Assembly (NCBI GenBank): GCA_048882045.1
Contig: JBHLRZ010000029.1
Location: forward strand, 1-40,289
DNA: 40,289 nt
Direction of reading: 5' to 3'
Origin: Candidatus Thorarchaeota archaeon
Lineage (GTDB): Archaea > Asgardarchaeota > Thorarchaeia > Thorarchaeales > Thorarchaeaceae
Part shown: positions 1 to 40,289 of the stretch, piece by piece
Layout of the letters: each line of letters opens with the position of its first letter
How positions within the stretch are numbered: position 1 is the first letter of the stretch
Made by a program: the position numbers and the translations under genes
Notes under the pieces: generated by a model
Told to the model about the DNA's origin: nothing
The model's database searches: none
The model's input: only the letters and a program-made list of their open reading frames with translations

Positions 1-1398
1 TTCATGAGTCACACCTGAAACAGTCCAGTTCATAGCCAAGTTCGGATGTGTTTCGTCATCCGAACCATATGTGTTCCGAACAGAATCAATGCATGGTCCG
101 TGAACCGATTCCTTGACAGTGAACGGAATCACATCACCCTCCTTTGTTAGTATGTCTTCTTGGTGGATTGTGAAATCCCTCCACTCTCCATTGTACATGT
201 ACTGATCAGGATTGGCAGGATTGAGCTGTTCAACGAAGACATCATTGACGTCAGCACCGACATTTGTGAAGCTGTACGCGATGTGATCATTGTGACCAAT
301 GAGAACCGATGGAAGTCCCGGGAATGTTGTTCCAGTAACATCGAGAACTCCCGGTACCACAATGTGTGCCTCGTACCATACTGATGGTGCTTGATGTTCA
401 AGGTGTGGGTCTCCAGCCACGATAGGCATTCCAGTTGATGATTTAGAACCGTTGACTGCCCAGTTATTACTGCCAACGAACTCCATGTCGCCAAATGGTT
501 TGATGACATCATTCATCATATTGATCACAGCCTCAAGCTTGTCTTGAGGGATGGTTGCGACCTCTGCCAATGCAATGCTGGAGGATTGATCAGGAACAGA
601 TGACAGTGGAACTTTTCCAGGTCCAAGTGGATACTCTGCGAGACTGAGGTTGTGCTGTTCCAGAATTATAGGAACTACATTAGGCATAACATCTGGCAGA
701 AGATCATGGTACATTGTGTCATTATCGAGTGTTTCTCGAATCCACAAACGCTGGAAGTCCATTAGTCCTCCGGCAAGACCCCATGCGAGCATCTTAGCAT
801 TGATCAAGCAATCCACCGGTGTCCAGGGCTCAGGTGTGTATCCGAGAACCTTGAACTCCATCGGCATGCTCGCACTAGTAAGGGAATTGATGAACACATT
901 TGCACCTGCACATTCTGCATAGAGACCATTGAGTGCCTCTTGAACATCTGGATCAGACGCCGCATTTGCTTCCAACCAATCAAGTGTGTCCTGAGCTGAC
1001 CGTGCTAGACCGATTGAACGGTAGAACATGTCCGAACTAGCTGCATAACCACCCACAATCTCACTCACCTTTCCAGCTGCAAAAGCGTTCTGTATTGTAA
1101 TCTGAAACAACCGGTCTTTTGCATGCATATACCCTAGCGCCATAATGGCATCAAAAGTAGACTCAGCGTAGATGTGGGGAACTCCCAAATGGTCTATAAT
1201 CACTTCAACTTCGGCAGTCAACCCAGTAAGTGTGATTACTTGGTCACCAGGCTCAGGGGCACCGTTGTCGAAGATACCACCAATGGGTTGAATGATACCT
1301 AATCCACCGGTCAGAGGACCAATAGGCATTGAAAGGATGACAATCAATACAATTGGACCAATGAACGAGAGGACAAGGTTCACACCCTTTCTCTTCAT
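1..1398 (-). CDS. Penicillin acylase family (Ntn-hydrolase) protein, membrane-anchored; C-terminal part runs off the left window edge
   Basis: Absent from the ORF track because it has no stop in the window. Read by hand from ATG at 1398: MKRKGVNLVLSFIGPIVLIVIL (N-terminal anchor), VEVIIDHLGVPHIYAESTFDAIMALGYMHAKDRLFQ, and GSNNWAVNGSKSSTGMPIVAGDPHLEHQAPSVWYEAH with the catalytic Ser codon at 469-471. Confidence 0.93.
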   Translation of the reverse strand, partial: MKRKGVNLVLSFIGPIVLIVILSMPIGPLTGGLGIIQPIGGIFDNGAPEPGDQVITLTGLTAEVEVIIDHLGVPHIYAESTFDAIMALGYMHAKDRLFQITIQNAFAAGKVSEIVGGYAASSDMFYRSIGLARSAQDTLDWLEANAASDPDVQEALNGLYAECAGANVFINSLTSASMPMEFKVLGYTPEPWTPVDCLINAKMLAWGLAGGLMDFQRLWIRETLDNDTMYHDLLPDVMPNVVPIILEQHNLSLAEYPLGPGKVPLSSVPDQSSSIALAEVATIPQDKLEAVINMMNDVIKPFGDMEFVGSNNWAVNGSKSSTGMPIVAGDPHLEHQAPSVWYEAHIVVPGVLDVTGTTFPGLPSVLIGHNDHIAYSFTNVGADVNDVFVEQLNPANPDQYMYNGEWRDFTIHQEDILTKEGDVIPFTVKESVHGPCIDSVRNTYGSDDETHPNLAMNWTVSGVTHE

Positions 1399-1486
1399 TT
1401 TCTCTCAAACTCTCAATAATTCGATTCTGTTGCTATGTGCGGCGTGCCCTTTAAGCATTGGGAGAGATTTTTAAAATCGAAGTCAA

Positions 1487-1921
1487 TTATATGGACACAT
1501 CATCATAGTCTAGAACACCTACCTGCGCTGTCATCTTCCAATCGTTATCTACCTTGGAATAGATTTTGCAGGTTCTACCCATCCATCGGTTTTCCTCCCC
1601 TGATTTACTTCGCCAGAAGGTATCAATGTCAACCACAGCGAAAGCTCCATCACCCTCTTTAGACACCTCTATTCTTCTGATGGTTCGAATGTTATGGACT
1701 AGTTCATGTGTATCGAAGAGATTCTGCCAACCTTCACGCCAGCGTTTCTCATCATACCTGCCCCACTCAATAATCCAGTCTATCGGATCGTGTGCTCGAG
1801 CGTGAGGAGGCCATGGCCAGACCATATCAGGATGAAAGACAGTCATAAGGAGCTCAACATCCTGAGTATCCCATGCTCTAGTCTCTCGGTCTACGATTTC
1901 TCTTATATCGTTCTCAGTCAT
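1487..1921 (-). CDS. NTF2-like / SnoaL-like (DUF4440-type) protein
   Basis: IREIVDRETRAWDTQDVELLMTVFHPDMV N-terminus, beta strands with GDGAFAVV, and terminal KVDNDWKM typical of the NTF2 fold. Confidence 0.8.
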   Translation of the reverse strand: MTENDIREIVDRETRAWDTQDVELLMTVFHPDMVWPWPPHARAHDPIDWIIEWGRYDEKRWREGWQNLFDTHELVHNIRTIRRIEVSKEGDGAFAVVDIDTFWRSKSGEENRWMGRTCKIYSKVDNDWKMTAQVGVLDYDDVSI

Positions 1922-2083
1922 TTAAACTCGAAACTAGAATCTTTACACGTTTATATAAAATTACGAGTACAGGCTGCTGGTAGTAGGGAGGTGACAGTGA
2001 TTTAATCATCCGTCCAAATGAATTAAACTGAGGAGGACTGCATTCATGATTGAGCAGTTAAACATAGCCTTCAATAACATGGA

Positions 2084-2644
2084 TTAACCCCTCAATCTCT
2101 CGTCAGCTTCTAGTCTTTCAAGTATCTGTTTTTCAAGATCAAGTAGCCGCTGATGGGATGACGGATCTAGATGTTCAATAAGACGATTTCTACATATGAT
2201 GAAGAAGTCTGACCGACGATCTCCAAAGTATTCCAAATCTGTCGTTTCAATCTTCTTTTCATTTTGTTTCAATAATCTTCCCAGACGACCCTTACTCTCA
2301 TCTCCAGTAGTCTGTACATCGAAGACATCAAAGTTAGCAAATCTGAATAGACCAGTATCCGCATCTTTTGGGATTATCTCGGGAACATCTTTCGGTTCTA
2401 AATACTGAAGACCGAGCATCATCGTTTTGATGTGTACGGGATCCAAGTCTGTTTCAAATACACACCTTAAAGTTCTAGCCCAAGTCCCTCCGGCGGCTCG
2501 ACCGGAGACCCAATCTCTCTTTAGAAGATTTGATTCACCTATGGTAGACATCACAATCATAACTCTCTCGTGATTCTCTTCAAAGAAACCTAGGGCGTCA
2601 TAACAGTCTATATACACTGTTCGAACACCGAACGAGCTTTTCAT
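2084..2644 (-). CDS. Hypothetical protein (weak CitX-like resemblance)
   Basis: 186-aa ORF with globular composition; no confident motif. Confidence 0.65.
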   Translation of the reverse strand: MKSSFGVRTVYIDCYDALGFFEENHERVMIVMSTIGESNLLKRDWVSGRAAGGTWARTLRCVFETDLDPVHIKTMMLGLQYLEPKDVPEIIPKDADTGLFRFANFDVFDVQTTGDESKGRLGRLLKQNEKKIETTDLEYFGDRRSDFFIICRNRLIEHLDPSSHQRLLDLEKQILERLEADERLRG

Positions 2645-2909
2645 ACTTTATCCACTCTTGGCTTTAACTGGATTCCAAATAGATAATATTAGATGATTAG
2701 TAGATAAATGAAATGTGGTTGACATATATTTCGGTGGGGGTGCAATAAAAGGGAGAGTGACAACTTCTTTTGGTAGTAGGGTCGAGAACTAAGAGATTGT
2801 GTGGTAGGGACTGCAAAGGGAAAACAGTCTAAAGACCTCGACATGTCGCGATTGAAGAGAGGAGAGAATGCGATGAGGGTGTTGACCGTGATTGAATTCT
2901 AGCCATAGC

Positions 2910-3200
2910 TCATTGTGTTTCATAAACCACTATAGAGATGAACACAATGGTATAGATTATGTAAGGGAGAAGATACCAACTCGTCAGGAAAGGTAGAGCT
3001 TGAATAAATGGAGTGATTAGTAATCCAAAGAGGATTATCCAGCCAATCAAGAACCAGACTAAGAAAATTATCCGAATCTGTTTGGATCGTTGCTCTTTGC
3101 TTCTTCTTGGTCGAAGAATGAAAAACCAAACGAATAAGCAAAAGTAGAACCCCATGTGCATAAGTGGTGCCAAGAATATGGATATACTCACCTCATCCAA
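2910..3200 (-). CDS. Small hypothetical membrane protein (3 TM)
   Basis: Three hydrophobic stretches with a basic loop RPRRSKEQRSK; GGTGGAG SD-like sequence upstream of the TTG start. Confidence 0.6.
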   Translation of the reverse strand: MDEVSISIFLAPLMHMGFYFCLFVWFFILRPRRSKEQRSKQIRIIFLVWFLIGWIILFGLLITPFIQALPFLTSWYLLPYIIYTIVFISIVVYETQ

Positions 3201-3222
3201 TTATCTCCACCAACCATCTCAG

Positions 3223-3256
3223 GGATGAGGGGGTGACTAAATAGTCCCCCCTATCC
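3223..3256 (-). terminator. Stem-loop immediately downstream of the carbamoyltransferase
   Basis: Imperfect inverted repeat ggat-g-aggggg-t-gact[aaat]agtc-ccccct-atcc, 5 nt after the stop at 3262. Confidence 0.5.
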
Positions 3257-3261
3257 TTTTC

Positions 3262-4314
3262 CTAAATTATAGCCGCCATTAGGGCTTTTTGTGCGTGCAT
3301 TCTGTTACCCGCTTCATCAAAGACAATACTCTGAGGCCCATCAATGACCTCATCAGTGACCTCCATGCCTCGGTCTGCAGGAAGACAGTGCATATAGATT
3401 GCTTCCGATGTCAAGTCCATCTTAGGCTGATCACAGATCCACGACTGATTCTTGTTTGCGTATTCTAAAGCCAGTTTCTTGTCTGGTTCAGGAGGGCCAC
3501 CCCATGGACCTGGTAATGCAGCTCTGGCAGTCCAACTCTTGGGATAGACCACGTGGGCGCCTTCGAATGCTTCTTCCATGTTGTCAGTTTCCTCGAAACT
3601 TCCACCATATCGGTCAGCATTCTCCTTGCAATATTCGATTATCTTGTCATCAAGCTCGAATCCCTTTGGTCGTGCGAAGACAACATCCATCCCCATCTTG
3701 GTAGCACTCAGAACGCAACTTTGCGGCACCGCGAGCGGTTTTAGACCTGCACTGTAAGCCCAAGACATGACGTACTTCTTACCCTGAAACTTACCTACAT
3801 GTTCATCCACAGCTTGAATGTCTGCCAATGCTTGACATGGATGATATACATCATCCTCCATATTTATCACAGGAATCTTGGCCCATTTGGCAAACTCCTG
3901 TAGTGTGCGATGACCTCGTCCGTATTGCCACTTAGCGGCGTCCCCATAAAGTCTGATAGCAATCGCATCACCCATTTCATCGAGGACTCGTGCAACATCT
4001 GCAATTCTCTCAGTCTTGTATGCCTCTTCATCCTCTGGGAGGGCAGGAACATAGATGTCCTGGGGAGATAGGAAGTGCGCATGACCCCCTAACTGTGTCA
4101 TACCTCCCTCGAAGCTATTCCTTGTCCGTAGAGACCTATTGAAGAAAATCATGAAAAGCGTTCTATCACGAAGAATGTCCGAAGTAGATACTCTGTCTTT
4201 GTACTTCTTCTTCAGATCCTTTGCTGCATCAATCAACGTCTTAAGATCTTCTTGTGACCATGACTGGGTCTCTAGCCAGTCTCTACCCTTGAATATACCA
4301 ACATAAGATGTCAT
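3262..4314 (-). CDS. Carbamoyltransferase of the ornithine/N-acylornithine family, YgeW/ArgF'-like (knotted) subgroup
   Basis: Carbamoyl-phosphate motif FFNRSLRTRNSFE, HPCQ, HCLPADRG, EAGNR; MSWAYS..KPLAVPQ and VYPKSW resemble YgeW rather than classical ArgF (no DxxxSMG). Confidence 0.9.
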   Translation of the reverse strand: MTSYVGIFKGRDWLETQSWSQEDLKTLIDAAKDLKKKYKDRVSTSDILRDRTLFMIFFNRSLRTRNSFEGGMTQLGGHAHFLSPQDIYVPALPEDEEAYKTERIADVARVLDEMGDAIAIRLYGDAAKWQYGRGHRTLQEFAKWAKIPVINMEDDVYHPCQALADIQAVDEHVGKFQGKKYVMSWAYSAGLKPLAVPQSCVLSATKMGMDVVFARPKGFELDDKIIEYCKENADRYGGSFEETDNMEEAFEGAHVVYPKSWTARAALPGPWGGPPEPDKKLALEYANKNQSWICDQPKMDLTSEAIYMHCLPADRGMEVTDEVIDGPQSIVFDEAGNRMHAQKALMAAII

Positions 4315-4547
4315 GATTAATCACGCTGAGTAGTTGAAATCTGCAGTAGGATAAAAGATTGCCCCTTTCTAGTGCTTCTCTATCATGCACATTTTCTGAA
4401 TGCACCACAGTCAATCGCACTCAGCCAGGCTGAGAATTATTTCCATGGACAGGGGCAATTTTGGTTTTGATAATGCGCTGATTTGATTAGGAGCAGAAAA
4501 TTGTTCTACCCTTCGACTTCTGAATACGTGCGAAAATATTATCTCAA

Positions 4548-5129
4548 TTGGTCCGAATAATATTGAGGGTGTTTCGTATCCGTAAATTTAATGATCTTGT
4601 TACATCGCTAATGATCATATCGATGTTCATTGTGATAAGCGGATCAGCATTTCTCATACTACAAATGCAACCAGGGCTACCTACTTATGACGCCCTCCCT
4701 CCTTCAAACGCAATACCTAGTGAAGAATCAACATGGGAGAACTTCGGAAACCTGTCAATCAGTGCAAGTATCTCTTGCGATGTTATGGACACTCATCGAA
4801 CTGACAGATTTGAGGTTGAACTCTATCTCAATGTAAACAATACTGGACCAACCGACGTTCAGGACTTTCACCCAGTGAAGCTCTCTATATTTCGGGAAGA
4901 CCATTTTCACTACTTCACCTTTGGTCTCTTGCCTTCGACGAATACTACATTGCATGGATTCTCAAATGTCACAATATACTACGGTGGTGATAGAACTCTG
5001 AACACAATTGAGGACATAACACCTACTCAGGGATCTATCAGAGCCTACGGACGTGTGTTGATTACATTTGGTGACCAGCAGGCAATTGTAACTACGTCGC
5101 TCTTTGTAGACTATTTTCCAATAGAATGA
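4548..5129 (+). CDS. Membrane-anchored hypothetical protein with beta-rich (Ig-like) extracellular domain; paralog of 7645-8196
   Basis: N-terminal TM, LNVNNTG motif, several N-x-S/T sequons; start uncertain. Confidence 0.7.
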   Translation: MVRIILRVFRIRKFNDLVTSLMIISMFIVISGSAFLILQMQPGLPTYDALPPSNAIPSEESTWENFGNLSISASISCDVMDTHRTDRFEVELYLNVNNTGPTDVQDFHPVKLSIFREDHFHYFTFGLLPSTNTTLHGFSNVTIYYGGDRTLNTIEDITPTQGSIRAYGRVLITFGDQQAIVTTSLFVDYFPIE

Positions 5130-5235
5130 TCCGAACTGTCCAGAAAAGACATCATTAGTCCGGATTATCAGGTTTTAACTGTCATAGCGTTGATATTGAA
5201 GTAACTCAATTTTGTCAGACAATCTTTTCGTTTTT

Positions 5236-6813
5236 TCATTTTTTGGAAGCACTTTCATGTTTGACAGTCGATTGAATCTGCTCTTCGTCAGGAAATACCT
5301 GATTAAAAGAGAGAGTGAATCGATTTTCTTTTGTCTGTTCAATCCATGAGTATTCAAAGACTCCACCAAATTTCTGCATGAGTATCTTAACAGTGTACAA
5401 ATCGAGACTCAATGTAGTTTTTGAAGGCTGAATTTCAGAAAAGAGTGAGTTTTCAATATCCAATGGAATTCTTGGTGCATCGAATGAGAATTGAAGTGTT
5501 AGAGTTTGAGTGGTGATTATGGGAGAAATCTCTAGTTTTGAATTGGGATAGTTTTTGCAGATGAATGACAAGAGGTTTACAAAGACAAGTTCAAGGAATT
5601 CATCAGCTAGCACATGGATATTTGTGGATAGAGGACTATATTTCTCGTGGAAACAGTCAGGACCATATAGGTTCTTAGTAATCACTAGGGACGCTGCTAG
5701 TGCTTCCGATATTTTTAGAGGGTATACCTCTATATCCTCCTTCTCCTTCAATTTGATGAGGGCAGCAACCTGACTGTTGATTTGACCTGTTTCTCTTCCA
5801 ATCTCAATTGCTGCATCAGCAAGTTCGACAATCTTTTGATCTTTGTCTGAGCTGGATGAGATCATCTCAAGGTAGAGGATCATACTTTGTAACAGGTTTC
5901 CAATTTTATGGCCCCACACATTGAGGTAGAATTCACTCTCTTCTCTTGTTTCTTCAAGCTGTTTTGTTCGTTTGCGGACTAATTCCATCATAATCCTTCT
6001 AGGTTCAATAACTGAAGTAGTTACAATTACAGACGCGATTAGAAATAGACCAGCAATGAAAACAGAGTACCAAACAAGCTCCATCACCTGTAATGGGTTG
6101 CTTTGAGAGGCAAATAACATCACTGTCATAAACCAAAGACACAATGCGAGCGCTGAGGACAAGTTGATTCTGTTTCTATCAATCCTCCAAGCTCGGAAAT
6201 ATTTGACTACTGCTAGGAACATACTTGAAGGAATGAACAAGAAGAAAAACCAAGCAATCGGAGAGAACCCAACGATTCCAGCTCCAACAGGTGTTGTGAT
6301 GAACACAGGTTCAGGACTAAGAAAGAACCAAAGAGAAATAGCTGGTACAACAAGTCCACCCCATGTGAGGAGTGAATATAGCTGTTTCTTTGTCACCTCA
6401 GAAATACTATTCAATGAACCAAATAGTACAGAGGGACCCAAAATCAAACCAAAGGCAATCACTATTGTTCGATTTCTGTCTCTGTCTGCGAATGGTGAAA
6501 GCGCCGCAAATGAGGTATTACTTAGGAGGTAAAGGAACCCGTCTAACAGCAAATTGATTGCCATAAGGAGTAAGACCAAATCTCTGAATTGTCTTTCAAG
6601 AGTATATTGGGCTAACGAGTATGAGAAGATGATTCCTGCCAGTAATGTTCCTAGAGGCATCAGAATAGCCAACCAGAAACTCATCTGAGATGATTCAAGT
6701 ATGATATACGCGCTTCCCGTTATGGTAAATAGAAGAGCAGTTGTAACAATTATCACAAAGGCAAGCACAATAGTGTAATCACCCTTTGTTAGCGTTCGTT
6801 TCACACTCATCAC
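5236..6813 (-). CDS. Multi-TM sensor histidine-kinase-like protein with degenerate ATP-binding domain
   Basis: About 8 TM helices, then coiled coil and H-box EFYLNVWGHKIGNLLQ; VLADEFLELVFVNLL precedes a broken N-box; G1/G2 boxes degenerate. Confidence 0.8.
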   Translation of the reverse strand: MMSVKRTLTKGDYTIVLAFVIIVTTALLFTITGSAYIILESSQMSFWLAILMPLGTLLAGIIFSYSLAQYTLERQFRDLVLLLMAINLLLDGFLYLLSNTSFAALSPFADRDRNRTIVIAFGLILGPSVLFGSLNSISEVTKKQLYSLLTWGGLVVPAISLWFFLSPEPVFITTPVGAGIVGFSPIAWFFFLFIPSSMFLAVVKYFRAWRIDRNRINLSSALALCLWFMTVMLFASQSNPLQVMELVWYSVFIAGLFLIASVIVTTSVIEPRRIMMELVRKRTKQLEETREESEFYLNVWGHKIGNLLQSMILYLEMISSSSDKDQKIVELADAAIEIGRETGQINSQVAALIKLKEKEDIEVYPLKISEALAASLVITKNLYGPDCFHEKYSPLSTNIHVLADEFLELVFVNLLSFICKNYPNSKLEISPIITTQTLTLQFSFDAPRIPLDIENSLFSEIQPSKTTLSLDLYTVKILMQKFGGVFEYSWIEQTKENRFTLSFNQVFPDEEQIQSTVKHESASKK

Positions 6814-6956
6814 GGAATCTCTTCCTTCTATGAACCATTACTTTTAGAGATTAAAATGACATACAAGACCAAATATATCTTGTAGTTTTCTGAATGGGTT
6901 TTTTCCTTCAGTGAAACCTCCTAAGTAGGAATATATGCAGAATTAATCACAGAGAT

Positions 6957-7574
6957 TTGGTAATAGGCGAAATGACTGAGCAGCTAGAACTAATGGTGAA
7001 GTACCTGATTCATCTACAGTTCTATTCGGAAGATGAGGGTGTTCTCTATAGTCGTGATAAAAAACATCGTATTTCTATTGATGGTATTGGTCCAGTCATT
7101 GAAGCATTTGAAGAAGAGTTTCGAAGTCGAGTTCATCTGATCAAAAGAAAAGAGTTTCGTCGATTCCTTAATGAGGTTGCCCGAGTCATTCCCTATGACG
7201 TCGAAGCGGTTCTTCTTGAATTCAACAAGAATGTGAAAGAGATTGGAAGTCATAATCTGACAGACGAGCTGTCTGTGAACTTTTTGATAGGACCAATCAG
7301 GTCCGCACTTCAAACGCGTGAGTTTGAGTTGTGTATGTATGACATTCGCAGAGATGCGATAGAGAGGCTCGGAACAGACAACGCAAGAGCGATTGTCGAT
7401 GAACGTATCTCTGATTTCTACTCAAGAAACGAATTTTCCGTTTCGATGCTTCACAATCTGGCTCTTTTGAAGATGTTAACAACCCTCTATGGATCATCCG
7501 AAGTACAGGACAGAGTTGGATTGATCTTTGAGCAGTTCTGCGAAGAATTGATTATAAAGTTGACAAAAAACTAG
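6957..7574 (+). CDS. Hypothetical all-alpha protein (start probably ATG 6972)
   Basis: 205-aa ORF with helical, charged composition; no motif recognised. Confidence 0.7.
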   Translation: MVIGEMTEQLELMVKYLIHLQFYSEDEGVLYSRDKKHRISIDGIGPVIEAFEEEFRSRVHLIKRKEFRRFLNEVARVIPYDVEAVLLEFNKNVKEIGSHNLTDELSVNFLIGPIRSALQTREFELCMYDIRRDAIERLGTDNARAIVDERISDFYSRNEFSVSMLHNLALLKMLTTLYGSSEVQDRVGLIFEQFCEELIIKLTKN

Positions 7575-7644
7575 AGATATGTATCCAATATGATACAAGA
7601 AGGAGATGCATAAAACTACAAATGGCTGAGGTGCAGATGATTCA

Positions 7645-8196
7645 TTGAAGAAAAGATTCGTTGGAATCGTTGCGGTGGTAATCATTGGAGTATTTGTAGT
7701 CATACGGTTTCAAATTCCATATTATACTTGGTACAATCCACAAGAGAGTCTATCTCATTTACCTGCTCCTAGTTCAGTTCCAGGAGAACATGTCAATGCG
7801 ACCATAAATGGTAACCTCAGCATTAGTGTAATTGGCTCATTCTACACAATGCGACCACACATAGGTCCCTCGACGTTCGATTTCACGATTGATGTGAGAG
7901 TCAACAATACTGGTGATTCGCCAGTCACTGATTTTCACGTAGTGAAGGTGACAATGTTCTATGAGAGTGCGACTCCATTCTACACCTTCGGTGTAGTTCC
8001 TGACAGCAACTTAACGATTTCAGCCAACAATTTCACTTGGATTCAAGAATATCGGAACGATCGGGACATGGTATCTATTCCTTCACACCTATTTCACGAG
8101 TATAACGTCTTTGCTAGGGTGTTAGTGACATTTGATGTTGAGAACGAAATCATTCTGACCACGCCATTAACATCGCTTGGTCATGCAATTGAGTGA
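7645..8196 (+). CDS. Membrane-anchored hypothetical protein with beta-rich extracellular domain; paralog of 4548-5129
   Basis: MKKR + hydrophobic anchor, VRVNNTGDSPVTDFHVVK, sequons; GAGGTG SD upstream. Confidence 0.75.
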   Translation: MKKRFVGIVAVVIIGVFVVIRFQIPYYTWYNPQESLSHLPAPSSVPGEHVNATINGNLSISVIGSFYTMRPHIGPSTFDFTIDVRVNNTGDSPVTDFHVVKVTMFYESATPFYTFGVVPDSNLTISANNFTWIQEYRNDRDMVSIPSHLFHEYNVFARVLVTFDVENEIILTTPLTSLGHAIE

Positions 8197-8354
8197 CTGA
8201 ATGGAAAAATATGAGCAGAAGACTGCCGTCAGGGATCGTGGGGTTTGGGGTTGCATGAAGAGTTTAGTGAAATCTTAGAAAACTCAACCTGTCGAAACGC
8301 CTCTGCTCGTGATCAATGAAATCAACTGGAAATATGGAATCGAGTAACACAGGG

Positions 8355-8942
8355 TCAAATATTCAATTCATCCAATCTTTCAAAGAATTTCCGAGTTAAA
8401 AAGGCGCGATACCTGAAACCACCCCATCCTGACTCTTCCATCAATCTGTCAACGGGTCCGAGAAGATCATCACGCGACATCAGTTTTACATCAAAGATCT
8501 CATGAGTATCGATTGGATTCATCTCACCATTGACAGGAGAAGCAAGAAAGACAAAGGAGCGCCACGGTATTTCCCTGTCTTTACAAACGACTGTTAGATG
8601 CATGTCGAGTATGAAACGTTCCAATTGAACAGTCAAACCAGTTTCCTCATACATTTCTCGAATGGCTGCATCGTAGAGTGATTCACCCGGATGTGCGCCT
8701 CCCGAAGGAGCGCGGAATATCCCAGAACGTGCGTATTGATTCTTTTGAATTACTACGTACTTGTCATCCTGTTGAATGAAACACGTGATATCATGGAGCC
8801 GTCCCTTGGATTCAGTCTTCTTCACAAGAGCACATTCAAAATCAAGAAAGCGGGTTTGAAAATTTAAACTGACAGGTTCACCATATTTCTCAACAAGCAA
8901 AGCCAGTTCGTTCTCATCAATGTCGTTCAGGATTCTCGCCAC
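8355..8942 (-). CDS. NUDIX hydrolase
   Basis: Nudix box GGAHPGESLYDAAIREMYEETGL. Confidence 0.92.
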   Translation of the reverse strand: MARILNDIDENELALLVEKYGEPVSLNFQTRFLDFECALVKKTESKGRLHDITCFIQQDDKYVVIQKNQYARSGIFRAPSGGAHPGESLYDAAIREMYEETGLTVQLERFILDMHLTVVCKDREIPWRSFVFLASPVNGEMNPIDTHEIFDVKLMSRDDLLGPVDRLMEESGWGGFRYRAFLTRKFFERLDELNI

Positions 8943-9028
8943 TGGTTTCAGTCAGCACAGATGCATAAACGTTACGAGACAACAACCTTTTACGAATTGG
9001 TTCTATTATACCATGGAGAGGTTATGTA

Positions 9029-9556
9029 ATGCAGAAGAAAATAGGTGAGGTTCTAATCAAGACCTATATGGGAGATATCACTGAGCTTGCAGTTGATGTC
9101 ATCGCAAATGCAGCAAACTCAGACCTATGGATGGGATCCGGAGTAGCTGGTGCCATCAAGAAGAAAGGTGGAGAAGAGATTGAGAGGGAAGCACTTTCGT
9201 TGGGACCAATTCGCCCAGGTGAAGCAGTCATGACAACTGCTGGAGCCCTTCAATCAAAATATGTCATTCACTGTGCTGGTATGCCACCAGGTGGAAGGGC
9301 TACATACTGGAAAGTTCTGTCTTCTGTACAAGCGGCATTGAACATAGCTTCTGACCACAATCTTAGATCGATTGCCTTCCCAGCGATAGGAGCTGGAGTG
9401 GGTGGTCTTGGGGAGGAACAATCAGCTAAAGCAATTGCTAAAGGGATTTATCATTATTCCCAGGCACCTGGTTCAGTAAAGGAAATAACTCTCGTTGGAA
9501 TGAACAAATATGCATGTGAATGCTTCTGCAAAGCAGTAGAAGATTGTCAGGAGTAG
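9029..9556 (+). CDS. Macro domain protein (ADP-ribose binding / O-acetyl-ADP-ribose deacetylase / de-ADP-ribosylase type)
   Basis: GDIT..VDVIANAANS.L.MGSGVAGAI, VIHCAG, SIAFPAIGAGVGG; GGAGAGG SD. Confidence 0.95.
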   Translation: MQKKIGEVLIKTYMGDITELAVDVIANAANSDLWMGSGVAGAIKKKGGEEIEREALSLGPIRPGEAVMTTAGALQSKYVIHCAGMPPGGRATYWKVLSSVQAALNIASDHNLRSIAFPAIGAGVGGLGEEQSAKAIAKGIYHYSQAPGSVKEITLVGMNKYACECFCKAVEDCQE

Positions 9557-10023
9557 ACAAAGTGGAAGGATGGTCATTAGGCGGCATTAACATCTTAGTC
9601 GAGCTTGGACGTGAAGATGACTCAGACATGGATTTGGTTGTAAAGGCTAGTGATATCCAACTTGGATTTGACAAGTCCAGTATCACCATAAAAGAAGACA
9701 GTAATGCAGGAGAAATCCTACATTGGCCAAGTATCAAGATGAGCAACCCAAATCGCAGACAGGAAATCTATGATTCAGCGAAGAATGCACTAGAAACAGC
9801 GGAGAAGGTTGAGGCAAAGAGAATTGGATTCTTCACTACTGCACTCGAAGTAGCGCGACTACCGAGTTGGGAGGTCGCGGAAGAGATAGTCAAAGCAGTA
9901 CATACACATTCGCAGAATGAAAACTGCATAGACTGTGTATTCCTTGTTGCAAGCTCTCCCATACAGCTAAGCTCATTCCAATTTGTACTGAACAATCTCG
10001 CCACTGTGATTCCCAAAGATTGA
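9520..10023 (+). CDS. Divergent macro-domain-like protein (true start probably TTG 9544 or GTG 9562)
   Basis: Collinear with the upstream macro protein (G.EDDSDMDLVVKASD vs GDITELAVDVIANAAN; KNALETAEKVEAKRIGF vs QAALNIASDHNLRSIAF; WEVAEEIVKAV vs EQSAKAIAKGI) but lacks the glycine-rich loops. Confidence 0.7.
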   Translation: MLLQSSRRLSGVDKVEGWSLGGINILVELGREDDSDMDLVVKASDIQLGFDKSSITIKEDSNAGEILHWPSIKMSNPNRRQEIYDSAKNALETAEKVEAKRIGFFTTALEVARLPSWEVAEEIVKAVHTHSQNENCIDCVFLVASSPIQLSSFQFVLNNLATVIPKD

Positions 10024-10029
10024 CCATGA

Positions 10030-11388
10030 CTACATCTTGAGCCTTTTTCTTGCAGCGTCAGCTGATATTACTAAGGGATCCCAAGTGTCACAGATTGCAG
10101 GGGCATAGCAATTCTCAAAGTCGAAGAGTTCTACAGCATCAATATCTTGTTGGATACCCAGTGTAAGGACATTGAGTCTCATAGCTGCATCCTCCTCCCC
10201 TACAAGTTGTCCTCCGACGAGTTTGCCTGTTTCCTTGTTGTAAAATGTCTTCAGTTTTAGTTCCTTACCACCTTTGTAGTAAGGAGGTTTTGTAATGCCC
10301 TTCATTGAACCTTTCACAATGGGAATTTCGAATCGTTTTGCCATATCTTCAGTGAAACCAGTACTTGCAATCTCAAGACCAAACAGCTTTGTCACCTTTG
10401 CACCCACAATTCCTGGGAAAGTCACGTCACCACCAGCTGCATTGATGCCAGCGACTCGGGCTTGTCGAACAGCAATTGTCCCGAGACCTCCAACCATAGG
10501 TTTGCGAGTGATGAACTCATAGTTTTCCGAGCAATCCCCACATGCATAGACTTGATCAAGATTGGTCTGCATTTTCTCATCCGTCTTTATACCTCGAGTT
10601 ACGCCAATTTCAGCCCCTGCCTTCACGGCTAGTTCTGTCACTGGCCGCACGCCAGTCGCTACAACTACAAAGTCTGCAGGGATCGCTGAAACTTCCTCAC
10701 TTTCCCGATTCTGAACAATCACGGTTTCGGGCGAGTCCTTTCCTTTAATCTCTTGAGCCGCTGTGTTATTGAGTATCCTTAGACCATGCTCCTCACAGTG
10801 CTCTTCTACAATAGCAGCCATATCTGAATCCACCATCGCTAGAAGGATGTGAGGGAGAAACTCAACCACTGTAACATCAAGTCCTCGTTCATGAAACGCT
10901 TCTGCAGCCTCCATACCGACAAGACCTCCACCTATGATGACAGCTGTCTTCGCCTTGTCAGCTTCCACAGCAAGTGCCTTTGCATCATCTATTGATCTGA
11001 GACCATAGACTCTGTTTTTATCCAACCCTTTGATTGGTGGGTCAGCGTTTTCAGCCCCTGTCGCGAAAATCAGGGCATCATATGATTGTGTTCCATCAGA
11101 GTGGGTGAGTTCCTTGGCTTTATGATCAATATCTGTTACTGTGACTCCCAAGTTGGCATCTATCTTCAATGCGCCCCAGTTATCCGGAGGCATAAGAACA
11201 AGGTCTTCGAATCCTCCTACCTTTCCAGAGATAGTGTAAGGCAATCCACACCTTGAGTACTGGGAGTATTGTTCTGTATTGAAGAGAGAGATCTCCACTC
11301 TTCTATCGAATTTCCGAGCTTGTAGAGCGGCAGTGGCACCAGCAGCCCCACAACCGATTACTGCAATGCTTTCAACCATTTCTTTCAA
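10030..11388 (-). CDS. FAD-dependent pyridine nucleotide-disulfide oxidoreductase, CoA-disulfide reductase / NADH oxidase family
   Basis: GCGAAG FAD motif, single active Cys in YSRCGLPY, ATG motif, IIGGGLVGMEAAE, VYACGDC, C-terminal CYAPA. Confidence 0.92.
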   Translation of the reverse strand: MKEMVESIAVIGCGAAGATAALQARKFDRRVEISLFNTEQYSQYSRCGLPYTISGKVGGFEDLVLMPPDNWGALKIDANLGVTVTDIDHKAKELTHSDGTQSYDALIFATGAENADPPIKGLDKNRVYGLRSIDDAKALAVEADKAKTAVIIGGGLVGMEAAEAFHERGLDVTVVEFLPHILLAMVDSDMAAIVEEHCEEHGLRILNNTAAQEIKGKDSPETVIVQNRESEEVSAIPADFVVVATGVRPVTELAVKAGAEIGVTRGIKTDEKMQTNLDQVYACGDCSENYEFITRKPMVGGLGTIAVRQARVAGINAAGGDVTFPGIVGAKVTKLFGLEIASTGFTEDMAKRFEIPIVKGSMKGITKPPYYKGGKELKLKTFYNKETGKLVGGQLVGEEDAAMRLNVLTLGIQQDIDAVELFDFENCYAPAICDTWDPLVISADAARKRLKM

Positions 11389-11543
11389 ACCCTGAAAATA
11401 ACCAACTTTCGGGTGTAAATCTACGACTTTAGCCTATCGGTGGATATCCGGCCCAGAATCAATAAAAGGGGTCATGCAATTCAGTACTGAGCGTTACGCT
11501 CGATTTCTCTTGGGGATGTAAGAGAGTACTTGAGCACGATAGT

Positions 11544-14500
11544 TTGGGAGAACTTAATATGTCACCATCGAAAAACAGAGCAAGTCCATTCCGTCCGACT
11601 GTCAAGAGAATGGATGTTGACATTAAGAATGTTCTAATGATCATCACAGTTTCAGTGTTGGTCTTTATGCTTATTATACCAATATCCAGGGACTCTGATC
11701 TAACTATTGTTTCTGAGTTTCAATTAGAAGAACCAAGGAGTCTTTCACAGGACCTTCTTTTCTATAGTCTGCCGGATACAAATATCAGAGTAGCTACCGG
11801 GGAGATTTCGGGATATCGAGGATTTGCTTATGTTATTGAAGAAGAGAGTAGACTGTATTTTGTAGATTTGATCAATGAAGTTACGTTGGATATCGCACTT
11901 CCTGCAGGAGTCAAGGGGAATGGTGCCTATCTTAAGGGATACGATGTTGATCTTGATGGAGATACTGAATTCTTTCTCAGGAATGTTGTTGGTGGTATAA
12001 ATTGGTACATTCTGATGGTTGATATTGATGATGGATTTGTAGCAGAATATCCCATGCCGTTTATTTGGCCTGCACCTATGGGATTTGGGATTTTCAATGG
12101 TGATGCATTCCCTGATGTTCTCGTCCAGAATGTGAACAACAGGGATAATTTCCTAACTTTGGATGTAATAAACAACCTAACAATTGGATTATTCAACGCA
12201 GATTATGCGTTTGTCAATCCAGCTATTGGCCGGTTCACAGGTACTTCATCAGATAGTATTGCCATAGTTAATTCAATGGGGACCTCTGGTCAGAGGAATC
12301 TGACTGTTGTAGAACCAGATGGAACTCAAGTTCAGAATATCCTTCTCACACCTAGCGTTCAAGATATGGTTACATTCGATTACCTAGGAGGATTAGAAGA
12401 AATAGCAACGATTGATAGTAATGGTGACATCGTGGTTTACAATGGTCTTACACTTGGTGTCAACTACACCCAGAATGCAGACCCACTTTCTAGTACAACT
12501 AGGTTTATCGAAACAGGAGACTTCAATGTAGATGCACAAGATGACTTAGTCGTCATCAGCAGAACACAGGAGAAAGCATATTTCAGAGACGGAAATCTCG
12601 GATTTCCAATCAGAGAGGTGGACGGTATCTGGACACATTCTCAAAGAGAGTTCGACGTAGGTCGGATGGATCAAGACAGTACCGATGAGCTTGCTATCGG
12701 AACAACATATGGTGGTTTGGGGATTATCCGTGGTGCTGATGGTAATTTCGCCAATTTGGAATATCTCCTCGATGTTCAAAACGTGGCGCATCAAATCATG
12801 ACATTCGACTATAATGGAGACTCATGGGATGATGTAGTTGTAAGAATCGAGGATGGTGTTTGGATTGTCATAAGTGATGCTACACCACCAATATTGATGC
12901 CTTTACCAATAGATCCGGTTCATCCAACTGTCTTAGATGATTATGTTACTATTGAAGTCGATGTCAGTGAATCGTCATCTATTGAGTATATTGACATTTG
13001 GATGCGATTGCCAGGAAGTAGTGTATGGATGCAACCTCAGGATGAAATGTATTCGTCCAGCACTCCTGGTCTATATTATGCTTTTATTGGAAACCTCCAA
13101 CCGGGAGAGTACGATTATTACGTAAATGTCCAAGACTCCTATCTCAATTTGGGCTCATTGGGTAATGTTACGCATCCTGAGAAATTCTCAGTTTCTGGAA
13201 ACTTTGTCTGGAAGATTGACAAGACAGAAACTGACCACGTACACAAGAGATTCCACCAATCCGATCTCGGAAATGAATCTGATGGTTCGTCTTTGATATA
13301 CACTATTGAGAGAGCTAAAGCAGAATTAGACCTAACTCTCTGGAAGTACTCGGAGGATGGTAGTAAAACAGCTAATCTTACCATTGTCAATCCGGCTGCA
13401 ATTCCGTTTGACAACTTTGCATTATTCACAGCAATGTTGAATGGTGACAATATTCAAGACATCATTGTTTTAGACCTATATTACGACAAGAACTATGTCT
13501 TTAGATATCATGCGTATGATGGAAATAGCTTTTCTCTCATCGATAACGGAACAATCCCATTCGCGTACAAGAGCTTCAACTACATGGGAGTTTTCGATGA
13601 TGATGGAGATGGCTACGAAGAACTCTTCATAGCTTCAGATACGCAACCATACAATCTCATTAAGATGGACTCTGATCTAACTTGGACAAGCGTGGATCTT
13701 CCCAACAGTGGTGACAATAGGTATGGAGTCAGAGGGTTTACAGTAATCACTGATTCTCCAACAGGATACATTGGTGTCGTTCGAGGGGACATTGAGATTG
13801 ACATCCTCTCTACCGACCTGGTCTATTCACACTCGTTGGACATAGATCTGAGTGCTTATGGAAACATAGAATTCGGTGGCATCAACAAGATGTTCAATGC
13901 CACATTAGGTAAAGAGCAGTTTGTAGCCAGTTACACCTATTGGGATGCGTCTGATCCAACAGGGAGGGTCTATGTCTTCGACAGTGAAACCACGAATGTG
14001 AACAACACACCTGTGTATCAGCTAGATCATCAGTACATCACATACTTTTATCCAGTAGATGCAACAGGTGATGGCATTGATGATTTGTTCATCAAATTGC
14101 CAAATGATCTGTTGTTGGCAGAGTTTGGTTCCTCCTTGATTACTAGATGGACCACACCAATCACAGGTGCCACTCCACTCAGTGCAACCGTGGCTGACTT
14201 TGATGGCGATGCAATGGATGAATTTATCCTCTTCACAGATCAGGATGAGATACTAAGTCAGGTTTCGTTCACAGGTGTAGTTGAGTGGATTATGGTAGTG
14301 GGTGAAGTGTACAATCCGCTGGTTTTAGGTAATATTGAGCAGACTCCCGGTGTGGAGATTGCAGCATATCCGTTTGCCACGGTCACAAGCTATACTATTG
14401 GAGCAATCCGGAATCTCGATAGTCAGTATGTTCTTGATGTGTTTGTTGAATACGGTTCTGCAGACATCGTTCAGGGAGACCCCTTCTGGGCGAATGTGAC

Positions 14501-16502
14501 TGTTGCCAACATCTATGGCGAAATCATTGATGATAGCTCAGTCTACATGAGTGCCCATCACATCTCTAACGAAGGACCTATCGTTGACACATTCGGATTC
14601 TACTTTGATTGGCCCTCGATGAAATACAGAGCTGTGACCGATGCTACTTGGCCAATTGGTATCGCAAACTTAAGCGTATCAATTGACCACGACTACTATC
14701 ATCCATATGAGCACACATTTGTAGACGCAGTGACCATCAAGAGTCAATTGCATGTAGCAATAGATGCACCACCGTTTGTGAACCAAGGAGACAACATGAG
14801 TATAGTTGTCTGGGTGTTAGACAACCTTGATGGAATTGTTGAAGATGCCACGGTATCAATAACACTTGATGGAGTTGGTCAAGCAGCAACTCAATCTGGT
14901 CCATTCTATGTGGTTGATTACCCAGAGGTTCAGATTGATGCAGGATTTCATCTCGCTTCGGCAACTGCAGTACATCCATTTGGATTGAGCACTGGAACTG
15001 GCGAAAGGCCAATTTCGGTTCAAATCCCTTCAGAATCTTTGATTGTAAGCACGGACTTTCCAGACACTGTTTTTCAGGATGAAAGGGTGTCAGCTTGGTT
15101 CAATATAACTGATCAGTACGATGCCCCTATGGAAGGAGCTATAGTGACATTAGTCAGTGGCCCAAGGGGATTCGAGCTTGTTGAAAGTTCTGTACCGGGA
15201 TGTTACTCTTTCGAACGTCTAATGAATCTGGAACTAGGTAACCAGACCTTCGAACTGAGGATTAACTTACCGAATATCGTTGGTGGCATCATATCAGAGA
15301 TCGAATTCGATGTCATGGGAGATTTAGACTTCTTTGTAACATTCAGTCCAGAGGAACCAGTACAAGGACAACCGCTATTCGTGTCCGTTGTAGCAGTTGA
15401 CGGACTTGGTAAACCAGTTCCAGATCTTGAGCTATATGTGCACTTGATGAATCTACCACCTTTGCAGGGATATCCCGGAGATCAGCTCGGTGAATATGTC
15501 GCCATGATTGAGCATATCCCTCTGACTGAGGGGTATGGCCTTTTCAATGTCACAATAGAAGCGGTAGGACAATATGCATTGATGTCAACCTCCATGGTGC
15601 AAGTCAATATTGCACCAGCAACCCCAGATTTCTCAATGATATCTACTGATACAATTGGACTTGGAGCTGGAGCTTCCTTCCTCCTGAGTATGATTGGAAT
15701 GGTCATATATTTCAGAATGTCAGCTTCCATGCGTGTGGACGATGAATCCGAAGAGAAACTCAAAAAAACAGTTCGAAACATGGACCGATTATATCTCGTT
15801 ATTGTGATTGCTAGTGGTTTCGGCCTGGTTTCGTCTTATGGAATGTATCAGTCTGGAGAGTACGGTCTAGCGCTCATACTCACAGTCGCCTTACTCGGAG
15901 CTTCTGTCCTCCTGTATGGTCTCTGGTTGTACAGAGATGCCATGTCAGCAGTCCTCGTTCACAGAAGACTAAGTAGAAAGAGGATGATTATGGGTCTCTG
16001 GCACTTGGTGTTTGTCCCAGTAGTTATCGTTTTGATACTTCTCTATGGAGAGGGAATCAACTGGTTCAAAGCCTTCATCATAGACCAGACGTATACTTTC
16101 GGAGACATTGTCATTCCAACAATTATGACCACTATCTTCACAGCGTATCTATCATCTATCTTGGTCGTTGTAGTGAATCTCTATAGAGAGGTGAGTAAAG
16201 GACTCAAGAAATTAACAAAGATGGAAGAAGCAGGTACTCCTGAAAGCATAGTGCAAGATGAAAAGACCTCAATGGTTAGAAGGTTCAGCTCATCAATCAG
16301 AATCAAGTTCTTAATGTTCCTTGTAGTAGTAGGAGCTACTACTGTTATGAGCATGGACTTCCTTGCAAGCTGGGAACTCGGAATAATCATCCTCCTTCCT
16401 GTTGCCTTCTTGGTGGTGATACCGTTCATCTCATCCAAGATCATCCAGGTCCTTAGCAAGATGTCAAAGGGAAAGATACCAACTGCACCTGTTGAACCAT
16501 GA
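11544..16502 (+). CDS. Large cell-surface protein: signal anchor, two FG-GAP/VCBS-like repeat clusters, Ig-like stalk, C-terminal ~7-TM domain (start may be ATG 11559 or 11610)
   Basis: Repeated DxD/NxDG..D motifs (DVDLDGDTEF, GIFNGDAFPDVL, GDFNVDAQDDLV, DYNGDSWDDVV, DDDGDGYEELF, DATGDGIDDLF, DFDGDAMDEF); Ig-like units (QGDPFWANVTV, QGDNMSIVVWV, QDERVSAWFNI, QGQPLFVSVVA); hydrophobic C-terminus. Confidence 0.88.
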   Translation: MGELNMSPSKNRASPFRPTVKRMDVDIKNVLMIITVSVLVFMLIIPISRDSDLTIVSEFQLEEPRSLSQDLLFYSLPDTNIRVATGEISGYRGFAYVIEEESRLYFVDLINEVTLDIALPAGVKGNGAYLKGYDVDLDGDTEFFLRNVVGGINWYILMVDIDDGFVAEYPMPFIWPAPMGFGIFNGDAFPDVLVQNVNNRDNFLTLDVINNLTIGLFNADYAFVNPAIGRFTGTSSDSIAIVNSMGTSGQRNLTVVEPDGTQVQNILLTPSVQDMVTFDYLGGLEEIATIDSNGDIVVYNGLTLGVNYTQNADPLSSTTRFIETGDFNVDAQDDLVVISRTQEKAYFRDGNLGFPIREVDGIWTHSQREFDVGRMDQDSTDELAIGTTYGGLGIIRGADGNFANLEYLLDVQNVAHQIMTFDYNGDSWDDVVVRIEDGVWIVISDATPPILMPLPIDPVHPTVLDDYVTIEVDVSESSSIEYIDIWMRLPGSSVWMQPQDEMYSSSTPGLYYAFIGNLQPGEYDYYVNVQDSYLNLGSLGNVTHPEKFSVSGNFVWKIDKTETDHVHKRFHQSDLGNESDGSSLIYTIERAKAELDLTLWKYSEDGSKTANLTIVNPAAIPFDNFALFTAMLNGDNIQDIIVLDLYYDKNYVFRYHAYDGNSFSLIDNGTIPFAYKSFNYMGVFDDDGDGYEELFIASDTQPYNLIKMDSDLTWTSVDLPNSGDNRYGVRGFTVITDSPTGYIGVVRGDIEIDILSTDLVYSHSLDIDLSAYGNIEFGGINKMFNATLGKEQFVASYTYWDASDPTGRVYVFDSETTNVNNTPVYQLDHQYITYFYPVDATGDGIDDLFIKLPNDLLLAEFGSSLITRWTTPITGATPLSATVADFDGDAMDEFILFTDQDEILSQVSFTGVVEWIMVVGEVYNPLVLGNIEQTPGVEIAAYPFATVTSYTIGAIRNLDSQYVLDVFVEYGSADIVQGDPFWANVTVANIYGEIIDDSSVYMSAHHISNEGPIVDTFGFYFDWPSMKYRAVTDATWPIGIANLSVSIDHDYYHPYEHTFVDAVTIKSQLHVAIDAPPFVNQGDNMSIVVWVLDNLDGIVEDATVSITLDGVGQAATQSGPFYVVDYPEVQIDAGFHLASATAVHPFGLSTGTGERPISVQIPSESLIVSTDFPDTVFQDERVSAWFNITDQYDAPMEGAIVTLVSGPRGFELVESSVPGCYSFERLMNLELGNQTFELRINLPNIVGGIISEIEFDVMGDLDFFVTFSPEEPVQGQPLFVSVVAVDGLGKPVPDLELYVHLMNLPPLQGYPGDQLGEYVAMIEHIPLTEGYGLFNVTIEAVGQYALMSTSMVQVNIAPATPDFSMISTDTIGLGAGASFLLSMIGMVIYFRMSASMRVDDESEEKLKKTVRNMDRLYLVIVIASGFGLVSSYGMYQSGEYGLALILTVALLGASVLLYGLWLYRDAMSAVLVHRRLSRKRMIMGLWHLVFVPVVIVLILLYGEGINWFKAFIIDQTYTFGDIVIPTIMTTIFTAYLSSILVVVVNLYREVSKGLKKLTKMEEAGTPESIVQDEKTSMVRRFSSSIRIKFLMFLVVVGATTVMSMDFLASWELGIIILLPVAFLVVIPFISSKIIQVLSKMSKGKIPTAPVEP

Positions 16503-16521
16503 TTGTGAGAAATAGAAATTG

Positions 16522-16555
16522 AATAGGTGACCTGATTATCAGGCCACCCATTTTT
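16522..16555. terminator. Stem-loop + T-tract between convergent genes
   Basis: ggtg-a-cctga[tta]tcagg-c-cacc followed by cattttt. Confidence 0.6.
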
Positions 16556-16571
16556 CAGCTATGACGAGATA

Positions 16572-18104
16572 TCATTCATCTTCCGAATACTCTTCGTCGT
16601 CTGAAAAGTCAGTCTCTTCATCAGAGTCCTCATCAGGTTCAGTTGTTTCCTGAATATCAGTCGGTTCGTCCTCATACTCTGGTTCTTCGACCTCTTCCAC
16701 TTCAGCTTCGTCTGCATCCTCTGTTTCTTTGGATTCAGCTTCAGCCTCTGCCGCTGCCTCCTCTTCAGTAGGCAACATCTTCTTTCCATCTTCTTGGTCG
16801 GCAACGAACTTTTCGATCTGAGCCTTCCTATTGACGTAAAGTGCTATGATGAGTGCGAGTGACATTGCAGCTCCTATGAGTGTGATGGAGGTCTGCCATT
16901 GACTCGAACTATCTCCAAGCAACTGCTGCCAAGTGATAACAAGAAATGCAAGACCTGCTACGTTGAAAACAAAGCTGCGGAGAGGAGTCCCGACCTTGGT
17001 AATCTCTGTCACCTCAGTATCCACCATTGCTGCAGCAATCACACCAGCATTATACTGGGTGGATTTTGTCTTCTTAGCTAGGGTCTTCACATCAGAGGCT
17101 TTCTTCTTGCCCATCCATCTGATAGCTGCTGGAACCTTTTCAGCTAAGACATTGGCATACTCAGTGCGGGCATCCTCTCGGGTGAAGTTGCACTTTTTAC
17201 ACATGTCTAATTTTTTGTTCCAGTTTCTTTTGCAGTTGGGACATTTTTCACCTGGCCAAGCATCTGGAGCTACTTCACGTAGTCTCTGGCGGACAATATA
17301 TTCACTGACTCCGCTGTCTTCTCTTCCTTCCTTCTTCTTTTTCTTCATTGCATCTAACATTGAAAACAAGAGAGGTAACGAACTGAGTACGGTAAGGTTC
17401 GGCAATGAACGAATCTCAGATGCTTTCTTATGAATACCTCTCAATTTGTAAGCGGTCTTCAGACCGTCCCAGAGAGACCAGATACTCTGCCCGACTCCAG
17501 TTACTGCACCAAAAGTAGCAACAATAGCAGAAATTCCAGTGACTGATGTTATTACATTGTAGGGATCTGCTGGAATGAGGAATGAAAATGTATGTTGGAC
17601 AATATGGAGTGTAGTATCACCCAATATGTAGTATCTGAAGTCAACAGTTGCTTCAAATATACCTGTAGCGAGGTTTATTGGTTCAAACACTGTCATCATT
17701 TGTGAGAAATCTAGTGAAGCAGTCATATTCTGGATACTAAGGCTTGGATCTACTATGACCCATATAGATTCCGTTACTTCATCAATTATCTGAATTGGGA
17801 ATAACGCTATTCCTTGATACCAGAAAGTGATTGTGCCACTCATATTCAGATTTTCCGTTCCAGTTGCATCAATTTGCAAGTCTAGAGTCATGTTTGCATC
17901 CATGTTTATTGTGATGGGATTGTCGATATCATAATCTTTCAAGTTATTGCCATCCAGTGCTGCATAAACATACAGACGATCGTCATGTATGTAATCGTCT
18001 GGAAAGCTCTGAGCATCAACATATGTTGCATAGCTTCCGACCATTATGACCAAGAACAATACCATGAATCCAAAGAACAGTAGGCGTGAAGGTGAGCGTT
18101 TCAT
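16572..18104 (-). CDS. Membrane protein with extracellular beta domain, Zn-ribbon, additional TMs and acidic C-terminal tail
   Basis: N-terminal anchor, beta-rich domain, TM near VITSVTGISAIVATFGAV, CPNC-x10-CKKC, two C-terminal TMs, about 65-aa D/E-rich tail. Confidence 0.8.
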   Translation of the reverse strand: MKRSPSRLLFFGFMVLFLVIMVGSYATYVDAQSFPDDYIHDDRLYVYAALDGNNLKDYDIDNPITINMDANMTLDLQIDATGTENLNMSGTITFWYQGIALFPIQIIDEVTESIWVIVDPSLSIQNMTASLDFSQMMTVFEPINLATGIFEATVDFRYYILGDTTLHIVQHTFSFLIPADPYNVITSVTGISAIVATFGAVTGVGQSIWSLWDGLKTAYKLRGIHKKASEIRSLPNLTVLSSLPLLFSMLDAMKKKKKEGREDSGVSEYIVRQRLREVAPDAWPGEKCPNCKRNWNKKLDMCKKCNFTREDARTEYANVLAEKVPAAIRWMGKKKASDVKTLAKKTKSTQYNAGVIAAAMVDTEVTEITKVGTPLRSFVFNVAGLAFLVITWQQLLGDSSSQWQTSITLIGAAMSLALIIALYVNRKAQIEKFVADQEDGKKMLPTEEEAAAEAEAESKETEDADEAEVEEVEEPEYEDEPTDIQETTEPDEDSDEETDFSDDEEYSEDE

Positions 18105-18177
18105 AAATCATCCATCTCCGACTATTACGCTTAGAAATTACGAGAGTCTTACTTATCTTAAAGGATTTTGTCATGTG

Positions 18178-18591
18178 CTATTCAGCAGCTTGAGGACTTG
18201 GTTCTCTTGTTCCACGAATCATATCAGCCACTTTTCTCGCGACAACCTTGAATCCTTCACTCTTTCGAATGACACCCTTAGCACCAGCCTCAGCAGCTTG
18301 TTTAGCAGACTCGGGGTCAAAATAAGCTGTGAGAAGGTGAACATTCCGAACTCCAATCTCTGAGAGCTTTCGTGTGCATTCAAGTCCGTTCATATCAGGC
18401 ATCTTCAGGTCCATCAGGACGATATCTGGAGTTCTCCCCTGTTCCAGGAATTTTGAAGCCTTGTCAATTGCATCCTGCCCAGTCATGGCTGATACCAGCT
18501 CGAAATCATCGAGAAAACGCCTCAGATAGACAAGTAAAACCTCATGTATTGCTTTTTCATCGTCTACAACGAGTATCTGAAACGTCAACAT
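18178..18591 (-). CDS. Stand-alone response regulator receiver (CheY-like)
   Basis: ILVVDDE, PDIVLMDLKMPDMNG (phospho-Asp), LLTAY, GAKGVIRKS; GGTGAG SD. Confidence 0.93.
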   Translation of the reverse strand: MLTFQILVVDDEKAIHEVLLVYLRRFLDDFELVSAMTGQDAIDKASKFLEQGRTPDIVLMDLKMPDMNGLECTRKLSEIGVRNVHLLTAYFDPESAKQAAEAGAKGVIRKSEGFKVVARKVADMIRGTREPSPQAAE

Positions 18592-18741
18592 CTCTCACCA
18601 TCCTGATTGTGCAAAATCTGTTTCTTTGCACCTTATCAATGGTGTGATTAAAACACTTCAACATTGGTATTTAATTGAAGAATTAGGCAAATCGAGAATC
18701 TATTTATCCTAGAGAACCTATCTATCGACAGTTGATTTCAT

Positions 18742-19827
18742 ATGCCATTTGAGAGGATGCCACTGGAAATCTGGTTTGATGAATACCAGTTTGAAGTTGA
18801 GTGTGATATAGGCGAGTCAGGAATGAAGTTCTTCACACTCAAAGATCTTGATGTCAATCTTGATAACGTGGACTTGAGATATGGATATCATCTTGGACAT
18901 CCAGATCTTAGGTCCGAGATTGCTAAACAATATGATGGTCGGAATGTTGACAATGTAGCTGTTACTACTGGGGCTAGTGAGTCAAACTTCAGTGTTATTG
19001 CACATCTTGTTGGACCGAAAGACCATATGATAATTGAACACCCAACATATCCCTCACTTTACCAGGTAGCAAGGTCTCTTGGAAAGAGTCATTCATTGTT
19101 TCATACAAAATGGGAGGAGGACTTTAGCCCAAACATGGATGAATTGAGACAGCTTGTCAAACCCAACACCAAGCTAATAACATTGACTCATCCAGGGAAT
19201 CCTACTGGGGCAACCATCACAGAAGATGAAATCAAAGAAGCAATCGAGATAGCAGAAGATGTAGGCGCATACCTGATGCTTGATGAAACCTATCGAGACA
19301 TGATGTTTGAAGACCCACCTCCGTTAGCTGCTACGATGAGCCCAAATGCAATAAGTCTTACAAGCATGTCCAAGACCTGGGGGGTCCCAGGAATCAGGAT
19401 TGGTTGGGCAGTCGGAGATGAGTCGATCATTCATGCCATCAGAGCTATCAGGGAACAGATCACGATCTGCAACTCATCTCTTGGAGAAACGATTGCCAAA
19501 GAGATTCTAAAGAAGAAGGACAAGATGCTCCCGATGATTCGAAAGGCAATGCTATCCAATTTCAGGATAGTTGAGGATTGGATGAACTCTCAGAATTGGC
19601 TGGAATGGGTCGAACCGAAAAGTGGCGTAGTTTGTGCTCCAAGGCTGAAACGTGGAGGTAGTACAGATGAACTCTGTAAACTCCTCGTAACAAAGTACAA
19701 GACATTCACTGTTCCAGGTTCAGCAATGGAACTTGAAGGTCACTTCAGACTTGGATTTGGTGGAGAACAAGAAGAGCTAATCGAAGGTCTGGAAAGACTG
19801 GGGAAGGCTCTCAAAGAGATTCATTAG
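18742..19827 (+). CDS. PLP-dependent aminotransferase class I/II
   Basis: TTGASE, HPGNPTG, LDETY, SMSKTWGVPGIRIGW (PLP Lys), FRLGF. Confidence 0.93.
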   Translation: MPFERMPLEIWFDEYQFEVECDIGESGMKFFTLKDLDVNLDNVDLRYGYHLGHPDLRSEIAKQYDGRNVDNVAVTTGASESNFSVIAHLVGPKDHMIIEHPTYPSLYQVARSLGKSHSLFHTKWEEDFSPNMDELRQLVKPNTKLITLTHPGNPTGATITEDEIKEAIEIAEDVGAYLMLDETYRDMMFEDPPPLAATMSPNAISLTSMSKTWGVPGIRIGWAVGDESIIHAIRAIREQITICNSSLGETIAKEILKKKDKMLPMIRKAMLSNFRIVEDWMNSQNWLEWVEPKSGVVCAPRLKRGGSTDELCKLLVTKYKTFTVPGSAMELEGHFRLGFGGEQEELIEGLERLGKALKEIH

Positions 19828-19873
19828 TGTGGAGTTCTTTAATGGTTATCAGAACGCATTCTTGGTTGTGTGC

Positions 19874-20371
19874 ATGGAATTTCAAAAGAATAGTGAGCCT
19901 CTTGATGAGGACATGGTCCATTGGACCTCGATATCCGAGCTGACAGTGGAATCACGTTCAGTAAATGTGAGATTCAAAGTTATTGAAGTCGAAGAGCTCA
20001 GGAGTGTGAGCACTCGAAGCACAGGCCGCTCTCATCAAGTTACAAACTGTGTTGTAGGAGATGAATCGGCAGTGATCATTCTAACTCTCTGGAACTGCGA
20101 CATAGATGAAATAGAAATCGGGAAGAATTTCGAACTTGTAAATGGATATATCAACGTCTATGATGAGTGTATGCATCTCGGAAAAGGAAGATGGGGAGAG
20201 TTTAGAGAAACAGACTCAGATATTAGCTACGTCAATAGGGCTCTCGACATGAGCAGACCATTCATGGGTAGACCAAAACGACGCACACGTAAGAGATCTC
20301 TTACTGGACGAACATTCAGTGGTACAGCAGGTAGAGAATCGAGAGGATACGCCTCACGGAAGGGCTTTTGA
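19874..20371 (+). CDS. Single OB-fold single-stranded DNA-binding protein (crenarchaeal SSB/RPA-like) with basic tail
   Basis: ISEL..ESRSVNVRFKVIEV, VVGDESAVIILTLWN, ELVNGYINVY, HLGKGRWG; ATG at 19874 preferred over GTG 19829. Confidence 0.85.
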   Translation: MEFQKNSEPLDEDMVHWTSISELTVESRSVNVRFKVIEVEELRSVSTRSTGRSHQVTNCVVGDESAVIILTLWNCDIDEIEIGKNFELVNGYINVYDECMHLGKGRWGEFRETDSDISYVNRALDMSRPFMGRPKRRTRKRSLTGRTFSGTAGRESRGYASRKGF

Positions 20372-20396
20372 GGTGGTGTGGACATCTCTCTGCTAG

Positions 20397-21290
20397 ATGG
20401 AAGAAAATTCAATGAGGCTGCATTTTCAAGGAGCAGATGTCCTATATCCACTTTCTGTAATTAGAGGAAGACTGAGATTGGCAGGATTGTCACATCTTGA
20501 GTCATCTAGTGTCCTTGATGATGTCACCAGTAACTATGAGTCAGTATCACTTGAAAATCTGTTGAATAAAGTCCAAGAACATCTCGAAAAGGATTATGCG
20601 TCCGTTGCTGACGATTTTGGAATGCTAACAAAATATGAGGAGCTTAGGGCTGTTCAAGCAGTACCATCATTGGTTGTCATTATGTCTGGAGCTTCTGCCA
20701 CAGGTAAGTCAATCATCGCACTAGAGATAGTCAATGACCTGGTTGCTACAAGATTCATCAGTTCAGATACTGTTCGACAAGTCCTCAGAAACACGTTAGA
20801 TGAGAAGAAGTATCCTGAGCTGTTCACTCACACATATCAAGCCCATGTGCATCGACAGGCAGGACCGGAGGACCTTACTCCCCAAGTCAGAGGATTTCTG
20901 GCTCAGTGTGAACTTGTCACACCACTCATACGAAGTATGACAGAGAAGGTTCTTTCAGAAGGCACACTAGGAGTTGTAGAGGGAGTCCATGTGATTCCTG
21001 GTGAGTTGAAAGATCTTGGTATAGGAGTTGTCGAGGTTCTAATTAATCCAGAGAAAGATGTTCATCGATTAATGTTCATCAGCAAACATGGCTCAGGACT
21101 ACGGACCGTATCGGAAGACCTCGGAACAAGAGAGCAAGAGTTCATTGCAGCACGAGAAATTCAAAGCTATCTGGTTGATGTGGCATCAAAAAGAGAAATC
21201 CCTGCCATCAGAATGACCGATTTTGAGGAAGCATACAGAGAGGTTGCTAAGGTCATTCTCGACAGGGTAAAGACAGTTGTAATGATGTGA
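20397..21290 (+). CDS. 2-phosphoglycerate kinase-like P-loop kinase
   Basis: Walker A SGASATGKS, ISSDTVRQVLR, VVEGVHVIPG, and an N-terminal helical (ATP-cone-like) region as in archaeal 2-PG kinases; GAGGTG SD. Confidence 0.75.
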   Translation: MEENSMRLHFQGADVLYPLSVIRGRLRLAGLSHLESSSVLDDVTSNYESVSLENLLNKVQEHLEKDYASVADDFGMLTKYEELRAVQAVPSLVVIMSGASATGKSIIALEIVNDLVATRFISSDTVRQVLRNTLDEKKYPELFTHTYQAHVHRQAGPEDLTPQVRGFLAQCELVTPLIRSMTEKVLSEGTLGVVEGVHVIPGELKDLGIGVVEVLINPEKDVHRLMFISKHGSGLRTVSEDLGTREQEFIAAREIQSYLVDVASKREIPAIRMTDFEEAYREVAKVILDRVKTVVMM

Positions 21291-21302
21291 GAGGGAATCA
21301 AT

Positions 21303-22685
21303 ATGTGGAAAAAAGACTCTCTTGATAAACTCTTCAATCCTGAAACGGTTGCAGTGATTGGAGCTTCGGACAAAGCAAACAAGTTAGGAGCACTAACACT
21401 GCTTGCACTTCGTGATTTCAAAGGCGATGTGTTTCCAGTCAATCCACGTCTTTCTTCAATCAATGGTAAGAGGTGCTATGCTTCAGTCAAAGATATTGAC
21501 TCCCATATTGACCTCGCAATGATTGCAGTAGGTCCTCAATATGTTGTGGAAGCAATGACAGATTGTGCTGAGAAGGGTGTCAAAGGCGCAATCATATTTT
21601 CTGCTGGATTCAAAGAACTTGGAGGAGCCGGAGAGGAGCATCAACGGATGCTAAGGAAGGTATCTGATGAGGGTAAGATCGCAGTGATTGGACCCAATTG
21701 TCTTGGAGCAGGAAACTGTAACTTAGACCTGAATGCGACATTCTTTCCACATCCAACACCTATGAAGAGAGGCTCAGTTGCAATCGTCAGCCAGAGTGGA
21801 GGTGTCACTGGACTGATGATATACCGTGCAGCAGATGCTGAAATAGGGATTTCAAAATTCGCAAGTGTTGGTAATAGAGTGAACATAGAATTTCATGATT
21901 TACTTAGGTATCTTAGGCAGGATGATGAAACTGAAGTTATCTGCCTCTTCATTGAAGGAACTGATTATGCTAGAGAGATGACTGATGAAATCAAGAAGAC
22001 AACTCCGGAGAAGCCAGTGATTGCTTTCAAGGTCGGAAAGACTCCAGCCTCACAGGAAGCTGCTCTGAGTCATACCGGAAGTCTTGCTGGAAATGCAGAT
22101 ATCTACTCAGCAGCGCTAAAGCAAGCCGGAGCACTGGAAGTATCTAGCGTAGAGGAGATGATGGATTCAGCACGAATTCTAAGCGTTTGTAAACACAAAC
22201 CCAAAGGCAACCGAGTAGCCATCGTCACCCATACCCTTGGAATAGCGTTGATTGCAGCTCAGACTCTAGAGCTGAATGGAGTAGAGCTTCCGCTACCTAC
22301 CCAAGAAACAGCGGAAACTATCGAAGGCATGCTTAACCTCCCAGTCAAGGTTCCAATCAAGAATCCAGTTGATCTTCTTGCGCAAGGCTGGGCGAATCCA
22401 AAGATATTCTCTGACGCTTTTGACCTCACTCTGAGAGAGGACCAATATGATGCTGCCATGATAGTCTTTTCACCCAATTATCAAGATGAGATTGGAGGGG
22501 GAGTGCCCATTGACGCAATTGTAAAGACTGCAGACGCTGTACGTAAGCCTGTTGTTAGCATTCTAGCATCCCCGGATAGTAGGAAGCCGCCTGGTTATGC
22601 AATATTAGAATCTGCAGGAATTCCTTTCTTCTCCAGTCCGCAGAGAGCAGCAAAGGCGCTTGCAAATGTCTTGAAACTGTGCTGA
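21303..22685 (+). CDS. acdA: ADP-forming acyl-CoA synthetase alpha subunit
   Basis: LFNPETVAVIGAS, FPVNP, IGPNCLG, VSQSGG, SVGN, SHTGSLAG (phospho-His), KNPVDL. Confidence 0.9.
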   Translation: MWKKDSLDKLFNPETVAVIGASDKANKLGALTLLALRDFKGDVFPVNPRLSSINGKRCYASVKDIDSHIDLAMIAVGPQYVVEAMTDCAEKGVKGAIIFSAGFKELGGAGEEHQRMLRKVSDEGKIAVIGPNCLGAGNCNLDLNATFFPHPTPMKRGSVAIVSQSGGVTGLMIYRAADAEIGISKFASVGNRVNIEFHDLLRYLRQDDETEVICLFIEGTDYAREMTDEIKKTTPEKPVIAFKVGKTPASQEAALSHTGSLAGNADIYSAALKQAGALEVSSVEEMMDSARILSVCKHKPKGNRVAIVTHTLGIALIAAQTLELNGVELPLPTQETAETIEGMLNLPVKVPIKNPVDLLAQGWANPKIFSDAFDLTLREDQYDAAMIVFSPNYQDEIGGGVPIDAIVKTADAVRKPVVSILASPDSRKPPGYAILESAGIPFFSSPQRAAKALANVLKLC

Positions 22686-22686
22686 G

Positions 22687-22720
22687 AAAAAAAGAGAGAG
22701 CCGCTGTCGAAACAGCGGCT
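22687..22720 (-). terminator. Perfect hairpin with downstream U-tract terminating trpB2 (possibly bidirectional)
   Basis: agccgctgt[cgaa]acagcggct at 22699-22720 (9-bp stem; minus-strand loop UUCG) with A7 at 22687-22693, located between convergent acdA and trpB2. Confidence 0.75.
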
Positions 22721-22727
22721 AGGAACT

Positions 22728-24089
22728 TTATTTACCCTGTACCGTGAGGAGATCACTCTGGGTGAGTGAAGCACTCTCTGGACCGTTGCCGTTCAGGGTA
22801 CCTTCCATGAGTGCTTGGTATGCTGTCATGTCAAAGTGACCATGACCAGACAAGTTGAAAACTATCACGCGGGACTCATCCTTTTCCTTCGCCTCCAAAG
22901 CGATATCAATCGCGGCCTTGATAGCATGGGCAGACTCAGGAGCAGGTATAATCCCTTCCGACCTTGCGAACTGCACTCCAGCATTTAGCACATCAACCTG
23001 ATCATATGCACGAGCAACTATTCGGCTTTCATTGACTAATGCACTCATAGTTGGAGCTGCTCCATGATACCTCAATCCTCCTGCATGGATCTTCGGTGGT
23101 GTGAAGTCCGCTCCAAGTGTGAACATCTTCAATTTTGGTGTCATCCCAGCAGTGTCACCAAAGTCATACTCATACTTTCCTTTCGTTAGAGATGGGCATG
23201 CAGTTGGTTCAGCTGCTATGAACTCAGTTTCCTTGAATCTATCGTCAGCTAAGAATGGATATGCAAGACCTGCGAAATTACTGCCTCCTCCTACACATCC
23301 TATTATGTGGTCTGGGATTTCGTCAATACTATCGAGTTGCACGATTGCTTCCTGACCAATCACACTCTGATGAAGCATGACGAAGTTGAGTACTGAACCG
23401 AGTGTATACTTGGTGTTGTCATTCTTGACCGTGTCTTCGATTGCTTCACTGATTGCAATACCCAATGTACCAGGATGATCTGGATACTCTGCGTTGACCT
23501 TCCGACCATACTCTGTCAGATCAGAGGGACTGGGTACGATCTTTGCCCCGTAGGTCCTCATCAGGATGCCTCGGTACGCTTTCTGTTGATAGCTGATGCG
23601 AACCATGTAGACCATAGCCTCTAGTCCGAAATAGGCACAAGCCAATGAGACAGCACTTCCCCACTGTCCTGCGCCTGTCTCAGTAGCCATGCGTTCTATG
23701 CCTTCTTGTTTGGCATAATAGGCCTGAGCAGCCGCAGTGTTGAGCTTATGGCTACCGGTTGGCGACACATCTTCTCGTTTGTAGTAGATGCGACATCGTG
23801 TTTTCAGTGCGTTTTCGAGTCCCACTGCCCTCTGAAGAGGTGTTGGACGTCCTGATCTCATCAGGATGTCCCGAACCTCCGAAGGGATGGCGATGGTCTT
23901 GTCCATAGAAACCTCCTGTTTGACACATTCAGCTGGAAACAAAGCCATCAAAGCATCAGGACTTACTGGCTCTCCCGTTCCCGGGTTTATAGGCGGAGGG
24001 AGAGGATCTTTCAGGTGTGGTAGAATATTGAGATAGTTCTTCGGTGTTTCTTCGCTATCCAATAGTATTCTTGTTTTTTCGTTCTTCAT
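22728..24089 (-). CDS. trpB: Tryptophan synthase beta chain type 2 (TrpB2), stand-alone
   Basis: GRPTPL, YYKREDVSPTGSHKLNTA (PLP Lys), TETGAGQWG, GCVGGGSNFAG, HAGGLRYHG, PAPESAHA, FNLSGHG; no trpA adjacent. Confidence 0.95.
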   Translation of the reverse strand: MKNEKTRILLDSEETPKNYLNILPHLKDPLPPPINPGTGEPVSPDALMALFPAECVKQEVSMDKTIAIPSEVRDILMRSGRPTPLQRAVGLENALKTRCRIYYKREDVSPTGSHKLNTAAAQAYYAKQEGIERMATETGAGQWGSAVSLACAYFGLEAMVYMVRISYQQKAYRGILMRTYGAKIVPSPSDLTEYGRKVNAEYPDHPGTLGIAISEAIEDTVKNDNTKYTLGSVLNFVMLHQSVIGQEAIVQLDSIDEIPDHIIGCVGGGSNFAGLAYPFLADDRFKETEFIAAEPTACPSLTKGKYEYDFGDTAGMTPKLKMFTLGADFTPPKIHAGGLRYHGAAPTMSALVNESRIVARAYDQVDVLNAGVQFARSEGIIPAPESAHAIKAAIDIALEAKEKDESRVIVFNLSGHGHFDMTAYQALMEGTLNGNGPESASLTQSDLLTVQGK

Positions 24090-24246
24090 TTCTTTTACTC
24101 CGTGTTCTTACTCGCTTCTGGGAAGTGGTGTCTCTGCTGAGCTGTCAAAGTTATGACATGGAGAGAGATTTCAAGAAGTGGACTGACTTGATCAGCTCTC
24201 AGAGAAGAAGTTACAGAAACACAGAACGCAGAATTTGGCGAACTGA

Positions 24247-24300
24247 CTAGACGGGCCGCGAAGGACCCAAAAGCCATTGGCCAAGGCACGCTCGTGTCAT
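24247..24300 (-). other. Candidate leader peptide (uORF) of trpB2: MTRACLGQWLLGPSRPV*
   Basis: ATG at 24300 preceded by GGTGA-aaac; one Trp codon; TAG at 24247-24249; followed by a 157-nt spacer to trpB2 with a pyrimidine-rich first half. Confidence 0.4.
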
Positions 24301-24560
24301 GTTTTCACCGTCAGAAACGATTACCGTCGTGGTACACAGTGTTCTTATAAGGATTGCGCATAAATGTACCATACTGTACGAAAATGTACAATGGACGAGA
24401 AATCAAAAAACATGTATCTACCGCATGCTTTTTGAATGAAATTTCTCGGGAATCAATCGAGTCACGCAACATTCCAAGACTACACTTCAACAATTCTGTT
24501 GTTTTGAATTCACAAATACGCGTACTCATTATTCCAACACACAGAGTAGATGATGCAGCA

Positions 24561-26516
24561 ATGCCTAGTGATGAGCTTGACATTTCTCTATTGAAGAAAA
24601 TGTTTGATACTTCTCTTCAGGGAGTCTTTGTCGTGCACAATCGGAAAATCATCTACGTGAACGATACTCTTTGCGAATCAATTGGTTTTGAAATAGAAGA
24701 TTGCCAAGGAGACAGGTTGCAAACCCTTACTGCAATATTGGCGCCAGGATTTACTGAGGAGGCAGTTGAAAGTTATCGGAAGATGGCTTCAGGAGAAACC
24801 GAATCATCTCATGGTAGGCACGAGTTCATAGGAACTGATGGTCAGAAGCGATTCTTGGACACGATTTCAAACAGAGTCACAATTGGGAATGAGGAGTATA
24901 TCATCGTTTTCAGTGTTGATGCAACTGCAGATCAGATTTTGAAGGAAACATTGGCAACTGAGAGGAAGGTCTATAGTATAATTGCAGAAGCGGCGTTGAG
25001 CAATGAAGAAATTGACCAGCTCTGCGACAGAATCCTTTCTGGTCTCGTGAGTACTTTAGGTTTTGATCTTGGTACAATAAGACTGTATGACGAAACTGAT
25101 CAGATGCTTTATCTAAAAGCCTCGGTAGGAATCGAAGAGGGTGTTACTCCGAAGGCGGTCCACAAGGATGATCCCGATTTCCTAGTTGCGCGTACAGCTA
25201 GAACTCTTTCGCCTCTGTTCACATCCGATATCGAACAATCCCCTGAGAGCCAAGACCGAATGGCTCGAGCAAGAGAACTGAAGGTTCGCTCTCTCATTTT
25301 CTGGCCAATCGTTGGTACTGAACATGATCTTCTCGGTGTCATCAACATTGCCGCACACGAGGCAAAAGATCTTGGACCGGAAGACAGGACTGTTTTCGCT
25401 ACAATAGCTGGAATGTTTTCCACAATTCTTGAACGTCGTTATACTGAACAAGAGCTCCAAGACAGTCAGGACAGATTTGTTGCTTTTGCTGACAACATGC
25501 CAGGACCAGTATATATCAAGGATGACCAGTCAAAGGTTCTTTTCATAAACAGATACATGCGAGATATTTCCAGGATGCCTGCACGGGAGGATTGGGAGGG
25601 AAAGAGTAACATTGACCTCTGGCGATCTGATAGGGCTAAGGAACTGACAGAAGAAGACCAGCGTGTTCTGAGAGAGGGGCCAATTGAAAGAGCTCAGGAA
25701 ACTATCCAGGACGGAAAAGTCAGGACTTTCAGGACCCATAAGTTTCCAATCTTTCGTGAAGGAAAACCACCTCTGATCGGCGGATTCTCACTGGACATCA
25801 CTGAGCAGATTGAAGCTCAGAAACAGCGAGAGGAAGCGAGAGCAAGAGCTGAATTCTTTAACGACTTAATGGCACATGACCTGAATAACATGCATCAAGG
25901 AATCATGTCAAGTCTGGAACTCATCCTGGCTGACAAGGGTCTATCTGATCAACAAAGAAAGATGGCAGAGAATGCACTCAGACAGGTAAACAGAAGTGTA
26001 TCACTCATAAACAATGTCAAGAAATTCTCCATGGTAAACCAAGAGAACTTGGTTCTTGAGAAGACTGACCCAGGAGAGGCACTCATCACAGCGATTCAAA
26101 TTGTGAATCAGACTTTTCCAGATAGAAAACTAGTAATTGAAACGAATCTCTCCATCGGAACCTATTGCATAATGGCAAATGAATTCTTAGAGGATGTATT
26201 CTACAACCTTCTCCATAATGCAGTGAAATTCACAGAATCCGAAGAGGTTCGGCTAAAGGTGACATCCTCACTGACAGAAGAGGGAGAGTTCCTCAAGATT
26301 GATTTTGAAGACTGGGGAACAGGGATTGAAGACAGACTAAAGGAGAGCATCCTATCAGGTATAGATGAGAGGGTGCTCAGGGTCTCTGGAGTTGGTCTGA
26401 CACTTGTCAAACAGATTGTAGACCAGTATAACGGAAGCATAGTAATAGAGGACAGGGTAGAAGGAGAACATACTCAGGGTGCAAAGGTTGTAGTCCTGTT
26501 ACCAAACGGTTGTTAG
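24561..26516 (+). CDS. Cytoplasmic PAS-GAF-PAS sensor histidine kinase
   Basis: PAS (MFDTSLQGVFVV..IIYVN), GAF, second PAS (FADNMPGPVYIKD), H-box LMAHDLNN, N-box VFYNLLHNAVK, G1 DWGTGI, G2 SGVGL; ATG 24561 preferred over TTG 24354. Confidence 0.93.
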   Translation: MPSDELDISLLKKMFDTSLQGVFVVHNRKIIYVNDTLCESIGFEIEDCQGDRLQTLTAILAPGFTEEAVESYRKMASGETESSHGRHEFIGTDGQKRFLDTISNRVTIGNEEYIIVFSVDATADQILKETLATERKVYSIIAEAALSNEEIDQLCDRILSGLVSTLGFDLGTIRLYDETDQMLYLKASVGIEEGVTPKAVHKDDPDFLVARTARTLSPLFTSDIEQSPESQDRMARARELKVRSLIFWPIVGTEHDLLGVINIAAHEAKDLGPEDRTVFATIAGMFSTILERRYTEQELQDSQDRFVAFADNMPGPVYIKDDQSKVLFINRYMRDISRMPAREDWEGKSNIDLWRSDRAKELTEEDQRVLREGPIERAQETIQDGKVRTFRTHKFPIFREGKPPLIGGFSLDITEQIEAQKQREEARARAEFFNDLMAHDLNNMHQGIMSSLELILADKGLSDQQRKMAENALRQVNRSVSLINNVKKFSMVNQENLVLEKTDPGEALITAIQIVNQTFPDRKLVIETNLSIGTYCIMANEFLEDVFYNLLHNAVKFTESEEVRLKVTSSLTEEGEFLKIDFEDWGTGIEDRLKESILSGIDERVLRVSGVGLTLVKQIVDQYNGSIVIEDRVEGEHTQGAKVVVLLPNGC

Positions 26517-26610
26517 GCCTACTAGAACCCTTTATCTTGCCGTCACCACTTTTCCCAGAATGGTTAAATTATCCAAAACAGATACTGGAAAACTGCAGGA
26601 AGGGTAAAAT

Positions 26611-27168
26611 GTGGAGCATTACGGTCCAAGCTACGTTCTAAAAATGGTTGCACTTGGAGACGGGGCCGTAGGTAAAACAAGCTGTATCATGCGCTACACA
26701 GAAGACAGTTTTGGTGAAAACTACAAGGCCACCATAGGGACCAACATAGCTGTGAAGAACGTGAAGGTCGAGTTGGTTGAGGGAGAGCCAAAGACTGCTC
26801 AGGTCGTCCTCTGGGATTTAGCAGGTCAACCAACATACAGAGACCTACGCTCAAGGTACATGGTCGGTTCTTCAGCCGCGTTTCTAGTCTATGATGTCAC
26901 GAGAGCCCCCACTTTTCTCAATGTTGCAGAATGGTACAACACGTTTGTCCAAGTGGCTCCTGATGCAAGCGTCGTTCTTGTAGCAAACAAGGTGGACCGT
27001 GAAGACAGGATTGTTCCACCTGAAGCAGGTGAGATGGTCAGTCGTTGGCTCGGTATCGAATGCATAGAAACCTCTGCAAAGACCGGAGAGAATGTCGAGT
27101 CAATGTTCACCAAGTGTGTCGAAACAGCCATTCGAATTGAAGAGAAACGAACTTCTCTTAAGATGTAG
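26611..27168 (+). CDS. Rab/Ras-like small GTPase (eukaryotic signature protein)
   Basis: G1 GDGAVGKT, G2 ATIG, G3 LWDLAGQ, LVYDVT, G4 NKVD, G5 ETSAK; no C-terminal prenylation Cys motif. Confidence 0.93.
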   Translation: MEHYGPSYVLKMVALGDGAVGKTSCIMRYTEDSFGENYKATIGTNIAVKNVKVELVEGEPKTAQVVLWDLAGQPTYRDLRSRYMVGSSAAFLVYDVTRAPTFLNVAEWYNTFVQVAPDASVVLVANKVDREDRIVPPEAGEMVSRWLGIECIETSAKTGENVESMFTKCVETAIRIEEKRTSLKM

Positions 27169-27184
27169 CTGCGCTCAATTCGAA

Positions 27185-28720
27185 CTATGGTACTGGTGGG
27201 ATTGCTGCAAATGCATAGTTCGAGATAATCCATGGTGCAATGAACAATACAAAGACTGCAATAACACAGACTGTGACTGCAACCATTGGTATTGTTGGCA
27301 TCCTGATTGGACTATCATCAACAGGCTCAACCATGTATGTGTATCTCAAGACTCGCAGATAGTAACCCAGAGAGAAGACTGAGTTCAGAAGACCAATCAA
27401 TGCAAGCCACCACATTCCAGCGATAACAGCACTCGCGAAGAGCCACAGCTTGGACCAGAAACCGACTGTAAGAGGCATGCCTGCGAGTGACAACATCAGT
27501 ATAGCAAATGAAGCTGCTACTATAGGTGACCTTTTGCTCAATCCAGCCAAGTCATCATAGGTTATTCTCTTTGCTAGTTGAATCGATAATGCCCACACAA
27601 GTATGAATGCTGCTGTCTTCATGATTGCATGAGTAAAAGCCATGAACAATGCTGATCCAACACCCCATGTGTATGCTTGTAGTGACACAGCAGGATCCGT
27701 TGCAGCACTGATTCCTATGAAGAGATAGCCCATCATCGCGATTGACGAGTAAGCCAGCATCCTCATGATGTCTTTCTGAGCGAGCGCGAGGATATTTCCT
27801 ATGATCATGGTCAGTATTGCCACACCAGCAATAAGGAACATCCACTCTGTCTGTGCAGCCACAAATCCAACAATGAGGATTCTCATCAGAGCTCCAACAC
27901 CTGTCTTCTTCGATCCGCCAGCTAGATAGGCAGTAACACTACCATCTGCACTTGCATAGGCGTCTGGTACCCATTGCCACCCTGGAAAAACTCCCACTTT
28001 GAATCCAAATGAAGCTATGAACAGGATAACTGCGAGGATCATTGTGTAAGCAGCATTTGGCATTGTGGCAGACATGTTCCAGATGTTGGCTACTTCAGCG
28101 GCAACTTCAGAGATCACAGTGGTTCCAGTGACTCCATAGACTAGGGCAATCCCAAAGATCATCAACATGGTTGCTAGAAGACCCATGACAAAGTACTTTG
28201 TCGCTCCGTCAACAGCCTCTCGACCTGGACCCAGAGCAACGAGGATATACGTTGGAGTAGACATCACTTCCCAGCCAATGAAAAGTCCCACGAAATCGAC
28301 TGCCATCACAACCCACATCGCACCGGCAAAGGAAATCAGCAACATGAAGTTGTATGGACCCTTGTCCCCACCATAGAGCGTTGAGGACATCAGCACCAAG
28401 AAACCAACCAGGATGATGATATAGATAAAGAAGTCAGCCATGGGGTCTCGTACAAACTGCATGTTGGTTGTGTCTATAGTAGCTATAAGTGGGTCTAAAG
28501 CAACCATCTCAACAGCAGCCAGTGCAAGTCCTAGGAAACTGACGCCAAGAGGATTGTATCTCATTCCAACAATGAGAGCTAGAATCCCGAACAGGATGAG
28601 CGTTATTGATGGAAGTGACATTATCATGGTGTCTGTCAGTGGTAGAGTTCCTAGAAAGTTCGTGAAAGGCGCAAATAGAGCCTGTATGAAATCTGCAAAT
28701 GGTCCAAGTTGTAACATCAT
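27185..28720 (-). CDS. nuoN: Complex I-like antiporter subunit N
   Basis: FIGWEVMS, ATKYFVMG, GFKVGVFP..WVPDAY, GGSKK, RMLAYSSIAMMGY, SLAGMPLTVGFWSK, SLGYYLR. Confidence 0.9.
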   Translation of the reverse strand: MMLQLGPFADFIQALFAPFTNFLGTLPLTDTMIMSLPSITLILFGILALIVGMRYNPLGVSFLGLALAAVEMVALDPLIATIDTTNMQFVRDPMADFFIYIIILVGFLVLMSSTLYGGDKGPYNFMLLISFAGAMWVVMAVDFVGLFIGWEVMSTPTYILVALGPGREAVDGATKYFVMGLLATMLMIFGIALVYGVTGTTVISEVAAEVANIWNMSATMPNAAYTMILAVILFIASFGFKVGVFPGWQWVPDAYASADGSVTAYLAGGSKKTGVGALMRILIVGFVAAQTEWMFLIAGVAILTMIIGNILALAQKDIMRMLAYSSIAMMGYLFIGISAATDPAVSLQAYTWGVGSALFMAFTHAIMKTAAFILVWALSIQLAKRITYDDLAGLSKRSPIVAASFAILMLSLAGMPLTVGFWSKLWLFASAVIAGMWWLALIGLLNSVFSLGYYLRVLRYTYMVEPVDDSPIRMPTIPMVAVTVCVIAVFVLFIAPWIISNYAFAAIPPVP

Positions 28721-30297
28721 GGAACACCTCCGAGTATGAAGGCAACGATTGTTTCTGTGAAGCCAAGGACAAGATCTGGCCAGACACCCAAAAGGATGAC
28801 TGGAATCATCATCAGTATTGGAGCAATGAGGTCACTCCATGGTGCCTCGGTTACTTCTTTCTCAGGGTCGGGATCACTGAACACAATGCGATTCAACATC
28901 CAGAGAATGTAGCCCACTGTGATGAAGATTCCAAACGTGATGATACCTGCCCAGAGGTAGACGACCACTGAACCAAAAAGGACCAGTGCCTCTGCTATGA
29001 ATCCGCTGAAGCCGGGTAGGCCAAACGCAGCGAATGCAGCGAGTATAAGGACTGCTGACATCCTTGGAGCTTTTGTCATGAGACCCTGGATATCAGGGAG
29101 CTCTCTTGTGCCTGCTGTGTACTTCAGCTGTCCAGCCATGATAAACATCACTGAGATGATTGTGCCGTGACTGAACATCATGAATATCGAGCCTTGAATT
29201 GCTAGATGTGATGCTGCAACAATATTGGGATATAGAACAGGATCCAACCCGATTCCAACTGAACCTACCGCAACCCCAAGAAGTACCCAAGACATATGAT
29301 TGATTGAAGTGTACGCAACGAGACTTTTCAGGTCTGTCTGGGCCATTGCTGTAAAAGCTGCATAGATGCATGTGAAGATGGCTAGGGCGGCAAATGGGAT
29401 GCTCAGCCGGGCAAAGGAGTCTGGAATCAACCATAGTCCTAGACGGATGAAGGTATATCCGCCCATTTTCAGCAGGATACCTGCGAGTATCACAGACCCT
29501 GGCGTAGGAGCCTTTACATGAGCCCATGGAAGCCAGTTGTGCAGCGGAAACACAGGGAGCTTGACTCCAGCCCCCATGAATATGCCTAATGTAAAGCCAA
29601 TCTGTATCATCGGAGCTAGTGTTGGAATAGAATCTCTGAGGGCAATCATGCTGAATGTGTATGTCCCTGTTGATTCTCCTGCAAAGAGGTAAATCATGAA
29701 GAAGGCAACCAACATGACTGCTGAACCAAGATGGGTATAGATGAAGAACTTGACAGCAGCATGCTCACATCCTTCCTCACCCCATCGACCGATAATGAAG
29801 AACATCGGTATCAAGACCAGCTCCCAGAAAATGAAGAAACCGATCAAATCGAGTGACATGAAGACACCCATGAGGCCTGTCTGCAATAGAAGGAACAGCG
29901 AGTAATAGAGACCCTCTGATTTGTGAATGTGGTTTGAACTCAAGGCTGCGATGAAGACCACGAGATTGGACAGGAGTATCATTATGACAGAAAGACCGTC
30001 TACTCCTAGTGTGAACTGAAATACAGTATCACCTACTCCGATTGGAATCGTTGCTATGACAAAGTCTCTGAGGAAGTTCATTCCAGCATCAGTCGGGAAT
30101 AGACTGACATTGATCCCAAGAACCAAGATTACAGACAGACCCAATTCTAAGAAGGTCACAAGCAGTGTGATTGCTCTCGCACCCTTCCCTCCAGCAAAAT
30201 ACGCGATGAGCGCAGCTACCAGTGGCAGGATGAGCATGAATGCAAGTGGTCCGAAGGGTAATTGTGACAATAGGTTAACAGCGAAGTCCATCTGCAT
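28717..30297 (-). CDS. nuoM: Complex I-like antiporter subunit M (canonical)
   Basis: LGVDGLS, FFIFWELVLIPMF, AAVKFFIYT, VKLPVFPLHNWLP.AH..APT.GSVILAGILLKMGGY, AYTSINHM, GLPGFSGFIAE. Confidence 0.92.
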   Translation of the reverse strand: MQMDFAVNLLSQLPFGPLAFMLILPLVAALIAYFAGGKGARAITLLVTFLELGLSVILVLGINVSLFPTDAGMNFLRDFVIATIPIGVGDTVFQFTLGVDGLSVIMILLSNLVVFIAALSSNHIHKSEGLYYSLFLLLQTGLMGVFMSLDLIGFFIFWELVLIPMFFIIGRWGEEGCEHAAVKFFIYTHLGSAVMLVAFFMIYLFAGESTGTYTFSMIALRDSIPTLAPMIQIGFTLGIFMGAGVKLPVFPLHNWLPWAHVKAPTPGSVILAGILLKMGGYTFIRLGLWLIPDSFARLSIPFAALAIFTCIYAAFTAMAQTDLKSLVAYTSINHMSWVLLGVAVGSVGIGLDPVLYPNIVAASHLAIQGSIFMMFSHGTIISVMFIMAGQLKYTAGTRELPDIQGLMTKAPRMSAVLILAAFAAFGLPGFSGFIAEALVLFGSVVVYLWAGIITFGIFITVGYILWMLNRIVFSDPDPEKEVTEAPWSDLIAPILMMIPVILLGVWPDLVLGFTETIVAFILGGVP

Positions 30298-30298
30298 C

Positions 30299-32605
30299 TT
30301 ATATCACTCCTAATGCGATCAATGAGAGTATAATGAGTATTCCAATTCCGAACATCACAACACTGACATAGTCGTTGACTCTTCCAGTCTGGGTCTCTGA
30401 TAGACCAGCTTCAGAAGCGCGGACACTCCGAGTTGAGATTCCCTCGGCGAAACCATCGACTATGTTGTCGTCAACCCATCGTACTTTAGTTGAGATGGCA
30501 ACAGCAGCATCTGCTGACTTGAAGTCAATGCCATCGATTATCTTGTCGTCTACTCTGTACTTGTACCACTCAGCAAACCGTAGGAACCTTCTGAGGAACC
30601 AATGATAACCTTCGTTGATGTACCATCGATGTTTGAGGAAGTTGTAGATCCTTCGACGAATACCTGTTTCACCAACAAAGGTGTTCGGTTTGTCAGAATT
30701 TTTGATGTACATCCAGTAGCCAGGAACTCCACCCGCTAGAAGAGCCAATATCGTAATGGCAAAGGGTGGGAAGCCATCTGGGCTAAACTTGACAGTAAGC
30801 ATGTGAACGATGATGTATTCATATGAGTGAGTGTCGTTGATTGCTATCTGCTGGATGACTGGGAATATCAGGAATGCAAAAAATGTGAATACCACTAGTA
30901 GATACAATGGTATCATCATTGCCGGGCCTGGATCGTGAGGAGTCTGATGATGGTCATCATGGTGTTCCTCCATATCATGGTGCACCTCTTCATCATGGTG
31001 TTCCTCCTCATCGTGTGACTCGGACTCATACTCTTCATGGGATTCATGTGAGCCACCATTGGAGGGACCATAGAATGTGATGCCCATCAGCCTGAGGCTA
31101 TAGAATATGGTACAGGCAGCTGCGAGTATAGCAAAGAAGAACAGCAACCAACCAATAGGGTTAACCCAGTTAGCTGCGAGTTCGTAGGTATATTCTATAA
31201 TCGAGTCCTTGGACCAGAAACCTGAGAAGGGAGGGATACCAGCCAGTGCTAAAACACCAACCCACATGACAGCCCAAGTCTTCCTCATGTGCTTTTTGAG
31301 ACCGCCCATCTTCGAGATGTACTTCGTATGTACCGCATGTATCACTCCACCGGAAGCAAGGAACAGGAGCGCCTTGAAAGCACCGTGTGCAACTACATGC
31401 ATGACACTACTCAGGTATGCATGGTCATAGCCCAGATGGTTGACCTCCATGAGACCTCCAACTCCGAGTGCCAAGATCATGTAACCGAGCTGTGATAGTG
31501 TCGAGAAGGCAAGAATCTGCTTGAGCTCGTTGGACACCATTCCCATAGTTGCAGTCATGATGGCTGTGAAACCACCAATGATCGCCACAATGATGAAGAA
31601 CGTGAATGCAGCCTCGAAACCAACGAGCTGCGCAGCGCTGAATCCATGTTCTCCCCCTTCACCACCAGTTGCGCCTGACGCGCTAAGCATGGTCAGCAGG
31701 AACCTTGCAGTAATGTAGACTCCAGCCTTGACCATGGTTGCGGCGTGAATCAGAGCTGAAACGCTTGTCGGACCTGCCATAGCTTCAGGCAACCAGACCT
31801 GAAGGGGAGCCTGACCAGACTTACCAATAGCACCCATGAATATCAGGATGAACACTGGAACAAGTAGACCAAATCCGGCCATAAGACCCCACCAGTCATT
31901 ACTGTTCTGTGCGATACCTGTAAGGCTGGTTGTACCCAGGGTTGTACTCTCGAACATGAAGGTTCCAGTGAAGACGAAGAGGAGTAAGATTCCTCCAAGC
32001 ATGAATGCGTCTCCAATCCTGGTGACGATGAACGCCTTGGTTCCGCAGTAGCTGTTGTACGCTCCTTCAGTCTTGAAGCGAAGTAGCGGATTCTTTTGTT
32101 CGTATCCTGTGGGATCTTCCTCAGGTGGATTCCTCTTGTCGTTCCAGAATCCAATCAGACCATAGCTGCAGAAGCCCATAATCTCCCAGCCAATAAAGCC
32201 GATCAGCAAGTTGTTGCTGAGGACAAGAGTGAGCATACCACCACCAAAGGCTAGCATCAGGAAGAAGAACCGACTGCGGTCTTCCTCATGTGCCATATAC
32301 TCAGTCGAGTAGACATAGATCAGGAAACATAAGGTGCTGGCAAGTATAGCCATTATGACTGACAGCGAGTCCAAGAGAATACCAAATGGTACTTCGAGCA
32401 CTCCGGGAATGTTGATCCAAATCCAAGTAGGATTGCCATGGCCAATGTCAGGAAGTAATGACCAACAGAATATCATAGTGATACCCATGAAGATAGCTGG
32501 AAGCCAATCCCTGAGACGAGCACTGTATCTACCTGCAAGAGGTACTAGTAGTGAACCGCCTAGGGGAATGATAAGGATGATATATTCTGGTAGACCGAAC
32601 AGCAT
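30299..32605 (-). CDS. nuoL: Complex I-like antiporter subunit L with extended lateral helix
   Basis: GWEIMGFCSYGLIGFW, KAFIVTRIGD, GKSGQAPLQVWLPEAMAGPTSVSALIHAATMV, HGAFKALLFL, GFWSKD, C-terminal QTGRVNDY. Confidence 0.93.
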   Translation of the reverse strand: MLFGLPEYIILIIPLGGSLLVPLAGRYSARLRDWLPAIFMGITMIFCWSLLPDIGHGNPTWIWINIPGVLEVPFGILLDSLSVIMAILASTLCFLIYVYSTEYMAHEEDRSRFFFLMLAFGGGMLTLVLSNNLLIGFIGWEIMGFCSYGLIGFWNDKRNPPEEDPTGYEQKNPLLRFKTEGAYNSYCGTKAFIVTRIGDAFMLGGILLLFVFTGTFMFESTTLGTTSLTGIAQNSNDWWGLMAGFGLLVPVFILIFMGAIGKSGQAPLQVWLPEAMAGPTSVSALIHAATMVKAGVYITARFLLTMLSASGATGGEGGEHGFSAAQLVGFEAAFTFFIIVAIIGGFTAIMTATMGMVSNELKQILAFSTLSQLGYMILALGVGGLMEVNHLGYDHAYLSSVMHVVAHGAFKALLFLASGGVIHAVHTKYISKMGGLKKHMRKTWAVMWVGVLALAGIPPFSGFWSKDSIIEYTYELAANWVNPIGWLLFFFAILAAACTIFYSLRLMGITFYGPSNGGSHESHEEYESESHDEEEHHDEEVHHDMEEHHDDHHQTPHDPGPAMMIPLYLLVVFTFFAFLIFPVIQQIAINDTHSYEYIIVHMLTVKFSPDGFPPFAITILALLAGGVPGYWMYIKNSDKPNTFVGETGIRRRIYNFLKHRWYINEGYHWFLRRFLRFAEWYKYRVDDKIIDGIDFKSADAAVAISTKVRWVDDNIVDGFAEGISTRSVRASEAGLSETQTGRVNDYVSVVMFGIGILIILSLIALGVI
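30452..30553 (-). repeat. 78-nt (26-codon) period tandem duplication in the nuoL lateral-helix region
   Basis: accatcgactatgttgtcgtcaac (30452-30475) vs gccatcgattatcttgtcgtctac (30530-30553), 20/24 identical; they encode VDDNIVDG and VDDKIIDG. Confidence 0.85.
30954..31007 (-). repeat. 3 x 18-nt tandem repeat in the His/acidic loop of NuoL
   Basis: tcatcatggtgttcctcc / atatcatggtgcacctct / tcatcatggtgttcctcc, encoding EEHHDE-EVHHDM-EEHHDD. Confidence 0.8.
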
Positions 32606-32616
32606 CTTGAATCACC

Positions 32617-34158
32617 TCATGGATAGAGTCCTATTCCGTTGACCGCCGGGACGATGACATCTAGTGCCAGTCCTGGGAATATTCCAAAGATTACAATGAG
32701 AATCCCGAGGATGATCATCGGAATGGTCATCGACCGAGAGGATTCTTTGACATTCTCCAGCTCCTCAGGATGAGGACCTAGGAAAACCTTCCAGAAGAAT
32801 CGTAACATGTATCCTGCACTCAGGATCGAGCTAGAGACTGCAAGGATTGAGAGGATGAGGAAGGGTAAATCAGTGCCTACAATAAGCAGAGATCCATCAT
32901 AGATGAAAGCGTGATCGAATCCGCCCAAGAACATCATCCACTCACTAGCAAATCCAGAGAGAGGAGGACTTCCTGCGATACTCATCATCCCAATTGCCGC
33001 AGCAAACGCTGTGATGGGCATCTTGTTCGAGAGACCTCCCATTTGAGATATGTCCCTCAGTCCAGTCTGATGGATGACAGCTCCAGCTGTCATAAACAAG
33101 AGACCCTTGGAGAAGGCATGATTGATCAGATGGAACATACCACCTGCGACACCATTTATTGTGAACACACCCAAAGCAAATAGCACGTAACCCATCTGGC
33201 TGACAGATGAGTAGGCCAGAAGTCTCTTGATGTCCCTCTGAGCCAAGGCCATGAAACCACCGTAGAACATGGTGATGACTCCGAGAGCAGCGAGCCCGAT
33301 TGCTAGTGCATCAGCGGCAGCATTCAGCGTGATGGTGCCAAAACGAACCAGAGCATAAGCACCTGTCTCAATCATAGCTCCAGACAAGAGTACCGAGATT
33401 GGAGTCGGAGCCTCAGCGTGAACAGGTGGTAGCCACCAATGAATCGGAAACACTGCCATCTTGACTAAGAACCCAGCTCCGAGAAGTATGAAGACAACCT
33501 TCAGTAAGGTGAGAACTTCTGCACTAGGAGCCACAAATGCTGCTCCGATGTTGGCTAGTACAAAGGAACCTGTCAAGGAATACATGATACCGAATCCAAC
33601 CAGAATAAGTACTGCTCCTGACTGGGTATATAGCCAGAACTTCATGGCTGTCCGTTTTCGAGTTTCAGGGAGTCCCCAGAAGAGAATCAAAAAGTAGCTC
33701 GGAACTAGCATCAATTCCCAAGCGATGAAAAATTCGATCACATTTGTTGCCATGGTCACCCATTGCATACCCATTATGAAGAAGAGTGTGTTAGCAAAGA
33801 AGGTGGGCCTGTTCTCAGAGTGCTCTGTATAGCCGACTGCATAGACTACTGAGAGAAATCCTAAGACAACTATTGCAAATGTGATTGGGAACGCTATTCC
33901 ATCCAGCAAGAGTCCAAATGGTTCCAGTAGTATAGACCAGACTGCATACTCAGTATATTCATACCCTGGACCACCTGTGAGTACCTTGTAGAAGGGATAG
34001 ACCATCAGGAGCATTGCAAAGAATGAGATACCCACTGCTACTTTACCAGCTGACTTTTCGAATGATCCCTTGAAGACATAGATGAGAAGACCACCAATGA
34101 ACAGCACAAAAAGAGATAGTGCTGCGAACGGGATGTTTTCAAGTGCTAGTATCTGCAT
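32617..34158 (-). CDS. Additional (fourth) antiporter-like subunit, NuoM/MrpD-like ('M2')
   Basis: FFIAWELMLVPSYFLI, AMKFWLYT, VKMAVFPIHWWLP.VHAEAPTPISVLLSG, DIKRLLAYSSVSQMGY, NHAFSKGLLF, AGSPPLSGFASE. Confidence 0.9.
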   Translation of the reverse strand: MQILALENIPFAALSLFVLFIGGLLIYVFKGSFEKSAGKVAVGISFFAMLLMVYPFYKVLTGGPGYEYTEYAVWSILLEPFGLLLDGIAFPITFAIVVLGFLSVVYAVGYTEHSENRPTFFANTLFFIMGMQWVTMATNVIEFFIAWELMLVPSYFLILFWGLPETRKRTAMKFWLYTQSGAVLILVGFGIMYSLTGSFVLANIGAAFVAPSAEVLTLLKVVFILLGAGFLVKMAVFPIHWWLPPVHAEAPTPISVLLSGAMIETGAYALVRFGTITLNAAADALAIGLAALGVITMFYGGFMALAQRDIKRLLAYSSVSQMGYVLFALGVFTINGVAGGMFHLINHAFSKGLLFMTAGAVIHQTGLRDISQMGGLSNKMPITAFAAAIGMMSIAGSPPLSGFASEWMMFLGGFDHAFIYDGSLLIVGTDLPFLILSILAVSSSILSAGYMLRFFWKVFLGPHPEELENVKESSRSMTIPMIILGILIVIFGIFPGLALDVIVPAVNGIGLYP

Positions 34159-34590
34159 CTAACGGGTCCTCCTTCCTCTCCACTCTAGTGGGTCTCTGTC
34201 GAGTGTTTCAATCTTGTCAGGTCCATATATCAGATCTTCACGGTCACCCTCACTAAGGTCAACAACAGGAGTGTGAAAGAGGGCATCAAACCTACAGGCT
34301 TGGACGCACAGACCACAGAAGATACAGCGTGTGTAGTCAAAGTATAGTGCTGCATCCTTCTCAAACATCTGGTCTTCCTTGTCTATCCGGATAGCCACGA
34401 CTGGACAGATTCGGACACATTGTGCACAAGCAGTGCATTTCTCTCGTACGTGTATATGTCTTCCACGAGTTCTCTCAGGATAGATCCTGTCCTCGAATGG
34501 AAAGAAGTAGGTGAATGGTCTCATGAATACCTGTCTGAAGGTGTGTTTCATGATTTTGTAAATATCGCCGAGAACACTGAAGAATCCCAT
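34159..34590 (-). CDS. nuoI: Complex I-like 2x[4Fe-4S] subunit I
   Basis: YPERTRG, CTACAQCVRICP and CIFCGLCVQACR. Confidence 0.92.
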   Translation of the reverse strand: MGFFSVLGDIYKIMKHTFRQVFMRPFTYFFPFEDRIYPERTRGRHIHVREKCTACAQCVRICPVVAIRIDKEDQMFEKDAALYFDYTRCIFCGLCVQACRFDALFHTPVVDLSEGDREDLIYGPDKIETLDRDPLEWRGRRTR

Positions 34591-34593
34591 TGT

Positions 34594-35760
34594 TTACCCG
34601 CCTCCTAAAAGTGGTATCATCAGTCCTGGCAGGTATACAATCGCCAGCATGATGAGTATGACGTTCAGTATTGCAAGTGGCATAAGATACCTCCAGCAGT
34701 AACGGACAATCTGGTCCTGTCTCAACCTCTGGAACGAGGAGCTCACCAGCACGAAGAAGAAGAACGTGACGATGAACTTGATTATGAAATTCACAGGGCC
34801 AGGAAGGAATGGCAGTCCATTAGGTCCTCCAAGGAAGAGGGCCACAATGAGTGCTGAGTAGAGCATCTGTTCTGCAAATTCTGCAAAATAGGTGAGCGTG
34901 AAATAGATACCAGTATATTCCGTCCTCCAACCAAAGATGATCTCTGAGTCAGCAACTGGAGCATCGAAGGGAAATATCCCCACAGAAGCTATTGCAGCAA
35001 CCAAGAAAGTAACTAGGTTGATCGGTAATAGTATACCAAACCAGACATTTGTCTGTGCCATAGTGATTTGGAAGACACTCAATGACTGAGCCAGAAAAGC
35101 AACACCAATGGTCGAGATGATCATTGGGATTTCAGCAGCAAACTGATTATTCGCCGCTCTGAAACCACCAATCAAGGTGTACTTCGAACCACTGACCCAG
35201 CCAGCAAGTAGAGCTACTACTGGAACTGCTGTAAGAAACGCAAACACAAGTACAAGACTGACTGACAGATCTGAAATTGCCCAACCGCCATCAACTGCTG
35301 AGGTAGTATCCCATGGAATGAAAGCAAAGGGTAGTAAAACTACGACGAGAAGAAGGCCAGGAAGGAATCTGAACATCCATCTCTTTGCGTTGTCAGGAAT
35401 GATGGTTTCTTTTGCTATCAGTTTGATAGCATCAGCGAACAGCTGTAAACCACCATACTTGCCCATATGTTGCGGACCACGTCTGTCCTGAATTCGGCCC
35501 CATAATTTTCTGGTCCCCCAGACGGCCCAAATCAGGGCAAGGACTACGAAGATTAGACCGGGGAATAGTACAGCTCTAAACAGGAAGAAGAACACATCAG
35601 GATTGAAAATCAATCCCCATGCCCAAGTGAAGACACCCCAAATCCACATGAAGATTCCAAAGATAATATCGTAAATGATATTGAGCACGTGCCAAATCCA
35701 TGCAGGAATTCCTTGCAACCATTGCCAGAAGTCGAACTGTAGTAGTATACCCGCGTTCAT
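34594..35760 (-). CDS. nuoH: Complex I-like membrane subunit H with Trp-rich N-terminal extension
   Basis: GRIQDRRGP, GLQLFADAIKLIAKE, SKYTLIGGFR, PFDAP..DSE..G..TEY.G, RLRQDQ...CWRYLMPL. Confidence 0.92.
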   Translation of the reverse strand: MNAGILLQFDFWQWLQGIPAWIWHVLNIIYDIIFGIFMWIWGVFTWAWGLIFNPDVFFFLFRAVLFPGLIFVVLALIWAVWGTRKLWGRIQDRRGPQHMGKYGGLQLFADAIKLIAKETIIPDNAKRWMFRFLPGLLLVVVLLPFAFIPWDTTSAVDGGWAISDLSVSLVLVFAFLTAVPVVALLAGWVSGSKYTLIGGFRAANNQFAAEIPMIISTIGVAFLAQSLSVFQITMAQTNVWFGILLPINLVTFLVAAIASVGIFPFDAPVADSEIIFGWRTEYTGIYFTLTYFAEFAEQMLYSALIVALFLGGPNGLPFLPGPVNFIIKFIVTFFFFVLVSSSFQRLRQDQIVRYCWRYLMPLAILNVILIMLAIVYLPGLMIPLLGGG

Positions 35761-36896
35761 CTATCCCACCATCCTGGATAGGGGTCAAGACTTCCAAATA
35801 TTACAATAAAGTCCGCAAACTTCGAACCTGGGACCAGGTCCTTCAATGCATAGTAGGATGCTATGCACGGTCCGCGAATCTTTGCTCGATATGCAGTCTG
35901 TGCCTTGTCGAGAGTCTTTAGCCAAAGTGAAGTGATACCCCTTGTACCTTCAATTCGAGCATAGGCCTCTCCTTCAGGCAGACGGTTTGCCTTAGCGCGA
36001 GCCTTTGGATCAATTATAGGTCCAGACTCTGGAAGCTGAGGTAATAATTGTTTGACAATCTCCACAGCGGTCTCTGCTTCTTTGAACCGCTGTTCCATGC
36101 GATCAAGAGCATCACTCTGTCCCGGATGCTCCGGATTCTCTGTGATTGGAACCTCCCAATCAACCATATCATACGCTAGGTTTGGATCAGGGTCATCTTT
36201 TCTCAAGTCCATAGGTACACCACATGCCTTGATCGGGGGACCACTGAGACCCCATTTCAGACCCTGTTTGTAATCATATAGACCAATGTCTTTTGTTCTC
36301 GCCCTGAAAGTAGGACTTCCCATTTGCATGTCTCTGAACTTTGGAAGTCGGTCCTCAAAGCGATCGATAGCACGGTGAAGCCTATTCATGAACTTGTCTG
36401 TGAAATCGTACTTTACACCACCAGGCGTGGAGTATGAAACAGTGTGACGGGATCCAGTGAGCTCCTCGAAGACATCAAGCGAATACTCTCTGTCAACCCA
36501 TGGCCAGAGTGCCATTGTGAAGAATCCGAGTTCAGCATTAAATTGGCCCCACCAAAATTGTATGCTGTGCATACGGGACATCTCCATCATGATGGTCCTC
36601 ATTATCTTTGCACGTTCAGGAACTTCAATCTCAGCAATCTTCTCAACTGCAGCAACATATGGATACTCAGCAAGGAATGCCTCAAGCATACACATCCTTT
36701 CCAAGACCAATGAACCCTGTCGAAAGTTCTTGAACTCAAGGACCTTTTCTGCAGACCTATGGAAGTAACCAGCGTTGGGGTCACATTCAACAACATAATC
36801 TCCAACCAAAGTCAACTTGGTCGCCCAACCGTGAGCTGAGACATGTTGCGGGCCAAACCAGATGTCCATAGATTCATCGAGGATGTCAGGACTCAC
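35757..36896 (-). CDS. nuoD: Complex I-like catalytic subunit D (non-[NiFe])
   Basis: FGPQHVSAHG, GYFHRSAEK, EVPERAK..R...EMSR..S, TGSR, PGGV, GLSGP, GEAYARIEGTRG, GSLD....DR; no CxxC pairs. Confidence 0.9.
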   Translation of the reverse strand: MSPDILDESMDIWFGPQHVSAHGWATKLTLVGDYVVECDPNAGYFHRSAEKVLEFKNFRQGSLVLERMCMLEAFLAEYPYVAAVEKIAEIEVPERAKIMRTIMMEMSRMHSIQFWWGQFNAELGFFTMALWPWVDREYSLDVFEELTGSRHTVSYSTPGGVKYDFTDKFMNRLHRAIDRFEDRLPKFRDMQMGSPTFRARTKDIGLYDYKQGLKWGLSGPPIKACGVPMDLRKDDPDPNLAYDMVDWEVPITENPEHPGQSDALDRMEQRFKEAETAVEIVKQLLPQLPESGPIIDPKARAKANRLPEGEAYARIEGTRGITSLWLKTLDKAQTAYRAKIRGPCIASYYALKDLVPGSKFADFIVIFGSLDPYPGWWDR

Positions 36897-37399
36897 TGGC
36901 TGTCACCTCCTTCTGGTTTGGGGCGTGGTTTTGGAGGAGCCATACCGGTATCATCTTCGCGACTCTGGTCTGGCTTGAACCGCTTACGCATTGGATATGC
37001 TCCATCAAGTTCGTCAGGGAGCAGAAATAGCCGAGGATCTGGATGATTCTTGAAATCGATACCAAACATCTCACGGACCTCTCGTTCATGCCATTCAAGC
37101 CCAGGAATGATGTCGCAGGAGCTTTCAATCTCAGGATTTTCTCCTTCAAGGAACACCCTTAGTTGGACCAGTGTCTTTGTGGCCCATGACCAGAAGAGGT
37201 AGATCAGATTATACTGGTCATTTTCAAGATCGATTCCAAAGACTGATTCAGGCATTGCATCTTCAAGTTCTTCTTCTATGATTGTGATGACATCACGAAT
37301 CTTCTCAGCAGGCACTATGAGCTCGATCTTGTTATCACCAAGAGGATTTGATGTCACTTCAGGTATCTTATTGATGACTGCTCTTCCAATCATAGACAT
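36893..37399 (-). CDS. nuoC: Complex I-like subunit C
   Basis: PGLEWHEREVREMFGIDFKNHPDPRLFLLP...YPMRK. Confidence 0.92.
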   Translation of the reverse strand: MSMIGRAVINKIPEVTSNPLGDNKIELIVPAEKIRDVITIIEEELEDAMPESVFGIDLENDQYNLIYLFWSWATKTLVQLRVFLEGENPEIESSCDIIPGLEWHEREVREMFGIDFKNHPDPRLFLLPDELDGAYPMRKRFKPDQSREDDTGMAPPKPRPKPEGGDSQ

Positions 37400-37711
37400 C
37401 TATGCAACCTCCCTATCGACCACTCTTCCTAGGTCAACTGAACCATAACGTCTGTTATACATCAGCATCAAGACAAGAGCCAAAGCGGTATGAGCAGCCG
37501 CCACTGAAATCACCAAGATAATCAACCCTTGGGCAGTCAGATTGAAAGTTGGACTATAGAGTGCAAATGCAACCAGCGCGATGTTGACGCCGTTCCCCAT
37601 TATTTCAGCACCTATTAGGATTCTAATGAGGTTCCGCTTGACCATCATTCCATATGCTCCTAGACCTATCAGTATGAATGCCACAACAAGATACCAAGAA
37701 AGTGGGACCAT
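37400..37711 (-). CDS. nuoK: Complex I-like subunit K
   Basis: 3 TMs, KRNLIRILIGAEIMGNG, SVAAAH.ALAL. Confidence 0.9.
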   Translation of the reverse strand: MVPLSWYLVVAFILIGLGAYGMMVKRNLIRILIGAEIMGNGVNIALVAFALYSPTFNLTAQGLIILVISVAAAHTALALVLMLMYNRRYGSVDLGRVVDREVA

Positions 37712-38376
37712 TATACATCCACCTCCTCAGGTTCTTCACCAGCATCTTCCTCATCAGCTGGTTCAGATTCTTGTTCTAGATCCGATTCCTCTGAATCAAC
37801 CTCAGCCTCGATGCCAAACTCACCTTGGATTGAACTGAGTTGTTCAGCCTTGTCCATCTTCAGAAGTGCTACAGCTCCAATTAAGGAAGTAATCATGATG
37901 ATGGCTATCATCTGTACTAGGAGGCCATTGTCAACCCATAGCCATTCCGCCAGTGCACCCAGGTCTTGAGAGAAGTCGACTACAACTTCATTGAATGACT
38001 CAGCCCATGGAAAAATGAGTGCAAGAATAGCTGAGAGAGTTGCTACGAGTCCGGCGAGTAGTTGTCCAGCCCTTCTCTTTCTCCCTGATGCAAACTCTTC
38101 AAGCGACGAGTCTTGAGCTCGAGGTAAGAGCAAGACACCAAATATGATGAGTGCGCTGATCCCTCCAGTGTATACTGCAATCTGCATTCCGGCAATGAAG
38201 GGAGCTTCAAGTAGTAGGAAGAACGCTGCCACAAACGAGGCCATAAAGCCAAAGAAGAAGGCAGCGTAAACGATTTCCTTATGTTCAAGTGCGAGATAGG
38301 CAAGAATAATGACAATCGCTGCAATCAGGATGAACTCCACTTGTTCAAATAATTGATAGACTGGATCTACCTGCAT
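37711..38376 (-). CDS. nuoJ: Complex I-like subunit J with acidic C-terminal tail
   Basis: LLLEAPFIAGMQIAVYTGGISALIIF, terminal TM SLIGAVAL. Confidence 0.9.
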   Translation of the reverse strand: MQVDPVYQLFEQVEFILIAAIVIILAYLALEHKEIVYAAFFFGFMASFVAAFFLLLEAPFIAGMQIAVYTGGISALIIFGVLLLPRAQDSSLEEFASGRKRRAGQLLAGLVATLSAILALIFPWAESFNEVVVDFSQDLGALAEWLWVDNGLLVQMIAIIMITSLIGAVALLKMDKAEQLSSIQGEFGIEAEVDSEESDLEQESEPADEEDAGEEPEEVDV

Positions 38377-38378
38377 CT

Positions 38379-38837
38379 TTAGTGACTCCCTGTGATTTCG
38401 TGTGATTTCTCTCGCTCAGCCTTTGCCTTGCGGTATTGCTCGAGAGTCTCTTTTCCATCCAAGGCTGCGTGTGGGAGCATCTTCATCACAAATCCGATAC
38501 CACCCATGACAATCAGAATGAATAGAATGACCTGCCACACCAACTCCTGTGGATTGGGGCCTGTTGGCCAAAGCAGTGCCGAAGAAGAAAGCAGCCATAG
38601 GAACGCGCCCATCACATCAACAACTACAAAGAGAACAGTATAGATGAAGTAGTTGTATGGATACGAGATTCTTGCAGGTCCAATTGGTTCCTCCCCGCAC
38701 TCATAGCTCGATGTTTTCTCTGAGTTCTGGAGGACGTGGGGTCGCAAGACCCAAGATGCGAGAAGCATCACCACGACCAACACCATTGCTAGTAGTGCCC
38801 ATACAATAACAGGTATGAAATCAATGAACAGCCTCAT
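38379..38837 (-). CDS. nuoA: Complex I-like subunit A
   Basis: EKTSSYECGEEP, YFIYTVLFVVVDV; ATG 38837 preferred, with GAGGA upstream. Confidence 0.9.
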   Translation of the reverse strand: MRLFIDFIPVIVWALLAMVLVVVMLLASWVLRPHVLQNSEKTSSYECGEEPIGPARISYPYNYFIYTVLFVVVDVMGAFLWLLSSSALLWPTGPNPQELVWQVILFILIVMGGIGFVMKMLPHAALDGKETLEQYRKAKAEREKSHEITGSH

Positions 38838-39120
38838 GCTACATGACCATCCTCTAGTAAAGTATCGAAATAACAAACTGCGTTAGTTGAAGGACCTGAA
38901 TTCTTAGCATAACCTGTATTGTTGAGTAGTTCCCTTGTCATTCCTTCCAAGTTCCTTCTATGCTAACTCGTCGCGACAGGTGCAGTTCGAAACTAACCTC
39001 ATGTTAAATGTTGGTCTTTCTTAGCCAACTAGTTTAGAGATTGATGTTCACATCTGCACCTTGAAACTGAAGTTGGCGGTAAGAATGACCCTGATAAAAA
39101 CACTTCGGGCAATCCGACTC

Positions 39121-39134
39121 AAAGAAGTTATATA
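39121..39134 (+). promoter_or_regulatory. Candidate BRE/TATA box in the divergent intergenic region
   Basis: aaagaag-ttatata about 50 nt upstream of the ORF at 39183; the TATA element could also serve the minus-strand operon. Confidence 0.35.
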
Positions 39135-39182
39135 CTGGCTCGGGGCGAACAAATTCTCGATACAAAGTTCCATATTTGTAAG

Positions 39183-39569
39183 GTGATAGATTTGGTACGT
39201 GGCGAAGAAGGAACTTTCTTCTACTATCTAGGGCTCCTATTTGGGATGACTCTGGTTGGGTCTTACATCTGGCTCATCCTGAATGCAACAATCTGGAATG
39301 TTCTGCTTCATATGATTTTGGTCATGAGTGGAATAATCTTGGTCGCAGGTGCTCTCGGTTTTGCATCTGCCAAGACGAGATCGAGCCGTGTAGGATTGAC
39401 CATGCTCTCTGGAATAACTGGGGGGATTCATGCATACCTGATATTCTCATACTTGACATATCATCCATATGCCGAAACATATGATGTGATTGCAGCAATC
39501 GTTCTCTTTGCATGGATTGCATTTGGTACTCTAGTTGCCTTTGCCACGTTAAGTTGGCTACAGGAATAG
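39183..39569 (+). CDS. Small hypothetical membrane protein (4 TM)
   Basis: Four hydrophobic segments; start uncertain. Confidence 0.7.
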   Translation: MIDLVRGEEGTFFYYLGLLFGMTLVGSYIWLILNATIWNVLLHMILVMSGIILVAGALGFASAKTRSSRVGLTMLSGITGGIHAYLIFSYLTYHPYAETYDVIAAIVLFAWIAFGTLVAFATLSWLQE

Positions 39570-39578
39570 AAAATTCAA

Positions 39579-39600
39579 ATGAGGCCGCCAATGGCCTCAT
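39579..39600. terminator. Hairpin between convergent genes
   Basis: atgaggcc[gccaat]ggcctcat, 8-bp perfect inverted repeat. Confidence 0.6.
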
Positions 39601-39606
39601 CTCAGT

Positions 39607-40224
39607 TTAATTTCCCTCGGATTTCAGCTCAGACTCTGTGTCAGTTGTCTCAGCTGTGTCCTCCGATGCAGATGCAGATTCTTCTGAAGCTGCCTCAGGT
39701 TCAGAAGTAGACTCAGCCGTAGGTTCTGGTTCTGGCTCGGGTTCTGGTTCAGGACCAAAGCGGAGTGTACTAGTGTCCATGATTCCAGGTGATGTGCTTT
39801 CTTCCCTGTTGTGCATTATAGCAAAGCCTGCTGCAGTAAGAATCGATCCACCCAAGCCCCATATGGAGTAGTAAAATCCAGAGTTATCCGGAGTCATAGC
39901 GAGAACAACATAGAGTGAATCTGTGAAGAAATATGTGAAGACGACAAAGAAGAACCCTAGTACGACTGCGATAGACATTGCAGTGTTCTTTGCCTTCCCT
40001 TTCTCAGGACGGAAGTAACCAATCAAGAAGAAGACTATGAGAACTGGTATGCCCCCAACGAACAGGAAGTACTGGGCGACCAGAATCCACGTGCTCGGAT
40101 ATGAAATTACTAGGAAGAGATAGTTGAATATGTATGCAGAGAGTACAACTAACCCTAGTAAAGTCAGGCAATACGGGTCGCTGTCCTGCCTCAGTATGTC
40201 AGAATCGTCTCCATGTAGGGTCAT
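39607..40224 (-). CDS. Hypothetical membrane protein (4 TM) with Pro-Glu repeat and acidic low-complexity tail
   Basis: Four TMs followed by GPEPEPEPEPEPTAESTSEPE...; start uncertain. Confidence 0.72.
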   Translation of the reverse strand: MTLHGDDSDILRQDSDPYCLTLLGLVVLSAYIFNYLFLVISYPSTWILVAQYFLFVGGIPVLIVFFLIGYFRPEKGKAKNTAMSIAVVLGFFFVVFTYFFTDSLYVVLAMTPDNSGFYYSIWGLGGSILTAAGFAIMHNREESTSPGIMDTSTLRFGPEPEPEPEPEPTAESTSEPEAASEESASASEDTAETTDTESELKSEGN

Positions 40225-40289
40225 TATTGCATCATCCCCATGGCATCTTGATTCTCATACTTTGTCTGCCAGTGAGTTGTACCAGCTCT

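Follow-up and report, generated by a model that had tools for sequence, protein, structure and literature searches.

The eleven close-set minus-strand genes nuoA-J-K-C-D-H-I-X-L-M-N, which we found between positions 27185 and 38837 of a Thorarchaeota scaffold, probably encode a '2M'-type complex I-like oxidoreductase, in which four pumps, X, L, M and N, would be held under a NuoL helix longer by one unit; we put the probability of this reading at about 0.72. The window, that is the whole stretch of DNA analysed, covers the first 40,289 nt (1-40289) of a 43,105-nt scaffold, and the features are collected in Table 1.

Gene content and distribution of the cluster

Profile searches with Pfam and NCBIfam identified NuoA, J, K, C, D, H and I together with four Proton_antipo_M proteins, in agreement with the initial annotation, which had claimed eleven genes with gaps or overlaps of at most 11 nt and four antiporter-like subunits instead of three. 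When recomputed, the junctions from A to N are +2, -1, 0, -4, -4, +3, 0, +11, +1 and -4 nt. The cluster core thus consists of ten complex I genes and X, with NuoB as the eleventh core subunit encoded upstream, while NuoEFG and FpoF are absent from the cluster, as had been stated. In the whole genome (3.6 Mb, 93% complete), no PF00361 genes occur besides X, L, M and N. For NuoA, whose orthologues have 142-157 aa, an alternative TTG start lies upstream at 38876 and would give 165 aa.

Table 1. Features of the cluster and its upstream region (scaffold positions)
Feature	Position	Strand	Description
nuoN	27185..28720	-	511 aa; PF00361 family
nuoM	28717..30297	-	526 aa; NDH_I_M, 411 bits
nuoL	30299..32605	-	768 aa; PF00361 + PF00662; NDH_I_L 445 bits, over cut-off
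extra HL unit	30398..30475	-	26 residues, NuoL 711-736, VDDNIVDG...
preceding HL unit	30476..30553	-	NuoL 685-710, VDDKIIDG...
X	32617..34158	-	513 aa; PF00361, 241 bits
nuoI	34159..34590	-	143 aa; Fer4 families; two 4Fe-4S motifs
nuoH	34594..35760	-	388 aa; PF00146, 285.5 bits
nuoD	35757..36896	-	379 aa; PF00346, 194 bits
nuoC	36893..37399	-	168 aa; PF00329, 97 bits
nuoK	37400..37711	-	103 aa; PF00420, 74.7 bits
nuoJ	37711..38376	-	221 aa; PF00499, 72.7 bits
nuoA	38379..38837	-	152 aa from ATG 38837; PF00507, 62 bits
opposite-strand ORF	39183..39569	+	128 aa, about 4 TM; between TM205 and nuoA
TM205	39607..40224	-	4 TM, acidic PEPEPE tail; start overlaps fusion stop
FAD-oxidase (GlcD/D-LDH-like)-NuoB fusion, last 21 codons	40227..40289	-	646-aa gene
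fusion gene, remainder	gap 40290-40389 + 40389-41531		tblastn with orthologue from genome G002

The four-pump design is not specific to Thorarchaeota. In fact the same architecture is found in Ca. Heimdallarchaeum aukensis, with the order J-K-B-C-D-H-I-X-L-M-N, and, together with the gene order, in a sister family belonging to the same taxonomic order as the host; moreover, a second X-L-M-N group is present in Bathyarchaeia.

Subunit X and the lateral helix of NuoL

The best NCBIfam model for X is NDH_I_M (311 bits), with the HyfB, MrpA and NuoL models scoring nearly as high. X carries E148 (TM5), K233 (TM7), E264 (TM8), H347 (TM11) and E406 (TM12), so that its TM8 residue is Glu where NuoM has Lys, whereas the Glu in TM12 matches NuoM. 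In the trees it falls inside the M superclade (support 99) and outside the canonical NuoM clade (support 100), and from these sequences X is assigned to an archaeal M-like ('M*') lineage common to the membrane hydrogenases of Asgard archaea and Bathyarchaeia, where X-type proteins are the middle subunit of three-subunit clusters. An origin of X as an in-lineage duplicate of the NuoM of the operon was rejected by the AU test (dlnL 155, p-AU 4e-50), and the X proteins of Thorarchaeota and Bathyarchaeia do not form one clade. These two results fit the earlier description of the complex as independently evolved, which nevertheless has to be given up with respect to Ca. Heimdallarchaeum aukensis and the sister family, as they share the architecture and gene order. 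Two neighbours of X in the cluster are canonical: NuoM (E159, K246, K277, H377, E436) forms one clade with E. coli NuoM (support 100), and NuoN (E151, K241, K272, K424) groups in a clade with E. coli NuoN, its scores against the NuoN models being 293 and 279 bits, under the cut-offs of 408 and 333 bits. X, L, M and N each retain a charged residue at every TM5, TM7, TM8 and TM12 position tested.

In the AF2 model of NuoL (pLDDT 82), the HL helix is predicted at residues 649-734 and TM16 at 745-764. The insertion can be seen residue by residue in a MAFFT alignment of 29 NuoL proteins, and the inserted unit, modelled with low confidence (pLDDT 46-53), is a repeat of the preceding one at a distance of exactly 26 residues, with 8 of 26 amino acids identical and 20 of 24 nt identical in the motif. 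Measured from the W of RWY to the G of QTG, the HL span is 81 residues here and 79-82 in 33 of the 34 X-L-M-N clusters (the remaining one has +52), as against 51-56 in systems with three pumps (E. coli and 26 of 27 K-L-X-X clusters). However, in some hydrogenase clusters of Bathyarchaeia, which have HL spans of 106-141 residues with 2-3 visible subunits, the length does not track the subunit number, and locus L096 has the +26 insert yet only three subunits in view. A fourth M-class subunit together with a 26-residue insertion in the lateral helix bears out the reading of the cluster as '2M'-type. X would be placed in the membrane arm under the extra helix unit, and such a position would raise the yield over that of canonical complex I by about one ion per two electrons; run in reverse, the enzyme would need one more ion per two electrons.

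NuoB across the scaffold gap, fused to a flavoprotein

NuoB is missing from the gene order because the window breaks off at a gap in the scaffold (100 N at 40290-40389), across which it is encoded. With the fusion protein of genome G002 as tblastn query, residues 626-646 match 40289-40227 and residues 1-381 match 41531-40389 with 86% identity, and Logan contigs enter the gap with loose ends translating as RAHLILQNKI / ILQNKIRAGT and RRFYMLSWS; the gap holds NuoB in the same population. The statement that no input module is present here accordingly fails, since a conserved gene fusing an FAD dehydrogenase to NuoB lies directly upstream, across the window edge.

The fusion contains FAD_binding_4, FAD-oxidase_C and Oxidored_q6 domains. 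Its NuoB part exceeds the 116-bit cut-off with a score of 176.6 bits and has all four N2-cluster cysteines (GCC...GQC...GCPP), and in genome G002 the fusion is the sole PF01058 match. The FAD domain has the D-LDH/GlcD fold with FAD-binding motifs intact, although the score with the GlcD model (147 bits) is far under its cut-off of 568 bits; the AF2 model (pLDDT 81) is matched by Foldseek to D-lactate dehydrogenase with a TM of 0.86 normalised by target. About 45 clusters carry the fusion, all of them in Thorarchaeota, and the next-best homologues are bacterial fusions of FAD and Fe-S/CCG domains.

Between the fusion and nuoA lie two further genes. TM205, a conserved protein with 49% identity to the neighbouring protein in G002 and no match to any Pfam or NCBIfam family, occurs in 21 of 28 Thorarchaeota loci and was seen in these loci only, downstream of the fusion wherever the fusion is in range, and is missing from the standalone-NuoB loci L069 and L090. 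The 128-aa ORF on the plus strand is conserved (53% identity to its G002 equivalent) without a Pfam match, and the TM205-nuoA spacer has no Rfam match. Because this opposite-strand gene intervenes, the fusion gene and nuoA-N are not one transcript.

Electron path and alternative explanations

Electrons may enter from ferredoxin at NuoI, in which both Cys motifs align, from a D-2-hydroxy acid on the fused FAD domain, or by both routes, as suggested by the closest homologues outside Thorarchaeota, which have an Fe-S/CCG domain at the position taken by NuoB. They would meet at cluster N2 and be passed on, in the NuoB/D/H pocket, to a lipophilic carrier. Such a carrier is indicated by the His retained in the beta1-beta2 loop of NuoD, the well-conserved NuoH and a MenA-like prenyltransferase. 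A quinone acceptor is nonetheless unproven, since the quinone Tyr of NuoD is replaced by Met and the MenA-like gene is the only menaquinone gene above cut-off, MenB, MenD, MqnA/D and MqnC not being found in the 93%-complete genome. As estimated from standard potentials, D-lactate to menaquinone yields too little energy for five ions, so that direction and substrates are guesses. The coupling channel also departs from the canonical one, because NuoK has His in place of its second conserved Glu (E. coli E72), a change confined to Thorarchaeota, and E81 of NuoA is Met, with the first Glu of NuoK and D79 of NuoA retained.

It is conceivable, but improbable, that the enzyme is a quinone-independent pump, in which the FAD attached to NuoB serves as the last redox centre in place of quinone. 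Five ions would then move per two electrons, either forward, with reduced ferredoxin delivering electrons at NuoI and a 2-oxo acid receiving them by way of N2 and FAD, or in reverse, with the ion gradient driving 2-hydroxy-acid oxidation uphill to ferredoxin. The lost Tyr, the incomplete menaquinone pathway and the joining of a flavoprotein to the N2 subunit itself would all suit such a pump; standard potentials give an estimated span of about 260 mV from ferredoxin to lactate/pyruvate, which would suit about five ions if the membrane potential is low, and reverse electron transport to ferredoxin has been proposed for 2M complexes (PMC6606698). However, the loss of Tyr is older than the fusion, as Phe or Leu stands there in relatives whose NuoB is a separate protein, and the features pointing to a lipophilic carrier argue against it. 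Moreover, in known family members such as complex I and MBH, coupling needs the chemistry of the NuoB/D/H pocket and not a peripheral flavin.

Still less probable is that X is no fourth pump of this complex, either swapping with NuoM as an isoform, in the way NdhD/NdhF paralogues swap in cyanobacteria, or acting as a separate co-transcribed cation/proton transporter. The Glu264 of X in place of the TM8 lysine and its kinship with the middle subunit of three-subunit hydrogenase clusters would be in line with this, but the +26 unit accompanies X-L-M-N almost without exception, X lies directly next to the genes on either side (0 and 11 nt), the cluster shows no partners of MrpE/F/G type, the genome has no further PF00361 gene, and the complete X-L-M-N set is kept in Thorarchaeota, in Heimdallarchaeum and also in the sister family.

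A group 4 membrane-bound [NiFe] hydrogenase, as in other Asgard complex I-like clusters, is very improbable. Heimdallarchaeia complexes have been read as hydrogenases by Appler et al. (10.1101/2024.07.04.601786), X and L have relatives among the subunits of Asgard hydrogenase clusters, and NuoD has a weak match to Pfam NiFeSe_Hases (24 bits, under cut-off). In the alignment, however, NuoD keeps one of the four NiFe-ligating cysteines (motifs ERMCMLE and GSLDPYPGWWDR, DPYPGWWDR), while true hydrogenase clusters have RICGICS and DPCxxC and E. coli has RIEY; judged from these motifs, NuoD is a non-hydrogenase subunit, with 308 bits against NF004739, under the 360-bit cut-off. Finally, a chimera of two operons, which the nearby 100-N gap might suggest, has a negligible chance, since the same order recurs in over 25 Thorarchaeota MAGs that were assembled independently in different studies, ruling out chance or chimeric assembly, and the GC content is uniform over the region.

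Comparison with known systems

As described in papers citing Chadwick, Hemp, Fischer & Orphan (2018, ISME J 12:2668), 2M complex I is defined by an extra NuoM and an HL insert of about 26 aa (PMC9040806, PMC6606698). Proposals for it include more ions moved per electron or electron transport in the reverse direction, and such complexes are already reported in archaea, namely in Thaumarchaeota HMT, clade 2 (PMC7300363). The four-pump Thorarchaeota cluster is therefore a new variant and not the first archaeal case. In keeping with the initial annotation, which had named bacterial examples, the searchable literature does not describe the four-pump design for Asgard archaea, and it does not describe the FAD-NuoB fusion for them either. 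Compared with the 2M complexes described so far, our cluster is alike in the fourth M-class subunit within a nuo cluster, the NuoL insertion of about 26 residues and the lack of NuoEFG, but X comes from the archaeal M-like lineage instead of copying the neighbouring NuoM, nuoB has moved out of the cluster and been fused to a flavoprotein, and the order A-J-K-C-D-H-I-X-L-M-N, the Tyr to Met change in NuoD and the E72 to His change in NuoK differ as well.

Cyanobacterial NDH-1 and the Fpo-like complex of Methanothrix, two relatives of complex I with eleven subunits which lack NuoEFG and use ferredoxin, resemble it in having the core A-D and H-N only, a non-hydrogenase NuoD, and a NuoI surface as ferredoxin dock; they have, however, three pumps, NuoB/NdhK as a separate protein and a Tyr that binds quinone or phenazine, whereas the Thorarchaeota enzyme has four pumps and carries an FAD domain by fusion. 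The L and X subunits are closest to the L and M-like subunits of Asgard group 4 [NiFe] hydrogenases, whose HL helix is of full length (PMC11291895, Valentin-Alvarado et al. 2024; 10.1101/2024.07.04.601786), both having an archaeal NuoL with HL. Those clusters are of K-L-X2-X3 type with three pumps, a 55-residue HL and intact NiFe cysteines, whereas here canonical-type M and N are added, the HL is longer and the NiFe site is gone.

As an add-on input subunit, FpoF would be like the fusion in function, but it is a separate subunit of unrelated sequence. The FAD domain of the fusion shares the D-LDH/GlcD fold with FAD plus Fe-S/CCG D-2-hydroxy-acid dehydrogenases of the Dld-II / YdiJ type and with LctD of the Ldh-EtfAB complex (PDB 7QH2). 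In the closest homologues outside Thorarchaeota, an Fe-S domain follows the FAD domain just where the fusion has NuoB, and a NuoB partner at this place is found in Thorarchaeota only.

A complex I-like cluster with four pump subunits

On the minus strand of the window, eleven ORFs follow one another with junctions of +2, -1, 0, -4, -4, +3, 0, +11, +1 and -4 nt. Pfam and NCBIfam profiles recognise the first seven, in order, as NuoA, J, K, C, D, H and I. The remaining four are Proton_antipo_M proteins, namely an extra antiporter-like subunit of 513 aa (referred to as X), NuoL of 768 aa, NuoM of 526 aa and NuoN of 511 aa. The eleven-gene order with four antiporter-like subunits, as proposed in the initial annotation, is therefore borne out by the ORFs as well as by both profile collections. 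X passes the NDH_I_M model with 311 bits against a cut-off of 264 bits, and in the 3.6-Mb, 93%-complete genome a profile search for PF00361 finds X, NuoL, NuoM and NuoN solely. Moreover, all eleven core subunits of complex I (A-D and H-N) are accounted for, ten of them within the cluster and NuoB as the C-terminal domain of a fusion protein encoded upstream of nuoA. The coordinates of the features are collected in the table.

Coordinates of the features discussed (window positions unless a contig is named; C29 is the scaffold that begins with the window, C27 another contig of the same genome)
Feature	Position	Strand	Remarks
Ras/Roc-family small GTPase	26611-27168	+	directly downstream of nuoN
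Eleven ORFs, nuoA to nuoN	27185-38876	-
His/Asp/Glu-rich low-complexity loop of NuoL (residues ~515-555)	30941-31063	-	after TM14; includes HESHEEYESESHDEEEHHDEEVHHDMEEHHDDHH
X	32617-34158	-	fourth antiporter-like subunit
NuoK	37400-37711	-	altered E72 site
NuoA	38379-38837	-	altered E81 site
128-aa ORF, ~4 TM	39183-39569	+	conserved; between TM205 and nuoA
TM205, 4-TM protein	39607-40224	-	conserved; acidic PEPEPE tail; no known family
Fusion residues 626-646 (tblastn)	C29:40289-40227
Run of 100 N	C29:40290-40389		directly past window end
Fusion residues 1-381 (tblastn)	C29:41531-40389		86% identity
FAD-linked oxidase paralogues	C27:16316-29553 and 39558-40397		several genes; 27-36% identity to the FAD domain of the fusion

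The four pump subunits X, L, M and N carry a charged residue at every tested position of TM5, TM7, TM8 and TM12. For X these are E148, K233, Glu264 (a TM8 lysine in NuoM), H347 and E406, the last being a NuoM-like TM12 glutamate. In NuoK, the second conserved glutamate (E72 in E. coli) is replaced by His in all Thorarchaeota sequences checked; it is Glu in the X-L-M-N clusters, i.e. those with four pump subunits, of Heimdallarchaeum, of a sister family and of Bathyarchaeia. In NuoA of the window, E81 is replaced by Met.

Two further observations were made at this locus. The small GTPase gene next to nuoN, a eukaryote-like signature gene typical of Asgard archaea, keeps its position in the genus-mate genome G002. 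The His/Asp/Glu-rich loop of NuoL, which E. coli NuoL does not have, varies in length among Thorarchaeota and is modelled with pLDDT <50; it may have a metal-binding or regulatory role.

The lateral helix of NuoL

Papers that cite the original description define a 2M complex I by a second NuoM together with a NuoL whose lateral helix (HL) bears an insertion of about 26 residues (PMC9040806; PMC6606698). Both features are found here, as the fourth subunit is of the M class and the HL bears the insertion, and the 2M-type assignment stands accordingly. Among 29 aligned NuoL sequences, all those from X-L-M-N clusters have 26-28 extra residues just before TM16, which are absent from E. coli and from most archaeal three-subunit clusters. 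The HL span, taken as the stretch between the W of RWY and the G of QTG, was measured in 72 sequences, and its length co-varies with the number of subunits. It amounts to 51-56 residues in E. coli and in 26 of 27 K-L-X-X clusters, which have three pump subunits, and to 79-82 residues in 33 of 34 X-L-M-N clusters (81 in the window), while spans of 106-116 and 141 residues occur in some Bathyarchaeia and one Asgard cluster.

The insert at residues 711-736 of NuoL (VDDNIVDG...) repeats the unit at 685-710 (VDDKIIDG...) with an offset of exactly 26 residues, and the VDDxIxDG-type motif aligns, to within one residue, with E. coli D563, a functionally important residue. With a rise of 1.5 A per residue, 26 residues extend over ~39 A, about as far as one antiporter-like subunit is wide. 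In the AF2 model of NuoL (pLDDT 82), residues 649-734 form one unbroken helix and residues 745-764 form TM16, with low confidence over the inserted unit.

The HL lengths thus measured in complex I-like and hydrogenase clusters of archaea differ by steps of ~26 residues (about 55, 81, 107-116 and 141), as seen in the Bathyarchaeia loci L070, L076, L078, L079, L085, L086 and L097 and in L039 of the Asgard genome G035. In Bathyarchaeia, the helix of some clusters is longer by two or three units, and one cluster contains a tandem pair of NuoL genes. Judged from the sequences, the stepwise lengths hint at arms longer still than those of 2M complexes.

Origin of the extra subunit

The phylogeny was built from 101 sequences by an IQ-TREE quick search with SH-aLRT supports (marked with *). 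The M subunit of the operon and E. coli NuoM form one group (100*), and the N subunit groups with E. coli NuoN. X falls inside the M superclade (99*) and outside the canonical NuoM clade, where its neighbours are the middle subunits of archaeal K-L-X2-X3 clusters with three pump subunits. Since their NuoD homologues keep the NiFe cysteines, these clusters are group 4 hydrogenases, of a type that Valentin-Alvarado et al. (PMC11291895) described in Asgard archaea. Forcing X and M of Thorarchaeota together costs 155 lnL units (p-AU 4e-50), and therefore X is not a local duplicate of NuoM and an in-operon duplication is rejected as its source. This group and that of all X subunits, which were both put to topology tests, were named only once the tree had been inspected.

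One clade (99*) unites the X subunits of Thorarchaeota, of the sister family (locus L069 of genome G025) and of Ca. Heimdallarchaeum aukensis, and in the latter two the gene order is J-K-B-C-D-H-I-X-L-M-N with a standalone NuoB. Another X-L-M-N group comprises Bathyarchaeia together with one Asgard genome (G035) and lies nested among the three-subunit clusters. A topology that holds all X subunits, including this Bathyarchaeia group, in a single clade is rejected (dlnL 85), so the X-L-M-N design either arose more than once or was lost repeatedly, in agreement with what Chadwick et al. reportedly claimed.

One locus titled Candidatus Acidiferrales bacterium (L104; DATIYC010000126.1) has an X-L-M cluster 76-91% identical to proteins named as Bathyarchaeia, and its X protein as a query matches close Bathyarchaeia-like proteins only. 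To judge by this likeness, the contig probably consists of archaeal DNA that was wrongly binned with an Acidobacteriota MAG, and it was not counted as a bacterial example of X-L-M-N.

NuoB and the flavoprotein fusion

A PF01058 (NuoB) profile search of the genome of the window gave no match. The same profile matched in 24 of 24 genus-mates, mostly within a frame of 650-690 aa. In G002, the frame is a 646-aa protein lying 0.7 kb upstream of nuoA and composed of FAD_binding_4, FAD-oxidase_C and a C-terminal NuoB domain (Pfam), and it is the sole PF01058 match genome-wide. With 176.6 bits, its NuoB part exceeds the cut-off of 116 bits, and the four cysteines of the N2 cluster (GCC...GQC..GG...GCPP) are kept, as read in this orthologue. 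The window corresponds to C29:1-40289. This 43,105-nt scaffold has a run of N where the window ends, and tblastn places two pieces of the fusion on its flanks. Moreover, in four DNA runs belonging to two studies, Logan contigs enter the gap from both sides, and their loose ends translate into RAHLILQNKI / ILQNKIRAGT of the last NuoB helix and RRFYMLSWS of the FAD-oxidase C domain. Because both the flanks and the contig ends encode the fusion, NuoB is present and masked by the assembly gap, and its absence from the genome is rejected as an artefact. More generally, scaffold gaps of this kind can make an operon appear NuoB-less. The interpretation in the initial annotation thus holds for the 2M type and the four pumps, while its statement that no input module is present here does not, as the window simply ends at a gap with an FAD-NuoB fusion upstream.

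The fusion is represented by ~45 sequence clusters that are 73-92% identical, the named ones being nearly all from Thorarchaeota, and these proteins are annotated as "NuoB" only. The next-best homologues are standalone flavoproteins of Thorarchaeota (54-56% identity), followed by bacterial fusions of FAD and Fe-S/CCG domains (34-40%), in which the Fe-S domain takes the place of NuoB. The fused FAD domain keeps the FAD-binding motifs (PRGAGTSGYGG), is modelled with pLDDT >90 in most 10-residue blocks, and resembles D-lactate dehydrogenase structures (Foldseek, mLDHD, TM 0.86 normalised by target), with LctD as its match in sequence. It should be regarded as a member of the superfamily, since its GlcD equivalog score of 147 is far below the 568-bit cut-off. 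As a side observation, the genome has a single MenA-like prenyltransferase gene, and the FAD-linked oxidase paralogues on C27 are located ~10 kb away from it.

Two conserved genes are found between the fusion and nuoA. The TM205 gene overlaps the stop codon of the fusion, and its product bears the motifs DSDxYC, GYxRPxRGK and WGxGG. It is seen in Thorarchaeota loci only, downstream of the fusion wherever the fusion is in range, and may serve as an accessory or anchor subunit. The 128-aa ORF on the opposite strand has 53% identity to its genus-mate counterpart and no match in a family search, and an Rfam scan of the spacer between TM205 and nuoA had no match either. Since this ORF lies in between, the fusion with TM205 and nuoA-N are predicted to be separate transcription units.

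Redox site and proposed working

In NuoD, one of the four NiFe-ligating cysteines is left (ERMCMLE; GSLDPYPGWWDR), and all four, in the pattern RxCGxC ... DPCxxC, are present in the neighbouring archaeal K-L-X-X clusters. Therefore NuoD is not a hydrogenase subunit, and a group 4 membrane-bound [NiFe] hydrogenase is rejected. As for quinone binding, the His and Tyr ligands of NuoD are known as H38 and Y87 in T. thermophilus Nqo4. The His in the beta1-beta2 loop is kept (GPQHVSAHG), and at the position of the Tyr in E. coli RIEY the window has Met (ERMCM), which leaves the ligand pair incomplete. In relatives with a standalone NuoB, the Tyr position is occupied by Phe, Leu or Ile. The MenA-like prenyltransferase gene passes its cut-off (126.5 against 102 bits), and profile searches of the 93%-complete genome found none of MqnA/D, MqnC, MenB and MenD above cut-off.

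In the scheme that we propose, electrons would reach N2 from ferredoxin via NuoI, as proposed for other relatives without NuoEFG, and/or from the fused flavin, by analogy with the FAD and Fe-S homologues, and would then pass on to a lipophilic carrier. With X placed within the membrane arm, the ion/2e- ratio would rise by about one. Another possibility is a five-ion pump working independently of quinone, in which the NuoB-fused flavin replaces the quinone and ferredoxin oxidation is coupled to the reduction of a 2-oxo acid, or, in the reverse mode, the ion gradient drives electrons uphill from a 2-hydroxy acid to ferredoxin. Such a pump would fit the loss of the Tyr and the menaquinone pathway genes that were not found; however, features of the quinone pocket are retained and the loss of Tyr is older than the fusion, so we regard it as rather improbable. 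If true, it would be a new route of energy conservation for supposedly fermentative Asgard archaea.

Comparison with known complexes

The usual view of Thorarchaeota is that they live as fermenters or acetogens. The presence of a conserved, four-pump, apparently intact complex I relative with a flavin dehydrogenase on its N2 subunit suggests that energy is conserved by chemiosmosis or that an ion gradient drives reverse electron flow, and the occurrence of the extra-pump layout in Heimdallarchaeum as well shows its spread among Asgard archaea. To the study of complex I, the cluster contributes a natural case of an extra pump taken from a different subunit lineage, lateral-helix lengths in 26-residue steps and, as predicted from sequence, a substrate enzyme that may be hard-wired onto cluster N2.

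The four-pump design itself is not new, since 2M complexes are known, also from archaea, namely Thaumarchaeota (PMC7300363). In the searched literature, Thorarchaeota and NuoB were found together only in Appler et al., whose available passages contain neither the fusion nor a four-pump complex. Relative to this literature, so far as its text was available, four points appear to be new: the four-pump complex across Thorarchaeota and in Heimdallarchaeum, the recruitment of a hydrogenase-type M-like subunit as X, the displacement of nuoB, which has become fused to a flavoprotein gene, and the altered sites of NuoD and NuoK.

Follow-up and report, generated by a model that had tools for sequence, protein, structure and literature searches.

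Two tandem 26-residue modules in the lateral helix of a Thorarchaeial NuoL encoded beside a fourth antiporter-like subunit

Introduction

A complex I-like operon of Candidatus Thorarchaeota encodes four antiporter-like subunits, and the lateral helix of its NuoL carries the same short motif twice. The locus raises three questions: whether the helix was lengthened by a tandem duplication, how old such a duplication would be, and whether the added length means that the fourth antiporter-like subunit is built into the arm of the enzyme. A precedent exists in bacteria. In Nitrospira and other bacteria the 2M form of complex I (Chadwick et al. 2018, as cited in PMC9040806, PMC6606698, PMC7300363) is described as having a 26-residue insertion in the lateral helix and four antiporter-like subunits. 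We analysed a stretch of 40,289 nucleotides, referred to here as the window (contig JBHLRZ010000029.1, assembly GCA_048882045.1), and compared its NuoL with homologs from archaea and bacteria.

Results

The operon and its antiporter-like genes

The genes of interest belong to a tightly packed, complex I-like operon on the minus strand, with the order A-J-K-C-D-H-I-M2-L-M-N. The following members are referred to below:

38379-38876, minus strand: NuoA gene, in the same tightly packed operon
32617..34158, minus strand: M2, fourth antiporter-like subunit, 513 aa, adjoining nuoL upstream (Pfam, NCBIfam)
30299..32605, minus strand: nuoL-like gene, product P0001, 768 aa (ORF; Pfam; TIGR01974; Foldseek)
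28717..30297, minus strand: nuoM-like gene, 526 aa (TIGR01972, 411 bits)
27185..28720, minus strand: nuoN-like gene, 511 aa (NuoN models)

Genome-wide (3.6-Mb assembly, 93% complete), genes with a PF00361 domain number four, all of them at 27185-34158; a search of this 93%-complete genome for a NuoB gene (PF01058) came up empty. The NuoL-like protein consists of a core of Proton_antipo_N (PF00662, E 4.8e-15) and Proton_antipo_M (PF00361, E 2.2e-53), as assigned by Pfam, followed by a His/acidic loop, TM15, the lateral helix, and TM16. It scored 445.2 bits against the subfamily model TIGR01974 NDH_I_L, above the cut-off of 407.5, and 481 against the equivalog NF005141, below the cut-off of 556. 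The public proteins nearest to it carry the name Candidatus Thorarchaeota. By sequence it matches NdhF1 (6hum_F) with an E-value of 1.6e-74, and the best Foldseek matches of its predicted model were NdhF/NuoL/ND5 chains (E ~1e-25 to 1e-20).

The identity of M2 is less specific. It scored 310.6 against TIGR01972 NDH_I_M (cut-off 263.8) and nearly equally on the HyfB, MrpA, and NuoL models. At 36% identity it is closer to the subunit in the M position of archaeal operons with three antiporters than to the NuoM of its own operon (29%). From this low identity and its place upstream of nuoL, M2 does not look like a copy of NuoM placed between L and N.

A repeated motif within the lateral helix

The repeat lies between two anchor motifs near the C-terminus of NuoL:

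30611..30628, minus strand: RWYINE motif, residues 660-665, the anchor at which the measured part of the helix begins (translation, alignment)
30479..30556, minus strand: helix module 1, residues 684-709, with VDDKIIDG (repeat comparison, unit profiles)
30401..30478, minus strand: helix module 2, residues 710-735, with VDDNIVDG (repeat comparison, unit profiles)
30383..30391, minus strand: QTG motif, residues 739-741, end of the helix (translation, alignment)

The first copy, VDDKIIDG, begins at residue 685 and the second, VDDNIVDG, at residue 711, an offset of exactly 26 codons (78 nt), and the two 8-residue motif cores are identical at 20 of 24 nt. A sequence-only reading of the locus had described this doubled D..I(I/V)DG unit, and both the residue positions and a repeat finder confirmed it; the latter reported a single family of direct repeats in 30299-30800, with copies of 23 nt at 30453-30475 and 30531-30553 (87% identity, 78-nt spacing). 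In a shuffle test the top 8-mer pair of the helix region fell at offset 26 (BLOSUM62 score 35), a level attained in 3 of 5000 shuffles and so beyond chance. Over the full 26-residue units, agreement extends to only 8 of 26 residues and 36 of 78 nt, so that by these unit counts the two copies agree at 16 of 54 nt outside the motif. Profiles of the two units, each built from 117 Thorarchaeial sequences, aligned in hhalign with an E-value of 3.4e-5 and 72% probability over only 11 columns; among the control windows only the shifts of +7 to +20 are valid negatives, as windows moved by -26 to -7 shared part of unit 1 or kept the motif. BLOSUM autocorrelation along the Thor family alignment gave no distinct peak at offset 26 (15.7, compared with 15.4 at offset 30). 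Recognisable likeness between the two units is thus limited to the motif and the residues right beside it.

The anchors on either side are well conserved in the family alignment: R660, W661, and G741 are invariant, and Y662, I663, N664, E665, Q739, and T740 nearly so. The mark of the module in this C-terminal amphipathic helix is D-x-x-(I/V)(I/V)-D-G, with one module canonical between WY and QTG and two in tandem in the window NuoL.

Net gain in helix length

The distance from WY to QTG in the window NuoL (W661 to Q739) is 78 residues. Four NuoL paralogs of the same class, from three-antiporter operons (L001, L003, L004, L005), measured 50-52 and have one module; in cyanobacterial NdhF1 (6hum_F) the distance is 51, counted by hand from the alignment. 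A single stretch of NdhF1, residues 599-612, aligns with both units of the window NuoL. The flanks, again by hand count, are of matching length: 31 residues in both proteins from the tryptophan to the first DG, and 21 (window) vs 20 (NdhF1) from the last DG to the glutamine. The net gain in the NuoL lateral helix is 26-27 residues, in agreement with the gain of about 26 that had been proposed.

An AlphaFold2 model of the window NuoL, built with a 69-sequence alignment, places the following features in this region:

30404..30661, minus strand: lateral helix as predicted, spanning residues 649-734 in two parts (649-659 and 661-734), pLDDT 41-81
30314..30382, minus strand: TM16 anchor helix, residues 742-764 (AlphaFold2 secondary structure)

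Model confidence in the second half of the lateral helix is low (pLDDT 41-64). The corresponding helix predicted for the one-module paralog L004 spans residues 584-644 with two short breaks. Counted in residues, the helix of the window NuoL is about 25 longer. The figure of 39 A for the added length is arithmetic, 26 residues at 1.5 A per residue, rather than a coordinate measurement.

Helix lengths in steps of 26 and the age of the duplication

The WY-to-QTG distance was compared in 149 representatives of the wider family and in 134 NuoL proteins of retrieved loci. It fell into four classes, 24-25, 49-54, 76-81, and 103-105, with none between, once misplaced WY anchors were recognised (four values of 57 are really 52, and values of 82 are really 77). 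In many proteins the D-x-x-(I/V)(I/V)-D-G motif recurs every 26 residues, giving two or three copies. In P0155 the tandem modules are identical at 20 of 26 residues (hand count), and P0151 has a nearly perfect 27-residue repeat in the helix; with these near-identical repeats the mechanism of tandem duplication is seen directly. At least 14 changes in module number are required on a tree of 113 NuoL sequences. Tandem duplication as the mechanism, already suggested from the window alone, is borne out by these fresh repeats, by the lengths quantised in steps of 26, and by one-module relatives that carry the motif once.

Both motifs, exactly 26 residues apart, are present in 118 of 120 homologs named Thorarchaeota, which are 49-81% identical over the C-terminal part, and in all 112 Thor-type proteins with unambiguous anchors the WY-to-QTG distance is 77-78. 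Other Asgard lineages of the same clade (L002, L094-L096, L111; source names Heimdallarchaeota and Asgardarchaeia) have a distance of 77. Of the six conserved residues of the motif, four use the same codon in both units and two use different codons, about what codon usage would predict. From the distribution of the paired motifs we conclude that the duplication is old, predating the class Thorarchaeia.

Two other accounts of the repeat need to be weighed here. The second motif might have arisen by chance or convergence in an amphipathic helix, with the 26 residues coming from an unrelated insertion and no duplication at all. The short reach of the likeness would fit such an origin, since the profiles match over only 11 columns, whole units agree at only 8 of 26 residues, and autocorrelation is as high at offset 30 as at 26; yet it would leave the shuffle result (3 in 5000), the exact spacing in 118 of 120 homologs, the steps of 26 over hundreds of proteins, the single NdhF1 segment that aligns to both copies, and the fresh module repeats of P0151 and P0155 to coincidence, and we consider it very unlikely. 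A duplication of recent date is more improbable still. It is what the identity of the motif cores at 20 of 24 nt could hint at, and the sequence-only reading had pointed to the nucleotides "still identical". However, the same two copies at the same spacing in 118 of 120 homologs, down to 49% identity, indicate that the nucleotide identity reflects amino-acid constraint rather than recency; the two-copy form is found in other Asgard lineages of the clade too, the units agree at just 16 of 54 nt outside the motif, and the codons have already diverged at two of the six conserved residues. With four of six codons shared, about as codon usage predicts, and a doubling that predates the class, the identity of the cores loses its value as a sign of recency. 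The taxonomic distribution of the repeat refutes a recent origin.

Co-occurrence with M2 in the Asgard clade

Orthologs of M2 adjoin a two-module nuoL upstream in about 49 Thorarchaeial genomes, as established by matching coordinates. By genus, M2 and a two-module NuoL are both present in g1-g12 and g17 and both absent in g14 and g16, and g13 and g15 gave weak partial matches only, from one-module paralogs. When the helix was cut out and a tree built from the NuoL core (113 sequences; MAFFT FFT-NS-i and FastTree, with local SH-like support only), the 9-10 two-module, four-antiporter sequences formed one clade with support of 97 and 93. Its members are the window NuoL, L002, L006-L008, L094-L096, and L111, and all of their operons read M2-L-M-N. 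The sister group of the clade is mostly one-module with three antiporters.

Antiporter genes were counted heuristically, from BLASTP labels given to the ORFs in the 10 kb to either side of nuoL; the contigs of P0155, P0130, and L116 are too short for gene context. On the archaeal branch as sampled, 28 loci have one module and three antiporter genes, nine have two and four, three have zero and two, two have two and two, and one has three and four. Operons with two antiporter-like genes and zero modules (L115, L118, L120, L136) have a WY-to-QTG distance of 24-25. An independent-pairs test of module number against antiporter number found 2 to 4 starred pairs, which gives it no power. Two-module helices together with M2 make up one monophyletic clade, so their co-occurrence is a single event and, statistically, one observation.

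Helix length without an extra pump

Outside this clade, the number of modules and the number of antiporters often part. A set of 80 bacterial loci and the Asgard family f21 included 30 with one module and three antiporters, 14 with two and three, five with three and three, and two with two and four, the last being the Nitrospira 2M clusters. The five three-module L-M-N loci comprise two bacterial ones and three from Asgard family f21; the three-module NuoL proteins P0189 and P0221 are encoded in plain K-L-M-N clusters. In five genomes with two-module NuoL (L014, L020, L029, L093, L017) no orphan antiporter gene was found; these genomes hold two or three complete antiporter sets. The published survey likewise reports the NuoL insertion in clusters without an extra subunit (PMC9040806). 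Archaea have their own mismatches: two modules with three antiporters in P0147 and P0151, two with two in L114 and L135, three with four in L107, and two with two to three antiporter genes in P0132. Helix length is not generally coupled to antiporter number, and a two-module NuoL by itself does not equal an extra pump.

These counts bear on two points of the sequence-only reading. It had taken the longer helix as structure-level and independent evidence for a fourth antiporter physically built into the arm, a use that the 14 two-module and five three-module loci with only L-M-N do not support. It had also suggested checking whether the insertion co-occurs with M2 across archaea: within Thorarchaeia the match is perfect, and beyond them it fails at P0147, P0151, L114, L135, L107, and family f21. 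Overall, its interpretation is partly supported.

Discussion

Relation to known systems

The kind of system is known, namely complex I of the 2M type, in which the helix has an insertion of 26 residues. The Thorarchaeial enzyme is an archaeal variant that evolved independently of Nitrospira 2M, and its extra subunit is apparently a different one. With Nitrospira 2M it shares four antiporter-like subunits in one nuo cluster, a cluster without NuoEFG genes, and a NuoL helix longer by 26 residues. The Nitrospira loci L016 and L032 also measure 77 from WY to QTG, and their insert looks like another degenerate repeat of the module, again at a spacing of 26. The gene order differs, L-M-M-N in Nitrospira as opposed to M2-L-M-N in Thorarchaeia. 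Of the described 2M clades, which include a Thaumarchaeal '2M clade 2' (PMC7300363), the NuoL core tree covered that of Nitrospira, and in it the NuoL proteins of the Asgard clade are separated from those of L016 and L032 by several strongly supported branches. The tree thus supports an origin of the two-module Asgard NuoL independent of Nitrospira 2M, and with respect to that system the suggestion of probable convergence holds up.

A second comparison is with Complex_I_1 and Complex_I_2 of Ca. Manganitrophaceae, which have a single nuoM (PMC9040806), and with many bacterial loci that likewise have the two-module helix, a WY-to-QTG distance of 77-78, and motifs 26 apart. Those single-nuoM clusters encode L, M, and N alone, whereas the Thorarchaeial cluster always has the fourth subunit beside nuoL. 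Canonical NuoL, Nqo12, NdhF1, and ND5 (6hum_F, 8e9g_L, 4he8, 3rko) resemble the window NuoL in fold, domain order, lateral helix, and TM16; in contrast, canonical NuoL has one module and a WY-to-QTG distance of 51-53, and the window NuoL has two modules plus the His/acidic loop before TM15. The one-module Asgard paralogs (L001, L003-L005, L102-L137) share the WY and QTG anchors and reside in complex I-like or group 4 hydrogenase-like clusters, with one module and three antiporter-like genes as compared to two modules and four antiporters in the window operon.

What the second module may do

As reconstructed here, a helix module was duplicated in tandem, in frame and over 78 nt, at the base of the Asgard clade, and purifying selection has kept the second module since. 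The 26 added helical residues would amount to about 39 A, roughly the width of one antiporter-like subunit. The lengthened helix may then leave NuoL and cross M2, M, and N, anchored by TM16; its position over M2 would be the one proposed for bacterial 2M complexes, and one more ion may be pumped per cycle. Taken as a whole, a duplication at the base of the clade, a conserved second module, and a helix spanning M2, M, and N form the best explanation, which we judge moderately probable. Since every operon of the clade encodes four antiporter-like subunits, passage of the helix over M2, M, and N is the most likely arrangement. Its basis is one evolutionary co-occurrence together with analogy to the 2M model, while elsewhere helix length is uncoupled from pump number. 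We put the spanning of M2 in this clade, although the most likely reading, at only somewhat better than an even chance.

The extra module may instead have nothing to do with M2. Module number would then drift by duplication and deletion, M2 could sit distal to NuoL or elsewhere, and the longer helix may serve to shift the TM16 anchor towards NuoK, NuoJ, NuoA, or NuoH, may span subunits other than antiporters, or may simply be surplus. Much of what was found outside the clade is what such drift would produce: 19 loci in which L-M-N alone accompanies two or three modules, five genomes of this type without an orphan antiporter, mismatching operons in archaea as well, at least 14 changes in module number on the tree of 113 sequences, and the published insertions in clusters lacking an extra subunit (PMC9040806). 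The place of M2 is in keeping with it too, as the gene lies upstream of nuoL and its product is only 29% identical to NuoM, unlike what a NuoM copy lodged between L and N would show. Within the clade the evidence runs the other way. Every sampled four-antiporter M2-L-M-N operon has two modules, the mostly three-antiporter sister group is mainly one-module, the two-antiporter operons have zero modules, and the strong conservation of both modules argues against surplus sequence. On balance we regard a module unrelated to M2 as rather unlikely, though it retains appreciable weight beside the M2-spanning arrangement.

A broader version of the M2-spanning arrangement can be offered tentatively, and we rate it as somewhat short of even. 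In one mainly Asgard archaeal branch the helix may act as a modular ruler, with zero, one, and two modules accompanying two, three, and four antiporters, and with modules gained or lost together with the pump by in-frame 78-nt duplication or deletion. The M2-L-M-N enzyme would then be an independent four-pump complex, its extra pump being no duplicate of NuoM.

Whichever function the second module has, the clamp helix of NuoL, assembled from a 26-residue module that can be duplicated, exists in discrete lengths and provides a simple read-out of arm architecture from sequence, though not one to be used alone for inferring extra pumps. If the helix does span M2, a complex I-like enzyme with four pumps arose independently in Thorarchaeia and related Asgard lineages. 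This would bear on how organisms at low energy yield tune the stoichiometry of ions to electrons, and on bioenergetics in the archaea related to eukaryotes.

Accessory features of NuoL and the upstream end of the operon

No match to PF01058 (NuoB) was found across the window's whole genome assembly, which is 93% complete, the interval 36893-40224 of the window included; in contrast, a NuoB gene is present near the cluster in L095 and L096, two loci from the same two-module, four-antiporter Asgard clade. The following ORFs were recorded at this end of the operon:

38379-38876, NuoA, a 165-aa ORF with a match to PF00507
39607-40224, ORF of 205 aa on the minus strand, upstream of nuoA, whose sole match is a weak one to an acidic repeat (PARP, E 0.002)

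Because homologs of the 205-aa ORF occupy the equivalent position in two further relatives, L007 and L008, it may be a member of the operon that has so far gone unrecognised.

Within NuoL itself, a low-complexity loop separates the antiporter core from TM15:

30926-31057, loop rich in His, Asp, and Glu (NuoL residues 517-560)
30955-31012, tandem repeat inside the loop, 18-nt (6-codon) unit, 3.2 copies

In the predicted structure, residues 519-552 of this loop have pLDDT <50, and its length seems variable between homologs (whole proteins of roughly 710-783 aa). Metal binding by this loop could be envisaged.

Variation in module number

Two distinct M2-NuoL pairs were located in assembly G064, on contigs C75 and C109, with NuoL proteins 72% and 80% identical to that of the window; the presence of both pairs within one assembly points either to a second operon or to mixing within the bin.

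Two NuoL-family proteins carry tandem helix modules that are almost the same in sequence: P0155 (locus L138), with 20 of 26 residues identical by manual count, and P0151 (L139:5548-7641), with a 27-residue repeat. This near-identity suggests that the duplications were recent. In the P0151 cluster the antiporter-like genes number three and are arranged X-L-X.

Three modules (WY-to-QTG distance, our measure of lateral-helix length, of 103-104) were observed in NuoL of L121, L132, and L133, from the large genomes of Asgard family f21, and of L009 and L012, which are bacterial metagenome contigs; L, M, and N alone are encoded in these clusters. A three-module NuoL (distance 105) also occurs in L107 (G101:C25; Asgard family f12), in a second cluster of the M2-L-M-N type, and its position in the tree is apart from the Thor-type clade.

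At the other extreme, the WY and QTG motifs are separated by just 24-25 residues, with no module between them, in the NuoL-like proteins of L115, L118, L120, and L136 (Asgard families f19, f8, and f27) and in P0135 and P0145, all from clusters with two antiporter-like genes only. Module-less NuoL in two-antiporter clusters is the downward counterpart of the module duplication.
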